Shown piece by piece: positions 1 through 64,000 of a stretch of 64,000 bases of DNA. Below the pieces are notes generated by a model. It was not told the DNA's origin. It made no database searches and saw nothing but the letters and a program-made list of their open reading frames with translations. The stretch is from an uncultured Chloroflexia bacterium (GTDB taxonomy: Bacteria > Chloroflexota > Anaerolineae > CG2-30-64-16): NCBI GenBank assembly GCA_963774265.1, contig CAVZDU010000007.1, forward strand, positions 288,001 to 352,000, written 5' to 3'. How positions within the stretch are numbered: position 1 is the first letter of the stretch; the number at the start of each line of letters is the position of its first letter. The position numbers and the translations under genes are program-made.

Positions 1-812
1 TTTTGGTGCGCGAACTCCGAGAGGTGGGGGTGAGCAGGGTTCCCTTCGTGCGCGATATGCGTTGCGCAAACACGCGCCTGCGGAGCCAATAAACCCTCGC
101 TCTGCAATCTCGCCGCCTGCTCGATGAATTGCCGAGCGTTCATGTGCCCACTCCCGGGTTGGTCAAGGCCATAGGTGTGGTCAAGAATCACCAAATCGAA
201 CTGCCATCTGCCGTCATGAAAGCCTCGCCAGGTCTCTTCCGGCAAAACGCCCGTGTCTGCGCCGTAAAACAGCGCGTGGTCGTCCCTTTGAACCGCGTAA
301 AGCAACGGCTCTATGACAGGGTCATGGTTTGCCGGAAACGCCATGACGCGATAAGGCCCCATCGTAAAGGATTGCAGCGGCTCAATCTCGTGGACCTGGA
401 GATTCAACCGTTCGCCCACTTGGGGATCGAGAAAACCGGCCGGCGCGCAGTCTCGCTCAAGCAGGCCTGCGGCATGGCGGAGTGTCCCGGAAGACGCATA
501 GAAGTCCAACCTTGATGCGCCGACCACACCATAACCAGGGCTCCGGGAGAGAAAATGCGACGTATCTAAATGATCGGCATGTGCATGTGTTTGTAGGCAA
601 TAGCGCACTCCGGATAGAGAGCGGCCCTGGGCATGGGACGCGGTCATGATATCAGGCCCGAGGTCGATGAGTAAGTCATCATCCACCAGCGCCGCAGAGC
701 GTGCGCGCAGGCTTTTCCCGCCGAGCGCCCGTGCCTGCTCGCAATTCTTACAGCGACAGAATGCCTCTGGAAAAGCATTTGCCGCAGAAGTACCGAGAAA
801 GGAGATGATCAT
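1..812 (-). CDS. PhnP-like metallo-beta-lactamase-fold phosphodiesterase (3' end runs off window; not in ORF track)
   Basis: Manual translation from ATG at 812: MIISFLGTSAANAFPEAFCRCKNCEQAR...LLIDLGPD...CLQTHAHADHL...NHD...YGADTG...GH...THIAH. The HxHxDH motif plus N-terminal CxCxxC is typical of the PhnP family. Confidence 0.85.
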   Translation of the reverse strand, partial: MIISFLGTSAANAFPEAFCRCKNCEQARALGGKSLRARSAALVDDDLLIDLGPDIMTASHAQGRSLSGVRYCLQTHAHADHLDTSHFLSRSPGYGVVGASRLDFYASSGTLRHAAGLLERDCAPAGFLDPQVGERLNLQVHEIEPLQSFTMGPYRVMAFPANHDPVIEPLLYAVQRDDHALFYGADTGVLPEETWRGFHDGRWQFDLVILDHTYGLDQPGSGHMNARQFIEQAARLQSEGLLAPQARVCATHIAHEGNPAHPHLSEFAHQ

Positions 813-868
813 TTTTCACTCCACTTGACGCGGCCTTGATCTCGCTACGCCCCGCGGGCGATCCGCGA

Positions 869-1686
869 TCACTGCCCACGGCCACGGATGTACGCGTCAC
901 ATCCGCGTTGTAGACGATCTCCTCGACCGTCATGGTCGCCCACGGCCGGCCCTGATCCAGCCAGGTGGCCGAGCCGGTGGCGTAGAGCTTCGTTCCCCCG
1001 ATGGTCGCGCCGGCCACGTTTCGCGTGATCCAGAGTATCTTTGATTTGCCCTCGCCCGGATCGCGATAACGCATTGCCTCCATCATGTCGATTAAATCCG
1101 TCTCGGGATTGAAGCGGACGACGAAGTTCTCTTGCCCCTCTTCGAAGGGGACGTAGAGCAGGGCGGTTTGGTCATCCACGGGCTGCCAGCGGACGCGCGA
1201 GTCTGTCACGAGGATTGCGGGAAACCAGCTCGCCTCCGCCCAAAGCGCCAGATTCGCGCCCTGGTTGGCGTTGGCGTCGTTCGTGTACGCGCCCATCGGA
1301 CTTTCGAAGAAGCTCTTGCCGTCCAGGTAGCCTTCGTTGACTTTCAGGAGCGGGGCGCCGAAGAGGGTGGCTTCAAAGTAGTGCCGGTAGTCGTGGCCAA
1401 CGTTATGGACGAAAACGAAGCGCGCCGGCAGCGGGATGTTGAACATCGGACGGATCGTGGCCCGGCCTGTGATGACTACGGTCTCGATCACCGGCACGCG
1501 CTCGCCGTAGACCGTGCGATAGAACCGCTCGACCGGCGCGGGCAACCCTGCTGGCAAGCGAACGGTCTCCAAGGTGGGTGTCGCCGCAGCATAGGCCGGG
1601 AACGGCTTTGGCTTGATCTGCAATCCTAGCCAGCCAACTAATACCAGGAGCGCGAGCGCTCCGACGATGATGAGCACGATTTTCAT
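869..1686 (-). CDS. DUF6544/DUF6920-like N-terminally anchored protein
   Basis: ORF 748..1686 with N-terminal TM helix and LPAPVERFY motif. A 1-base indel near 895 restores the C-terminus VTAYIRGRGQ* (stop at 869) and removes the overlap with the next gene. Confidence 0.7.
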
Positions 1687-1762
1687 GCCTGTATCGCTCC
1701 AGTCTTAGCAAGACAGGTCGGCTGCGTCGATGTGAAGCGCGGATCCATTCCCTGCCTGACGC

Positions 1763-2266
1763 CTACATCGCCCAACTTTGCAGCTCCAGGGCGTTGCCTT
1801 CCGGGTCGGTGACGTAGCACCAGGTGATGCGACCGCTGCCTCTGACTTCCACCGTCACCACCTCCCCAACGGGCTGGCCGCCAGCCGCCAGCACCGCGGC
1901 ACGCGCCGCCGCCACATCGGCCACGCTGAACGCCAGGTGGCCGAAGCCGGGCCGGTTGACTGCCGTCGGCGGCCGGCGGTCACCGGCCAAGCGGTCGTAC
2001 GTGAAGATCTCCAACGTCGGGCCGGCCTCGCCATGACCCGGCAGGCGGAGGTGGACCCCGCGCAGGTGTGCGGCAGGGAGGCCCGTACCAGCTTCGATGG
2101 CAGGTCCAGCCAGGTCGCGCTCCGGCGGCACTCGCACGCAGCCGAAGACCGTCTCGTAGAAACGGGCGAGCGCCTGCCAGTCGGCCGCGATCAGGTTGGT
2201 ATGGACATAGCGGGCCTGGAGCGATGGGGTCAGGGAAGAATCTTCAGCATGTGTCACCTCTTGCAT
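1763..2266 (-). CDS. VOC/glyoxalase family protein
   Basis: YVHTNL..A.DW..LARFY..VFG, LEIF, GFGHLAF.V.DV and DPEGN.LELQ motifs. Confidence 0.9.
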   Translation of the reverse strand: MQEVTHAEDSSLTPSLQARYVHTNLIAADWQALARFYETVFGCVRVPPERDLAGPAIEAGTGLPAAHLRGVHLRLPGHGEAGPTLEIFTYDRLAGDRRPPTAVNRPGFGHLAFSVADVAAARAAVLAAGGQPVGEVVTVEVRGSGRITWCYVTDPEGNALELQSWAM

Positions 2267-2412
2267 GATCGCGCATCGGCTCCAAAGAAGGGAATGAAGC
2301 GTTCGGTCATGTTGATCAAAACATGACCAGATTTCACGTAATCGAGCATAGCCTTCACTTTGGACAAATTCCTCGTGCCGGCCGATGATTTGTGGATCGA
2401 TGCGGTGGTCAT
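2254..2412 (-). CDS. Small hypothetical protein (52 aa) or gene remnant
   Basis: GGAGG RBS. Its ATG overlaps the upstream stop (ATGA) and its stop overlaps the VOC start. Sequence begins MTTASIHKSSAGTRNLSKVKAMLDYVKSGHVLINMTERF. Confidence 0.35.
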   Translation of the reverse strand: MTTASIHKSSAGTRNLSKVKAMLDYVKSGHVLINMTERFIPFFGADARSCKR

Positions 2413-2987
2413 TGGACCTCCAAGGCGTGGCCTGCGATATCGATCTGCGCGGCCGGCATGACCTTTAGCCCGGCTTCGCCCAGCTTGCGGTTCCACTCCT
2501 CGATGAGCCGCGCCGCGTCCTTGCTGTAACTGCTGTGACCGTCCTCGACCAGCACCACCGCGTAACCCAGCGCCTGCGCACCTTCGCACGTCGCCTTGAC
2601 GCAGCCATGGGTCACAAGACCCGTCACGACGACGCGGCCGACCCCGCGGCCGGCCAACTCCGCATGCAGCGACGTGTCCTCGAACGTGTTCCCGTGCTGC
2701 TTGTGAACGATCAGATCGTTTTCGCCGGGGTGAAGCCGGGGATGGAGCTGCCAGTCCGCTGAGCCGAGCGGCAGCACCTTGTCGGAAGCATGCTGGATGT
2801 AGACCACGAGCAGGCCGGCGCCACGAGCGCGCTGGATCAGCATTTCAATCGTCTTCAGCAGCGACTCCGCCCGGTAGATGGGAGTGGACTTGCGGAAAAG
2901 CCCCTGCTGCACATCGATCACCAGCAGCGCAGTGGCCTGTCCCTGAGCAGATGGCGCTGTTGGGCCTGGTCTATGATTCATTGTCAT
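2409..2987 (-). CDS. Isochorismatase-like cysteine hydrolase
   Basis: TALLVIDVQQG, HKQHGNTF and GLVTHGCV give the D-K-C triad. Start MTMNH follows GAGGAG. Confidence 0.9.
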   Translation of the reverse strand: MTMNHRPGPTAPSAQGQATALLVIDVQQGLFRKSTPIYRAESLLKTIEMLIQRARGAGLLVVYIQHASDKVLPLGSADWQLHPRLHPGENDLIVHKQHGNTFEDTSLHAELAGRGVGRVVVTGLVTHGCVKATCEGAQALGYAVVLVEDGHSSYSKDAARLIEEWNRKLGEAGLKVMPAAQIDIAGHALEVQ

Positions 2988-2992
2988 TCTCC

Positions 2993-3595
2993 TCATCCCA
3001 CGCGGTAGTAGCGCCGGACTGCAGGAACCAGGCTCAGCAAGGTAATCACCGCGCCGAGGAAGGTTGTGAACGCCTGGATCGGAGCGGCGTAGCCCATGAT
3101 GACGAATTGGCCGGCCATCCAGATCAGCAGGCCCACGCCCATTGCGAGCGTGATGACCCACTCCCACTCCCGACCCACCGACCGGGTGATCCCTGGGAAC
3201 CATTGCGGGCGGGCGATGAGCGTCCACGCGAGCACGAGCGGTGCGAGCCCGAACGCGATCAAGAGGAAGAAGCCGAACGGAAGGAAAGTGTCCAGAAAGC
3301 CGCGCAGCATGCTGACATCCATGCCCATCGATGCGCCAGTCGGGTCAGTGACGAAGGAATAGCCCCCGTACAAGCCGCCTGCGCCGAGAACGACGCAGAA
3401 GAAGACCAACAGATAGGCCCAGAAAGGCCGGCGTGTCTTCGCAGTTGTCATGATGCCCTCTCCAAAAATGATAGTCTGCCAGGCTGTAATACGGTGAAAA
3501 GCGTGCGGGGTTGCGAGGCGCCGGGAGTCTTCTAGCGAGGCATGAGCCGCCAATTGGCTTGGCCTGATTTTCGCTTCGCCAGGGTGGTTGGGCAT
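2993..3595 (-). CDS. Hypothetical 4-TM membrane protein (alternative start 3451)
   Basis: Four hydrophobic segments and a DPTGASMGM motif. GGAGGTGA precedes ATG 3595 and GGAGAGG precedes ATG 3451. Confidence 0.75.
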   Translation of the reverse strand: MPNHPGEAKIRPSQLAAHASLEDSRRLATPHAFHRITAWQTIIFGEGIMTTAKTRRPFWAYLLVFFCVVLGAGGLYGGYSFVTDPTGASMGMDVSMLRGFLDTFLPFGFFLLIAFGLAPLVLAWTLIARPQWFPGITRSVGREWEWVITLAMGVGLLIWMAGQFVIMGYAAPIQAFTTFLGAVITLLSLVPAVRRYYRVG

Positions 3596-3848
3596 GGATG
3601 ATCACCTCCAGTAGGATTATGCGCCTCAGCTCTGTCGATTCTATCGCGACGATCAGGCTGTTGCCATGACCCCTGTCATACGTGTTTATGAGCGGACGGA
3701 GGATGGAGACTGGTGTTCCAGGTTGGCGGGGTGCTGCGGCGCGGCGGGGGTGGCCCGGGGTGACGCTTTCGCACTCAGCCGACTGCCTTCGCCATTCTGG
3801 CATCGGGCCGCACTTGGGGTAGGATACACCTGATCGCCCGCTGTGAGG

Positions 3849-5723
3849 ATGCAAATGGGCATACCCAAATCATGGCTGCGGCCGCCGCGCGCATTCAACG
3901 TGATGCCGTTCTGGTTCTGGAACGACGCGCTGGATGAGCGCGAGATTGTCAGGCAGATCGCAGATATGGCGGCGCACGGGGTCTATGGCTTTGTCATCCA
4001 CCCGCGTGTCGGCCTGCCGCGGGACCTTGGCTGGATGTCAGAGCGCCTGCTGCACTTCTACGATGTGGCGATCGAGGAGGCGTGGCGGCGCAACATGCAC
4101 GTCATCCTCTACGATGAAGGCATGTATCCCTCGGGGGCTTCCTCCGGTCAGGTGGTCGCGGCCAACCCTGCCTTCCGCTGCCGCTGCCTGGCCGCGCTTG
4201 ACCTGCCGAATGGGGGCGAGCCGGTCCTGGCCGGCGACGCCAACCTGGTCGCGGTGGTGCGCCGCGCCAATGGCCGCCGCATTGCGGTGATCGACCGGCC
4301 CGCGGACAGCGTCATCCGCGGCCTGCACTACGTCGACGCTGGGCCGGCCGAAGATGAGCCGCCGGCTGCTGATATCCTCAACCCCGCCGCGGTCGCCGAG
4401 TTCATCCGCCTCGTCTACGACAGGTTTGCGACGCGCTTCAGTCGGCACTTCGGCGACCGCTCCGGCGGAAGCTCGACCGGCACCATCACCGCGATCTTCA
4501 CCGATGAGCCTACGCCGTTAGGCCGGTGCCGCGAGCACGGAGTCGTTCCCGGCACGCGCGGCATCCTGCCGGAGGTGAGCCGCATCCTGGGCTACGATTT
4601 TACGCCTCATCTCCCGGCTTTGTGGTTCGACGATGAGCCGGGCGCGGCGCGCTACCGGGGAGAATACGACCTGGCCATCGGCAAACGCCTGGAGGAGACC
4701 TTCTATGCCCAGTTGTACGCCTGGTGTGAGGCGCACGGCGTGGCGCTGACGGGCCACCCGGCGCAGGGGTGCGATATCGGCCCGCTGCGATTTTTCCACG
4801 CTCCCGGTCAGGACCTGGTGTGGCGGCGGGTCCTGCCCGATGATCCGTCGGCGCTGGAGGGGTGCGAGTCGACGCAGGCCAAGTGCAGCTCGTCCGCCAT
4901 GCTGCACGGCGGTCGGCGGCGCAACGCCAACGAGTGCTGCGGCGCCTACGGCCACGAGCTCACCTGGGATGAGATGACCTGGTTGGCCCACTGGTGCTTC
5001 ATCCGCGGGGTCAACTGGCTCTTCCCCCACGCCTTCTACTACTCGGTGGCTGGCCCGCGCTGGGACGAGCGGCCGCCGGACGTCGGTCCCCACGCGGCCT
5101 GGTGGGGTCGTTACCGGGAATACGCGGGCGCCTGTCGCCGGTTGAGCTGGCTCAACACCGGCGGCAGGCACGTCTGCCACATCGCCATCTTGGGCCAGTC
5201 CAATGCCTTGCCCTGGCGGCCGGCGAAGGTCTGCCTGGAGCACCAGCGGGACTTCAACTACTTGGAAGAGCGCCACCTGTGGGAGGATGTCCGGGTAGAC
5301 GCCGGCGGCATCCGTCTGGCTGGCATGCACTACCGTGCGCTGATCATCGAGGGTCCGGTGGATGGGCGGGCGGATGCGGCGTTGGCCGTGCTGGAGCAGG
5401 CGGGGCGCCTCATCCGTTACGGCAGCGAGATGGCCGATGCAGCGCTGGTCCAGCGTCTGATCGAGCGCCTGGACGAGCTCGCGCCGCCGGACATCCGCAT
5501 CTTCCCCTCTCTGCCGGGGATACGGGTGCGCCACAGCGTGCGCGCTGGGCGCCACCTCTTCATGCTCTTCAACGAAAAGGCCTCCGCGGTCGAGATGGAG
5601 GTCGTCCTGCCGGTCACGGGCGAGGCGGCTATGTTCGATCCCTGGACAGGCGAGTCGGGCCCCCTGCCCGCCGGCAGCGGCCTGGTCCTACCGGGTCACG
5701 CGTTTCGTATCATCGTTGTGTGA
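3849..5723 (+). CDS. Glycoside hydrolase, GH106/alpha-L-rhamnosidase-like
   Basis: PFWFWN, HPRVGL, LYDEGMYPSG, IFTDEP, TGH and HAFYYS motifs. Confidence 0.75.
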   Translation: MQMGIPKSWLRPPRAFNVMPFWFWNDALDEREIVRQIADMAAHGVYGFVIHPRVGLPRDLGWMSERLLHFYDVAIEEAWRRNMHVILYDEGMYPSGASSGQVVAANPAFRCRCLAALDLPNGGEPVLAGDANLVAVVRRANGRRIAVIDRPADSVIRGLHYVDAGPAEDEPPAADILNPAAVAEFIRLVYDRFATRFSRHFGDRSGGSSTGTITAIFTDEPTPLGRCREHGVVPGTRGILPEVSRILGYDFTPHLPALWFDDEPGAARYRGEYDLAIGKRLEETFYAQLYAWCEAHGVALTGHPAQGCDIGPLRFFHAPGQDLVWRRVLPDDPSALEGCESTQAKCSSSAMLHGGRRRNANECCGAYGHELTWDEMTWLAHWCFIRGVNWLFPHAFYYSVAGPRWDERPPDVGPHAAWWGRYREYAGACRRLSWLNTGGRHVCHIAILGQSNALPWRPAKVCLEHQRDFNYLEERHLWEDVRVDAGGIRLAGMHYRALIIEGPVDGRADAALAVLEQAGRLIRYGSEMADAALVQRLIERLDELAPPDIRIFPSLPGIRVRHSVRAGRHLFMLFNEKASAVEMEVVLPVTGEAAMFDPWTGESGPLPAGSGLVLPGHAFRIIVV

Positions 5724-5800
5724 AGTGCACCGTCGGAGTCGTCGCCGGACATGAGTTGAGGGGTTCGCCCGACGCTGGGCGGCTAGCCAAACGCGCTTGG

Positions 5801-5855
5801 AAAACAAAAAGCCCCCGCGATCACCAATCGCAGGAGCCACATTCGGGGACGACGG
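5801..5855 (-). repeat. Distal copy of tRNA-Asp 3' end (12 bp) plus intrinsic terminator; att-like scar
   Basis: CGGGGACGACGG at 5844-5855 equals the tRNA 3' end. It is followed on the minus strand by GGCTCCTGCGAT-TGGTG-ATCGCGGGGGCT-TTTTGTTTT. Confidence 0.85.
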
Positions 5856-5989
5856 AATTTACTCAATTTCTTGTAGAATGCACCGACATAACTCCCACCG
5901 CCCACGCGTGGTACCATCCTCGAACCGCCCCACCTCGTCAATTGGATCGTTTGACACGTATTCGATTGCCGTTCGTGGACAGGCCATCC

Positions 5990-6044
5990 TACAGAGGGGA
6001 CAAACCTCTGTGCCCACTTTATAGAGGGCGAACCTCTTTGCCCA
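5990..6044. repeat. Two tandem ~26-bp imperfect direct repeats, each a small hairpin
   Basis: TACAGAGGGGACAAACCTCTGTGCCCA and TATAGAGGGCGAACCTCTTTGCCCA; AGAGG/CCTCT stems. Confidence 0.6.
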
Positions 6045-6165
6045 TTACTCGGTCGCGAAACGGAACCCTATGGCCAGCTGAGGGTCTTTCATCACCCCGG
6101 GGCGGCAAGCGGCGCGCCGGTAGAGATCAAACTGGGATGGAGCGGTATGCTCCTTGGCGGTCGGA

Positions 6166-7815
6166 TTATCTTGTCACCTTCGCCAGCGCCGCCAGATCCT
6201 CGGCATTGCTGATCAGGATGCCGTTCTCTGCGGCGAAGGTCAGGGCATCGGGGGTGAAGCCGGCCTGCGAGACACACCAGGGACGCGCCTGGAGCTCGGC
6301 CGCCGCGGTCAGGAGCTGTTCCAACTCACTGCGGCCGACCCGCTTCTGTCGCCACTTGACTTCGACCGCCCATCGTTCGCCGTTCTCTGCGAGCGCGTCG
6401 ATCTCCGTCTGGCCATCCGGCGACCGGTACGGTTCGATGCGCGTGAAGGCCGGCACGGGGATCGGGTCAGTCTGACCCAGGTAGGCGCCGGGGACGGTTC
6501 GTCCGGCCAGCTTGCGCAGCAACTCCCGCACTTCGCTTTCCTTGGCGCGGCCCAGTTGGGTCGAGGCGCGCGCGAACCGCTCAGCCAGGTCCGCCACCAG
6601 CGCCTTGAGCTCTTCCTGGCGCGGGAAGCCGTCGATTGCCACACCCTTCGTGGTCTGCGCCACCCAATAGCGGAACACCGGATCGGCGTAGAAATAGCGC
6701 CCTTGACGCTCCACTAACAGATCCACCTCCATCAAGCGCCTGAGGTAGTCGCGTGCAGCCGACGCCTGGCGCCGCACGCGGCTGGCGACCTCCGAGAGCG
6801 CCAGGCCATCTTCGATCGCCAGGATCTGGAGCAGCGCCTTGAGCACGCCATAGCCGCGCGCCTTCTGAAGCGAGATGTCGTACAGGTAGCGGCAGTAGCC
6901 ATAGATCTGGCCCCGATTTTCCAGCGCTTCCAACACGAACGCCTGACTGACCAACTCGGGCGAAACCGCTTCGGTCGCGCCTGCGGCCAACTCGCGCACG
7001 CGTTCAGCCAGCGCAGTGACATAGAAGGGGTGACCGAAGGTGTAGGTGTGAATCGCCGCCTGCGCCGCGGGCGACAGCCGGCCGACCAGCTTCTCGGTGA
7101 GCGCCTGTGTATCTTCCGGCGTGAAGGGGTGCAGCTCCAGCGCACGAAACTGGAGGAACAGGGGTGACTGGTGATCCTGCACGATGTGCTCGGTCGCGCT
7201 GACGGCTGACCCGGTAATGACATAAGCAACCCGGGTTTGGCGCTGCAGCGCAGCGCGGAAGTGCTTGAGCGGATCCCCGACACCGGGAAAACTGCCCAGG
7301 GTGAGCAACTCGGGGAACTCATCCAGGAAATACATGAGCGGCCGACCAAGCGCTTCAGCCAGGCGTTCGGGGAAGTCGAAAGCGATGTTGAGTAGAGTAG
7401 TATAGTCAACCTTTTGCTTGCCCATCTCGTTGATGAGCGCGGCTGCGGTGCGCGTAACCACCGACAGACTCCCCGCATTGGTCTGCATCAGGTCGGTGGC
7501 ACTAAGGTAGGGATCGGCTGGACCCTCCCCATGATCGACCGCCCAGAAGCAGGAGAGCCCAACATAGCGCTGCGTAAAGAGCTCCGGTGAACTGGCGAGG
7601 TCCTGCAGGTCGAGGTAGACGGGGATCACCTTGCCGCTCGCGTGCAGTCGGCGCATCTGTTCCTGGCAGACCAGCGTCTTCCCGATACGACGCAGGCCGA
7701 AAAGCGCCACGTGGCGCGGCCGGCCCACCAGCAGGTCATCGGCGACCAGCGCCAGGGTGGTCAGCTCGCTGACTCGATTGGTGAAGTAGGGGGGTGTGGT
7801 ATAGATGCCGGTCAT
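6166..7815 (-). CDS. Archaeal-type (STAND-like) ATPase fused to wHTH and C-terminal PD-(D/E)xK Mrr/DUF234-like nuclease
   Basis: FTNRVSEL, Walker A GLRRIGKT, Walker B YFLDEF, GHPFY, wHTH LSEVASRVRR..ARDYLRRL, nuclease EIDAL..AVEVKW..SQAGFT. GGAGG RBS before ATG 7815. Confidence 0.85.
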   Translation of the reverse strand: MTGIYTTPPYFTNRVSELTTLALVADDLLVGRPRHVALFGLRRIGKTLVCQEQMRRLHASGKVIPVYLDLQDLASSPELFTQRYVGLSCFWAVDHGEGPADPYLSATDLMQTNAGSLSVVTRTAAALINEMGKQKVDYTTLLNIAFDFPERLAEALGRPLMYFLDEFPELLTLGSFPGVGDPLKHFRAALQRQTRVAYVITGSAVSATEHIVQDHQSPLFLQFRALELHPFTPEDTQALTEKLVGRLSPAAQAAIHTYTFGHPFYVTALAERVRELAAGATEAVSPELVSQAFVLEALENRGQIYGYCRYLYDISLQKARGYGVLKALLQILAIEDGLALSEVASRVRRQASAARDYLRRLMEVDLLVERQGRYFYADPVFRYWVAQTTKGVAIDGFPRQEELKALVADLAERFARASTQLGRAKESEVRELLRKLAGRTVPGAYLGQTDPIPVPAFTRIEPYRSPDGQTEIDALAENGERWAVEVKWRQKRVGRSELEQLLTAAAELQARPWCVSQAGFTPDALTFAAENGILISNAEDLAALAKVTR

Positions 7816-7831
7816 GCGGATAACCTCCAAC

Positions 7832-7897
7832 TTAAGCCAAATGGCTTATAAGCCATTTGGCTTAATCAGTATGCCACAGACCATCAAGTAGCGTCAA
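7832..7897 (-). promoter_or_regulatory. Sigma70-like promoter followed by perfect 34-bp palindromic operator
   Basis: -35 TTGACG (7897-7892), 18-nt spacer, -10 CATACT (7873-7868). The palindrome TTAAGCCAAATGGCTTATAAGCCATTTGGCTTAA (7832-7865) ends just before the RBS. Confidence 0.7.
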
Positions 7898-8029
7898 ATC
7901 GGCGCGAGGGCAGCGCGACAGGCTTCCAAGTGAGTTGCCAATCATGAGCAACGGGGGCGCTCGGTTTTGGTTGGCGATGCCGCCATCTCGTCGCTGGAGT
8001 CATGCTGCGGCCGGTCGCGCACCAAATCT

Positions 8030-8205
8030 GCGCCAGGCACAGCCGCATGACCTCTTCCTCCGGATCACGGCTGCCGTCTATCCAGGCAACGCCGTCCCGG
8101 AAGGCGCGCATAACCTGCTCGTTGTCAGCCAAGGCCCTCGCGATGACGGTCTTGCCAATGCCGGTCATGCCGTAGAGGATCACCGCTCGCCAGCGCGCCT
8201 GGCGA
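8030..8205 (-). pseudogene. NB-ARC (STAND NTPase) fragment
   Basis: AVILYGMTGIGKTVIARALADNEQVMRAFRDGVAWI matches the NB-ARC Walker A and F.DGV.W strand. Truncated on both sides. Confidence 0.7.
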
Positions 8206-8214
8206 TAGTCAGTC

Positions 8215-8464
8215 AAGGACTTGTGGCCGGTTATCATGTCGCGCTCGACGTGGCGACGCCGGTGACAATGCACCGCTACACCCTGAACCACACGACCGCG
8301 CCCATCGGTTGGGGCTACAACAACCCGCTGCGCTGGACGCAGCGCGTCCCGTTCATCTCCAGTCTGTACCAGGCGGCCACTGGGTCGGCCCGTCGGGGGT
8401 CGTCAACGTCGCCACTTCCGGCAAGCACGCCGCCGAACTGATCCTGCGAGACCTGCCCGCCTGA
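8215..8464 (+). pseudogene. C-terminal fragment of phytoene-dehydrogenase-like FAD oxidoreductase
   Basis: VATPVTMHRYTLN..GW..LYQA/GHWVGPSGVVNVATSGKHAAELILRDLPA* with one indel near 8375. No N-terminal Rossmann motif. Confidence 0.6.
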
Positions 8465-8478
8465 CCGACGCCCTATTA

Positions 8479-8534
8479 GCAACAAGAACGCCTGCGAGCG
8501 CGGCTCACACGCGCCACATACGGGGACGACGGGG
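8479..8534 (-). repeat. Middle copy of tRNA-Asp 3' end (14 bp) plus terminator; att-like scar
   Basis: CGGGGACGACGGGG at 8521-8534 is identical to 9811-9824. It is followed on the minus strand by GGCGCGTGTGAG-CCGCG-CTCGCAGGCGTT-CTTGTTG. Confidence 0.85.
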
Positions 8535-8567
8535 GCGGAAGTCGTCTGTGCCAGAAGCGCTTCGTGT

Positions 8568-9512
8568 CTATGGCCCTACCTCGCTCTTTCCGATGCCAAC
8601 CGTATCTTTTAGGAAATCCGTAAGGTAGTTGCCAAGTACGCTCACGACTATCGCGACAAGGATCGCGGTCAGAAGGAAAGCGCCAACTCCCATTCGCTTT
8701 CGCACAAACTTCGCGTACTCGCCCCAGAGGAAGTTGTAGGGTGGAAAGAAGTACCACCAGAATAGAATGGCCCCGGCAATCAAGACCAGCAACCCCAGTG
8801 TAAACGCGTAACTCTTTAGCTGACGATTTACTGTGCTGTTGTACCAGAGAGCTGCGTCCCTGTCTTGCCTCAATTCCAGTTTCTTCATCTCGAAGACTGC
8901 CGCAATAGGATCGCTCAGTTCGCCGCTTTTCCACTTGGCTTCAAGGGCGGTTAATTCATCCACTTCTGAAGCTGGTCTCGGATAGGCGAGCGGCCCGGCA
9001 ACTTGATATGCGAAGGCCGCCAACGCCAGAAAGGCAATCACTAGCGGTATCAGGACCCAGCCAAGCGCTTTGATAGAACTGGGAGCGATTCGGCTAATCC
9101 GGCGTATTCGCTCTTCCACGATAGAGCGCGTCACAGACACCCAATCTTGGTCGTGACCCTCTATCCTGTATGTTATCGGCGTGGAGAGATACAAGGATTC
9201 AAACAAGCTCAAAGTATCGACGTTCATAAAGCTGACTTGAATTGCTGCTCGGGGATCTTCGATCCTGTCAAGGACCTTAATTAGCAGAAAGGTAATGGCA
9301 TTTTCGCCGCCGTTCTCTAGCGCTAAGACTTCTGCCAGTGTAGTACTTTGGATTATCACACGGTTCCTAAACCAAACGTCAATGCTAATCCTTGCCGTGC
9401 CTTCAGAAGTTGCCTTTCGTACCTGCTGCACCAGGCTGTCATGGAGCCTCTGCAATTGTTCTCGTGACAAGTCAAAGCCATGTGGATAGTTCTTCTGTAT
9501 CTGGCTGTTCAT
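8568..9512 (-). CDS. Hypothetical membrane protein (soluble N-domain plus 3 TM helices), visibly lower GC
   Basis: Intact 314-aa ORF with many A/T-ending codons and three hydrophobic helices. Sole gene between two tRNA-end repeats. Confidence 0.8.
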   Translation of the reverse strand: MNSQIQKNYPHGFDLSREQLQRLHDSLVQQVRKATSEGTARISIDVWFRNRVIIQSTTLAEVLALENGGENAITFLLIKVLDRIEDPRAAIQVSFMNVDTLSLFESLYLSTPITYRIEGHDQDWVSVTRSIVEERIRRISRIAPSSIKALGWVLIPLVIAFLALAAFAYQVAGPLAYPRPASEVDELTALEAKWKSGELSDPIAAVFEMKKLELRQDRDAALWYNSTVNRQLKSYAFTLGLLVLIAGAILFWWYFFPPYNFLWGEYAKFVRKRMGVGAFLLTAILVAIVVSVLGNYLTDFLKDTVGIGKSEVGP

Positions 9513-9559
9513 TGGAATTGCGCTCCATTAATTTAGGAGAATTGCTGTCGGCTATGCCA

Positions 9560-9692
9560 GGTCGTGATGGCCTTAGGCGCGACGAGGGCGGTGGCAGTCC
9601 GTAGGACACCGCTCAAGCGGTCGTCGCTAGCCGAGAGCACGACCAGGAAGCAGAAGCATCATCTCTCGCGCCGATGCTCGCGGCCTTGTGTA
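9560..9692 (-). other. Structured leader / long imperfect hairpin element flanked by 17-bp imperfect direct repeats
   Basis: Nested pairings GGTCGTG/CACGACC, GCGACGA/TCGTCGC, GCGGTG/CACCGC and GTCC/GGAC. Flanks are TGCTGTCGGCTATGCCA (9543-9559) and TGCTGTCGATTATACCA (9693-9709; minus strand contains TGGTATAAT). Confidence 0.45.
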
Positions 9693-9767
9693 TGCTGTCG
9701 ATTATACCAAATCATGTAGGTTTCGAGAATTGGCGTGAAGGAGCATGATTGATAAGGAGGCGAATGG

Positions 9768-9808
9768 GCAACAAAAAGCCCCTGCGAGCACTACTCACAG
9801 GAGCCATA
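9768..9808 (-). terminator. Intrinsic terminator of tRNA-Asp
   Basis: Minus strand GGCTCCTGTGAG-TAGTG-CTCGCAGGGGCT-TTTTGTTG. Confidence 0.8.
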
Positions 9809-9810
9809 TA

Positions 9811-9883
9811 CGGGGACGACGGGGCTCGAACCCGCGATCTTCGGCTTGACAGGCCGACATGTTAACCACTACACTACGTCCCC
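9811..9883 (-). tRNA. tRNA-Asp (GTC), CCA not encoded
   Basis: GGGGACG TA GTGT AGTGGTTA ACAT G TCGGC CT-GTC-AA GCCGA AGATC GCGGG TTCGAGC CCCGT CGTCCCC G folds as a full cloverleaf. Confidence 0.97.
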
Positions 9884-9926
9884 AGTTGTCTGACCGCTCA
9901 CGTCATTGTGACCGCCGACGCTTTGA

Positions 9927-9955
9927 TTTATATCATACCCGTTATTCCCCGTCAA
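9927..9955 (-). promoter_or_regulatory. tRNA promoter
   Basis: TTGACG-17 nt-TATAAA with a TG extension, upstream of the tRNA. Confidence 0.6.
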
Positions 9956-9988
9956 ATTGGATACCCGGTTCTTTTTTAGGAGCTCGAT

Positions 9989-10897
9989 TTGACCCCTTAT
10001 CTCGGTGAGTTGGCCGCGCTCGCCACGGCGACGCTGTGGGCCTTTTCTTCGATCGCATTCACCCTGGGCGGTCAACGCGTGGGGTCGGTGATCGTGAACC
10101 GCGCACGCCTGGTGATGGCCGTGGTGCTTCTCGGCGTCGCGCATTGGCTGCTGATCGGCAAGCTGTTCCCCTGGGACGCAGGACTGGATCGGTTTCTGTG
10201 GCTCGGCGCCTCGGGCCTGATTGGGCTGGTGATCGGCGATAGCATGCTGTTCCAGTGCTATGTCCTGGTCGGTGCACGCATCGGCGTGTTGCTGATGTCG
10301 CTGTCGCCGGTCGTCGGGACGCTCCTGGCTTGGGTGTTTCTGGGCGAGGTGCTCACACTGGGGGAAATCGGAGCGGTGGCACTGGCGCTCGCGGGGGTGA
10401 CCTGGGTGGTGCTGGAACGCGGCAAAGGCGGCGCTCCTGGCGCGGGGGAGGGTCGCAACTACGGCCGCGGCATCCTCTACGGGATCGGTGCGTCAGCATG
10501 CCAGGCAATCGGCCTAGTGGTGGCCAAGCCCGGCCTGGCCGACGGGTTCCCCGCGCTCTCTGCGACGATGATCCGCATGATGGCCGCAATGCTCGCCATG
10601 TGGCTGATCGCGACCGCAACCGGAACCGCGGGCCATACGATCCGCAGGGTGCGCGCCGATCGCCGGGCGGCGTTGGCGATTCTGGCCGGGTCCTTCATCG
10701 GGCCGTTCCTCGGCGTGTGGCTGTCGTTGATCGCGGTGCAATCCGCCCGGGTCGGCATCGCGTCGACCTTGATGGCGATGACCCCGGTCGTCTCACTTCC
10801 ACTGGTGCCCCTGTTCTTCAACGAACGCGTATCCCCGCGCGCGGTGCTCGGGACCCTCGTCGCAGTCGCCGGGATCGCACTGATGATCCTGCAGTAG
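9989..10897 (+). CDS. DMT/EamA family transporter
   Basis: About 10 TM helices in two EamA repeats; GELAALATA and FLGE motifs. Confidence 0.9.
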   Translation: MTPYLGELAALATATLWAFSSIAFTLGGQRVGSVIVNRARLVMAVVLLGVAHWLLIGKLFPWDAGLDRFLWLGASGLIGLVIGDSMLFQCYVLVGARIGVLLMSLSPVVGTLLAWVFLGEVLTLGEIGAVALALAGVTWVVLERGKGGAPGAGEGRNYGRGILYGIGASACQAIGLVVAKPGLADGFPALSATMIRMMAAMLAMWLIATATGTAGHTIRRVRADRRAALAILAGSFIGPFLGVWLSLIAVQSARVGIASTLMAMTPVVSLPLVPLFFNERVSPRAVLGTLVAVAGIALMILQ

Positions 10898-10900
10898 CGT

Positions 10901-10976
10901 CACCACCAGGGCACGAAGAAACGAAGCGGCACAAAGCTCCTTAGTGCAACTTTGAGTCTCTGTGTCTTCGTGGCTA
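10901..10976. repeat. REP-like imperfect inverted repeat made of 8-9-mer units
   Basis: CACGAAGAAACGAAG..CACAAAG versus CTTTGAGTCTCTGTGTCTTCGTGG, between convergent genes. Confidence 0.55.
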
Positions 10977-11264
10977 GAGCATCTCGATCGTGTAGTCGGT
11001 GAGCTCGGCATCGAGCCGCCAGGCCGTGACGCTCTCTGCGACGCGTTCGAGCAGGCCGTGGACATAATCACTGCTGGCCGAGACCGCGGCCACCGAGATC
11101 ACGGTGTGTCCGAGCTGGTCCTGGTCCTCCACCTCCGCAACGGACACGTTGAAGTCGTTGCGGATGCGCGCGATGAGCGGCTTGACGATCCCGCGCTTCT
11201 CCTTTAGCGAGGAAACGCCGGGAATGTAGATCTCCAGGGTCAACAAACCCACCGATGCACTCAT
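10974..11264 (-). CDS. DUF503 family protein
   Basis: VGLLTLEIYIPGVSSLKEKR..FNVSVAEV..QD signature. Confidence 0.9.
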   Translation of the reverse strand: MSASVGLLTLEIYIPGVSSLKEKRGIVKPLIARIRNDFNVSVAEVEDQDQLGHTVISVAAVSASSDYVHGLLERVAESVTAWRLDAELTDYTIEML

Positions 11265-11737
11265 GGCTGGATTTGGGCGTCCTGTTGCGCCAAGGCCTGC
11301 AGCGCCCGTTGTGCGAACTGGCGCTCGGAGAAGTAGGTCAGCTCACTCGCGGCAGTTGCCAGGTCGGGCGCCCAGCGCGGGACGAACTTGGCTTCGTCCG
11401 CATCAGGGCTGGTGAAATGGGGCGCGCCGCGAACGGGGTCGATCAGGCGCATGAGGAAGTAGTGCTCGGTGCGGCGGATATGCTCGAACTCATTTGTCCA
11501 CTCGGTGAGCGCTTCGCCCAAGTCCGCGCCGATCCCCACCCCACAGTAGCCGGTTTCCTCGCATACCTCGCGCAGCGCGGCCTCGGCATCCGTTTCGCCC
11601 GGCTCAACGTGGCCCTTGGGCAGGCGGATTTCGTACATCAGCTCACCCGAGCGCATCACCCACCGCTCGATCAGCAGGACGCGGCCCGCGTCATCCAGCA
11701 CCACACCACCGGCGGCAGTGTACTCCCGTTCTCGCAT
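11261..11737 (-). CDS. NUDIX hydrolase
   Basis: Nudix box LPKGHVEPGETDAEAALREVCEETG. Confidence 0.9.
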   Translation of the reverse strand: MREREYTAAGGVVLDDAGRVLLIERWVMRSGELMYEIRLPKGHVEPGETDAEAALREVCEETGYCGVGIGADLGEALTEWTNEFEHIRRTEHYFLMRLIDPVRGAPHFTSPDADEAKFVPRWAPDLATAASELTYFSERQFAQRALQALAQQDAQIQP

Positions 11738-11740
11738 ATG

Positions 11741-12623
11741 CTACACCCTCAACGTCCACGAGTCATGCTGATACTTGTCCCGCATCAGCTCGGCGCTCCA
11801 TGCCGCGTTCCTGTTCGGTGAGGTCGCCTGGGATGAAGTCGATCTCGAGTGCCTCTGCCATGCCCGCAATCATCGCCTCAACCGCCTGGTCATAAGTGAC
11901 CACCCGCCCCAGCAACTCCTCGACCGTCGCCGCGTGTCCCGCCAGCGAGGCGCGCAACGCCTGCCGCTCTGCCTCATCCTCGAACCGCAGGCAATCGACG
12001 ACGCGTGTCAGATCACCGACGAGCGGCAGCGAGCCGTGCTGAAGCACTGAGGTGCTGCGCCGGGCCTGGGCGCTCCCCAGGATCTTCCGATCATCGACCA
12101 CGATCTCGTACGCTGATGGCACCTCGAAGCACGCAGCGGACACGTCGGGCCCCGCGCGGTTTGTCCCCGGCGCCTCTTCCGCGGCAATCCCCAACCTGTG
12201 CAGCCCCGCGACCAGCCCATGGCTGATGCGTAAATAGCTGTCCAGGACGTAGCCGTGCATCAGAGGGTGGTCGGGAGACGCGATAACACTGTAGGTCATC
12301 TCATCCGTATGCAGGATCGCGCGACCCCCGGTGGGCCGGCGAACCACGTCATAGCCCAATGCTGTGCACCGGCCCAGGTCCACGCCCGCCACGGGCTGAT
12401 TCCGGCCTAAAGAGACGCAAGGCGGCGTCCATGCGTAGAACCGCAACGTCGGCGGGACGAGGCCGGCGGCAATAGCCTGACTTATCGCCTCGTCCACAGC
12501 CATGTTCTCCGCGCCCGTCGCGGCGGGATGGCGGATCAGTCGAAAGGAAGAAGGAAGATGGAAAAAGGAAGAATCAGCTGTGTGGGCCGTACCATCAGCG
12601 GCGAACTGCGTCCTGTTCATCAT
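11741..12623 (-). CDS. Lipoate-protein ligase A / LipM-like octanoyltransferase
   Basis: [32 protein letters not shown] and LQHGS motifs. An indel near 11803 restores the end [11 protein letters not shown]. Confidence 0.88.
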
Positions 12624-12730
12624 GTCGGAGATTATAGCATTCCCCTCAACGGGGGAGCCAATTGCACGGGCTGGCGCTTGCTGCTAGAATCACATTCAGA
12701 GGCGCGCCTGGCGCTTGTTAAGGGAAGGAA

Positions 12731-14032
12731 ATGGGGATGAGCGATCCACTTATGGCGAAAAAAAAGGTAGTCCTCGGCGTGACCGGCGGCATCGCGGCCT
12801 ACAAGGCGGCCGACCTGTGCAGCAAGCTGGTGCAAGCAGGTGGGGAGGTCGATGTCATCCTCACCGACGCGGCCGCGCGCTTTGTGTCTCCGCTGACATT
12901 CGCCGCACTGAGTGGCCGGCCTGCCCGCGTGGACATGTGGACCGCGCCGGGCGGCGACCCCATCCCCCACGTCAAGATGGCGGGCGAAGCAGACCTGGTG
13001 ATCGTCGCACCGTTGAGCGCCAACACGCTGGCGAAACTGGCGTTGGGACTGGCGGACAATCTGCTCACGGCGACGCTCCTGGCAACGCCGATAGCGGGGG
13101 CGGACCGCGAACCTGCTGAGGAGCAGCCGGACCCGGCTCACGAAGGCGGGGAACGGGGTGTGCCGTGGGTGTTGGCGCCCGCGATGGAGTCGCACATGTG
13201 GGCCAATCCCATGACGCAGGTGCACATGACCGCGTTGAGGGGCCGCGGCGCGATCCAGGTTGGGCCGGGCGTGGGGCGCCTGGCATCGGGCGCGTCCGGC
13301 GCGGGGCGGATGGCGGAACCTGCGGAGATCTTCGCCGCGGCACGATTGGCGCTGGCGCGCCGCGGCCCCCTGGCAGGCCGGCGGGTCCTGGTGACCGCAG
13401 GCGGGACGCAGGAGCCGATCGACCCGGTGCGCTACATCACCAACGCATCGTCGGGGAAGATGGGCGTCGCGCTGGCCGAGGCCGCGCGGGATCTCGGCGC
13501 GGCCGTAACGCTGGTTCACGCGCCCCTGGCCGTTGCCGTCCCATTCGGGGTTGTGAGTACGCCGGTGCGCACTGCAGTCGAGATGTGCGACGCGGTGCTC
13601 GCCCGGGCGGGGGAGACGGACATCCTCATCGGCGCGGCTGCAGTGGCGGATTTCCGGCCCGCCGAGGCCGCGCATCAGAAGATCAAGAAGGCGCCGGGGC
13701 AGGAGGATCTGACCCTCCACCTCATACGCAACCCCGACATCCTGGGGGAGGTGGCTGGCCGCCGTGCGGCGACCGGCTGGCCGAAGGTGGTGGTCGGCTT
13801 TGCCGCAGAGACGCAGGACTTGCTGGCCAATGCCGGCGCGAAGCTGAAGGCAAAGCGACTGGACATAATCGTTGCGAACGATGTGACCGAGGCTGGCGGC
13901 GGCTTCGGTGCGGACGACAATCGTGTCACGCTGCTGTTCGCAGATGGACGTCAGGAAGTCCTACCGATCATGGCGAAAATCGAAGTCGCACGCCGGGTGA
14001 TGGAGGCCGCGTTGGCTCACCTGGCCGAATAG
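12731..14032 (+). CDS. coaBC: Bifunctional phosphopantothenoylcysteine decarboxylase/synthetase
   Basis: GVTGGIAAYKA, APAM, GRMAEP, TAGGTQEPIDPVRYITNASSGKMG, AAVADF and GFAAET motifs. Confidence 0.96.
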   Translation: MGMSDPLMAKKKVVLGVTGGIAAYKAADLCSKLVQAGGEVDVILTDAAARFVSPLTFAALSGRPARVDMWTAPGGDPIPHVKMAGEADLVIVAPLSANTLAKLALGLADNLLTATLLATPIAGADREPAEEQPDPAHEGGERGVPWVLAPAMESHMWANPMTQVHMTALRGRGAIQVGPGVGRLASGASGAGRMAEPAEIFAAARLALARRGPLAGRRVLVTAGGTQEPIDPVRYITNASSGKMGVALAEAARDLGAAVTLVHAPLAVAVPFGVVSTPVRTAVEMCDAVLARAGETDILIGAAAVADFRPAEAAHQKIKKAPGQEDLTLHLIRNPDILGEVAGRRAATGWPKVVVGFAAETQDLLANAGAKLKAKRLDIIVANDVTEAGGGFGADDNRVTLLFADGRQEVLPIMAKIEVARRVMEAALAHLAE

Positions 14033-14053
14033 GGCGGTACCTGGAGGATAGAG

Positions 14054-14254
14054 ATGGCTCGTGTCAAACCGGTGGAGCTGTTCGATCATTTCAACCCGCA
14101 GATGCGTGCAGCGTTCGACGAGGCTATCACGAAGGCCCTGCCCCAGGGCGCCGAGATCGACAAGCGCATGCTCTATCTTGAGTTTCGTCTTGCGCTGAAC
14201 CGGAAAGTCAAGCAGTGGGAGAACGTGCCTAATTCCGCCGTCGATTCGGATTAG
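14054..14254 (+). CDS. Small hypothetical protein (66 aa)
   Basis: GGAGG RBS; fills the gap between co-directional genes; amphipathic helices; ends WENVP. Confidence 0.75.
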   Translation: MARVKPVELFDHFNPQMRAAFDEAITKALPQGAEIDKRMLYLEFRLALNRKVKQWENVPNSAVDSD

Positions 14255-14263
14255 GGAGCGATC

Positions 14264-15223
14264 ATGAACACCACCCTCACTGCGGTCCCGGGCATTAAGG
14301 TCGGACATGCAGATGACCCCGTCGGCCTCACCGGTTGCACCGTCGTGCTCTGCGAGGGCGGCGCGGTGGGTGGGGTGGATCAACGCGGGGGCGCGCCCGG
14401 CACCCGGGAGACAGACCTGCTGCACCCCATGCACCTGGTGAAGCAAGTGCATGCGATCACTTTGGCAGGGGGCAGCGCTTTTGGACTGGCCTCGGCCGAC
14501 GGCGTCATGCGCTACCTGCTCGAGCACAACATCGGCTACAAGACCGGAAAGACGCGCGTGCCGATCGTGCCCGCGGCCATCCTCTTTGATTTGGCCGTCG
14601 GCAGTTCGGACGCATTCCCCGACGCCGCAATGGGTTACCGTGCCTGCATCGCCGCGACGACTGAAACGGTCGCGGAGGGCAACGTGGGCGCGGGCATGGC
14701 TTGCAGCGCGGGCAAAATCCTTGGCGCAGGCCATGCGACGAAGACCGGCATCGGAAGCGCGGCGGTGGAATTGGGCGCGGGCCTGATCGTCGGTGCGCTG
14801 ATAGCCGCCAACCCGTTCGGTGACGTGGTCGACGAGCGGGGAAACATTCTGGCGGGAACGCGGGGACGGGATGGCCGCTTTGTGAACACGTTAGCCATGA
14901 TGCGCTCAGTCACGGGCCGGCTGGCCCTGCGCGTGGGAGGCGCGACGGTCATCGGCGTTGTCGCGACCAATGCGCGCCTGGACAAGGAGCAGGTTAACAA
15001 GGTGGCTCAGATGGCACATGATGGCTTGGGACGCACCATCCGCCCCGCCCATACCCTTTTCGACGGCGACACGATATTCGCCCTGGCCACGGGGCAGGTG
15101 CGCGCCAGTCCCACCCTGGTCGGCGCGTATGCCGCCGAGGTGGTCGCGGCCGCGATCTTGCGCGCGGCAACGACTGCAACGGACCTTGGTGGGCTGCCTG
15201 CAGGACTTAATGTAAAGCAATGA
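14264..15223 (+). CDS. DmpA/peptidase S58 (P1) family hydrolase
   Basis: VPGIKVGH, RGGAPGTRETDLL, GGSAFGL, VPIVPAAILFDL, ATVIGVVATNA and PAHTLFDGDTIF motifs. Confidence 0.92.
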   Translation: MNTTLTAVPGIKVGHADDPVGLTGCTVVLCEGGAVGGVDQRGGAPGTRETDLLHPMHLVKQVHAITLAGGSAFGLASADGVMRYLLEHNIGYKTGKTRVPIVPAAILFDLAVGSSDAFPDAAMGYRACIAATTETVAEGNVGAGMACSAGKILGAGHATKTGIGSAAVELGAGLIVGALIAANPFGDVVDERGNILAGTRGRDGRFVNTLAMMRSVTGRLALRVGGATVIGVVATNARLDKEQVNKVAQMAHDGLGRTIRPAHTLFDGDTIFALATGQVRASPTLVGAYAAEVVAAAILRAATTATDLGGLPAGLNVKQ

Positions 15224-15306
15224 TCTCGGCAGCTGGATGAGGTCATTTTGACTTGCCAGGGTGGGCATGCTAGCATCGTTTGACTGTCTGAAGTGCCTGG
15301 AGACTT

Positions 15307-15984
15307 ATGGCTGAGAAGATTCTCCTCGTGGACGACGAGCCAACTCTGTTGGAAACCCTGGCGCTAAACCTTCGCACCAGTGGCTACGAGGTAGTCACCG
15401 CGTCGGACGGCGCAGCAGCGCTCGAGATGGCAAATACTGAGGCGCCCGACCTGATCGTCCTTGACCTTATGATGCCCGAGCTCGATGGGTTGACGGTATG
15501 CCGCAGCCTTCGCCAGGTGTCCGATACGCCGATCCTGGTCTTGACCGCGCGAACGGGTGAGCTGGACAAGATCATCGGGTTGGAGAGTGGCGCGGACGAC
15601 TACATGACCAAGCCATTTAGCCTGGGCGAGTTGCAGGCGCGGCTGCGTGCACTGCTGCGTCGCGCGGGACCGCGCCGGTTGAGCGATGAGATGCGCGCTG
15701 GAGACCTGCTGCTAAACCTCGTCAGCCGTCGCGCATACTTGTCCGGCAAGGAACTGGTGCTCAGCCCAAAGGAGTTCAGCCTGCTAGCCGAATTGATGCG
15801 CCATCAGGGTGCGGTCCTCTCGCGTGACCTGCTGCTCACCCGTGTGTGGGGCTACGACTTCTTTGGAGACAGCCGCACGGTCGATGTCCATGTGCGCTGG
15901 CTGCGCGAGAAGATCGAAGCGAACCCCTCCCAGCCAGAGCGCATCACGACTGTACGGGGCATCGGTTACCGCTTCGAAGGGTAG
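15307..15984 (+). CDS. OmpR/PhoB-family response regulator (probable PhoP/SphR)
   Basis: Receiver DD/D/K residues and wHTH SRTVDVHVRWLREKIE..TVRGIGY; next to phoR-like kinase, phoU and pst. Confidence 0.92.
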   Translation: MAEKILLVDDEPTLLETLALNLRTSGYEVVTASDGAAALEMANTEAPDLIVLDLMMPELDGLTVCRSLRQVSDTPILVLTARTGELDKIIGLESGADDYMTKPFSLGELQARLRALLRRAGPRRLSDEMRAGDLLLNLVSRRAYLSGKELVLSPKEFSLLAELMRHQGAVLSRDLLLTRVWGYDFFGDSRTVDVHVRWLREKIEANPSQPERITTVRGIGYRFEG

Positions 15985-15991
15985 CAGGAAG

Positions 15992-17155
15992 TTGACCGGC
16001 CTCGAAATTCTACTCTTTGTCCTCCTTGTCATTGCTGCTGGTGCTGCGATCGGACTCCTCGTCGCATTGCGCCGCTCTCGCCAGCAGCTGCTCATGGCCT
16101 ACGCAGCACGCGCAGAATCCGCGGCCGTCCGTGAAGCGCTGGAGACCCGCATTCAGCTTGAGCTGCAGTATCTGAATGCCCTGGGCGAGTCGACGCCGGA
16201 TGCCCTGGTGCTCCTCGACGATAACCGCCTGGTTGTTTGGGCGAACGGCCCGGCCTGGGGGCTGTTCAACAACGGGGAGCCGGCTCTTGGGCAATCGTTT
16301 ATCGCCCTGGTGCGCGACTATGAGCTGAACCAGGCTGTCCTCGACGCGTTGGCCGGCCACCGGCCCATGATGCGCCAGACGGCCGTGGGTGAGCGGATGT
16401 TGCGTATTTGGGCGACGCCGCTGGAGGGATTCGACGGCGTGGCGGTCGGTATGGAGGACGTGACCGAACTGCAACGGCTCGGCCGCGCGCGTCGCGATTT
16501 CATCGCAAACATCTCGCACGAGTTGCGAACACCACTCGCAAATATCGACCTGGCAGCGCAAACCCTACGCCAGTCCGGCGAAGGAAACCCCAATCTTACG
16601 CAGCGCATGCTGGATCAAATCCAGGAGCAGGTGCAGACCCTCAGCCAACTCAGCCAGGAAATGATGGAGCTGGCGCAAATTGAGTCGGGGCAGGTGTTGT
16701 TGAAGCTCGAGGTTACAGAGCTGGAGCCGGTGATTCGCCGTAGCGTCACACACCTGCTGCCACAAGCAGCGGTAAAAAAACAGCACCTGTCGCTCATCGT
16801 CCCTAGTGATCTAACTGCTTTAGTGGATGAAGCCATGATCGGCCGGGTGATGAACAACCTGGTGCACAACGCGGTGAAGTTCACCCCTGAGCGCGGGCAG
16901 ATCACGGTGACAGCAGAGGCAGTGGGTGAGGATGTGCAAATCTGTGTCTCCGACACCGGCCCCGGGATCCCCAAGGACGAACAGCGCCGCGTGTTCGAGC
17001 GGTTCTACAAGGCCGATCGCGCTCGCAGCCGCGGCGGGACCGGGCTGGGCCTGGCCATCGCGCGGCACATCGTCGAAGGACACGGTGGGCAGCTTTCTCT
17101 GCAGAGCACACCGGGTCAAGGTGCAACGTTCTGTTTTACAGTGCCACGGGCTTGA
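15992..17155 (+). CDS. phoR: PhoR-like sensor histidine kinase (TM-PAS-HisKA-HATPase)
   Basis: RRDFIANISHELRTPL, NLVHNAVKF, FERFYKADRARS and GTGLGL motifs; TTG start at 15992. Confidence 0.85.
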   Translation: MTGLEILLFVLLVIAAGAAIGLLVALRRSRQQLLMAYAARAESAAVREALETRIQLELQYLNALGESTPDALVLLDDNRLVVWANGPAWGLFNNGEPALGQSFIALVRDYELNQAVLDALAGHRPMMRQTAVGERMLRIWATPLEGFDGVAVGMEDVTELQRLGRARRDFIANISHELRTPLANIDLAAQTLRQSGEGNPNLTQRMLDQIQEQVQTLSQLSQEMMELAQIESGQVLLKLEVTELEPVIRRSVTHLLPQAAVKKQHLSLIVPSDLTALVDEAMIGRVMNNLVHNAVKFTPERGQITVTAEAVGEDVQICVSDTGPGIPKDEQRRVFERFYKADRARSRGGTGLGLAIARHIVEGHGGQLSLQSTPGQGATFCFTVPRA

Positions 17156-18659
17156 CGTCCGCGGCGGTTGTGCGCTCTCGGAGCCCCTTCAGGCACTCCA
17201 GTGCATCCATCAAGCTCAGCGCGGTATGATAGCCGGGATCGGCGTCGGGGTAGGCCGGCGCCACATCAGAAACGCGACCTGCCCCATCACGTAGTTTTAC
17301 AGCCATCAGGTGGATGTCGGGACGAACGTAGTTTTCTACAAACGCGTTGTGGCACTGCGCCGCAATACTCAAGCACGCAGCGTAGTCCTTCCTGGTCGAG
17401 GAAATGGCGGCCGCGGCCAGCGCCGCGCGGATCGTCTCGGGCAGGCTCCACCATGGCATCGTGTCGTCGATCGACCGTCGTGTAAGCAGGTTCACGCTCT
17501 TGCGGATGCCGCCGAGGGAAGGTCGAAAGCCGTTGTCGAAGGCGCGCGCCAGGACCGGGGTCATCAATCCCTCGAGATGGGTCAATTCTCCCCATTGCTC
17601 GGGTGTGATCGATTCCATCCGCCGCGCCACCGCGCAGAACTTCAGAAACAACCCCACGAACTCCAGCGCGTGGCCGGGATCCGCGATGATGCGGCCCACC
17701 TCATCGACGTGCGGCTCGCCTTCAGGGGTGATGAACTCTACCAGGTCATTCTGGCGTAACGCAGGCCAACGGGTGGCGAGATTGACGTGTGCATACAGGA
17801 CGCGCCGCGCCAGGCGCAATCCCATCTCGGCGGATGCCGGCCCGGGTTCGTGGCGCGCAAAATGCGTCGCCATACCCAACGCGATCATGTGGGGACCATG
17901 GGCGAAGCCCCCTGCGGCGGACACTACTGACGCAAGGCGGGCCGGTTGTGGCTGGTCAGTGCGGAAACGAAGCGCAAGAATGTCATCGTAGACTGCGCGG
18001 CAGTAAGCGCGCGCTTCATCCAGCGCTGCTTCGTTGCCGAGGAAATGCGCGGCCGCGAGCATGCCTTTGGCCGCAAAGAGATCGCTGTAGTTGTGCGGCG
18101 CGGGCGCATCCAGCGCCACCCGCAGTTGACGATGTTGCGCATCTACAGTGATCGGCATGCCGTCTGGCAGCATGGTGAAATACAGGTGTCCCCCGTATTG
18201 GGCTCGTGCCGCGCGAAGCTGCGCCAACAGTGCGGCAGTCAGCCTGCGGGTACGCGCCAGCAGCGCATCCACCCGGGGGTCGCCTGCCCATGCCCCAAGC
18301 CACACGCCGAACGTGGCCAGCCCTTCCAGGCCGCGACCCTGCACCCAGCCGCTCACGAGACCGGGGCCGAAGCGTGGGTCGGCTGCCGGCAGATCTGCCC
18401 CCGTGGTCAGATCGAGGCGAGTGTCGATCCAGGGATGCAGCGGCCCGCGTTCCGACCGGTCGAGGATTGTGCGGAACTGCGTAACGATCATGGCCTCATA
18501 AGGCTCGCGTATAGCATCCAGATCGAACACGTCCGGCTGAGTTGGCAGCAGGATCGGCCGATATTGAGCGGTGAACGGGGTTTGCATCAGTGCGCCTCCA
18601 GGCGCCACTATAATAGTGAACGCTCGCCGCGGCAAACCTGGCCGCGGATTCTCGCTCAT
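17136..18659 (-). CDS. AGE (N-acylglucosamine 2-epimerase)-superfamily protein
   Basis: QGRG, YSDLF, HGPHM, DPGHALEF, WWSLPET and DPGYHT place the (alpha/alpha)6 catalytic His/Glu residues. Confidence 0.7.
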   Translation of the reverse strand: MSENPRPGLPRRAFTIIVAPGGALMQTPFTAQYRPILLPTQPDVFDLDAIREPYEAMIVTQFRTILDRSERGPLHPWIDTRLDLTTGADLPAADPRFGPGLVSGWVQGRGLEGLATFGVWLGAWAGDPRVDALLARTRRLTAALLAQLRAARAQYGGHLYFTMLPDGMPITVDAQHRQLRVALDAPAPHNYSDLFAAKGMLAAAHFLGNEAALDEARAYCRAVYDDILALRFRTDQPQPARLASVVSAAGGFAHGPHMIALGMATHFARHEPGPASAEMGLRLARRVLYAHVNLATRWPALRQNDLVEFITPEGEPHVDEVGRIIADPGHALEFVGLFLKFCAVARRMESITPEQWGELTHLEGLMTPVLARAFDNGFRPSLGGIRKSVNLLTRRSIDDTMPWWSLPETIRAALAAAAISSTRKDYAACLSIAAQCHNAFVENYVRPDIHLMAVKLRDGAGRVSDVAPAYPDADPGYHTALSLMDALECLKGLRERTTAADVKPVAL

Positions 18660-18722
18660 TGCCGCCCTGCCCGAGCACTGGTATCATATGGGTGGTCCTG
18701 ATAGCCAGCACGGGAGGGTCAC

Positions 18723-19862
18723 GTGATCAAGCAGGAAGCCAAGATAACGCAGGATGCGGTGCGGCAGTCGAATACCTCGGGCGTGCAGCGCTCCCGAGCG
18801 GATATATATGTGCTCATCACACTGATCTCGCTGGCTTTTTCGGTGATCGGCACGCGTATCTTTCTGGAGCTGACTGGCTATCCTCAAATCGGCACCAGCA
18901 CCCTGCACATTGCGCACGCGATCTGGGGTGGGTTGCTGCTCTACGCAGCCGCGCTGCTGCCCTTGATCCTGGCCAATCGCTGGGCACTGTATCTGAGTGC
19001 GGGCTTGAACGGACTGGGCGCGGGGCTGTTCATCGATGAGGTCGGTAAGTTCATCACGCGCGATCTTAACTACTTCTATCGGCCGGCCGCGCCGCTGGTT
19101 TACTCGTTCTTCCTGCTCAGTGTGTTGCTCTACCAGTACGTGCGCAGGCTGAAGCGTGAGGCTCCTCGCACCCAGCTTTATCACGCTTTCGAAGAACTAC
19201 AAGAGGTCCTGGACAACGACCTGGATCAGCGCGAGTACGAACAAATCGTCGGCTGGCTGCGCAGCGCACGCCGGGCGGAGTCGGCGCACCTGGCGCAATT
19301 AGCTGATGTGCTGGAATCGTATTTGCGTGATCCCGCGACGCCAGTCTACCCAATCAAGCCGACACGTTGGAGCCGTTTCCAGGCGACGCTGGACAATTGG
19401 GGCAAGCGTCTGAGTCCCAGGTTGCATCGTGTTCTGGTGATGCTGGTGATGGCGGCGGTCGCAGTCGTCGCTACCGCAGGGACAGTGCGGCTGGTGTGGA
19501 CCGCGCTCCAACCCGGGCCATTTCGTGAGGCTTTGGCCAGCGTCTTGTTGGCGGAGGGTGATCTCGAAGCTCTGACTGATGTGGGGTGGCGTCTGTTGCG
19601 GTTGGGCCTGGAAGGGGCCGTGGGACTCGTGGCCTTTGTCGCCCTCATCCAAATGATCCTCCGCCACGCTGACCTGGGCACCCGGCTGGGCGTCTTCAGC
19701 CTGGTCCTGTCGCTGACCACTGCCAACATTCTCAATTTCTACCTGGATCAGTTCGCTGCAACGATGACAGCGCTGCTCGAGTTTGGCGCACTGCTCATTA
19801 TTCTCACCTATCGTTCCTGGCGGCTGCGTCCACAAGTCAGCGTTCCTCTGAACTATGTATAG
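18723..19862 (+). CDS. Hypothetical polytopic membrane protein
   Basis: About 8 TM helices; TGYPQIG..LHIAH..WGG and GLFIDEVGKFIT..NYFY motifs. Confidence 0.8.
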   Translation: MIKQEAKITQDAVRQSNTSGVQRSRADIYVLITLISLAFSVIGTRIFLELTGYPQIGTSTLHIAHAIWGGLLLYAAALLPLILANRWALYLSAGLNGLGAGLFIDEVGKFITRDLNYFYRPAAPLVYSFFLLSVLLYQYVRRLKREAPRTQLYHAFEELQEVLDNDLDQREYEQIVGWLRSARRAESAHLAQLADVLESYLRDPATPVYPIKPTRWSRFQATLDNWGKRLSPRLHRVLVMLVMAAVAVVATAGTVRLVWTALQPGPFREALASVLLAEGDLEALTDVGWRLLRLGLEGAVGLVAFVALIQMILRHADLGTRLGVFSLVLSLTTANILNFYLDQFAATMTALLEFGALLIILTYRSWRLRPQVSVPLNYV

Positions 19863-19936
19863 CTCGTTTATGTCTTTTTTCTGAGCTTGACAGGTGGCGG
19901 TATCATATTAGCAATGAATGGTACGGAGGGAGCCTA

Positions 19937-20601
19937 ATGAGCCCACTTTTCCGCGCCCATTTCGACATGGAACTGGCCCAGCTAAACGAGAGCGTGCTGG
20001 ACATGGGCAGTCGCGGCGGCAGGCAGTGGCCGCAAGCGTCCGCGCGCTGCTGGACAACGATCTCGACCTCGCTGCGGAGGTGGTGGCTGGCGACATGGCC
20101 ATCAACGATCTGCGCTTCCGAATTGAGAAGCAATGCTACGCTCTCCTCGTGATGGAGCAGCCGGTGGCGGGCGACATGCGCACGATCGTCGCGGCGCTGA
20201 CGATTGCCAGCGAGTTGGAGCGCGTGGGCGACCACGGAAAGCGAATCGCGAAATTGCAGCAGCGACAGCCGAATATTCCCAGCTCCATCCCGCTGTCCGG
20301 CATTGACCGTATGTGCGAATTGTCGCTCGAACTGATCGACCGTTCACTTCAGGCCTACGCCAGCCGGGATGTGAGTGCTGCCAAGCAAATCTGCAAGGAC
20401 GATGATGAAGTCGACGCATTGTACAAGCAGACTTTCAACATCACATTGAGCTACATGCTCGAAAACGTCAAGGCAATCGGACCCGGCACATACCTGATCC
20501 AGGTGGGCCATGAGCTTGAGCGCGTCGGTGATCGGGCCACCAACATTGCCGAGCGGGTCATCTACGCGCAGACCGGGGAATTGATAGATTTGAACGTCTG
20601 A
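19937..20601 (+). CDS. phoU: Phosphate signalling protein PhoU (indel near 20030)
   Basis: QPVAGDMR, ELERVGDH, DDEVDALY and LERVGDRATNIAE. N-terminus MSPLFRAHFD lies in another frame. Confidence 0.92.
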
Positions 20602-20617
20602 GCGTGAGTGAGAGACC

Positions 20618-20742
20618 ATGACTGGTAGACCTGAACGCACCCGCTATCCAGTTGCCGTCCACCTGTTCTTCGTCCGAGATGGTTGCGTGCTCCTTGCGCG
20701 TCGCTTCAACACAGGATGGGAGGACGGCAAGTACAGCGTCCC
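20618..20742 (+). pseudogene. Truncated NUDIX hydrolase N-terminus
   Basis: RYPVAVHLFFVRDGCVLLARRFNTGWEDGKYSVP stops exactly where the Nudix box should start. Confidence 0.65.
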
Positions 20743-20747
20743 CTCAT

Positions 20748-20824
20748 TTTATCCTCTCTTAAGGTGCATGCTAAGACCTCTTAACCTCCCCATAACGATC
20801 GCTTAAGCTAGCCTACGGTATACT
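20748..20824 (+). promoter_or_regulatory. Pho-box array and -10 element of pst operon
   Basis: TTAT/TTAA/CTAA/TTAA/ATAA/TTAA at 20749, 20759, 20771, 20781, 20792 and 20803 (about 11-bp period). CTTAACCT at 20780; TATACT at 20819. Confidence 0.7.
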
Positions 20825-20865
20825 AATCACTTGGTTTGGCTTTGCACTTGCACCGGGGAGGATTC

Positions 20866-21759
20866 ATGCGGGGAAAGATGGTAAGGCGGCTGCTCGTTGG
20901 ACTGGCGCTGGTTGTGCTTGTGGCAGGCGGATGTGGCCGGGGGCAGACAGCGACTGCTGTGCGGGACGATGGATCGAGTGCCGCCAGCCAGACGATCGAC
21001 AACAAGGGTTCGGATACGCTGGTCAACCTGGCGCTGGCGTGGGCAGAGAGTTATATGGGCGCCCACCCCGATATGCGCATCTCGGTGACGGGGGGCGGCA
21101 CTGGCACCGGCATCGCTGCCATGTTGAACGGCACCGTCGATATCGCCAACGCATCGCGCGCGATGAAGGACGAGGAGAGCACCGCGGCCAAGGCCAACGG
21201 CATTGACGCCGCTCGAGCATGTCGTGGCGGGCGACGCAATCGCCGTCGTCGTCCATCCCGAAAACCCGGTGAACGGCTCACGCTGCAGCAGCTCTCCGAC
21301 ATCTATACCGGCAAGATCCAAACTGGCAGGAGATCGGAGGCGAGGACCGGCCGATCGTCCTGCTCTCGCGTGAGTCCAACTCCGGGACGTACGTGTATTT
21401 TCTTGGAGAATGTCGTTCGCCTGGGCGAAAAGAGCGATCTGCTCTTTTCGCCGGAAACGCTGCTGATGCCATCCTCGGAGGGCATCAGCGCGGAGGTGCG
21501 CCAGAATCCCAACGCCATCGGCTACGATGGGCTGGGCTACGTGACTCCCGATCAGAAGGTGATCGCCGTGGCGAAGGACGGCAACAGCCCATATGTGTTT
21601 CCCTCCGAAAACGGTGAAGGATGGCACCTATCCGATCTCGCGCGAGTTATTCATGTATACAGCCGGGGAGCCACAAGGACAGGTAAAGCGTATCTGGACT
21701 GGGTTCGAGCGAGGGGCAGGGTGATGGTGGCGCTCGGTTTTGTACCGCTGACAAAGTGA
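20866..21759 (+). CDS. pstS: Phosphate-binding lipoprotein PstS (several indels)
   Basis: Lipobox VAGGC, KGSDTL, VTGGGTGTGIAA, DIANASR, RESNSGT (shifted frame) and NAIGY. Confidence 0.9.
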   Translation: MRGKMVRRLLVGLALVVLVAGGCGRGQTATAVRDDGSSAASQTIDNKGSDTLVNLALAWAESYMGAHPDMRISVTGGGTGTGIAAMLNGTVDIANASRAMKDEESTAAKANGIDAARACRGGRRNRRRRPSRKPGERLTLQQLSDIYTGKIQTGRRSEARTGRSSCSRVSPTPGRTCIFLENVVRLGEKSDLLFSPETLLMPSSEGISAEVRQNPNAIGYDGLGYVTPDQKVIAVAKDGNSPYVFPSENGEGWHLSDLARVIHVYSRGATRTGKAYLDWVRARGRVMVALGFVPLTK

Positions 21760-21790
21760 AGGGATGACGATAGCGAGGAGTCTCTTGGCA

Positions 21791-22709
21791 GTGACATCTC
21801 GGGCGCAACCTCAGCGCCCGGACGGGCTTGAGCTGAGATTTACCCGTTGAAGCGACTCGTGCGGGTGGACCGCAGGGTTCTCGACCATCGGCTTCGTCCT
21901 GCTGATCTTTCTGTTCCTGCTGCGCGAGGGTATTCCGTTTTTCGTGGAGATCCTCGCTCGGCAAGCTCGTTGGCCGCGTTGGTACCCAACCTTTGATCTG
22001 TTCGGCATCCTGCCGTTGATCCTCGGTTCGATCCTGGTCACGATCACGGCGGTCCTGTTCGCGCTGCCTCTGGGCGTGGCGACGGCGGTCTTCGTGCGCG
22101 AGGTGGCCCCATCTGGGCGCGTGAGCATCCTCAAGCCTATGATCGAGGTGCTGGCAGGCATTCCATCGGTGGTGCTCGGCTTCTTCGGCATGACCATGGT
22201 CGCGCCCGCGATCCGGCGAGGGGCTTGGGCGCACCCACCGGGCTGACCGCGTTCACTGGCGCGCTGATCCTGGCCTACATGGCCCTGCCGACGATCATCA
22301 GCGTGGCCGAGGATGCGCTTGATGCGGTGCCGAAAGGCTATCGTGATGCGAGCCTCGCGATGGGCGCGACCCAGTGGCAGACGATCTGGCGCGTGGTCGT
22401 GCCGGCGGCCAAATCGGGCATCCTGACGGCGGTCATGCTCGGCATGGGACGGGCGATCGGCGAGACGATGGTGGTGATGATGGTGACGGGCAATGCGGCG
22501 CGCATGCCCACTACGCTCGACTCCCTGGTGCGACCGGTGCGCACCATGACCGCCACCATCGCCGCCGAGATGGGCGAGGTAGCCAGGGCAGCACCCACTA
22601 TCATGCCCTGTTCGGCATCGGGATCGTCCTGTTTCTGCTGACGTTCCTCATCAATCTGGTGGGCGCTTCCGCTATCTTCCGGAAGCGGCGGCGCGGAGGA
22701 TTACGCTGA
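21791..22709 (+). CDS. pstC: Phosphate ABC permease PstC (indels)
   Basis: FGILPLILGS, IEVLAGIPSVV, LPTIISVAEDA and GRAIGETM across three frames. Confidence 0.88.
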
Positions 22710-23599
22710 TGCTGGAACTGCTCGCGTTCAACCCGCTAGCGCCAGCTCCGCACGGCGCTACCTGATCCAGCGCATCGGCTACGCGTTGTTGGTATTGGCT
22801 ACTCTGCTTGTGGTGATCCCCATCCTCTTCGTCATCGGAGCGATTGTCGTTCGGGGGTTGCCTGCTATCTCGCTGGGAGTTCATCTTCGGCAATGCCGAG
22901 CGACGGCATGAAGGCCGGCGGCATCTGGCCGGCCATCGTCGGCACGCTTCTTCTGACCGCCGGCACCGCCATCGTCGCCATCCCGATCGGGGTTGGTGGC
23001 GCCATTTACCTGTCCGAGTACGCGCGTGACAACCACGGTGACTCGTGCTATCCGTCTGGCCATCGTCAACCTGGCCGGTATCCCGTCAGTGGTCTACGGC
23101 CTGTTCGGGTTGGGCCTGTTCGTCCTGTTCTTGAATTTCGGTACATCGATTGTGGCCGGCGCGCTGACCCTGGCCATCATGACCCTGCCCATCATTATCA
23201 GCACGGCTGAGGAGGCGCTGCGCGCAGTGCCCGTCGAGTTCCGCACCGTGAGCGCGTCGCTTGGCGGCACACGTTGGCAGGGCATCCGCAACATCGTGCT
23301 GCCTCAGGCGCTGCCAGGCATCATCACCGGCGTGATCCTGGGCCTTCTGCGCGCGGCCGGCGAGACGGCGCCGATTCTGTTCACTGTGGCCGCCTTTTAT
23401 CTGCCCAGGCTGCCTCGCTCGCCATTCGACCAAACCATGGCCCTGCCGTACCATCTGTACGTCATCAGCACCCAGGTGCCTGGTATGCCGGAGCAGATCC
23501 AATACGGCACGGCGCTCGTGCTCCTGGTGTTGGTGCTGTCGCTGAACCTGTTGGCGACGTGTGATCCGCAACTTCTTCGGCGGCAAGCGCCAATGGTGA
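22709..23599 (+). CDS. pstA: Phosphate ABC permease PstA (indels)
   Basis: GGIWPAIVGT, IYLSEY, NLAGIPSVVYGLFG and RAAGETAP; true end KRQW* at 23599. Confidence 0.88.
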
Positions 23600-23601
23600 C
23601 A

Positions 23602-24370
23602 ATGAACGACACCCAACCACGTCAAAATCCGTTTCGACCAGGTCTCGTACTTGTATGGCAGCAGCAGGTGCTGAAGGATGTCACTCTGGACGTTGCGGCC
23701 AACGCGGTGACCGTCTTTCTTGGCCCGGCAGGCAGCGGCAAATCGACCCTGCTGCGCCTGATCAACCGGCTCAACGACCTGCTCGACGACACGCGGCTGG
23801 CGGGCCAGATCACCATCGATGGCGAGGATATTTACGGCCGTGGCCTTTCAGTGCCGCAGCTCCGCCGCCGGGTGGGCATGGTATTTGCCCTGCCTTTGCC
23901 GCTGCCGGGTACGATCCGTGAGAATATCATCTATGGTCCCCGGCTGGCTGGCGTACGTGATCGGGCGCGGCTGGAGGAGACGGTTGTGCGCTGTCTGACA
24001 CAGGCGGCCCTGTGGGACGAGGTCAAGGATCGGCTCGACCAGCCGTCCATCTCCCTGTCCGGTGGGCAGCAGCAGCGACTTGTGCATCGCTCGCAGTCTG
24101 GCGCTTGAACCGGAGGTGCTGCTTCTCGACGAGCCAACCTCCGGCCTCGACCCCATCTCCACAGGCAAGGTCGAAGAGTCGCTGCTCGACGCTGAAAAGA
24201 CATACACGATCATCATCGTGCCGCACAGCGTCCAACAGGCTGCGCGTGTGGCTGACGATGCGGCGTTCTTTCTTCTCGGCGATCTGGTGGAGCATCAGGA
24301 GGGTCGCGAGTTGTTCACTTCGCCGAAAGACAAGCGGACCGAGGATTACATTACCGGGCGTTTTGGGTGA
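23602..24370 (+). CDS. pstB: Phosphate ABC ATPase PstB copy 1 (indels)
   Basis: [30 protein letters not shown] and EDYITGRFG. Confidence 0.88.
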
Positions 24371-24373
24371 GTC

Positions 24374-25148
24374 ATGGCCAATATCGACGTAGAGCATCTG
24401 AATTTCTATCTACGGCCCCAAGAAGGCCCTGACCGATGTGAACCTTAAGGTGCCCGAGCGCAAGATCACCGCGCTGATTGGCCCTTCGGGTTGTGGCAAG
24501 TCCACGTTTTTGCGTTGTCTCAACCGCATGAATGACACGATCAAGGGCACACGCGCCGAGGGCAGCGTACGCCTGGAGGGTCAAGACATCTACGCGGCCA
24601 CTACAGACGTGGTGGACCTTCGCCGGCGAGTCGGTATGGTGTTTCAGCGTCCTAATCCGTTCCCTCAGTCTGTGTTCGATAATGTTGCGTTCGGACCTCG
24701 AGTGCTTGGCACCAGCTCTCGGAATGAAATTGCCGACATCGTGGAGCAGAGCCTGCGCGACGTGCGATCTTTGGGATGAGGTTAAGGACGGTCTGAACAA
24801 GGACGCCTTGAGGTACTCTCTGGGCCAGCAGCAACGCTTGTGCATCGCGCGTGTCATTGCAGTCAAGCCCGAAGTCATCCTGATGGACGAGCCTGCGTCC
24901 GGCGCTCGACCCGATCAGCACCCTGCAGCATCGAAGATCTGATGCGCAGGCTCTCTGAAAACTACACGATCGTCATCGTCACGCACAACATGCAGCAGGC
25001 CGCGCGGGCATCGGATATCACTGCCATGATGATGTTGACGGATGACAAGAAGTCCGGCACGGTGATCGAAGTTGGTCCAACCAGCGATATCTTCCTGCAG
25101 CCGAAGGATAAGCGGACCGAGGGCTACGTCACCGGGCGTTACGGTTGA
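24374..25148 (+). CDS. pstB: Phosphate ABC ATPase PstB copy 2 (indels)
   Basis: [36 protein letters not shown] and EGYVTGRYG. Confidence 0.88.
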
Positions 25149-25154
25149 TCTGAT

Positions 25155-26888
25155 ATGACCGCTCTCAAACGGCTCTTGCGCTATCTGCGTCCTTATTGGC
25201 GCAGGCTCGTGGTTACAACCTTCCTGGTGTTCCTCAATACGGGCATCGGGCTCCTGCCGCCCCTATTCCAACGCTCGATTGTCGACGACGCGATCGGACG
25301 GCAGCAGCTTCATCTGGTCGTCCCGTTGATGGGCGGCCTGGTCGTCGTGTACGCGCTTGGCGGCCTGACCGAGTTCGGGGACCAATTCCTGCGCCATACG
25401 ATCGGTGAGCGCTTCCTTTACGACCTGCGCGTCCGGCTCTACGACCACCTGCAGCGGCTGTCCTTGTCATTCTTCGAGCGGACCTCGACCGGCGAGCTGA
25501 TGTCGCGGGTGAGCAACGACGTGAACGCGTTGGAGCAATTCATCACCCACGGCACCATTCTCACGGCGGTGGCGTTTGTGCGGCTCTTCGGCGCTACGAT
25601 TATCCTGCTGACCCTCGAATGGCGGCTGGCACTCCTCTCGCTGCTGCCGGTCCCACTGATCGCATTGGGCCTCCGCTGGTTCAACCGTCGCGCCCGTCCC
25701 ATTTATCGCAGGGTGCGCGACCGGCTGGGCGACATCAACGCACGGCTTCAGGACGATTTGGCCGGCATCCGTGTCATCCAGGCGTTCGGACAGGAAGCTG
25801 TGGAGCTCGAACGGTTTCGCAGCGTGAGCGCCACCTACATGGGCGAGCGAATTGCGTCCATCAAGACCTGGTCGACGTTCTTTCCTGCGCTGGGCTTTCT
25901 TTCCAACCTTGGTGGCGTGCTAGTGCTCGGCGCGGGGGCGTATATGGTCGTGCAAGGGCAGGTCACTCTCGGCACCCTGGTTGCGTTCTTGTCCTACATC
26001 GTGGCCTTCTACGAACCAATTCGCCGTCTGACAGACATCGACAACATCATTCAGCAGGCTGGGGCTGCAGGCGACCGCATATTTGAGCTACTCGATGAGA
26101 CGCCGGACATCCGAGACGCAGATGATGCGGTGGCGGTGCACAATGTACGGGGTGAGGTGCAATTCGAGAACGTCCATTTTGACTACGGCGACGGCGAAGA
26201 GGTGCTCCACGACGTGAATTTCCACGTGCAGCCAGGAGAGGTGGTCGCGTTGGTGGGTCCCAGCGGCGCCGGCAAAACGAGCATCGCTAACCTGCTGTGT
26301 CGTTTCTACGACCCGACGCACGGCCGGGTTTTGCTCGACGGCCACGACTTGCGCGGCGTGCAGATCGATTCTCTGCGCCAGCACGTCGCTGTCGTCCTTC
26401 AGGATACCTTTCTCTTCAACGGCAGCGTCCGTCGCAACCTGCTGTACGGCAAGCCCCACGCGACCGAAGCGGAGTTGTTTGCTGCCGCCCAGGCCGCGTA
26501 TGCCCACGATTTCATATTGTCCCTGCCCGAGGGGTATGATACAGAGATTGGCGAACGAGGTGTGAAGCTGAGCGGCGGACAGCGCCAGCGTCTTGCACTT
26601 GCGCGTGCCATCCTGGCCGACCCGCGCGTCCTGATTCTTGATGAGGCCACCTCATCTGTGGACGCGGAAGCGGAATACCTGATTCAACAGGCATTGGAGG
26701 AGGTGCTCAAGGGCCGCACCGCGCTGGTGATCGCTCATCGTCTCAGCACCATCCGCAATGCAGACAAAATCATCGCGCTGGAAAACGGCCGAATTCGGGA
26801 GGTCGGCAACCACAGCGAGTTGCTGGCGCGCAATGGGCTGTACAGCAAGCTGTATCAGCGACAGATGGAGTTGTCCGCCGAAAATTGA
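25155..26888 (+). CDS. ABC exporter, fused permease/ATPase (MsbA-like)
   Basis: 6-TM domain, GPSGAGKT, LSGGQRQR and LDEATSS. Confidence 0.93.
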   Translation: MTALKRLLRYLRPYWRRLVVTTFLVFLNTGIGLLPPLFQRSIVDDAIGRQQLHLVVPLMGGLVVVYALGGLTEFGDQFLRHTIGERFLYDLRVRLYDHLQRLSLSFFERTSTGELMSRVSNDVNALEQFITHGTILTAVAFVRLFGATIILLTLEWRLALLSLLPVPLIALGLRWFNRRARPIYRRVRDRLGDINARLQDDLAGIRVIQAFGQEAVELERFRSVSATYMGERIASIKTWSTFFPALGFLSNLGGVLVLGAGAYMVVQGQVTLGTLVAFLSYIVAFYEPIRRLTDIDNIIQQAGAAGDRIFELLDETPDIRDADDAVAVHNVRGEVQFENVHFDYGDGEEVLHDVNFHVQPGEVVALVGPSGAGKTSIANLLCRFYDPTHGRVLLDGHDLRGVQIDSLRQHVAVVLQDTFLFNGSVRRNLLYGKPHATEAELFAAAQAAYAHDFILSLPEGYDTEIGERGVKLSGGQRQRLALARAILADPRVLILDEATSSVDAEAEYLIQQALEEVLKGRTALVIAHRLSTIRNADKIIALENGRIREVGNHSELLARNGLYSKLYQRQMELSAEN

Positions 26889-26960
26889 GTTAGCATCAAT
26901 CGTCGAACGTGCGTTGGTCCGCCGGTCGTGATCGACCTGTAGTGAGAGGATCCTTACTTC

Positions 26961-28023
26961 ATGGACGTAATACTGACGGTCGCATTATTCTTGCCGATAT
27001 TGGTAGTTCTTTGGTTGGCCAATCTCAGCCACCGCAAACGCGTTGAGGGCGATCTACGCAGCGAGCGCACCCTTAAGATGCTCAGTTATGGCTTGCTGTT
27101 CCTGCTGTATGGGGGCCTGCTGTTCTTTGGGCTCATGTTCATGGGCATCGGCATGCTGGCCTCTTTCGCGCCGCAGGCGTTCGGAGCAGTTGATCTTGCC
27201 TCGCTGGGCTTTCAGACCGAGCGACTTCCTTGGATGGGAGCAGCGCTGCTCGTGCTGTCTCTGGTTGGGCTGTTGCTGCTGACACGGCCGGCACGGCGCC
27301 TGTTCGCCCGTTTTACGCCGATCGACCCATCTCACCCGGTGCACGCAGTGGCGCTGTCCATGACAGCCCTGGTACTGATCAATCTGGCGTTCACCGTGGC
27401 AGTCGGCCTGGATAACCTCGCCGACATGCTCCAGACCAGCGCGGCAAGCCGGCGTGCAATCCAACCCGGCGCCCGGACTTTGGGCGCAGAACATTACCTT
27501 TGTTTTGATGGGGTTGATCGGTGTGGGCCTGTTTTCCCGTCGGGGCATCGGCGCAGCCCTGACCCGGCTCGGCATCGTCGTGCCATCAATTGGCCAGGTT
27601 ATCCTGGGTGTAGTCGTCGCGCTTGTTATGGTGCCCTTGGTCATTCTGGCGGAATCGTTTGCAAGTCAATTGGGGCTGGGCGCCAGCGAGGGCGTGCAGC
27701 GGCTCACCGAGCAGCTCATCGGCCCTTTGACGATGTCCATCCCGGGCATTCTGACGCTGGGCCTTGCCGCCGCGCTGGGTGAAGAGACGGTCTTTCGCGG
27801 TGCGCTCCAGTCCCGTTTTGGCCTTCTTTTCACGACTTTGCTCTTTGCATTGCTCCACAGCCAATACGGTCTCAGCTTTTCAACGGTTGCGGTTTTCCTG
27901 GTGGGCCTGGTGCTGGGGATTCTGCGACAGCGAGCAAACACGACGACCGCGATGATCACGCATGCGGTGTACAACATGTCGCTGGGGCTGATTTCGTTCT
28001 TGGGCTTGATGCAGAATATATAG
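26961..28023 (+). CDS. CPBP (Abi/CAAX) intramembrane glutamic protease (indel near 27455)
   Basis: GEETVFRG, FALLH and THAVYN motifs; many TM helices; two overlapping ORFs. Confidence 0.85.
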
Positions 28024-28028
28024 GCCGT

Positions 28029-28057
28029 GTATGGCCGGATTTGGGGCCCGGCCATAC
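28029..28057. terminator. Hairpin between convergent genes
   Basis: GTATGGCCGG-9 nt-CCGGCCATAC. Confidence 0.55.
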
Positions 28058-28065
28058 CTCTTCCT

Positions 28066-28908
28066 CTAGAACAACACCGATGCCAGTTTGGCGCGATATT
28101 CCCGTACCAATGTGTGCTCGTCACCGAGCACAGTGAAGATCGCCAGCATCACCTGCCGCGCTTCGCCGTTTCGGAACCGCTTGTCGCGGCGCAGCACATC
28201 GAGCAGCGCATCCATCGCGCCGCGGAAGTCTCCGCTCGCGATCTTTTGTCCCGCGGTATGATACATGCCATCGAGCCCACCCGCACCATTCGTGGCGGTG
28301 GTCGCTTCAAGCAACAATGCGGCCAGTGGTCGCAGTGCGGTTGCTTGCGCCAATTCGGGACCGTCGGTCACTTTGTCGAGGATCTCGTTCGCCTCTGTTG
28401 CTCTGCCCTGGGCCAGGAGCGCCCGCGCCAGGCTCAGCTTCAGAGAAGGCTCCGCTCCGTTGGTCGCGCCCATCTGGCGCAAGGCCATCTCAGCCTCGAT
28501 CCACTTGCCCTGGGCCAGCAGCGCACCCGGCTCGGGAGCCGCTGGTCCGGCCTCGCCGGTCCCGACCCGCACGCCAAGCTTCTGCAAGAACGCCCGAACC
28601 TGGGGCTCAGGCACGGCGCCGACAAATTCGGCGGCCATCTTGCCGTCTTTGAAGCCCTTGACTGCCGGTATACCCTGGATGCCGTAGCGCATCGCTACTT
28701 GTTGGTTTTCATCCGTGTCCATCTTGGCCAGGAGAAATCCGCCCTTGAACTCGGCGACGAGCTTCTCCAGCACTGGCCCCAGCATCCGGCATGGACCACA
28801 CCAAGGCGCCCAGAAATCCACCACTACAGGCGTCTGCCGGGAGCGCTGAACCACATCCGCTTCGAAGGTTGCATCGGTAACGTCTATCACGAACTCCGAT
28901 TTCGCCAT
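28066..28908 (-). CDS. Thioredoxin-TPR chaperedoxin (CnoX/YbbN-like)
   Basis: DFWAPWCGPC plus TPR C-domain ending YRAKLASVLF. Confidence 0.92.
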   Translation of the reverse strand: MAKSEFVIDVTDATFEADVVQRSRQTPVVVDFWAPWCGPCRMLGPVLEKLVAEFKGGFLLAKMDTDENQQVAMRYGIQGIPAVKGFKDGKMAAEFVGAVPEPQVRAFLQKLGVRVGTGEAGPAAPEPGALLAQGKWIEAEMALRQMGATNGAEPSLKLSLARALLAQGRATEANEILDKVTDGPELAQATALRPLAALLLEATTATNGAGGLDGMYHTAGQKIASGDFRGAMDALLDVLRRDKRFRNGEARQVMLAIFTVLGDEHTLVREYRAKLASVLF

Positions 28909-29096
28909 AAGTATCCCTCACCTCAAGAAAGTGCATGCTGGAAGGCCACCATATACCATCATGATAGCCTGAATCGCCTGTTCCGCCAACCTCATCGATC
29001 CTCTTTGGTTGGATGCGATCCGGAGAGTCAGGGTTACGGGGGCGCGGTACTCTGGGCTGGCGCACGAAAGGGGCGCAAGTTGACAGGTGCGGGCTA

Positions 29097-29681
29097 ATGC
29101 GGACAATGAAGGATATGGAGACGATCTCACTGTCGGCAGCGCAGGTGACGCTTCTGGTAAGCCAGCTCTCCTCCGTTTACCGAGCAGCCTTTGCCGGAGA
29201 GCCGTATCATCGGCAGGCCGAGGAAGTCGCCGAGTTTGCGCGGGCGCTTCCTGCGCACACGCAGCGTCCGGATTTTCGTTGCGTCGGCGCGCTGAGTGTA
29301 GACAGCGGGGAAATTGTCGGTTTCGCTTACGGCTACCGCAGCCTGCCGGGCCAGTGGTGGTACGATCATGTGGCGCACCGTCTGGGCAGTGAGTTGGCGG
29401 CCGACTGGCTGGCCGATGCGTTCCAGGTTGCTGAGGTCGCTGTCATGCCGGCATTTCAGGGCAAGGGCGTGGGGGGCACTTTGCACGATCTCCTGCTCAC
29501 TGGGCGGACGCAAGGCCGTGCAGTGCTGTCCACGCTGGACGCCGAGACCGCCGCCACCCGTCTTTACCGTCGCCGCGGTTGGCAAGAGTTGCTCAAGGGC
29601 TTTCAATTTCCGGGCGTATCACGCTCTTATCAGATCATGGGCTTGGACCTTCACTCTTCCGACCCAAAGGGGATCCTGTGA
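29097..29681 (+). CDS. GNAT family N-acetyltransferase
   Basis: VGFAYG, EVAV.P.FQGKGVG and LYRRRGW motifs. Confidence 0.88.
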   Translation: MRTMKDMETISLSAAQVTLLVSQLSSVYRAAFAGEPYHRQAEEVAEFARALPAHTQRPDFRCVGALSVDSGEIVGFAYGYRSLPGQWWYDHVAHRLGSELAADWLADAFQVAEVAVMPAFQGKGVGGTLHDLLLTGRTQGRAVLSTLDAETAATRLYRRRGWQELLKGFQFPGVSRSYQIMGLDLHSSDPKGIL

Positions 29682-30475
29682 CTAATCTACGTGACATAAA
29701 ACACCTCGTCATCGATATGGACGGTGTGCTCTATCGGGGCGCTGAGCCCCTGCCGTGCCTGCCCGCGTTTATTGAGTTTCTGCGCGACCGGGGCATTGGC
29801 TTCGTGATGGCGACGAACAATTCGGGCAGCACGCCAGCGCAATACGCTGCGAAGCTTGGGAAGATGGGGGCCCGGGTGAAGCCGGACGAAATCATGACCT
29901 CAGGCACGGCGACAACTACGTGGCTGGCAGGGAGATATGAGCCGGGCACGCGCGTGCACGTCTTCGGGGAGGATTCGCTGCGCACCGCGATGACCGAAGC
30001 CGGCTTCGTGCTCGCCGATGAGGATGTGCAGGTTGTGGCCGCCAGCATCGACTGGGGCGTCACTTACGATAAGATCAAGCGTGCCGCGGTTCTGATTCGC
30101 CACGGTGCGGCCTTTGTTGCCACGAACCTGGATCCCACCCGACCGACTGAGGAAGGCCTGGTGCCCGGCACTGGCGCATTGATCGCCGCTATCGAGGTCG
30201 GCGCGGGCGTCAAGCCCGTAGCGATCGGCAAGCCCGAACCCACGATGTTTCAAATGGCCATGGCGCAGATGGGGGCACGGCCTGAGTCTACGGCCACACT
30301 CGGTGACCGCATCGACACCGATATGGAAGGCGGCAAGCGTGCCGGCCTCCACACTATTCTGGTGCTCTCCGGCTCGACGGACCGGGATGAAGCCGAGGCC
30401 TATGGCCCCGACTTCATCTTCGAGGACATTGCTGACCTGCTCGGGCATTGGCAGCGTGTTTTGCCTGGTGGCTAA
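29678..30475 (+). CDS. HAD-IIA phosphatase, NagD-like
   Basis: DMDGVLY, TNNS, GKPEP and GDRIDTD motifs; GTG overlaps the GNAT stop. Confidence 0.92.
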   Translation: MTNLRDIKHLVIDMDGVLYRGAEPLPCLPAFIEFLRDRGIGFVMATNNSGSTPAQYAAKLGKMGARVKPDEIMTSGTATTTWLAGRYEPGTRVHVFGEDSLRTAMTEAGFVLADEDVQVVAASIDWGVTYDKIKRAAVLIRHGAAFVATNLDPTRPTEEGLVPGTGALIAAIEVGAGVKPVAIGKPEPTMFQMAMAQMGARPESTATLGDRIDTDMEGGKRAGLHTILVLSGSTDRDEAEAYGPDFIFEDIADLLGHWQRVLPGG

Positions 30476-31584
30476 GCATTCGGGTCGAATATGATGACGT
30501 CGTAGCTGAAAGAGCGCAGCGTTTCGCCCAACTTCACATTACCGATCGTCACGTGATAGACCGTGTCGCCCGCTGGCTGGGGCCAATTCGCACTATCCGC
30601 CAGTCCGAACGGGATCCAGACCAGGGTATTCTCCCCGTATTGCTGGTCCAACAGCGCGATCGATACCGGCACAGGGTCGCCGCCTGGATCGGTCATGCTG
30701 ACTGTCGACTGGTCGAAGTTGGCGCCAGGATAGGCGAACGACCAACGCGCAAACACAACCTGATAGGGCACATATCCGGGAGGCGGCCAGGCCACGAAGC
30801 CGTCGCGCGTGGTCGGGCGCGGGGTCCAGAGATTCTCATCGAGTACCCAAAGCGCGTTGGCGTACGGATAATCGCCCGCCTGTGGGACATCGCCAGTTCC
30901 CATTTGACGCGTCTGCGGATAAAGCAGCCAACGCCGGTGGCGTACAGACCCATTCTCGGCGCCTCTATCGCGCATGTAGCCTCGGATCGCATCGGGCCCG
31001 AAGCCGTTAATCTGCAGATTCGAGCTCGTGAACGCTTCCACTCCCTCCGCTGAATAACACTTCCAACCAGGCGGCGGCGTATCCACCATCTGCCGGTTGA
31101 CATTGATCATCAGCGCGGCTACCTGATCTTTGCGGCTGTAGTTGATGTTGAACGTGATGACGGCCGGAACACCCGCCATGCCCCGGAAGTAGTTAATGCG
31201 CCGGAGAATGGCTGCCTTGAACTCGGGCTTCGTATCCCCTGGTGAACAGCTCTCCCGATTGCCTGACCACTGCGGATCGAAGTCCTCAGCTTGAACTTCG
31301 TGCTGCTCACGAAAGGCCCTGAGGGAGACCGCTTTGAAACTGGTGTCGATCCAGGGCGCAGGCTTGTGCACGAGTGGCATCAGCACGCAGTGCGCCGTGG
31401 TGCAGTCAACAGCGGGCGAAGCAGGTCTTGCGGCCGGCTCTGATGTGAGGGGAATCGTCCACGGGTTTTCCGTGCGCACCGGCGCCGAGCCGGGGATTCC
31501 GTCTTGAGCTGCTGCCGGCAGTACGGCGATCAGCAGAAGCATCAGGCCTAAACCTAAAATGAGATATCGTTTTGGACATATCAT
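30472..31584 (-). CDS. Secreted CAP/SCP-domain protein
   Basis: Signal peptide, LMPLV motif, RINYFRGMAGVP, HRRWLL and VAWPPPGYVP. Confidence 0.85.
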   Translation of the reverse strand: MICPKRYLILGLGLMLLLIAVLPAAAQDGIPGSAPVRTENPWTIPLTSEPAARPASPAVDCTTAHCVLMPLVHKPAPWIDTSFKAVSLRAFREQHEVQAEDFDPQWSGNRESCSPGDTKPEFKAAILRRINYFRGMAGVPAVITFNINYSRKDQVAALMINVNRQMVDTPPPGWKCYSAEGVEAFTSSNLQINGFGPDAIRGYMRDRGAENGSVRHRRWLLYPQTRQMGTGDVPQAGDYPYANALWVLDENLWTPRPTTRDGFVAWPPPGYVPYQVVFARWSFAYPGANFDQSTVSMTDPGGDPVPVSIALLDQQYGENTLVWIPFGLADSANWPQPAGDTVYHVTIGNVKLGETLRSFSYDVIIFDPNA

Positions 31585-31658
31585 TGATCTCTCCTTTGAT
31601 CCACCTTCGTAATGAGCGCGCCCACTGCACACTCAAGGATCAATCCGCCGGGGGGATT

Positions 31659-33476
31659 CTACGGCCTCACGAACTGGCGCTGGTATAATTCCCAGTAGAT
31701 CCCACCAGCGTCAAGAAGCTCCTCCTGGGTGCCGCGCTCGGTGATGCGTCCGTCCTGTATCACACAGATCAGGTCCGAATGACGAATGGTGCTCAGCCGG
31801 TGTGCAATTACCAGAGCTGTGCGATCCGTGAGCAGTCTATCCAAGGCATCCTGAATAAGCAACTCCGTCACCGTGTCCACGCTGGAGGTGGCCTCGTCCA
31901 GGATCAGGATGCGTGGTTGCGCCAGGATCGCCCGTGCGATACAGATGAGCTGCCGCTCGCCCGCCGACAGGTTCACCCCACCTTCCAGAACCTCCGTGGC
32001 GTAACCCACGGGCAAGCGCTCGATGAACGGGTGTGCGTTGGCGAGCTGGCTTGCCTCTTCGACCTCGTCGTCGGTTGCCTCAGGGCGGCCAAAGCGAATA
32101 TTGTCCGCGATAGTCCCGCTGAACAAGAACGCATCCTGTGGCACGAGGCCGAACTGCCGCCGCAGCGATGCCTGGGTCACTGTGCGAACGTCGATCCCAT
32201 CGATCAGCACCACACCCTCCGTCGCGTCGTATAATCGCGCGACCAGATTGGCGATGGAGGTCTTTCCCGCACCTGTTGGGCCCACCAGCGCGACTGTCTG
32301 CCCGGGTTCAATTTGCAGGTTCACCTCGTGTAGTACATACTCATCGCCCCGGTAGGCGAAGGATACATCCCGCAACTCGATCTCCCCCTTGATGGCCGGC
32401 ATCTCTTCCCCGGTGAGGGGATCGCTTACCAGCGGCGTCGCATCGAGCAATTCCAGGACACGTTCACCCCCCGCCATGGCTGCCTGCATCGTAGTATAAA
32501 GTTGACTGAGCTCCTGTATGGGCTGGAAGAAGCGTGCAACGTACGCCAGGAATGCGACAATCACGCCTAGCGTCAACGCTTCCTCCGCCACCGCGCGCCC
32601 TCCGAACCACAGCACGATCGCAGTCGCCAGCATTCCCAGGAATTCCACTGCGGGCAAGAACACGAAGGACAGGGTCATTGCCCCGATATTCGCATCACGC
32701 GAAGCGGCGTTGACCCGGTCGAACCGCTCCTCGGACGCTGACTCCTGCGCGAAGGCCTGTATCACCCGTATGCCGGTGATGTCCTCTGCCAGGTCGCCGA
32801 TGACCGCCGCGACCCGGGTGCGTGTCTCGCGAAATGCCGTCTGGGCGCGCCGGGTGAAGAGCCATGTGGCCATTACCATCAGGGGCAGCACTGAAAACGC
32901 CAGAAGCGCCAGCTTCGGGCTCATTTGCAGCATTACGACGACGATACCGATCAGCACCAGAGAGTCGCCGATGAGGGTCACCATCCCTTGTGAAAGCAGC
33001 TCGTTGATGACGCTGACATCACTGATGACGCGTGAGATTGTCACGCCTACGATGTGTGTATCGTGATAACCCAGGTGCAGCACCTGCAAATGGCGGAAGA
33101 GCTGTCCTCGCAGGGTTGTCAGCACCCGCTGCCCGACCCAACTTAACAAATACTGCTGCCCCTGCGATACACCGAAGAGCGCGACGAAGGTCAGCGCGAG
33201 CTGACCTGCGGTGCGCCACAAGCCGGGCAGGTCACCGCCGTTGATATTTGTGTCAATGGCGACTTTGATGAGGTAGGGCGCGAGGATCGACAGCCCTGAT
33301 CCAACCAGCATGAGAACCAGCGCGAGCAACATCCGCCGCCGGTGAGGTTTGAGATACGCGAGCAAGCGCAGCGCGATGCGCCGGTCGAAGGGTTTCCCTC
33401 CTGAATTCCCGCCGAAGCTTTCCAGAACCCCTGCCGGCCCCATTCCGGGACCGGTCGAACCGATCGATACGGTCAT
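31659..33476 (-). CDS. ABC exporter subunit B (heterodimeric pair)
   Basis: TMD plus GPTGAGKT, LSAGERQL and LDEATSS. Confidence 0.93.
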   Translation of the reverse strand: MTVSIGSTGPGMGPAGVLESFGGNSGGKPFDRRIALRLLAYLKPHRRRMLLALVLMLVGSGLSILAPYLIKVAIDTNINGGDLPGLWRTAGQLALTFVALFGVSQGQQYLLSWVGQRVLTTLRGQLFRHLQVLHLGYHDTHIVGVTISRVISDVSVINELLSQGMVTLIGDSLVLIGIVVVMLQMSPKLALLAFSVLPLMVMATWLFTRRAQTAFRETRTRVAAVIGDLAEDITGIRVIQAFAQESASEERFDRVNAASRDANIGAMTLSFVFLPAVEFLGMLATAIVLWFGGRAVAEEALTLGVIVAFLAYVARFFQPIQELSQLYTTMQAAMAGGERVLELLDATPLVSDPLTGEEMPAIKGEIELRDVSFAYRGDEYVLHEVNLQIEPGQTVALVGPTGAGKTSIANLVARLYDATEGVVLIDGIDVRTVTQASLRRQFGLVPQDAFLFSGTIADNIRFGRPEATDDEVEEASQLANAHPFIERLPVGYATEVLEGGVNLSAGERQLICIARAILAQPRILILDEATSSVDTVTELLIQDALDRLLTDRTALVIAHRLSTIRHSDLICVIQDGRITERGTQEELLDAGGIYWELYQRQFVRP

Positions 33477-35276
33477 TTCCGCTCTTCTGCCACCTGATGT
33501 TGATAGACTTCGGCATACAGCCCCGATGTCTGCAGCAGCTCGGCGTGCGTGCCACGCGCCACGATACGGCCGCTGTCCAGCACGAGGATCAGATCAGCGC
33601 TGCGAAGCGTACTGAGTCGCTGGGCAATGACAAATGACGTTCGACTTGTCATCAGAGTTGTGAGCGCCTCCTGGATCAGCTGTTCGGTCTCAGTGTCAAC
33701 GCTCGACGTCGCGTCGTCCAGAATCAGGATGCGCGGATCCTTCAACAGGGCCCGCGCGATGGCCACGCGCTGTCGTTGTCCGCCCGATAATGTAACGCCG
33801 CGCTCTCCCACCGTAGTGTCGTAGCCCTGCGGCATGGCCATAACAAACTCATGCGCTTGCGCCGCTTGTGCGGCTGCGATTACCTCATCCAGCGTAGCCC
33901 CTGGCCGGCCAAACGCGATATTCTCCCGCACGCTCCCGGCAAACAGCAGGGTCTCCTGCAACACGATGCCTACCTGGTCCCTGAGCGAGTTCAGGGTTAC
34001 CTTTCTGATGTCGTGCCCATCCACAGTGATGCGGCCTGCGGTTGGATCGTAGAACCGCGGGATCAGATTGATGATCGTTGACTTGCCAGAACCCGTTGCG
34101 CCGAGCAGCGCAATTACCTGTCCGGGTGACGCCTCGAAAGTTACATCGGAAAGCACCGCGTGCCGTCCGAAGTAAGCAAAATGCACCGCCTCGAACCGGA
34201 CCAGGCCTTTCACAGGCGGCAGCAGCGTGGCATCGGGATCATCACTTACCTCAGATTGTGCATCAAGTATCTCGAAGATGCGCTCGCCAGCAGCCGATGC
34301 CATCGCCAATGCCGGGATGATGTTGCCGATCCGCCTGACCGGCGACACAAGCTGGCTCAGGTACGTGGTAAAGGCGACCAGTTCGCCCAGGGTCAACCGT
34401 CCCTGAATAGCGAGCCATCCGCCTACGCCAATCGCGGCTGCTGTGCCCAGATTTGCGATGAGCGCAAGCTGGGGATCGTTGCGCGCCTGCAGCGCCGCCT
34501 GTTGCGCTGAGAGCTCAAACCAACGGTCGTTTTCCGCGTCGAAGCGGCGGATCTCAGCGTCCTCCTGGGCGAAGGCTTTGACGATGCGCCGCGCCGCGCA
34601 GATTCTGTTCCAACCGGGTCGTGATTTCCGCCAGTTGGCGTTGGATGCGCAATCCCAAGGGGCGTAATTGCCGCCCAAAGTGGAACGCGCTCAACGCCAG
34701 GAGGGGGATGATGAGCATGGTCAGCGCCGCGAGCTGAGTGTTCATGGTGAACAGGATGATGACAGTGGCCACTGCCAGGACGATGCCCTCGGCTAGCCGC
34801 AACACCGCGCGACCCGTGAGAAAGCGGATACGCTCGACGTCCTGCACAGCACGGGACAGCAGTTGCCCCGTTTCGGCCCGGTCGTGATAGGAGAATGAGA
34901 GCGCGGCCAGTTTGCGATGGATCTCGCGCCTCAGATCATACGCCACACCCTGGGACGCTATCTCGGTCCACCGGCCCTCAACGAAAAGGGCCGCGCCTTT
35001 GAGCAGGGTCAAGCCCAGCAGCACGAGCACCGTCTGCAGCAGGAGGGGTAGGTTGCGACCGCCGATGCCTTTGTCCACGATATATCGGATTAACTGGGGG
35101 ATGAGCACTGCCAGACCCGTTGCTGCGAGCATGCCCGCATACGCGCCCGCCGTGAGCCGCCAGTACGGTCGGAGGCGAGCAAGTGCGCGGACAAGGATCG
35201 GCGACTGCGGAGTTGTCAGTTCTGGCTGTCGGCTTGGCATTGGAATCATGGGACGGGTATGGCGCAGCGTCTGCAT
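33473..35276 (-). CDS. ABC exporter subunit A, degenerate site (indel near 34595)
   Basis: GATGSGKS, LSGGQRQR, LDDATS and IAQR (degenerate E/H positions); TMD split over two ORFs. Confidence 0.9.
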
Positions 35277-35480
35277 GATGAGGTGCTGACCCTGGCGCGG
35301 GATGCGCTTTGCAGCAAGGACGCTCGTGGTGGGCGTGCCGGCAGAGCGCCGCCCGGTTGGGGGCGCGACCAAGGCCGCTGCCTTTCAGCATGCGCAGCGT
35401 GCTTTCACCGGCGATGTGACTTGCCGCCACCCCTAATTCCGGGCGCCCTTTGCGCTGATCGGGGACACGGCAAGCCTTTC

Positions 35481-36203
35481 CTACTCAAACGGATACATCT
35501 TCCCGATGAACGCCTTGTCCGTCTCCGACAGTTCGGTGTTCCACCCGACCGAGAAATCCCCCACCGTGATTTCCTCAGGCACCGGGTACATCATAATCGA
35601 CTTTGGGTCGAACTGGCTGTATTGCGTCGACGGCAGGTTGTAGTGCTGGAAGACCTGGAAGTCAACCTCTTCGCGGCTCCAGCCGTTCTGCGCATAATAG
35701 GCGTAGGCCTTCTCCTTATCCCAAGGCACGCCGCCCTGGGGATGCTGATGCTCATGGATGCAGCCCAGCGCGTGGCCGAACTCGTGCAAAACTACCCTGC
35801 TATACTCGGCATCGCCGGTCGAAGGGGTAAGCCAGCCGTAGTTCATTGTGGGCGCGTACTGGTTAAACCAGTGAATCAGGTTGCTCGTCCCCATGTACGA
35901 CCACGAGCCGGCGTCTTCGATGAACGCGATGCGCAGGAACGCCGGCCCCTCAGTGACGAACTTGAACTTGATGTTGGCGTACTGCTCCCACTGATGGGCA
36001 TAATGCTCCACGCGTTCCTGCACCGCCTTCTCGCCGCCGAGGAAGCGTATAGATAACGTGCTTCCTTTGCGCCAGGGACGCATCACCGCCATCTCGTAGG
36101 GATCTGGGTCTGCCAGGCCCATATCGACTGCCACGCGATTTGCCGCCACAATCATATCGGGCGGCAACACCTTGGTGTCGATGCACATTTTGATTGTACG
36201 CAT
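35481..36203 (-). CDS. Astacin/matrixin-like zinc metallopeptidase
   Basis: HEFGHALGCIHEHQH and Met-turn DPKSIMMY; no signal peptide. Confidence 0.88.
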   Translation of the reverse strand: MRTIKMCIDTKVLPPDMIVAANRVAVDMGLADPDPYEMAVMRPWRKGSTLSIRFLGGEKAVQERVEHYAHQWEQYANIKFKFVTEGPAFLRIAFIEDAGSWSYMGTSNLIHWFNQYAPTMNYGWLTPSTGDAEYSRVVLHEFGHALGCIHEHQHPQGGVPWDKEKAYAYYAQNGWSREEVDFQVFQHYNLPSTQYSQFDPKSIMMYPVPEEITVGDFSVGWNTELSETDKAFIGKMYPFE

Positions 36204-36304
36204 AGCTATGCCTCCCATCGTAAGGGCGGGTCTTGGATTGTGAAACATCCCTGTGGGATTCGACCCGCCCAAGCTAGAACGCGCCACAGGCTGTTCCAGG
36301 CCCG

Positions 36305-36514
36305 CTACTTCTGGCCGAATAGCCCGCCCAGCATCCCGCCAAGCCCCCCAAGCCCGTTCAAGTCGGTCTTGCCGGAGATCACCCCGTCAACCTGTGAGGC
36401 GAGAGCCGGTGGCAATTTCGCCTTCGTATAATCGATCACAGTGTCCACGGCGATGCGCGCCTGTGCCTCGGTGATGCCTGCCTTAGTGGAAACCTGCTTG
36501 ATCAATTCGTCCAC
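36305..36514 (-). CDS. Small conserved hypothetical protein (DUF2267-like)
   Basis: MDELIKQVSTKAGITEAQARIAVDTV..KLP; GGAGG RBS. Confidence 0.8.
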   Translation of the reverse strand: MDELIKQVSTKAGITEAQARIAVDTVIDYTKAKLPPALASQVDGVISGKTDLNGLGGLGGMLGGLFGQK

Positions 36515-36687
36515 GATTCAACCTCCCGAAAAAGTATGTTCACGGCTGCCGGTGCAGTTGGCACAGTATCGCGCCCAATGAGACGCAGCAGTGTATGTCG
36601 GGTTCCCAACAGGAGTAACGCAGCTCGAACACAGTCGGGGTCCTGTGCGGAATAGGGTGCAACCAGACCGGGGAGCGCCTGGAGGTA

Positions 36688-37731
36688 TTACGGCGCGGTC
36701 GTTGGCGCTGGCTGCGGAACCCTGAACCCAGGTGGTGGGGCCGGACACTTGCCTTTTGTTTTTCTAAGATCAACAAGCGGCCTGGCCGTGAACAGTTCGC
36801 CGAGGCGCTTGTTGAGGCTCTCCTGGTCCTTGATAACCAGCACCGACGCACCACCCTTGGTGACAAGTGGCTTGATGACATCCTGATCCAACGCTGCGCC
36901 ATGCACGTTTCCCGGCTCCAGGGACAAAGCGAGCCGGCTGAGGCCGATGACGTCCAGCACATTCAGATCGGTCTTGAATGAGCCGCTGAGAGCCTTCCAC
37001 AATTGGGGAATACGCGGGATAATGTCCAGATTCTTCGCGCGGTTGCGGATCGCCCAGATGAGCAACTGCTGCCGCTGGGCGCGACCGAAATCGCTCGTCA
37101 GATAACGATAGGTGGCAAATTTGCGCGCGTCTGCCCCGTTCAGCTTGACCTCACCGGCGGGCAGCGACCAATTCACCATCCGGTCGGGGTTTTTGGGGTC
37201 CGGCGTCTGCTCGTAGAGTGGGCAATCCAGCTTGACTGTGATTCCGTCCAGCGCGTTGACCAGTTGCTCCAGCCCGTCCATCTTGATCAACACCACGTGG
37301 CTGATGGGCACGCCCAGCGTTTTTTCGACCACTTGTTTGGCGAGAGCCGCGCCCCCGCCCTTGAGTTTCTTGTAGTCACCAACAAAGTACGCGTTGTTGA
37401 TGCGGTCGGCGCCCCAACCCGGGATATCCACCCACAGGTCGCGCGGGATGCTCAGCACGCCAATTTGCTGGGCGTCATGGTCAATCGCGACCAGCATGAT
37501 CGAGTCAGTGTGCATCATCCAGGGGCCCGGCCGCACGTCGGCGCCCAGCACCAGAAAGTTCTCGGTGCGGGCGAGGCGTGTGGGATCAGGAGTGGGCGAG
37601 GGCAATATCGGGACAGCCGTCGGCCCAGGAGGTGTAACGGTTTGTGCACCTGCGAGCGGCGCAAAAAACGAGCCGATCAGCAAGGCAAGCAGCGCTATGG
37701 GGAGGCCGAGCTTCGAAATGGGTCGAGACAT
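36688..37731 (-). CDS. LCP (LytR-CpsA-Psr) family protein
   Basis: NFLVLGAD.R, TDSIML, SIPRDLWV, RINNAY and DFGRAQRQQ. Confidence 0.92.
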   Translation of the reverse strand: MSRPISKLGLPIALLALLIGSFFAPLAGAQTVTPPGPTAVPILPSPTPDPTRLARTENFLVLGADVRPGPWMMHTDSIMLVAIDHDAQQIGVLSIPRDLWVDIPGWGADRINNAYFVGDYKKLKGGGAALAKQVVEKTLGVPISHVVLIKMDGLEQLVNALDGITVKLDCPLYEQTPDPKNPDRMVNWSLPAGEVKLNGADARKFATYRYLTSDFGRAQRQQLLIWAIRNRAKNLDIIPRIPQLWKALSGSFKTDLNVLDVIGLSRLALSLEPGNVHGAALDQDVIKPLVTKGGASVLVIKDQESLNKRLGELFTARPLVDLRKTKGKCPAPPPGFRVPQPAPTTAP

Positions 37732-37781
37732 GGAATCACTTTTGCTGATGTTGATATATGATCCAATTATATCCCAAGAAG

Positions 37782-37816
37782 AACAAACCCGGTCTCTGTC
37801 GGAAACCGGGTTTGTT
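37782..37816 (-). terminator. Terminator/REP-like hairpin after gnd
   Basis: AACAAACCCGGT..ACCGGGTTTGTT 12-bp stem with U-rich tails. Confidence 0.7.
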
Positions 37817-37847
37817 TCGCCATCCAGGTCGTTCGATATCGGGTGAT

Positions 37848-39308
<1,461 letters not shown>

Positions 39309-39375
39309 ACGAGTTCCTTTCTGATAACTGATAGCAGGGTGCCGAAGGATCCAAGAAGTCGGACCCCACCGCACG

Positions 39376-40641
39376 TCAGATGTGCGCGGTAGGGGGCTTT
39401 CGCAAGAAGGTATCCACCAGGAGCATGGCCGCACCCAACATGGACGTATATGGCTCGTAAGTGGCGCGTCGAATAACTGGCGGAGTAAGTCCCCGTGCCC
39501 GCAGTTGCCTGCGGACCGCTTCTGCAATGCTGAGATCAGCGATGTCCATGAGAGATTCCATTCGCTGCTGAAACGCCGTCGGTAAACCCACATTCGCAAA
39601 CCCAATGAGCACCAGTTCGGGATCGAAGAGATAGATCAGGTTGAGGATGCCGGGCGCGTGGCTCTGCGTGATGGTACTCTTGAACACCTCCGCCGCCAGC
39701 CGATCTCCCTCCAACGCCGCCTGGTGGATGATTCGATGATTCTGCCTTTCCTCGTCCGAAAGCCCCTGTAACACACTCGGCTCGCCGCTTGCCAGCCGCG
39801 CGCTGACGAGCGCAGCCTCGCGAGCCACGTCCGCCTGGGCCTGCCAGCAGCCGCGCTGCCCGCAAGAACACACTTCGCCATTGGGATCCAGGATCATATG
39901 CCCTGCATCTACCGCCAGCCCATGGGCGCCGCGAAACAGAGCGCCATCGATCATGACGGCCGCATCGAGGCTGGAGCCTATGTCTGTGCCCATGCTGACG
40001 TATACGAAGTCCTTGACACCCCTCGCTGCACCGCGGAGCGCTTCAGTCATCGCGGCCGAGCGCGCCTTGTTCTCCACCATGACGGGCAGCGAAAAGCGCG
40101 TCTCCCATCGCGGCTTGAGGAGGGTGTCCTTCCAGCCCAACGCGGACGCACGGATGATCATGCCCCGCTCGGAATCAACCATGCCCGGCGCTGCGACCCC
40201 GATCCCTAGCAGGGGCAGCGCGCGCAGGTGCGCCTGTTCGATCGCGGCGGCCAGCAGCGCTTCCGCCTGCCCCAGTATCGCTTCTTGCTCGAGCTCCGGG
40301 AGGGCGGGGACGGTCTGCCGCCACAATGCTTCGCCGCAAAGGTCGGCAAGGAGGACTGAGACGTAGTTTGTGCTGATCTCCAGTCCGATCGTGCCACGCC
40401 CCTGTGCGTTAAGCGCAAGCAGACTGCCCGGTCTACCGATGCTGGTGCGATCTTGCCCCGCATCACAAATCAGGTTCAGTGCGGTCAGTTCGTCGCAGAT
40501 TGCCGAGACTGTGGCCTTGGTCAGACCATTGCGGTGCGCGAGCATGGCCCTGGACAACGGCGCATTAAGCCAGAGGTCAAGTAGGAGCGCTGAAGTGTTG
40601 TGCTGTCGCGCATTGCGTTGTTGGGTGTACGGTGTCTTCAT
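39376..40641 (-). CDS. ROK family transcriptional regulator (XylR/NagC-like)
   Basis: HTH SRAMLA..GLTKATVS, GRP and GH..CSCGQRGCW. Confidence 0.92.
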   Translation of the reverse strand: MKTPYTQQRNARQHNTSALLLDLWLNAPLSRAMLAHRNGLTKATVSAICDELTALNLICDAGQDRTSIGRPGSLLALNAQGRGTIGLEISTNYVSVLLADLCGEALWRQTVPALPELEQEAILGQAEALLAAAIEQAHLRALPLLGIGVAAPGMVDSERGMIIRASALGWKDTLLKPRWETRFSLPVMVENKARSAAMTEALRGAARGVKDFVYVSMGTDIGSSLDAAVMIDGALFRGAHGLAVDAGHMILDPNGEVCSCGQRGCWQAQADVAREAALVSARLASGEPSVLQGLSDEERQNHRIIHQAALEGDRLAAEVFKSTITQSHAPGILNLIYLFDPELVLIGFANVGLPTAFQQRMESLMDIADLSIAEAVRRQLRARGLTPPVIRRATYEPYTSMLGAAMLLVDTFLRKPPTAHI

Positions 40642-40735
40642 CGTGCGCTCTTCAGTTCATAAAGTGCCCTAAATTCAACCATACATACGGAACGTGGTCA
40701 AAGATGCGCGGCCGTAGCGGCTCAACCGCACGGCG

Positions 40736-41311
40736 TCAGGTCTCACGGTCTTGCGGCGGGACGGGCGGCTCTGTCTCGCTTTGGGAGTCATCCAGGTCGG
40801 ACTGGGAACCCTCCCCTTGGGATGCCGTCACTTCCGGACCCTCTGCGATCAATTTTGCAACCTGTCGTTCCCGGTATGATTGATAATCGGTAATCCACCG
40901 GTCATATTCGCCCGTCATCAGCGTCGATGAGATCAAGAAATCGGCGGTGGCGCGATTGCAGGCGGCCGGGATGTTCCAAACGACGGCGATACGCAGCAAA
41001 GCCTTCACGTCGGCGTCGTGGGGCTGCTCGGTGAGCGGATCCCAGAAGAAGATCATGAAGTCAATTGCGCCCTCGGCGATCTTGGCGCCGATCTGCTGAT
41101 CTCCGCCCAATGGACCGCTTTGGAACTTATGGATGGGGGTGTCCAGCACTTCCTCCAGCAGCTTACCTGTGGTGCCGGTGGCAAACAAGTCGTGTTCGAT
41201 CAGGAGAGTTCTGTTCCACTTCGCCCATTCCAGAAGATCCTGCTTCTTATTGTCATGGGCGACCAGGGCGATGCGTTTCTTCTGCCTTAACTTGATGATG
41301 CTCTGTTCCAT
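40736..41311 (-). CDS. mgsA: Methylglyoxal synthase
   Basis: [27 protein letters not shown] and [11 protein letters not shown]. Confidence 0.96.
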
Positions 41312-41335
41312 GCGCCTCCTTATTCTGTGGCCATG

Positions 41336-41388
41336 GGAAGGAAAAGACAGAAGGAAGAAGGAAGATCTTCCTTCTGTCTTTTATCTTT
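41336..41388. repeat. Heptamer-repeat hairpin (GAAGGAA type)
   Basis: AAAAGACAGAAGGAAGA (41342-58) and TCTTCCTTCTGTCTTTT (41366-82) form a perfect 17-bp stem. Confidence 0.75.
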
Positions 41389-41402
41389 GGGTCCGGCAGG
41401 AC

Positions 41403-42399
41403 CTAGACGGCGATTAGCGCCGCGGTCTCGGCCAGGCGGGTCGAGTAGCCCATCTCGTTGTCGTACCAGGCGGCGACCGAAAGCAGTTCGCTCCTGCACC
41501 GCGGTCAGCGGCAGGTCGACGATCGACGAGTGCGGGTCGCCGACGATGCGCGACGAGGCCCACTCATCCTCCAGGACGCCCATCACGCCCTTGAGCGGCG
41601 CGGCCGCGGCCGCCTTGCGGAAGGCGTCGTTGACCTCTTCCACCGTCACCGGGCGCTCGGTGAGCAGGTTCAGCTCGGCGATGCTGCCGGTGCGGGTGGG
41701 CACGCGGTAGGCCTTGCCGGTGATCTTCAGGCCCTTCCAGATGAACGCCAGCGCGCGCGCCGCGCCCGACGAGGACGGGATGATGTTCTCGGCCGCGGCC
41801 CAGGAGTCGCGGCGATCCTTCATCGGCTGGTCGGTCAGCGACTGGGTGTTGGTGTAGGCGTGCACCGTCGAGAAGAGGCCGTACTTGATGCCGAAGTTCT
41901 CGATCACGACCTTGACCACCGGGGCCAGGGCGTTGGTGGTGCAGCTCGCCATGCTGACGATCTTGTGCTTCGCCGGGTCGAACGTGTCGAGGTTGATGCC
42001 CGGCAGCAGCACCGCGTCGCAGTCGTCCTGCTTCTTGCTCGGCGCGCTGACCAGCACCCGCTTGGCGCCCGCGTCGAGGTGGGCCTGTGCGCCCGGCCGC
42101 GTGGTGGCCCGGCCGGTGCAGTCGATCACCAGGTCGACGCCCAGCGCCTTCCAGTCGGGCAGGGCCTTCATCGAGTCGAAGTAGGGGATCTCGCGGCCGC
42201 CGATGACGAAGCCCTTGTCCGTGGCCTTGACCTCTTCGTGCCAGCGGCCGTAGTTGGAGTCGACCTCGAACAGCGCCGCCAGGGTCGGGACGTCCTTGAT
42301 GTCGGAGATGGAGACCGGCGTGAACAGATTGTTCTTGAGCGCCACCTTCATCAATGAGCGGCCGATGCGGCCAAAACCGTGAATTGCGATTCTAGCCAT
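41403..42399 (-). CDS. gap: Glyceraldehyde-3-phosphate dehydrogenase (indel near 41490)
   Basis: [26 protein letters not shown] and RVPT; WYDNEMGYS lies in the shifted frame. Confidence 0.93.
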
Positions 42400-42423
42400 G
42401 ATAGTCTCCTTTCGTTTCAGCGA

Positions 42424-43711
42424 TCAGTCGACAATATCGACTACAGGTGCTTGCAAGACGATGGAACCGCCGCTCGGAACCTGCAGCTCGGGGTAGTCTC
42501 CGGCTGCGGTATTCGGGTCGATACGGCAGTTGCGGCCGATAACGGCGTTCTCTGGTATGTGGGCGCGTTTGCCGACAATCGTGATACCGGTGTCGAGGTT
42601 CGCCGGGCTCTAGTTGGTTGGGTGTCATGTCATCGCCAAAACCAACCTTGGCGCCGGCGCCTACCTCGATTTCCTTGTCCAGCACGCACTTGTCAACCAT
42701 AGCGCCGGAGCGGACCACGGTGTCGTTCATGATCACCGAGTTGCTTACCAGGGCGCCGCGCTCGACGCGAACACCGGGTGACAGGACGCTGTTGATAACC
42801 GTGCCGTCGATCACGCAGCCGTTGCAGACCAGGCTGTCGCGTGATTGTCCCGCTGGTCCCAGCTTCACTGCCGGGCGCTCTTCTGAACGCGTGTGGATCA
42901 CCCACTTTGGATCGTACAGATCGAGCTCCGGTTTCTCCGCCACCATCGCGAGGCTGGTTTCCCAGTATGCCTGGATCGTCCCCACATCCACCCAGTACCC
43001 CTCGAACGGATACGCGAACACCTCGTCGTTTTTCACCATCTTCGGGATCAGGTTCTTGCCGAAGTCGTGGGATGAGTTCAGATCCGCTCCGTCGTCTTCC
43101 AGATGCTTCAGCAGGAAGTCCATGTTGAAGACATAGATGCCCATCGACGCCAGGGTGCTCTCCGATTTCTTGGGTTTCTCGGTGAACTTGACGATGCGCT
43201 GGTCCTCGTCGGTGGTCATGATGCCGAAGCGGAAGGTTTCGTTCTCCGGCACATTCATAACAGAGACCGTCAGATCAGCCTTCTTTTCCTCGTGGAAGCG
43301 CAGCAGATCGCGGTAGTCCTGCTTGTAGATGTGGTCGCCCGACAGAATCAGCACAGTGTCACAGCCGCTCTCGGCCATGAAGTTGCGGTTCTGATAGAAC
43401 GCATCCGCGGTGCCTCGATACCAGTTCTGCTCCCCACGCCCGCGATAGGGCTGCCAGAGCTGGACGCCGTTGGGCCAGCGGCGGTTGAGATCCCACGGCT
43501 CGCCGATGCCGATATGCTGCATCAGCGAGTGCGGCCGGTATTGGGTCAACACGGCAACGCGGGAGATGCCCGAGTTGACGGTGTTGGATAACGGGAAATC
43601 GATGATGCGATATTTGCCGGCGAACGGAACCGCGGGCTTGGCCCGCTTCTCGCCCAGTATGCTCAACCGGCTGCCCTGGCCGCCTGCCAGGATCATGGCA
43701 AGTACGTTCAT
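42424..43711 (-). CDS. glgC: Glucose-1-phosphate adenylyltransferase (indel near 42606)
   Basis: [41 protein letters not shown] and YWVDVGT. Confidence 0.95.
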
Positions 43712-43729
43712 AGATCCTCCTTTGTGTCA

Positions 43730-43766
43730 TCAGGCGCCCGGCACCTCGCAAGTGCCGGGCGCCTGA
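43730..43766. repeat. REP-like perfect hairpin
   Basis: TCAGGCGCCCGGCAC-ctcgcaa-GTGCCGGGCGCCTGA, 15-bp stem. Confidence 0.7.
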
Positions 43767-43777
43767 GTGCGCGGCGA

Positions 43778-47417
<3,640 letters not shown>

Positions 47418-47436
47418 TGCGTTCCTCCTTTGTTTC

Positions 47437-47500
47437 AAGGTTGGCAGGTTGAAGGTTGGCAGGTCTCCCGAGCTCAACCTATAACCTGCAACCTTCAACC
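47437..47500. repeat. 7/8-mer repeat hairpin (AGGTTG type)
   Basis: AAGGTTG GCAGGTTG AAGGTTG GCAGGT versus CAACCTA TAACCTG CAACCTT CAACC. Confidence 0.7.
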
Positions 47501-47502
47501 CG

Positions 47503-48717
47503 CTAGGACACCAGCGAACGGTAGAGCTCCAGGGTCCGGTGTGCGACGGCCGTCCAGCTGAAGTGATCCTCGACGCGCTTGCGTCCGTTACGCTCATACT
47601 TCTCCCGCAGGGCAGGATTCAGCGCCACGGAATTGATCCCCTCAGCCAGCTCACGAGAGAATTTGGCCGGGTCCACCGGGTCGAAGGTGCCTGGCTTCAA
47701 CTCCAGAGGTATCAGCTCGCCCGTCTCCTTAGGCACGACCACCTCGGGGATGCCGCCGATGGCCGATGCGACCACCGCGGTTTCACAGGCCATGGCCTCC
47801 AGGTTGATGATGCCGAAGGGCTCGTAGACCGACGGACAGCAGAACACGGTCGCGTTCGAGTAGTACTGGATCACCTGGTCCTTCGGCAACATCTCCTGAA
47901 TCCAGATGACGCAGGGGCGGTTGGCGCTGACCTCGTTTACGCGGGCGGCCATTTCCCTGGCGATCTCGGGTGTGTCGGGCGCGCCCGCACATAACACCAC
48001 CTGGATGGACGGATCGATGCGAGGGATCGCGTTCACCAGGTGAATAATGCCTTTCTGGCGGGTGATGCGGCCGACAAACAACACGTAGGGCCGTTCGGGA
48101 TCAACTCCGTGCTTCACCAGCGCGTCCACAGCCGGGTTATGGCGGTATTGATTCAAGTCAATACCGTTGTGGATCACCTTGACCTTCTCCGGGTCGACAT
48201 CGAAGTGGTTCAGTACGTCGTTGCGTGTCTCCTGTGAGACTGCAATCACGGCATCAGCCTGCGTGATGCCGTTGTTTTCGATCCAGGCGCTCAGGTGGTA
48301 GGCGTTGCCGAGTTGTTCCACTTTCCAGGGCCGCAGCGGCTCCAGCGAGTGGGTGGTCAGTACGAGCGGGATGCCCCACAGTTTTTTGGCCAGGAAGCCG
48401 GCAAACTGCACGTACCACGTGTGCACATGCACGACGCTGGCGTCCAGGTTATCTTTGGCCATCCCCAGGCTGCGATACATGGCGTCCAGCGCTCCGCCGA
48501 ATCGGGGGTCGGTGTTCTTCTTGGCCTCAGACCACGGGCCATAGCCCTTGACGCGTAGATTTGGTTCCTGCACATCCTGGTCGCCGAAGCAGCGCACTTC
48601 CATCGGCACCAATTGCGCCAACTCTTTGCTGAGGTACTCAACGACGACCCCGGCGCCGCCGTAGACATACGGCGGATACTCATTGGTGAAGAAGGCGACT
48701 TTTTCTATGCCCGGCAT
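47503..48717 (-). CDS. glgM: GT4 glucosyltransferase of actinobacterial GlgM/GlgA type (maltose-1-phosphate synthase-like)
   Basis: TNEYPPYVYGGAGV, HTWY, HSLEPLRPWK.EQLG, FVGRITRQKG and PSVYEPFGIINLEAMAC. Confidence 0.82.
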   Translation of the reverse strand: MPGIEKVAFFTNEYPPYVYGGAGVVVEYLSKELAQLVPMEVRCFGDQDVQEPNLRVKGYGPWSEAKKNTDPRFGGALDAMYRSLGMAKDNLDASVVHVHTWYVQFAGFLAKKLWGIPLVLTTHSLEPLRPWKVEQLGNAYHLSAWIENNGITQADAVIAVSQETRNDVLNHFDVDPEKVKVIHNGIDLNQYRHNPAVDALVKHGVDPERPYVLFVGRITRQKGIIHLVNAIPRIDPSIQVVLCAGAPDTPEIAREMAARVNEVSANRPCVIWIQEMLPKDQVIQYYSNATVFCCPSVYEPFGIINLEAMACETAVVASAIGGIPEVVVPKETGELIPLELKPGTFDPVDPAKFSRELAEGINSVALNPALREKYERNGRKRVEDHFSWTAVAHRTLELYRSLVS

Positions 48718-48740
48718 CGTATCTCTCCTATCCCTCTAAC

Positions 48741-48814
48741 GAATTGAAGATTGAAGATGAAAGATTGAAGATCGCAGTCTGCAATCTTCAATCTGCGATC
48801 TTCAATCTTTCATC
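48741..48814. repeat. Heptamer-repeat hairpin (GAAGATT type)
   Basis: GATGAAAGATTGAAGATCGCAG (48756-77) and CTGCGATCTTCAATCTTTCATC (48793-814) form a perfect 22-bp stem. Confidence 0.8.
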
Positions 48815-48816
48815 GT

Positions 48817-51693
48817 TTACGCGAGCTCCATCATGGCCATCTGTGTGGTTTCGATCTTCTTGGCCCGTGCGCGCAGGTAGATCTTGGTCAGTTCGGCCGC
48901 GACCGAGGCCATCAACGCGAACGGAATCACCCACACCCAGTCGATGAAGGGCAGGGCCACCGTTCCGAAGACGAACTGCAGGAACGGCACGTAGATCACC
49001 GCGATCACCAAGACAATCGAGAAGATCACTGCCATGTTCATCGCCTTATTGGAGAAGAAGCCGAGCTTGAACACCGAGACGCGCTCGGAACGAGCCGTGA
49101 ACGCCCGCAGCAGCTCGGATAGGGTCAGGGTTGCGAACGCCACCGTCCGCCACGTGGGCAGGTCAGGATCGCTCAAGGATGCACCCGGATAAGCGCCCGC
49201 CATGAGGTAGGACGCGAGGATCGCGATTGTCATCACCACTGCCTGCACCGCGATGCCGATCATCATCTCCCGGTTGATGATTGGCTCCCCGGCGGGCCGC
49301 GGCGGCCGTTCCATGATGCCGGGTTCGCCCTTCTCCATGCCCAGCGCCAAGGCGGGCGCGCCATCGGAAACCAGGTTCAGGAACAGGAGCATCGTCGGCG
49401 ACAGCGGGGAAGGCAGGCCGGCCAGCATCGCCAGGAAGATGATCAGGATCTCGCCGATGTTGCACGAGATCAGATAGAACACGAACTTGCGGATGTTGGA
49501 GTAGATGATGCGGCCTTCTTCGATGGCCGAGACGATGCTGGCGAAGTTATCGTCGGTCAGCACCATATCCGCGGTCTGCTTGGTCACATCGGTGCCGGTG
49601 ATGCCCATGGCCACGCCGATGTCGGCGCGCTTCAACGCCGGCGCGTCGTTCACGCCATCGCCGGTCATGGCCACCACCTGGTGACGGCGCCTGAGGGAGT
49701 CGACGATGCGCATCTTGTGTTCCGGCGAGCTGCGCGCGCAGGTGTTGAGATGGAGCACCATGCTGTCCAGCTCGTCATCGTTCATCGCGTTGATGTCGGC
49801 GCCGGAGACGACCGCACCACCCTCGGTGAGCATGCCGATCTCGCCCGCAATCGCGGCGGCCGTGTCCTTGTAGTCGCCGGTGATCATGATGCAGCGCAGG
49901 CCCGCCCTCTTGGCCGTTTCCACGGCCACCTTGACCTCGGGCCGGGCCGGGTCGATCATGCCCTGGAGGCCCAGGAAGGTCATGTTGCGCTCCAGCTCTT
50001 CGGGCTTTGGCTCTTCAGGCACGGCCTTCAGCGTCTTGAAGCCCGCGCCCAGCACGCGCAACGCCGAGGTCGCCATGCCCTTGTTCGCGGCCAGGATCTC
50101 TTCGCGTAGTTCGGGGGTCAGCGGTACGATCTTGTCGCCCAACACGACATCGTCGCAGTAGCTCAGCACGAGGTCGGGCCCGCCTTTGACAAACGCCACG
50201 TAGGGATCCGGTACGGGCGCCGCGCTGCCGTTCTTCAAATTGTTGATGCGTTCACCCAGCTCACCCGCGTCGTGGATGGTGGTCATCATCTTGCGGTCGG
50301 AGTCGAAGGGGATTTCGGCGATGCGCGGGAAGGTTTTCTGCGTTTCTGCCAGGGCCAGGCCTGCCTTGGCCGCGGCCACTACCATCGCGCCTTCCGTGGG
50401 ATCGCCGATCATCTTCCAGACGTTCTTGCCGCTTTCGTCGGGCGCCAGTTCCAGCCTGGCGTCGTTACAGAGCATCATGCCGTGCAGGAGCAGGTTGGTG
50501 CCTGCGTCGCTGGTCGCGGTAAGCGGTGCACCTTTCTGGGAGAACTCGCCTACAGGCGCGTACCCTTCGCCAGTCACATCGAAAGTGTTTCCGCCGGCCC
50601 AGCCGCGCGTCACGGTCATCTGGTTCTGGGTGAGGGTGCCGGTCTTGTCGGAGCAGATCGTCGTGCAGGAGCCCAAGGTTTCCACCGCGGGCAGCTTGCG
50701 GATCAGTGCCTGCCGCTGCACCATGCGCCCCATGCCCAGCGCCAGACAGACGGTGACGACCGCAGACAGGCCTTCGGGCACTGCCGCGATTGCCAGGCTG
50801 ACGGCGGTCATCACGAGCTCGATGACTTGCTTGCCATGTGCGGCCCAGTAGGCGCCGATCCCCTCCGCGAAGATCATGCGGGGGCTCGTGTCACGGATCA
50901 AGCCGAACAGGAAGATGAAGGCACAGACGGAGAGCGCAACGATGCCCAGCGTCTTGCCGAGCTGATCCAGCTTGATCTGGAGCGGGGTTTGTTCGTCCTC
51001 GCTGCTCTGCAGCATCTCGGCGATCTGGCCGAGCTGCGTCTGCATGCCCGTCGCGGTGACGATGCCGGTGCCGCGGCCGTAGGTGACCAGCATGGAGCTG
51101 AACGCGCAGTTGTCGCGGTCGCCGATCGGCGCATCGGGCTCAAGGATGACTTTCGCATTCTTGTCGACGGGCACCGATTCGCCGGTGAGCGAAGCCTCTT
51201 CCGATTTCATGTTGACGGCTTCGATCAGGCGCAGATCAGCCGGCATGTAGTTCCCAGCCTCCACCATCACCAGGTCGCCGACCACCAGTTCGCGTGCGGG
51301 GATCGTCGTCTGCTGGCCATCACGGATGACCCGTGCATTGGGCGCGGACATCTTCTTCAACGCGGCCAGCGATGCTTCCGCCTTCGACTCCTGTACAACG
51401 CCGATGATGGAGTTGAGCGCGACGATGGCCAGGATTACGATCGCATCGATCCACTCGCCCAGCGCAATTGACAATATGGCGGATGCGATCAGGATGATGA
51501 TCAGGAAATCTTTGAATTGATCAAACAACAAGCTGAGAAAGCCGGGTCGCGGCTTCTCTTTCAGCTCATTGGGACCGTTCTTCTCGAGCCGGGCTCGGGC
51601 CTCCGCGTTGGTCAGGCCCTTCACCCGGTCTGTGCCCAGCTCTTTCGCCGTCTGTTCGATAGACCAGGCATGGGCGATGTTTTTATCTGCCAT
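48817..51693 (-). CDS. P-type cation-transporting ATPase (type IIA, Ca2+-like)
   Basis: TGES, VPEGL, DKTGTLT, MIDP, TGD and GDGVNDAP motifs. Confidence 0.95.
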
Positions 51694-51708
51694 GACTCTT
51701 CTCCTGCT

Positions 51709-51747
51709 ATTGGGGCGGCATACCTCACGGTGAAGGTCGCCCCTACG
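51709..51747 (-). repeat. GTAG-type REP-like element
   Basis: Minus strand GTAGGGGCGACCTTCAC..GCCGCCCC. Confidence 0.5.
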
Positions 51748-51750
51748 ATC

Positions 51751-52659
<909 letters not shown>

Positions 52660-52691
52660 AGTTGCAGGTCCTTTCCTCAGAAACGATAAGA

Positions 52692-53387
52692 CTATGCCGC
52701 TCGCTTCAGGCTTTTGATGCCCGAAGCCCCGGCAACGATCACTTCATCTGTCAGTCCCAGAAACAGCCCATGACATACGATGCCCGTGCGGGCATCCAAC
52801 CGGGCGCCCAGACCGACCGGATCTGCGATCGGCCCGAAGGCGCTGTCCAGGATGTAATTGCCCTGGTCCGTTTTGAACGGCGCTCCGTCTGCGCCTGGCC
52901 GCAGACGAGGCTGGGCGCCCAGGGACTCCAGGTAGGCCACTTGTGTGCGCCAGCCAAACGGGATGACCTCAACCGGCACAGCCCAATGCGTGCCCAGGGC
53001 CGGCGACAGCTTCGACTCGTCGACGATGATAATCTCGCGGCGGCTGGACTGCGCGACGAGTTTCTCGCGCAACAGGGCCCCGCCGCCGCCCTTGATCAGG
53101 TTCAAGTCCGGATCCACCTCGTCTGCGCCGTCGAAGGTGAAGTCGATCACCTGGTGCTCTTCCAGCGTCGTCAGCGGGATGCCCAGACGCCTGGCTTCAG
53201 CTTCGATCACACGTGAACAGGGAATCCCCTGGATGTCGGTCAGCTCGCCGCACGAGAGCTTCTCAGCCAGGCCGCGCACTGCCAGGATCGCCGTGCTGCC
53301 GGCGCCAAGGCCCACAATCATGCCCGACTCGATATATGTGAGCGCCTGGTCGGCGGCTTGCTGCTTCAAAGATCGTTCTGGGTTCAT
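52692..53387 (-). CDS. rpiA: Ribose-5-phosphate isomerase A
   Basis: GLGAGST, DGADEVD and IKGGGGALLREK. Confidence 0.96.
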   Translation of the reverse strand: MNPERSLKQQAADQALTYIESGMIVGLGAGSTAILAVRGLAEKLSCGELTDIQGIPCSRVIEAEARRLGIPLTTLEEHQVIDFTFDGADEVDPDLNLIKGGGGALLREKLVAQSSRREIIIVDESKLSPALGTHWAVPVEVIPFGWRTQVAYLESLGAQPRLRPGADGAPFKTDQGNYILDSAFGPIADPVGLGARLDARTGIVCHGLFLGLTDEVIVAGASGIKSLKRAA

Positions 53388-53401
53388 ACTCACCTCTTGG
53401 A

Positions 53402-53477
53402 CAAAAGGAAGAGGGAAGAAGGAAGAGGCCCTGCATACTTCGTCGACGTTCCATCTTCCATTTTCCTTTTCCCTTCG
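53402..53477. repeat. Heptamer-repeat imperfect hairpin (GAAGGAA type)
   Basis: AAAAGGA AGAGGGA AGAAGGA AGAGG versus TTCCATC TTCCATT TTCCTTT TCCCTTC. Confidence 0.65.
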
Positions 53478-53478
53478 G

Positions 53479-54606
53479 TTACTCTCCGACGACGGCTTTG
53501 CGGCTTGCTTCCATCGCGTCCATGAGGGCCTTCCAGGCACTGGCGAAGGATTTGACGCCTTCAGCCTCAAGTTCAGCCGTCACAGTGGCCATCGAGATTC
53601 CCAATGCCTCCAGCCTGGCGAGCGATTGATAGGCCCCCGCGAGGTTCTCTTCCAGGCTGTTGGCGCGCACGATCCCGTGATCCAGGAACGCCTTTAGGGT
53701 CGCAGGCGGGACGGTGTTGACCGTATCCACGCCGACGAGCTCTTCGATGTAGACCACGTCGCGGTACGCCGGGTTCTTGGTTCCGGTGGAAGCCCACAGC
53801 GGACGCTGCACCCGCGCGCCTTTGGCCTTGAGCCCGGCGAAGCGCTCCGAGCCAAAGATGATCTTGAAGTCGTTGTAGGCCAGCCGGGCATTGGCGACCG
53901 CGGCCTGGCCCAAGAACTTGGCTGCGGCCTCGGCCCGTGCTCCTCCGCGGTCGATCATGCCGTTCAGGTGTCCATCAATCTTGGTGTCGACGCGAGAGAC
54001 GAAGAACGACGCCACCGAGGCGATCGAGTCGATCGGCAGTCCCTTGGCCACGCGGTTCTCGAGGCCGGCGATATACGCCTCCATAACCGCGCAATGCCGC
54101 TCGCGTGAGAAGATCAGCGTGACGTTGACGTTGATGCCAGCCTCGATCGCATCCTTGATCGCAGGCAGTCCCTCCAGGGTGGCCGGGATCTTGACCATCA
54201 GGTTCGGCCGATTCACCCGCTTCCAGAGCCGCTTGGCCTCGGAAAGTGTGACGGCGGTGTCATGGGCCAGGTAGGGGTTGACCTCCAGGCTGACGTAGCC
54301 GTCACCCTTCTTGCTCTCGTCATAGAGCGGTCTTAGCAGGTCGGCGGCCGCCTGGATATCCTCGATCGCCAGGTCCCAGAAGATCTCCTCCCCGGTTTTG
54401 CCGGCCTTCGCCAGAGGCGCCAGCGCTGCATCGTAATCGTTCGACTTTGTAACCGCATTCATGAAGATCGTTGGGTTAGAGGTGACGCCGCGGATCTCCC
54501 CGCGCGCGATCATTCCCCCTAGTTCGCCGTTGTTCAGCAGGCGGCGCTCGACGTTGTCGTACCAGATCGACTGGCCTGCGGCACGTAGTTGTTGAGAGGT
54601 ATTCAT
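53479..54606 (-). CDS. tal: Transaldolase (mycobacterial/plant-like type)
   Basis: GQSIWYD, GVTSNPTIF, VSLEV, VKIPAT, ASFFVSRVD and LWASTGTK. Confidence 0.95.
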   Translation of the reverse strand: MNTSQQLRAAGQSIWYDNVERRLLNNGELGGMIARGEIRGVTSNPTIFMNAVTKSNDYDAALAPLAKAGKTGEEIFWDLAIEDIQAAADLLRPLYDESKKGDGYVSLEVNPYLAHDTAVTLSEAKRLWKRVNRPNLMVKIPATLEGLPAIKDAIEAGINVNVTLIFSRERHCAVMEAYIAGLENRVAKGLPIDSIASVASFFVSRVDTKIDGHLNGMIDRGGARAEAAAKFLGQAAVANARLAYNDFKIIFGSERFAGLKAKGARVQRPLWASTGTKNPAYRDVVYIEELVGVDTVNTVPPATLKAFLDHGIVRANSLEENLAGAYQSLARLEALGISMATVTAELEAEGVKSFASAWKALMDAMEASRKAVVGE

Positions 54607-54615
54607 GTGTTTCTC

Positions 54616-56624
54616 CTACAGCAATTCTTCCGCGATCTTCACGACGTTATCGGCCGTGAGGCCGAACTTCTCGAAGACCGTTGCGGCGGGCGCGGATGCA
54701 CCGTAGTGATCGATGCCGAGAATGCGGCCCTGCGAGCCGACGAATTTGTGCCAGCCCATGGTGATGGCGGCTTCGACGGCCACCCGGGCGGTGACGTCCG
54801 GCGGGAGGACGGAGTCCTTGTAGGCGGGGTCCTGTTCAGAGAAGAGCCGCCAGCTCGGAACGGATACGAGGCGGACCGCGACGCCCTTCTCGGCCAGGCG
54901 TTTCCCGGCCTCGACGATCAGGCCCACTTCGGAGCCGCTTGCCATCAGGATAATCTGCGGCTTGCCCTTTCCGTAGTCCTTGAGCACGTAAGCGCCCTTT
55001 TTCAGGTCCGATGCCGGCGCGTACGTGCCGGCGGTGCGGTCCAGGGTGGGCAGGTTCTGCCGCGTCAGCACCAGCGCGCTGGGGCGGTGGCTGCTCTCGA
55101 TCGCAACCTTCCATGCCTCGCGAACTTCATTGGCGTCCGCCGGCCGCAGGTCGATCACATCGGGGATCGACCGCAGCGCGGCCAGGTGCTCGATCGGCTG
55201 GTGTGTCGGACCATCCTCGCCGACACCGATACTGTCATGCGTGAAGACCGAGATCCTCCTTATGTGCGACAGCGCGGCCACGCGTAGGACCGGCCGCATG
55301 TAGTCGGAGAAGACGAAGAAGGTCGAGTCGAAGGGGATGATGCCGCCGTGGTAGGCGATACCATTGGTGATGGCGCCCATGCCATGCTCGCGCACGCCGA
55401 AGTGGATGTTGCGGCCTTCGCGGCAGTCAGGCGCGAAAGCCGGGCTGTTGTTCATCCAGGTGAGCGTCGAGGGCGCGAGGTCAGCCGAGCCGCCGACCAG
55501 GTCGGGGAGCTTTTCGGCGATGGCGTTGAGCACTTTGCCGGAGGATGCGCGTGAGGCGAGGCCCTTCGGGTCGGCCGGGAACTCGATGAGGCCATCAGCC
55601 CAGCCTTCCGGCAGCTTGCCGGCCAGCCGCCGCTCCAGTTCTGCGGCCAGCTCGGGGTATTCGGCCCGGTAGGCCTCGAACTTTTTCTGCCAGGCGGCTT
55701 CCAACTCGGCGCCGCGAGTGACGGCCTGCCGGAAGACGGCCAACGATTCATCGGGGATGTAGAAGCGCGGCTCGGCGGGCCAACCCATGGCCTCCTTGGC
55801 AGCGTTCAGCTCCTTGTCGCCCGGCGGCTCGCCGTGCGCCTTGGATGTCCCCTGGCGGGTGGGCAGGCCGTAACCGATAATGTTGTGCACCATAATGATC
55901 GATGGCCGCGGATCCTGCTTGCGCGACCCTGATCGCCTGGTCGATGGCTTCCACGTCCAGCCCGTCCGCGACCTTTTGTACGTGCCAGCCGTAGGCCTCG
56001 AAGCGCATGCCCCGATCTTCGGTGAACGCGAGACTCGGTGGAGCCTTCGATGGAGATGTGGTTGTCGTCGTACAGGTAGATGAGCTTGCCCAGTTGCAGG
56101 TGGCCGGCTAGCGAGGCCGCCTCGGACGCCACACCCTCCATCAAGTCACCGTCGGTGACGATGGCGTAGGTGTAGTGGTCGATGATATCGTGGCCCGGCC
56201 GGTTGTAGACCGCGGCCAGGTGTGCTTCGGCGATGGCCATGCCCACGCCGTTGCTCAAGCCCGCGCCCAAGGGGCCGGTGGTGGCTTCGACGCCGGGTGT
56301 CAGGCCAAATTCCGGGTGGCCGGGCGTCAGGCTGCCCCATTGGCGGAAGCGCTTCAGCTCTTCAAGGGGCAGGGCGTAACCCGTCAGGTGCAGCAGGGTG
56401 TACACCAGCATGGAGCCATGCCCGCCCGACAGGACGAAGCGGTCGCGGTTAGGCCATTTCGGATTGGCCGGGTTGTGCCGCAGATATTTGGTCCAGATGG
56501 TGTAGGCCGACGGGGCCGTGCCCATGGGCAGGCCCGGATGCCCCGAATTGGCCTGCTGCACGCCGTCCGCGGCCAGGAACCGGATGGTGTTGATGCACAA
56601 TTGCTCGAGTGATTGTTCGGGCAT
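54616..56624 (-). CDS. tkt: Transketolase (indels near 55920-56035)
   Basis: [35 protein letters not shown] and [15 protein letters not shown]. Confidence 0.95.
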
Positions 56625-56665
56625 ACGAATCTCCTTTACGGATTTCAATCCTCTATCTTCAATCG

Positions 56666-57764
56666 CTAACGTTGGATGCGCGCCGAGCCGCCCTTGGCGA
56701 ACGCCCGCACCTGCTCTACCGTCGCCATCGTCGTGTCGCCGGGGAAGGTGGTCAGCAGCGCACCGTGCGCCCAGCCCAGGTTGACTGCTTCCTGCTCGGA
56801 GGCGCCGGACAACAGGCCGTAGAAGAAGCCTGCGGCATAGCCGTCGCCGCCGCCCACGCGATCCACCACGTCCAGCTCGCAGGTGGGCGACTGATAGGTC
56901 TTGCCGTTGATCCAGGCGACCGCGCCCCAGCTGTGGCGGTTGGTCGAGTGCACCTCGCGCAGGGTGGTCGCGACGACCTTGACGTTCGGGTACATCGCGG
57001 TCACCTTGTCGATCATGCCGAAGAAGGCGCTCGGGTCCAGCTTGGACTTGGCGCCGGCCGCACCTCGGCCCGGGGATGCCGAGACCCATCTGCAGGTCCT
57101 CTTCGTTGCCGACGATCACATCGACGTTCTCCACGATGCGCCGGAGCACCTTCAGGGCGACCTCGTGGCCGCCCCACAGGTTCCACAGCTTGGCGCGGTA
57201 GTTGAGGTCGAACGGAGGTGATGGCGCCGGCAGCCTTGGCCGCCTTCATGCCTTCGATGATGAGCTCGCCCGTGGTCTCGGACGAGCGCGGCGAAGATGC
57301 CGCCGCTGTGGAACCAGCGCACGCCGCCGGCCGGCGAAGATCTTGGCCCAGTCGAAGTCGCCCGGCTTGAGCTGCGCCGCGGCTTCGTTGCTGCGGTTGT
57401 AGAACACCACCGGCGCGCGCACGCCCTGGCCCCGGTCGCTGTAGACCGTGGCCATGTTCGGGCCGGTCACGCCGTTGTGCTCGAAGCGCTTGTAGAACGG
57501 GGTGACGCCCATGGCCCGCACGCGTTCGGCGATCAGGTCGCCGATCGGGTAGTCCACCATCGCGGTGGCGATGCCCGTCTTCAGGCCGAAGCAGTCGGCC
57601 AGGTTGGCGGCCACGTTGAACTCGCCGCCGCTCACGTGGATGTCGCAGTGGGTGGCTTTCCGAAAGGGGATGATCCCCGGGTCCAGGCGATGGACCAGCG
57701 CACCCAGCGACATCAGGTCCAGCGCGCCCTTCGCGACCTCGTTCAGGTTCATGCCGTACTTCAT
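56666..57764 (-). CDS. kdgK: PfkB sugar kinase, KdgK-like (multiple indels)
   Basis: [27 protein letters not shown] and DRVGGGDG. Confidence 0.75.
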
Positions 57765-59035
57765 TTCTTGACCTCCTCACTTTGTACAGCATCTCGCCGG
57801 CCCTGGGCACGTAGAGGATGCCTTCATCCTCGCGATTCTGCCAGTCCGCCGGGTTGATCGTGGCCGGATCCAGGTAGCCCAGGTTCAGCCTGGCGCAGTC
57901 CTCGGGTGAGATCTTGCTCGCCAGCGTCACCCTGACGTTGGGCTTTCTCGATCCCCGTTCTCCATCACGCCCGAGCCGCGCACGTGCGTGCTGTGCGCCA
58001 GCACGCCCAGCGGCAGGTGCTTGTAACTGATCCCAGTCCGCCAGGAAGTAGGGCAGGATGTGGTAGCCCACCTCGTAGATGTACTTGCCGTGAACGTGGC
58101 TGACCACATCCAGGTGCGGGGCGTAGATGATGAGCTCGCCGCCCACTTCCACCGCGGACTCCATCTTGTACATGCATTTGCCCGCGGTCCAGAGCTCGTC
58201 GTACATGGGCGGGCAGCAGGACAGCACGCGCTTGTACGGGTGATCGCACCACTGGATGTGCCGCTGCGACGATACGTCCGCCGCCGCGCTCCAGGTCTCG
58301 TACACGTCGCCGATCAGCACGCCCGCCAGGTCGTGCCCTTCGACGATCAGGGCCGCCAGCGTGGCCGGCGTCTTCAGGCGGCGCGTTGCGGCGTGGATCA
58401 TGGCCCGCACCGGCGTATCCTTGATGCCGATCGTGCCGACGCACCGTCGCGAGCGCGCCCAGCCAGTGGGTGGCGTTGATCACGTCCGGCCCGGAGATGC
58501 CGGGGAAGAAGTACTTCGCGCCGCCGGAGAAGCCGACCACTTCATGCGGGAAGGTCGGGCCGAGGATGACGATGTGATCGTGCTCCAGCACGGCCTTGTT
58601 GATGCGGATGTTGATCTCGGTCGGCAGCGATGGGTGCTAGCTTGCGCCCGGCGAGCTGCTTGATCTCGTCCTGGTCCGATCACGCCGAGCGAGGCCAGCG
58701 CCGCCGGATCGTCCCAGGCATGGTTGAGCAGGCCGACGTGCTGGAAGGTCGTCGCACGTTCCTCGGCGGTGATGCCCACCAGGTGGTTCAGGCCCTCTTC
58801 GGAGTACCCCGGATGCGTTCCCAGCGCGACCATGAAGTTGAGCTCGCGCACATCGTGCAGCACCTCAACGATCATGCGGAACAGCTCGGGCAGCGGCAGC
58901 GAGCGGGTATGGTCGGGGATGAGCACCAGCACCTTCTGCCCGGTGAGCCTGCCGCCCAGCCCCTTGGTCAGGGTCTCCTTGACGCATCGTGCGTCAGGAT
59001 GGCCGGTTTCGGAGATTGTCTTGAGCGATAATCAT
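57761..59035 (-). CDS. LarA (lactate racemase)-superfamily protein, probable gluconate/mannonate 2-epimerase (multiple indels)
   Basis: VLVLIPDHTR, ALGTH, NHAW, GPTFPHEVVGFSGGAKY.FPG, YDELWTAGK and LAHSTH across shifted frames. Confidence 0.8.
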
Positions 59036-59080
59036 GTGTTCGATCCGTCAATCTGTCAGGAGTGCCCCTTGCAATCGCCG

Positions 59081-59919
59081 TTACACGCCAGCGTACGCCG
59101 AGAACCCGCCATCCACCGGCACCGTGATGCCCGTGACGAACGAGGAGGCCGGCGAAAGCAGCCAGAGCACGCAGCCCAGCAGGTCTTCGGGCACGCCGAA
59201 GCGGCCCATGGGGGTGTGGTCGAGGATCTTCTGGCCGCGCGCGGTCAGCGCGCCGGTTTCCTTGTCGGTCAACAGGAAGCGGTTCTGCTCGCCCAGGAAG
59301 AAGCCGGGTGCGATCGCGTTGACGCGGATCTTGCCGGAGTAGTTCTGCGCCAGGTGCACGGCCAGCCAGGCGGTGAAGTTGGTGATGCGCGGCCTTGGAC
59401 GCCGAGTAGGCCGCGATATTGGTCAGCGGGCGATAGGCGTTCATGGATGAGTAGTTCAGGATCGACCCCTTCGCCGGCCTCGACCATCTGCTTGCCGAGG
59501 ATCTGGCAGGGCATGATGGTGCCGAGGAGGTTCAGGTCGAGCACGAACCGCAGTCGCCTCCTCCGGGATGTCGAAGAAGCTCATGGTCGGGGAGACCGGT
59601 GGCCTTCGGGCTGTTGCCGCCCGCGGCGTTGACCAGGCCGTAGAGGGTGCCGAAGCGCTTGTTGATCGCCTCGCCGGCCGCCTCCAGGCTGTCGCGGTTC
59701 ATCACGTCAACCTGGAACCCATCGACCTGGGCTCCAAGCGGGCCGAGGCTATCCTTAATGGCCGGGACGCCGGTCCAGGTTGCGGTCGAGGATCATGACG
59801 TTCGCGCCGCAGCCTGCCAGGGCGGTTACGACGTCGCCGCCCAGCGCGCCGGCGCCGCCGGTGACAGCGAAAGTCTTGCCGGTGAAGTCGTACATCTTCG
59901 TGAGGTCTGCAAGGTTCAT
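59081..59919 (-). CDS. SDR oxidoreductase, D-mannonate oxidoreductase (UxuB-like; indels)
   Basis: VTGGAGALGG, NAAGGN, DLNLLGT, AYSASKA, RVNAIAPGFF.GEQN and VDGGFSAY. Confidence 0.8.
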
Positions 59920-61481
59920 AAGAAGCTCTCCTTTAGATTATTCAGTGTTTCGCCCATGGCAGCCATCCCTCGGCGCAGGGCTCGATACTCCCGGTGGTGT
60001 TGTTTGTAGAACTCGTGGCGTTTCCGGTCAGGGGTGTAGATTGGGCCAGGACTCGCTTCGCTCGCCGTGCGCGCCATGCGCAGCGGGTCGGAGTCGACCA
60101 AGCCCAGCGCGTGCATGCCCAGGAGGCCCGCGCCCGTGGCCGAGGTGTCGGCGACTTCCAACGCCATCAGTTGGACCCCCAGCATGTCGGCCAGGATCTG
60201 GGACCACAGCGGTGTGCGGGTGATGCCGCCTGTTAGCCGCACCACCTCGCCGCCGGCCGTTTCTGAGCCATACAGCGCGTCCCATACGTCGGCCAGGCAG
60301 TTGGCCACCCCTTCCATCGCCGCCCGCGCGATGTGAACGCGGGTATGCTGCATCCCCAGGCCGTACAGCATCCCCTTGTCCTTGGGCGCCCAGTGCGGGC
60401 TGCGCTCGCCGGCAAAGTAGGGCAGCAGGAAGACGCCCTCCGCGCCGGGCGCCACGGATTCCGCGTCGGCCGCCAACTGGTCGAAGCCGGCGGCTCCGAC
60501 CAGCTCGGGGTAGAGTTTTTCCCGCACCCATTGCAGCGCCAGCCCGCCGTTGTTGATGGCCCCCCCGATGAACCAGAGCGGTTCTTCGGACTGGCCCTCA
60601 GGCCGTCCTGTGGATGACCCTGCAAGCCGGTCAGTAAGCAGGTAACAGAAAGTGCGCTCGCCCGGATCGAACCAGGGCTCGCCAACGACCTTGCGCACCG
60701 CGCCGCTGGTGCCCACCGTGATCACCGCCTGGCCGGGTCGGGCGATGCCGGTGCCGAAGCTGGCCATGGCGCCATCACTGCCACCCGCGATCACGGGCAG
60801 ACCCGCCGGCAACCCGGTCGCGGCCGCCGCAGCATCGGTCAACCCACCCACCACCGCCGACGGGGAAACCAGCCGCGGCAATTGATCGGGGAGCACCTCT
60901 GCCAACCGGAGGACGCCTGTGTCCCACGTCAAGGTCTTGAGATTGAGAAGTCCGGTGGTGGAAGCCAGGCTCAGATCGCTGGCCCAGACGCCGGTCAGCG
61001 CGTGCAGGATCCAGTCTTTGAGCCCCACCCACAGGTGCGCGCGCTGCGCCAGCTCAGGTTCGACCCTGTTCCACCAACGCAAGCGCTGGAGATGGTAGGT
61101 AGAATGCACCGGGCAGCCCGTGCGCCGGTAGAGCGCATGGGTGTCCGTGTCGGCGACCAGGCCTCGATACACGGCAGTCGCCCGGGCATCGGCCCAAGTC
61201 ATGGCATTTGACATGGGTGTGCCGGTATCATCCGCGATTGGGAACAGGCTGTGCATCGCGCCGCTGAAGCAGATGCCTTGCGGCGGCACGGGCGTTGTTT
61301 CTGCCACGGCGCGGAGCACCTTCTTCACGGCTTCCCAGACATCCCTGACGTCTTGCTCGGCCCAGCCTGGATGCGGGATCTGCAGCCTGTAGCCGTCAGA
61401 GGCCGCGGCCCGGACGCGGCCATCCGCATCCAGGACCACCGCTTTACAGTTCGTCGTGCCCAGATCCAGCCCGATCATCAA
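59916..61481 (-). CDS. gntK: FGGY-family gluconokinase
   Basis: IGLDLGTT, SGAMHS, TWADARA, RTGCP.H, SDGA, TVGTSGAVR, NNGG and GERSP match the Bacillus GntK type. Confidence 0.85.
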   Translation of the reverse strand: MMIGLDLGTTNCKAVVLDADGRVRAAASDGYRLQIPHPGWAEQDVRDVWEAVKKVLRAVAETTPVPPQGICFSGAMHSLFPIADDTGTPMSNAMTWADARATAVYRGLVADTDTHALYRRTGCPVHSTYHLQRLRWWNRVEPELAQRAHLWVGLKDWILHALTGVWASDLSLASTTGLLNLKTLTWDTGVLRLAEVLPDQLPRLVSPSAVVGGLTDAAAAATGLPAGLPVIAGGSDGAMASFGTGIARPGQAVITVGTSGAVRKVVGEPWFDPGERTFCYLLTDRLAGSSTGRPEGQSEEPLWFIGGAINNGGLALQWVREKLYPELVGAAGFDQLAADAESVAPGAEGVFLLPYFAGERSPHWAPKDKGMLYGLGMQHTRVHIARAAMEGVANCLADVWDALYGSETAGGEVVRLTGGITRTPLWSQILADMLGVQLMALEVADTSATGAGLLGMHALGLVDSDPLRMARTASEASPGPIYTPDRKRHEFYKQHHREYRALRRGMAAMGETLNNLKESFL

Positions 61482-61495
61482 ACCTCCTGAATAGC

Positions 61496-61568
61496 TACGG
61501 AGATCATAGAGATCACTGTGAATTTCATTTCCGAATGCTCTCTGCGTTCTCTGTGTCCTCTGTGGCAA
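61496..61568. repeat. Nonamer-repeat REP-like element
   Basis: Minus strand CCACAGAGGA CACAGAGAA CGCAGAG..GTGATCTCT ATGATCTCC GTAG. Confidence 0.65.
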
Positions 61569-61573
61569 AACCT

Positions 61574-63004
61574 TTACAGTTTGAACGTCCGCCGGCCCAG
61601 ACCGTTCGCCAGCTCGGGCGCCATTTCGGCGGCATCCCCCATGTCGATCAGCCCGCGCACGACTAGCCCCGCAAGCCAGTTTGCAGACGCTCGGCGCCAG
61701 ACATCGTGTCGCGCCGGGATCGAGACGAAGGCACGCGTGTCGTCGATGAACCCGATGGTATTATACAACCCGGCGGTCTCCATCACCTGGTCAAAATAGC
61801 GCGCCATGCCGTTCAGACTATCCTGGAACCACCACGGCGGCCCCAGTTTGAGAGCGGGATAGTGCCCGGCCAGGGGCGCCATCTCGCGCGAATAGCCGGT
61901 CTCATCCATGGTGAAGAGGAGCATCGTGAGCCGCGGGTCGTTGCCGAAGCGGTCGGTCACCGGTTTGAGGTTCTGCACCCATTCGGTCTCGATAGGGATG
62001 TCGTGGCCCTTGTCCGCTCCGAACTTCTCAAACACGAGCGGATTGTGGTTGCGGTAGCAGCCCGCGTGGAACTGCATAACCAGACCGTCCTCGACGCTCA
62101 TGCGCGCCATCTCGAACGCGATGTAGCCGGTGAAGCGCCGCGCGTCCTCGGCTGTCGCCTTGCCGGCCAGTGCGCGGGCGAAGATCGCCTCGGAATCCGC
62201 GGAGGACATCGCCTCAGTATACGGCGTCTCCACGCCGCTGTCGGTGGAGGTGCAGCCCACGGTCTTGAAGAAGGCCCGCCGCTCCTCGAGCGCGGTGATG
62301 AGCGCCCTGGCCGTGGTGATCTCCCGACCGACGACCGCACTGAGCGCATCGAGATTCGCGCGCCAGGCAGGCAGCGCGAGGTTCGTGACCGCATCGGGAC
62401 GGAAAGTTGGCCGGACGACCCCCTTCCACCCCGATTTCTTGATCGCCTTGTGGTGTTCGAGTGAATCGGCGGCCCCATCGGTGGTGCACATGACTTCGAT
62501 TTTGAACCGCTCGAACAGCGCGCGTGGGCGGTACTCGGGCCGGGCCAGCTTCTCGGCCAGCTCGTCGTAGGTCGCCTGCGCGGTGGCGCCCGTCAGCTTC
62601 TGCTTGATGCCGAAGATCTCGTACAACTCATGGGCCAGCCAGACGCCGCTGGGGCAGCCGCGGAAGAGGTAGAAGTGCTCGGCAAAGGTCTGCCAGATCT
62701 TGCGATGATCCGTCTCTACCGGACCCCCGTCACGGGCGGCCTCCGGCCGCTTAGGGATGCCCAACGACTCCAGGGGGACGCCCTGGGAGTAAAGCATGCG
62801 GAACACGTAATGGTCGGGGATGATGAACAGGTCGGCGGGCGTGCCGAAGGTCGCATTCTCGTCGGCCAGCAGTGTGGGATCGACGTGGCCGTGCGGACTG
62901 ACGATGGGCAGACCCGCGATGCTATCATAGAGCTCGCGTGCCACGCGGCGCTGTCCAGGGTCAGGTGCGAAGAAACGATCCGGTGACAAAAGCGGTTCTG
63001 GCAT
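61574..63004 (-). CDS. uxaC: Glucuronate isomerase
   Basis: LPIVSPHGH, PDHYVFRMLYSQG, PTFRPD, GPPWWF, GFIDDTR and ARHDVWRR. Confidence 0.95.
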   Translation of the reverse strand: MPEPLLSPDRFFAPDPGQRRVARELYDSIAGLPIVSPHGHVDPTLLADENATFGTPADLFIIPDHYVFRMLYSQGVPLESLGIPKRPEAARDGGPVETDHRKIWQTFAEHFYLFRGCPSGVWLAHELYEIFGIKQKLTGATAQATYDELAEKLARPEYRPRALFERFKIEVMCTTDGAADSLEHHKAIKKSGWKGVVRPTFRPDAVTNLALPAWRANLDALSAVVGREITTARALITALEERRAFFKTVGCTSTDSGVETPYTEAMSSADSEAIFARALAGKATAEDARRFTGYIAFEMARMSVEDGLVMQFHAGCYRNHNPLVFEKFGADKGHDIPIETEWVQNLKPVTDRFGNDPRLTMLLFTMDETGYSREMAPLAGHYPALKLGPPWWFQDSLNGMARYFDQVMETAGLYNTIGFIDDTRAFVSIPARHDVWRRASANWLAGLVVRGLIDMGDAAEMAPELANGLGRRTFKL

Positions 63005-63060
63005 GTGTCCTCCTATACGATAACCTGGCTTGACAGGTGCCGGGCATCTCACTCCACCAT

Positions 63061-64000
63061 CTACTTCGTCCAGAATTCACGCAGCACGTGCGCGGCCATC
63101 TTCGGCGTGCGGACGCGGGTGAAAATGCCCTTATGGTTCAAACCACCGACGCGCATGAGGCCCTGCACCGCCGCGAAGTCCGCGAAGTTCCACACCTGCA
63201 TGCCTGCGACAAAGTCGCGGGTCTCCGCTACTTCCATATGGAAGCGGATGTACTGGGCCTGGTACTCTTCGGTCCACATGACGTCGGGTAGACCGTGATA
63301 CCCGGGCACGGTGTCGGCGCCGAACTCGGTCATGATGATCGGCTTGTGGAATCGATCCCAGACCTGGTCGAGCTCCTCCTCGAGCCGCTGCCGCGCCTTG
63401 TCCAACTGGCCGCCGAGCGAGTACCAGCCGTGGTAGCGGTTCATGCAGATGACGTCGCACTGCTCCATCCAGTTCTGCGGCCCGCCCCCCACGGTCACGA
63501 TCGTCACCAGACGCGTCGGATCCAACTCCCGCGCACGGGCCAGCTCCGTGTCGAGGAACTGTTTGCCCGGCAGGTTTGCTTCTTCGTAGGCCGGGTCATA
63601 CCCGCCCCCGCCTGAGGCGCCAACGCTGATGCCGCCGGGCATCGGCTCGTTGGCCACGCACCACATCACCACGGCCGGATGGTTCTTGTCGCGGGCGATC
63701 ATCTCTTCGATCTGCTGCAGGCACATGCGCAGTCGTTCGGGAAATCTGACTGTATCGCTCATCTGCAGGCTGACGGCGGGGATCTCGTCGATGATCAGGA
63801 AGCCCTCGCGGTCTGCCATCTGCATCTCTTCCTCGCTGTACGGGTAGTGCGAGGTGCGATAGGCATTGGCTCCTATCCAGCTTCATGAGCTGGTAGTCTT
63901 TGACGATCAGGGGGATGTTCAGTCCCTTCCCGCTGGCGGGGAAATCCTCGTGGCGGCCGAAGCCGTTCAGCTTCACCGGCTGGCCGTTGAGCAGGATCTT
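63061..64000 (-). CDS. uidA: Beta-glucuronidase GH2 (5' part outside window; indel near 63875)
   Basis: GFGRHED, RTSHYPY, RDKNHPAV..ANEP, NRYHGWY, TEFGAD, WNFADF and NHKGIFTR. Confidence 0.92.

Follow-up and report, generated by a model that had tools for sequence, protein, structure and literature searches.

A tandem array of probable integration scars at the single tRNA-Asp gene of an Anaerolineae genome

Organisation of the tRNA-Asp locus

The window, a 64,000-nucleotide stretch of a 569-kb contig (C7), belongs to an Anaerolineae (Chloroflexota) genome of 5,512,303 bp that is 84% complete. Its sole tRNA gene, identified with ARAGORN, is also the only tRNA-Asp gene among the 50 tRNAs of the genome and does not encode CCA. 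An EamA/DMT transporter gene lies upstream, and homologues adjoin tRNA-Asp at 10 of 19 loci scanned in relatives. On the other side of the locus, a GH106-like gene opens a stretch of ordinary genes for sugar utilisation that extends for about 45 kb. Three copies of a repeat (A, B and C) occur between these neighbours and delimit two units (Table 1).

Table 1. Features of the tRNA-Asp locus, in window coordinates
Feature	Position	Strand	Description
GH106-like glycoside hydrolase	3843..5723	+	Pfam 24 bits, under the cut-off of 29; convergent on copy C
Putative LSR 3' coding-end relic	5744..5843	+	79% identity over 97 nt to G014:C40
Copy C	5793..5855	-	12-nt core, one C fewer than in relatives; intact hairpin (stem 5810-5838) and T tail
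Putative right-end relic of an LSR-type integrative element	5856..5990	-	135 nt; conserved ...ACAAGAAATTGAGTAAATT, then core
ATPase-Mrr block	6172..8044	-	1.87 kb, horizontally spreading; gene 6166-7830
NB-ARC/STAND-type gene, N-terminal fragment	7983..8183	-	about 62 codons with P-loop; NB-ARC 26.5 bits
Copy B	8470..8532	-	core with 14 nt common to the tRNA; decayed hairpin (G-G mismatch, broken T run); unit 1/unit 2 junction
Unit 1	8533..9759	-	single ORF 8568-9512, 314 aa
Copy A	9760..9822	-	core 9811-9822 is the 3' end of the tRNA itself; stem 9777-9805, then T tail
tRNA-Asp(GTC)	9810..9884	-	Rfam tRNA 72.7 bits
EamA/DMT transporter	9989..10897	+	conserved chromosomal neighbour

All copies share the 12-nt core CCGTCGTCCCCG, the 3' end of tRNA-Asp, with exact minus-strand matches at 5844, 8521 and 9811. 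Taken alone, this 12-mer is weak evidence, as 0.88 matches are expected at up to one mismatch and at least three arose in 7 of 100 shuffles. The full repeat spans 63 nt, comprising the core and a hairpin region of about 50 nt; copy B is 67% and copy A 83% identical to copy C, and successive copies are spaced 2677 nt (C to B) and 1290 nt (B to A) apart. Across the entire 5,512,303 bp, a 20-nt degenerate pattern with up to two mismatches retrieved only these three copies, and a control pattern gave no matches. A regex scan agreed on the three copies, its terminator expression missing copy A by design. The motif ATGTGGC directly follows the core in every copy, with one mismatch in A, and in some right ends elsewhere (twice in G047, once in L137) its reverse complement precedes the core by 12 nt.

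The hairpins of copies A, B and C have folding energies of -21.8, -20.3 and -21.1 kcal/mol, respectively. Those of A (z = -3.56) and C (z = -3.08) surpass all 200 shuffles, whereas B does not rise above the shuffled background (z = -0.92; 28 of 200 shuffles fold equally well). Terminator scoring draws the same division, with 13-bp stems followed by a T tail in A and C and a 5-bp partial stem only in B. Between A and C, G-C is replaced by U-A, U-G by C-G and U-A by U-G, in a set of three window sequences that is too small for statistics; between A and B, U-G becomes G-C, and B also carries a G-G mismatch. A wider set of 22 homologous hairpins from the window and its relatives shows pairing in 93.0% of cells, against 35-45.5% in slid controls, and both sides have changed in 9 of 13 pairs, which none of 500 shuffles equalled. 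The hairpin is, in this alignment, a conserved structure common to the window repeats and to the recombinase-bearing elements described below. The T tail follows the hairpin on the tRNA strand, and hairpin A is both the working terminator of tRNA-Asp and the left end of unit 1. The initial annotation had placed a tRNA-Asp 3' core with a homologous hairpin at all three positions and had named compensatory substitutions between the copies; the named changes are present, and genome-wide the repeat occurs nowhere else.

Unit 1 has a GC content of 0.47-0.54, compared with 0.626 for the genome. An extended -10 element (TGgTATAAT, 9701-9709) precedes a leader of some 190 nt and the single ORF, whose translation contains hydrophobic stretches that suggest a membrane protein. 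This ORF has no Pfam, PADLOC or PHROGs match, no homologue in any of 36 family genomes searched and two distant homologues among 5.8 billion proteins. The right end of the unit is without a match in any relative, and its cargo shows no tie to the recombinase elements.

Unit 2 is more heterogeneous in content. The NB-ARC fragment is 58% identical over residues 1-62 (77% over 182 nt) to a full-length 291-aa gene carried by a recombinase island at tRNA-Asp in a relative (G014:C65). The neighbouring 554-aa protein combines an AAA-type ATPase, a winged-helix region and a C-terminal Mrr_cat nuclease, and looks like a defence gene product; its block includes a sigma-70-like promoter (7868-7897) and a 34-nt perfect palindrome (7832-7865). 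In other genera the block is 96-98% identical and has flanks and end points different from those of unit 2. Unit 2 is a mosaic that includes a separately spreading gene rather than a clean-ended element.

Putative element relics and the recombinase of relatives

In Anaerolineae relatives, the recombinase retained at this site is a large serine recombinase (LSR; Resolvase, Recombinase and Zn_ribbon_recom domains). Its gene abuts tRNA-Asp at the tRNA-proximal end of the element, with the frame running antisense into the tRNA, and contains the homologous hairpin at a distance of 65-78 nt from the end of the tRNA. The attachment site is overlapped by the 3' end of this gene, which duplicates in antisense the terminal 12-14 nt of the tRNA and also carries the hairpin with its T run. 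Among 40 Chloroflexota loci with LSR homologues, the gene ends at tRNA-Asp in 15 and at tRNA-Ser in 4, and for 18 of the 19 the frame terminates within or past the tRNA.

Two junction types can be distinguished. The long form (core followed by CTGGGACAAT) was matched 9 times, in 8 of 37 family genomes; four of these genomes (G010, G045, G015 and G018) have it after a complete tRNA-Asp, and an LSR gene comes next after it in G010, G045, G014:C8 and G046. The short form, with the hairpin 6 nt from the core, comprises copies A, B and C together with G002, G047 and G049, and was never found together with an LSR gene, so A and B may have originated in a different element family or as a native terminator. 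Junctions lacking the LSR gene but keeping its 3' end also exist in relatives, with 56 aa retained in G047, 67-96 aa in G014:C40 and 86 aa in G015; these differing lengths fit independent deletions. In G047, the ORFs scanned on both sides (14 and 14) contain no recombinase domain.

Copy C connects the window to these elements. The region at its right-end side matches G022:C69 with 92% identity over 157 nt, and G014:C8 (81.5%, 130 nt) and G046:C41 (85%, 54 nt) also match it. In contigs from three of four metagenomic runs, the match stops exactly at 5854 and 5990, and the core and the long-form spacer come next. On the opposite side, plus-strand translation of 5755-5838 yields a 28-aa stretch with 46% identity to LSR residues lying about 40 aa from the C-terminus, a weak match with E = 3e-4 in a 4.4-kb database; the frame stays open through hairpin C into a GDDG motif encoded by the core. 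From these similarities, both flanks of copy C appear to be LSR element ends.

As the initial annotation had stated, no integrase accompanies the array. The 569-kb contig has no recombinase: it holds no PF00589 match, all 14 in the genome being on other contigs, and tblastn with two relatives' LSR proteins found nothing on it. A close LSR is likewise absent from the genome at 84% completeness, where the top hits of the two queries reach 31% and 28% identity and lie on other contigs; a recombinase could therefore sit in the missing part. The proposed tyrosine integrase finds no support, since PF00589 is absent from 35 ORFs beside tRNA-Asp in 8 relatives' loci and from the element ends scanned. 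The repeats are likely integration scars, and their probable integrase is an LSR rather than a tyrosine integrase. This attribution draws on the putative relics and on the relatives, the LSR gene itself being absent from the window.

Assembly of the array and alternative readings

The locus is probably a frozen tandem array of decayed LSR-type integrative elements at a single tRNA-Asp gene, formed by serial insertion and subsequent decay into relics resembling cis-mobilisable elements (CIMEs). Each insertion would swap the tRNA 3' end, supply a new terminator and push the old junction downstream, and this probably happened at least three times. Of the oldest insert, only copy C with its hairpin and about 28 codons from the 3' end of the LSR gene would remain. 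The second would have left the 135-nt right end and the left-end hairpin of copy B, its interior having been lost and the space now holding the NB-ARC gene fragment and the separately acquired ATPase-Mrr gene. Unit 1, with hairpin A, its promoter and one low-GC orphan gene, would be the youngest. Deletions that removed the recombinase may have spared the hairpins because each in turn terminated an essential single-copy tRNA, and with no recombinase left the array would now be immobile.

This history carries two requirements. Canonical LSRs recombine attP with attB only, so serial insertion would need either non-canonical events or a left end able to restore an attB-like arm. In addition, copy C is in better condition than copy B although it is taken as the oldest, which calls for the extra assumption that C still terminates the convergent genes. 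The idea of an integration hot spot with tandem accretion at the tRNA-Asp 3' end is supported, as is that of a terminator brought by each insert; the count of two integrations has to be raised to three, copy C itself being flanked by element remains. Deletion from larger recombinase-bearing islands, which had been set against the earlier proposal, agrees in part with what was found, in that relatives carry recombinase-bearing elements and the window keeps putative pieces of one (5856-5990 and 5755-5838). Between the two histories first offered, serial integration followed by integrase loss is favoured, and trans-mobilised, integron-like cassettes gain no positive support here.

On the cassette reading, units 1 and 2 would be small non-autonomous units with working att sites that a recombinase encoded elsewhere, or an incoming element, mobilises in trans or in cis, as in a functional CIME or an integron-like accretion. 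A core stands at each end of both units, unit 1 has an intact left-end hairpin and is compact, with one promoter and one gene, and an integrase-less unit of 14.7 kb between cores, with no recombinase domain in the ORFs scanned, also exists in G047. Cis-mobilisation of comparable relics is documented in streptococci (PMC5704250), and ATGTGGC with its reverse complement could represent recombinase half-sites that recreate an insertable site. Such mobility is unlikely, however, given that the genome as assembled offers no close LSR, that the unit 1 gene, absent from the 36 family genomes searched, recurs in no other array, that unit 2 encloses gene fragments and a block which elsewhere travels with other flanks and end points, and that hairpin B has decayed.

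Two further readings are less probable still. Under one, the short-form hairpin is the native tRNA-Asp terminator, and copies B and C arose by means other than site-specific insertion at the core, such as segmental duplication, or homologous recombination or gene conversion between arrays in different strains. A complete tRNA-Asp with the same short-form hairpin behind it, and no second core within 14.5 kb, is present both in the closest relative (G002) and on a matching metagenome contig (L129), G049 likewise has the short form after a complete tRNA, and the region downstream of tRNA-Asp differs in every relative, which shows frequent rearrangement. Nonetheless, immediately before cores B and C any similarity to the tRNA is lost at the very first base, as happens where insertion is site-specific; genomes diverge after the conserved right end and core into a long form, a short form or another flank, which places the exchange at the core; and element-free relatives of the same genus or family (G001, G007 and G024) have a different terminator. 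This origin is accordingly improbable. Marginally less credible is an array built by a tyrosine integrase at a hot spot that the relatives' LSR elements merely share. Most mapped tRNA-gene islands use such enzymes (PMC4383910), an exact repeat of 12-14 nt is of the usual size and the genome has its 14 PF00589 matches; yet none of these lies on the array contig, the relatives' loci lack the domain where scanned, and the window relics appear to belong to an LSR element.

Relation to known systems

Streptococci offer one close parallel to serial insertion and decay. In the ICESt1/ICESt3 family of Streptococcus thermophilus, CIMEs are described as having lost integration and transfer genes while keeping attL and attR, and tandems of ICE and IME relics at the 3' end of a target gene are attributed to integration, decay and further integration (PMC5704250). 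The window relics similarly lack integration genes, keep putative attachment ends and lie in tandem at the 3' end of their target. Unlike the streptococcal CIMEs of that account, they occupy tRNA-Asp in Chloroflexota, the recombinase of intact relatives is an LSR rather than a tyrosine integrase, and conjugation genes were not recognised.

Tycheposon islands of Prochlorococcus also lie beside tRNA genes and grow by repeated insertion, newer elements pushing older ones outward and leaving partial tRNAs and fragmented integrases scattered throughout; a minority of the tycheposons reported, 27 of 937, have a large serine recombinase (bioRxiv 10.1101/2020.12.28.424599). The tRNA-adjacent build-up is shared, whereas the present case concerns another phylum and features a structured terminator in each scar and a recombinase gene overlapping the attachment site. 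Islander-type tDNA islands, as defined in PMC4383910, resemble the locus in having an intact tRNA gene and displaced 3' fragments of the same orientation as island ends, but their definition needs an internal tyrosine integrase, which the window array lacks.

Integron cassette arrays are likewise composed of short, often single-gene units in one orientation with hairpin-forming repeats between them. Here, however, IntI and attI are absent, the unit contents are mosaics, and the hairpins, unlike attC sites, are perfect-stem terminators with T tails beside a tRNA-derived core. The SSV1-type integrases of archaeal viruses are tyrosine recombinases whose attP lies inside the integrase gene, which integration splits. 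The relatives' tRNA-like attachment sequence also lies inside the recombinase frame, so that integration changes the gene; in this case the enzyme belongs to the serine recombinases, and the exchange affects no more than the final few codons. The probable decayed array at this tRNA end is a common type of genomic island, here in an unusual group of bacteria.

Repeats of the tRNA-Asp 3' end and their hairpins

The DNA downstream of tRNA-Asp is organized around displaced copies of the tRNA's own 3' end. The gene is the only tRNA-Asp among the 50 tRNAs of the genome and lies downstream of an EamA transporter gene. Of 19 loci scanned in relatives, 10 likewise have tRNA-Asp next to an EamA homologue, and several of the others stop at a contig edge right there. 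The 12-mer CCGTCGTCCCCG, which comprises the discriminator base and the 3' strand of both the T stem and the acceptor stem, is found at 9811, 8521 and 5844, always on the minus strand. This core is not significant by itself, with 0.88 matches expected at up to one mismatch and at least three found in 7 of 100 shuffles. The repeat extends over 63 nt, with copy-to-copy spacings of 2677 and 1290 nt, and a 20-nt degenerate pattern (up to two mismatches) finds these three places only in the whole genome (5,512,303 bp, 10 contigs). The initial annotation had described three copies of the core with a terminator hairpin, and the length and genome-wide uniqueness of the repeat bear this out. Shorter cores gave no extra same-orientation copy nearby. 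The arrangement is that of a tDNA island, in which an intact tRNA is accompanied by displaced 3' end copies in the same orientation that bound foreign DNA.

Features of the tRNA-Asp array (positions in the window)
Feature	Position	Strand	Remarks
tRNA-Asp(GTC)	9810-9884	minus	sole tRNA gene in the window
Copy A	9760-9822	minus	83% identity to copy C
TGgTATAAT element of unit 1	9701-9709		read from the sequence
Leader of unit 1	9513-9700	minus	GC-rich, ~190 nt, between TGgTATAAT and gene start
Unit 1	8533-9759		between copies A and B; GC 0.47-0.54 versus 0.626 for the genome
Copy B	8470-8532	minus	67% identity to copy C
Unit 2	5856-8469		between copies B and C; mosaic of NB-ARC fragment, ATPase-Mrr block, ~180 nt of unassigned sequence and conserved 135-nt end (5856-5990)
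ATPase-Mrr block	6172-8044		1.87 kb; 554-aa ATPase-Mrr_cat gene, promoter, palindrome
Palindrome	7832-7865		34 nt, perfect; between ATPase-Mrr promoter and start codon
Right end of relatives' elements	5836-5990		similarity to four relatives' contigs
Copy C	5793-5855	minus	
Recombinase relic	5755-5838	plus	28 aa
Long-form match	5744-5837		79% over 97 nt to contig 40 of genome G014

The hairpins that follow the cores have folding energies of -21.8 (A), -20.3 (B) and -21.1 (C) kcal/mol. Hairpins A and C fold better than 200 of 200 shuffles, and each scores as a stem of 13 bp followed by a T tail. Hairpin B does not stand out (z = -0.92, 28 of 200 shuffles equal) and is scored as a 5-bp remnant only. 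A GC-rich stem-loop with a T run on the transcribed strand, as predicted for a Rho-independent terminator, is therefore complete in A and C and partial in B. The compensatory changes named earlier are present among the copies, although three sequences are too few for statistics. A larger alignment of 22 hairpins was assembled from the 3 window copies, 3 copies of the same short form in relatives, and 16 from recombinase-bearing elements. Standard pairs fill 93.0% of its 286 cells versus 84.1% in shuffles, both sides change in 9 of 13 pairs, and pairing falls to 35-45.5% when the partner is slid by 1-3 columns. The observed values were reached by 0 of 500 shuffles for four of five measures and by 3 of 500 for the fifth. 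Because of this pairing and covariation, together with the T run after the hairpin on the tRNA strand, the hairpin is considered a conserved structure of predicted terminator type.

Cargo of the units and the DNA beyond copy C

Unit 1 contains a single ORF of 314 aa, and hydrophobic stretches in its translation suggest a membrane protein. Pfam, PADLOC and PHROGs assign the protein to no family, and 36 family genomes contain no homologue. Within 5.8 billion proteins, two distant homologues were found (32% and 27% identity), and the protein atlas places its matches in unnamed clusters only. A related autonomous element for unit 1 was likewise not found in these 36 genomes or 5.8 billion proteins. 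At E up to 1, Rfam matched nothing in the leader of the gene; its single match in 5500-10200 was the tRNA.

Unit 2 is of more composite origin. Its NB-ARC-type gene fragment corresponds to the first 62 codons of a gene with a full-length relative in a recombinase island at tRNA-Asp in genome G014. Homologues of the ATPase-Mrr protein occur in 16 of 37 family genomes and reach 98% identity in G004 and 99% in G049, a member of another genus, whereas the EamA orthologues are only 52-83% identical. The DNA block in common begins at 6172 or 6178, ends at 8044, and is 96% identical in G004 and 92-98% in G049. None of these loci has a tRNA core nearby, and most differ in their flanks. Pieces of the block (300-1000 nt, 0-6 differences) also appear in four metagenome runs from four studies, two of wastewater, one of wetland and one of soil; the same runs cover neither unit 1 nor the GH106 end and are uninformative on the presence or mobility of those parts. 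Half or more of the stretch is covered by no sequencing run, and units 1 and 2 are contained in none. Judged from sequence comparison, the ATPase-Mrr block is cargo that moves independently. It may encode a defence function, as a weak PADLOC match hints (PDC-S27 at 4.8e-7). Two loci from different genera, L101 (G004, contig 12) and L103 (G049, contig 63), share the same 200 nt on either side of the block, which means either that a larger segment was transferred very recently or that sequences were mixed up in binning. The stretch at 8231-8461 (plus strand) at first looked like the broken C-terminus of a FAD-dependent oxidoreductase. This assignment was dropped, given no Pfam match at E up to 1, no genomic paralogue by tblastn and 0 matches in 36 family genomes.

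Beyond copy C, the distance from tRNA-Asp to a block that lies 49 kb away here is 2.4 kb in the relative G001. The extra 45 kb (positions 248821-293800 of contig C7, that is, window 1-5700 and the 39 kb before it) carries pectin- and sugar-utilization genes, including GH67, GH28, oligogalacturonate lyase, a GH106-like gene and an ABC transporter. Since this region has normal GC, sugar genes and no mobile-element genes, it is kept out of the array. GH106 homologues in three relatives (G015, G010, G024) share the gene only and not its flanks, and therefore carry no information on the native junction. At 246001-286000 of C7 (L170, L171), several genes, among them adh_short, BPD_transp_1, GFO_IDH_MocA and GH3, appear split into adjacent ORFs, which suggests frameshift errors in the assembly and calls for caution with broken genes in this genome.

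No recombinase accompanies this cargo. Tyrosine recombinases (PF00589) are absent from the 569-kb contig C7, all 14 matches lying on other contigs. Two large serine recombinase (LSR) proteins of relatives gave no tblastn match on C7; the genome's best matches to them, at 31% and 28% identity, also lie on other contigs. Both searches uphold the earlier statement that the array has no integrase. The ORFs of units 1 and 2 have no recombinase domain in Pfam, and the integrase gene of an autonomous island is thus missing from inside the units.

Serine recombinase elements at tRNA-Asp in relatives

The initial annotation had called for a comparison of the locus across related genomes. Among the 37 species-level genomes of the family, the DNA downstream of tRNA-Asp differs in every relative examined, and recombinase-bearing elements are indeed present at the site. 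In G010 and G045, an LSR gene (Resolvase, Recombinase, Zn_ribbon_recom) is read towards the tRNA and lies with its 3' end directly behind it, and in G014 a different LSR of 794 aa lies 270 nt from it. The tyrosine integrase first proposed as the agent is not supported by these data, as the intact recombinase beside relatives' tRNA-Asp is an LSR and the relics in the window match LSR elements.

The junction beside intact LSR genes has a long form, in which the core continues into CTGGGACAAT and a spacer of ~60 nt precedes the hairpin. Eight of the 37 genomes contain this long form, with 9 occurrences in all. The pattern has 0 matches in the source genome, where all three copies show the short form with the hairpin 6 nt from the core. 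Four long forms follow a complete tRNA (G010, G045, G015, G018). The other five follow a partial core behind the end of another element (G014:C8, G014:C40, G046:C41, G047:C70 and G019:C123, written as genome and contig), so tandem arrays exist in relatives too. The LSR gene has been lost at some long forms (G047, G014:C40, G015).

In a wider set of 40 LSR-homologue loci from Chloroflexota, one genome per species, the end of the LSR gene meets tRNA-Asp in 15 and tRNA-Ser in 4; among the other 21, many stop at a contig edge. Of the 19 tRNA-bearing loci, 18 have an LSR frame that ends within the tRNA or past it, and ten frames stop 55 nt into it, with tails such as ...GDDG(I/V)RTRDLxLDRxxC. The 3' end of the recombinase gene therefore contains the attachment site, and the C-terminal tail of the enzyme, being encoded by the tRNA antisense, must change on excision. 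The hairpin itself sits in the 3' coding stretch of the LSR, in antisense. At the level of titles and abstracts, which is no proof of absence, an LSR whose reading frame ends in its target tRNA was not found described in the literature. A scan of viral contigs with the LSR gave one contig at 44% identity.

Several further observations concern these loci. The LSR clade is represented outside the window by L130, L133, L134 and L140-L167. Long-form elements (L080, L081 and L082, the last at G014:C8:122000-140000) contain two tandem LSR genes that are ~38% identical to each other, and the element across the junction in G014:C8 has a GC of 0.70-0.73 and plasmid-like genes (ParM-like, DUF6009). In L118 (G018:C139), a complete tRNA-Asp precedes the start of a long form, which passes straight to a more distant portion of the LSR 3' region, an internal deletion in the end of the LSR gene. 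Assemblies break in or right beside tRNA-Asp in G002 (C197 and C113), G016:C43, G019:C15, G006:C346 and G024:C24, an effect that strain-variable DNA at the site would cause.

Origin of the array and comparison with known systems

Relics of LSR elements lie on both sides of copy C. The 28-aa translation shares 46% identity with a part of the LSR that lies some 40 aa short of its C-terminus, a weak match (E = 3e-4 in a 4.4-kb database), and its frame continues through hairpin C into GDDG. A full LSR gene abutting the tRNA, with Resolvase, Recombinase and Zn ribbon domains, is absent from the window, which holds this 28-codon relic only. The right end matches G022:C69 (92% over 157 nt), G004:C74 (79%), G014:C8 (81.5% over 130 nt) and G046:C41 (85% over 54 nt). 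In G004 and G014, the element with this right end is plasmid-like. It encodes a ParM-like partition protein, an SSB, an excisionase-like HTH protein and DUF6009, and gave no phage structural matches. Metagenome contigs from 3/4 unrelated runs cover exactly 5854-5990, with the core and long form on one side and, on the other, a common sequence unlike the window. In the LSR frame, the right end supplies a stop codon 1-6 codons past GDDG (G022, G046, G014:C8), which fits a putative role as the other half of the LSR attachment site.

Junctions that lack the LSR gene keep different lengths of its 3' end, namely 56-59 aa in G047, 67-96 aa in G014:C40, 86-88 aa in G015 and 28-42 aa in the window. Independent deletions would give such differing end points. 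For the same reason, the long-form block was rejected, as the main reading, as native DNA with an attB of up to ~170 nt and copy C as a plain attR. Every relic keeps the core and the hairpin, and each hairpin would once have been the terminator of a single-copy tRNA and hence undeletable. An insert must supply this terminator, and deletions would therefore stop at the hairpin. One contig of G047 carries a short-form core and a long-form relic core 14.7 kb apart, with no recombinase domain in the ORFs scanned between and beyond them (14 and 14).

In the long form, a degenerate second core (GTCCCTG) stands immediately ahead of the hairpin, and loss of the DNA between it and the core may have produced the short form, which copies A-C share with G002, G047 and G049; in copy C, such a deletion leaves the LSR frame intact. 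Alternatively, the short form may come from a family of elements not sampled here, or may be the native tRNA-Asp terminator in part of the family. This last explanation is retained as a rival, given that the closest relative, G002, and the metagenome contig L129 combine a complete tRNA-Asp with the short form, and that no second core lies within 14.5 kb of tRNA-Asp in the G002 arrangement. A pattern scan of metagenome contigs returned only L129, with this arrangement, and no further arrays. By eye, ATGTGGC directly follows the core in all short forms, and some right ends have its reverse complement 12 nt ahead of the core; the two may be a putative pair of half-sites. Canonical LSRs recombine attP with attB only, and LSR action therefore leaves the formation of tandems unexplained.

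Taken together, the locus is probably a decayed tandem island at a tRNA, with an LSR as its likely agent. Integration scars in a decayed tandem tRNA island had been part of the first interpretation and stand, with the LSR in place of the tyrosine integrase. With regard to an origin by deletion from an autonomous element of this site, LSR elements are matched by the right end and the LSR 3' end in unit 2 and the copy C relic; for unit 1 no such match was found. We regard as rather unlikely a more far-reaching reading, in which the array records an undescribed Chloroflexota LSR clade with its attachment site in its own 3' coding end, and insertable short-form scars make the tRNA a platform for collecting cassettes, on which passing LSR elements act in trans. 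The last LSR codons (...GDDG, RTRDL-type tail) would then run antisense to tRNA-Asp or tRNA-Ser. The C-terminal tail would be rewritten on integration and on excision, which could set directionality, while the hairpin embedded in the LSR coding stretch would re-terminate the tRNA. Each short-form scar (core, ATGTGGC, hairpin) would restore a site open to insertion.

Taken by itself, the window is ordinary, and the intact recombinase architecture of its relatives is the more interesting lead. The comparison is a first look at the mobile elements of wastewater and sediment Anaerolineae, in which tRNA-Asp is a recurrent insertion hot spot and the integrase is of the serine rather than the usual tyrosine type. 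The array also offers a possible reason for orderly scars in tRNA islands, in that the need for a terminator would halt deletions, and the LSR clade could supply site-specific integrases with a conserved natural target.

Comparable structures are known from other bacteria. For streptococci, the review PMC5704250 already describes relics of cis-mobilizable elements (CIMEs) and the accretion of ICEs and IMEs in tandem as they decay. For Prochlorococcus, parts of a preprint (bioRxiv 10.1101/2020.12.28.424599) describe tRNA-linked islands in which new elements push older ones outward, leaving partial tRNAs and broken integrases. CIMEs retain attL and attR, have lost their recombination and transfer genes, and can be mobilized by the recombinase of a neighbouring element; here, cores bound units 1 and 2, and no recombinase is present. 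Like the CIME tandems and the Prochlorococcus islands, the window holds a tRNA-linked island of decayed inserts. Unlike an integron, the array has no IntI, with no PF00589 on the contig, and its repeats do not look like attC sites: each joins a tRNA core to a hairpin of terminator type, with a perfect stem of 13 bp and a T tail.
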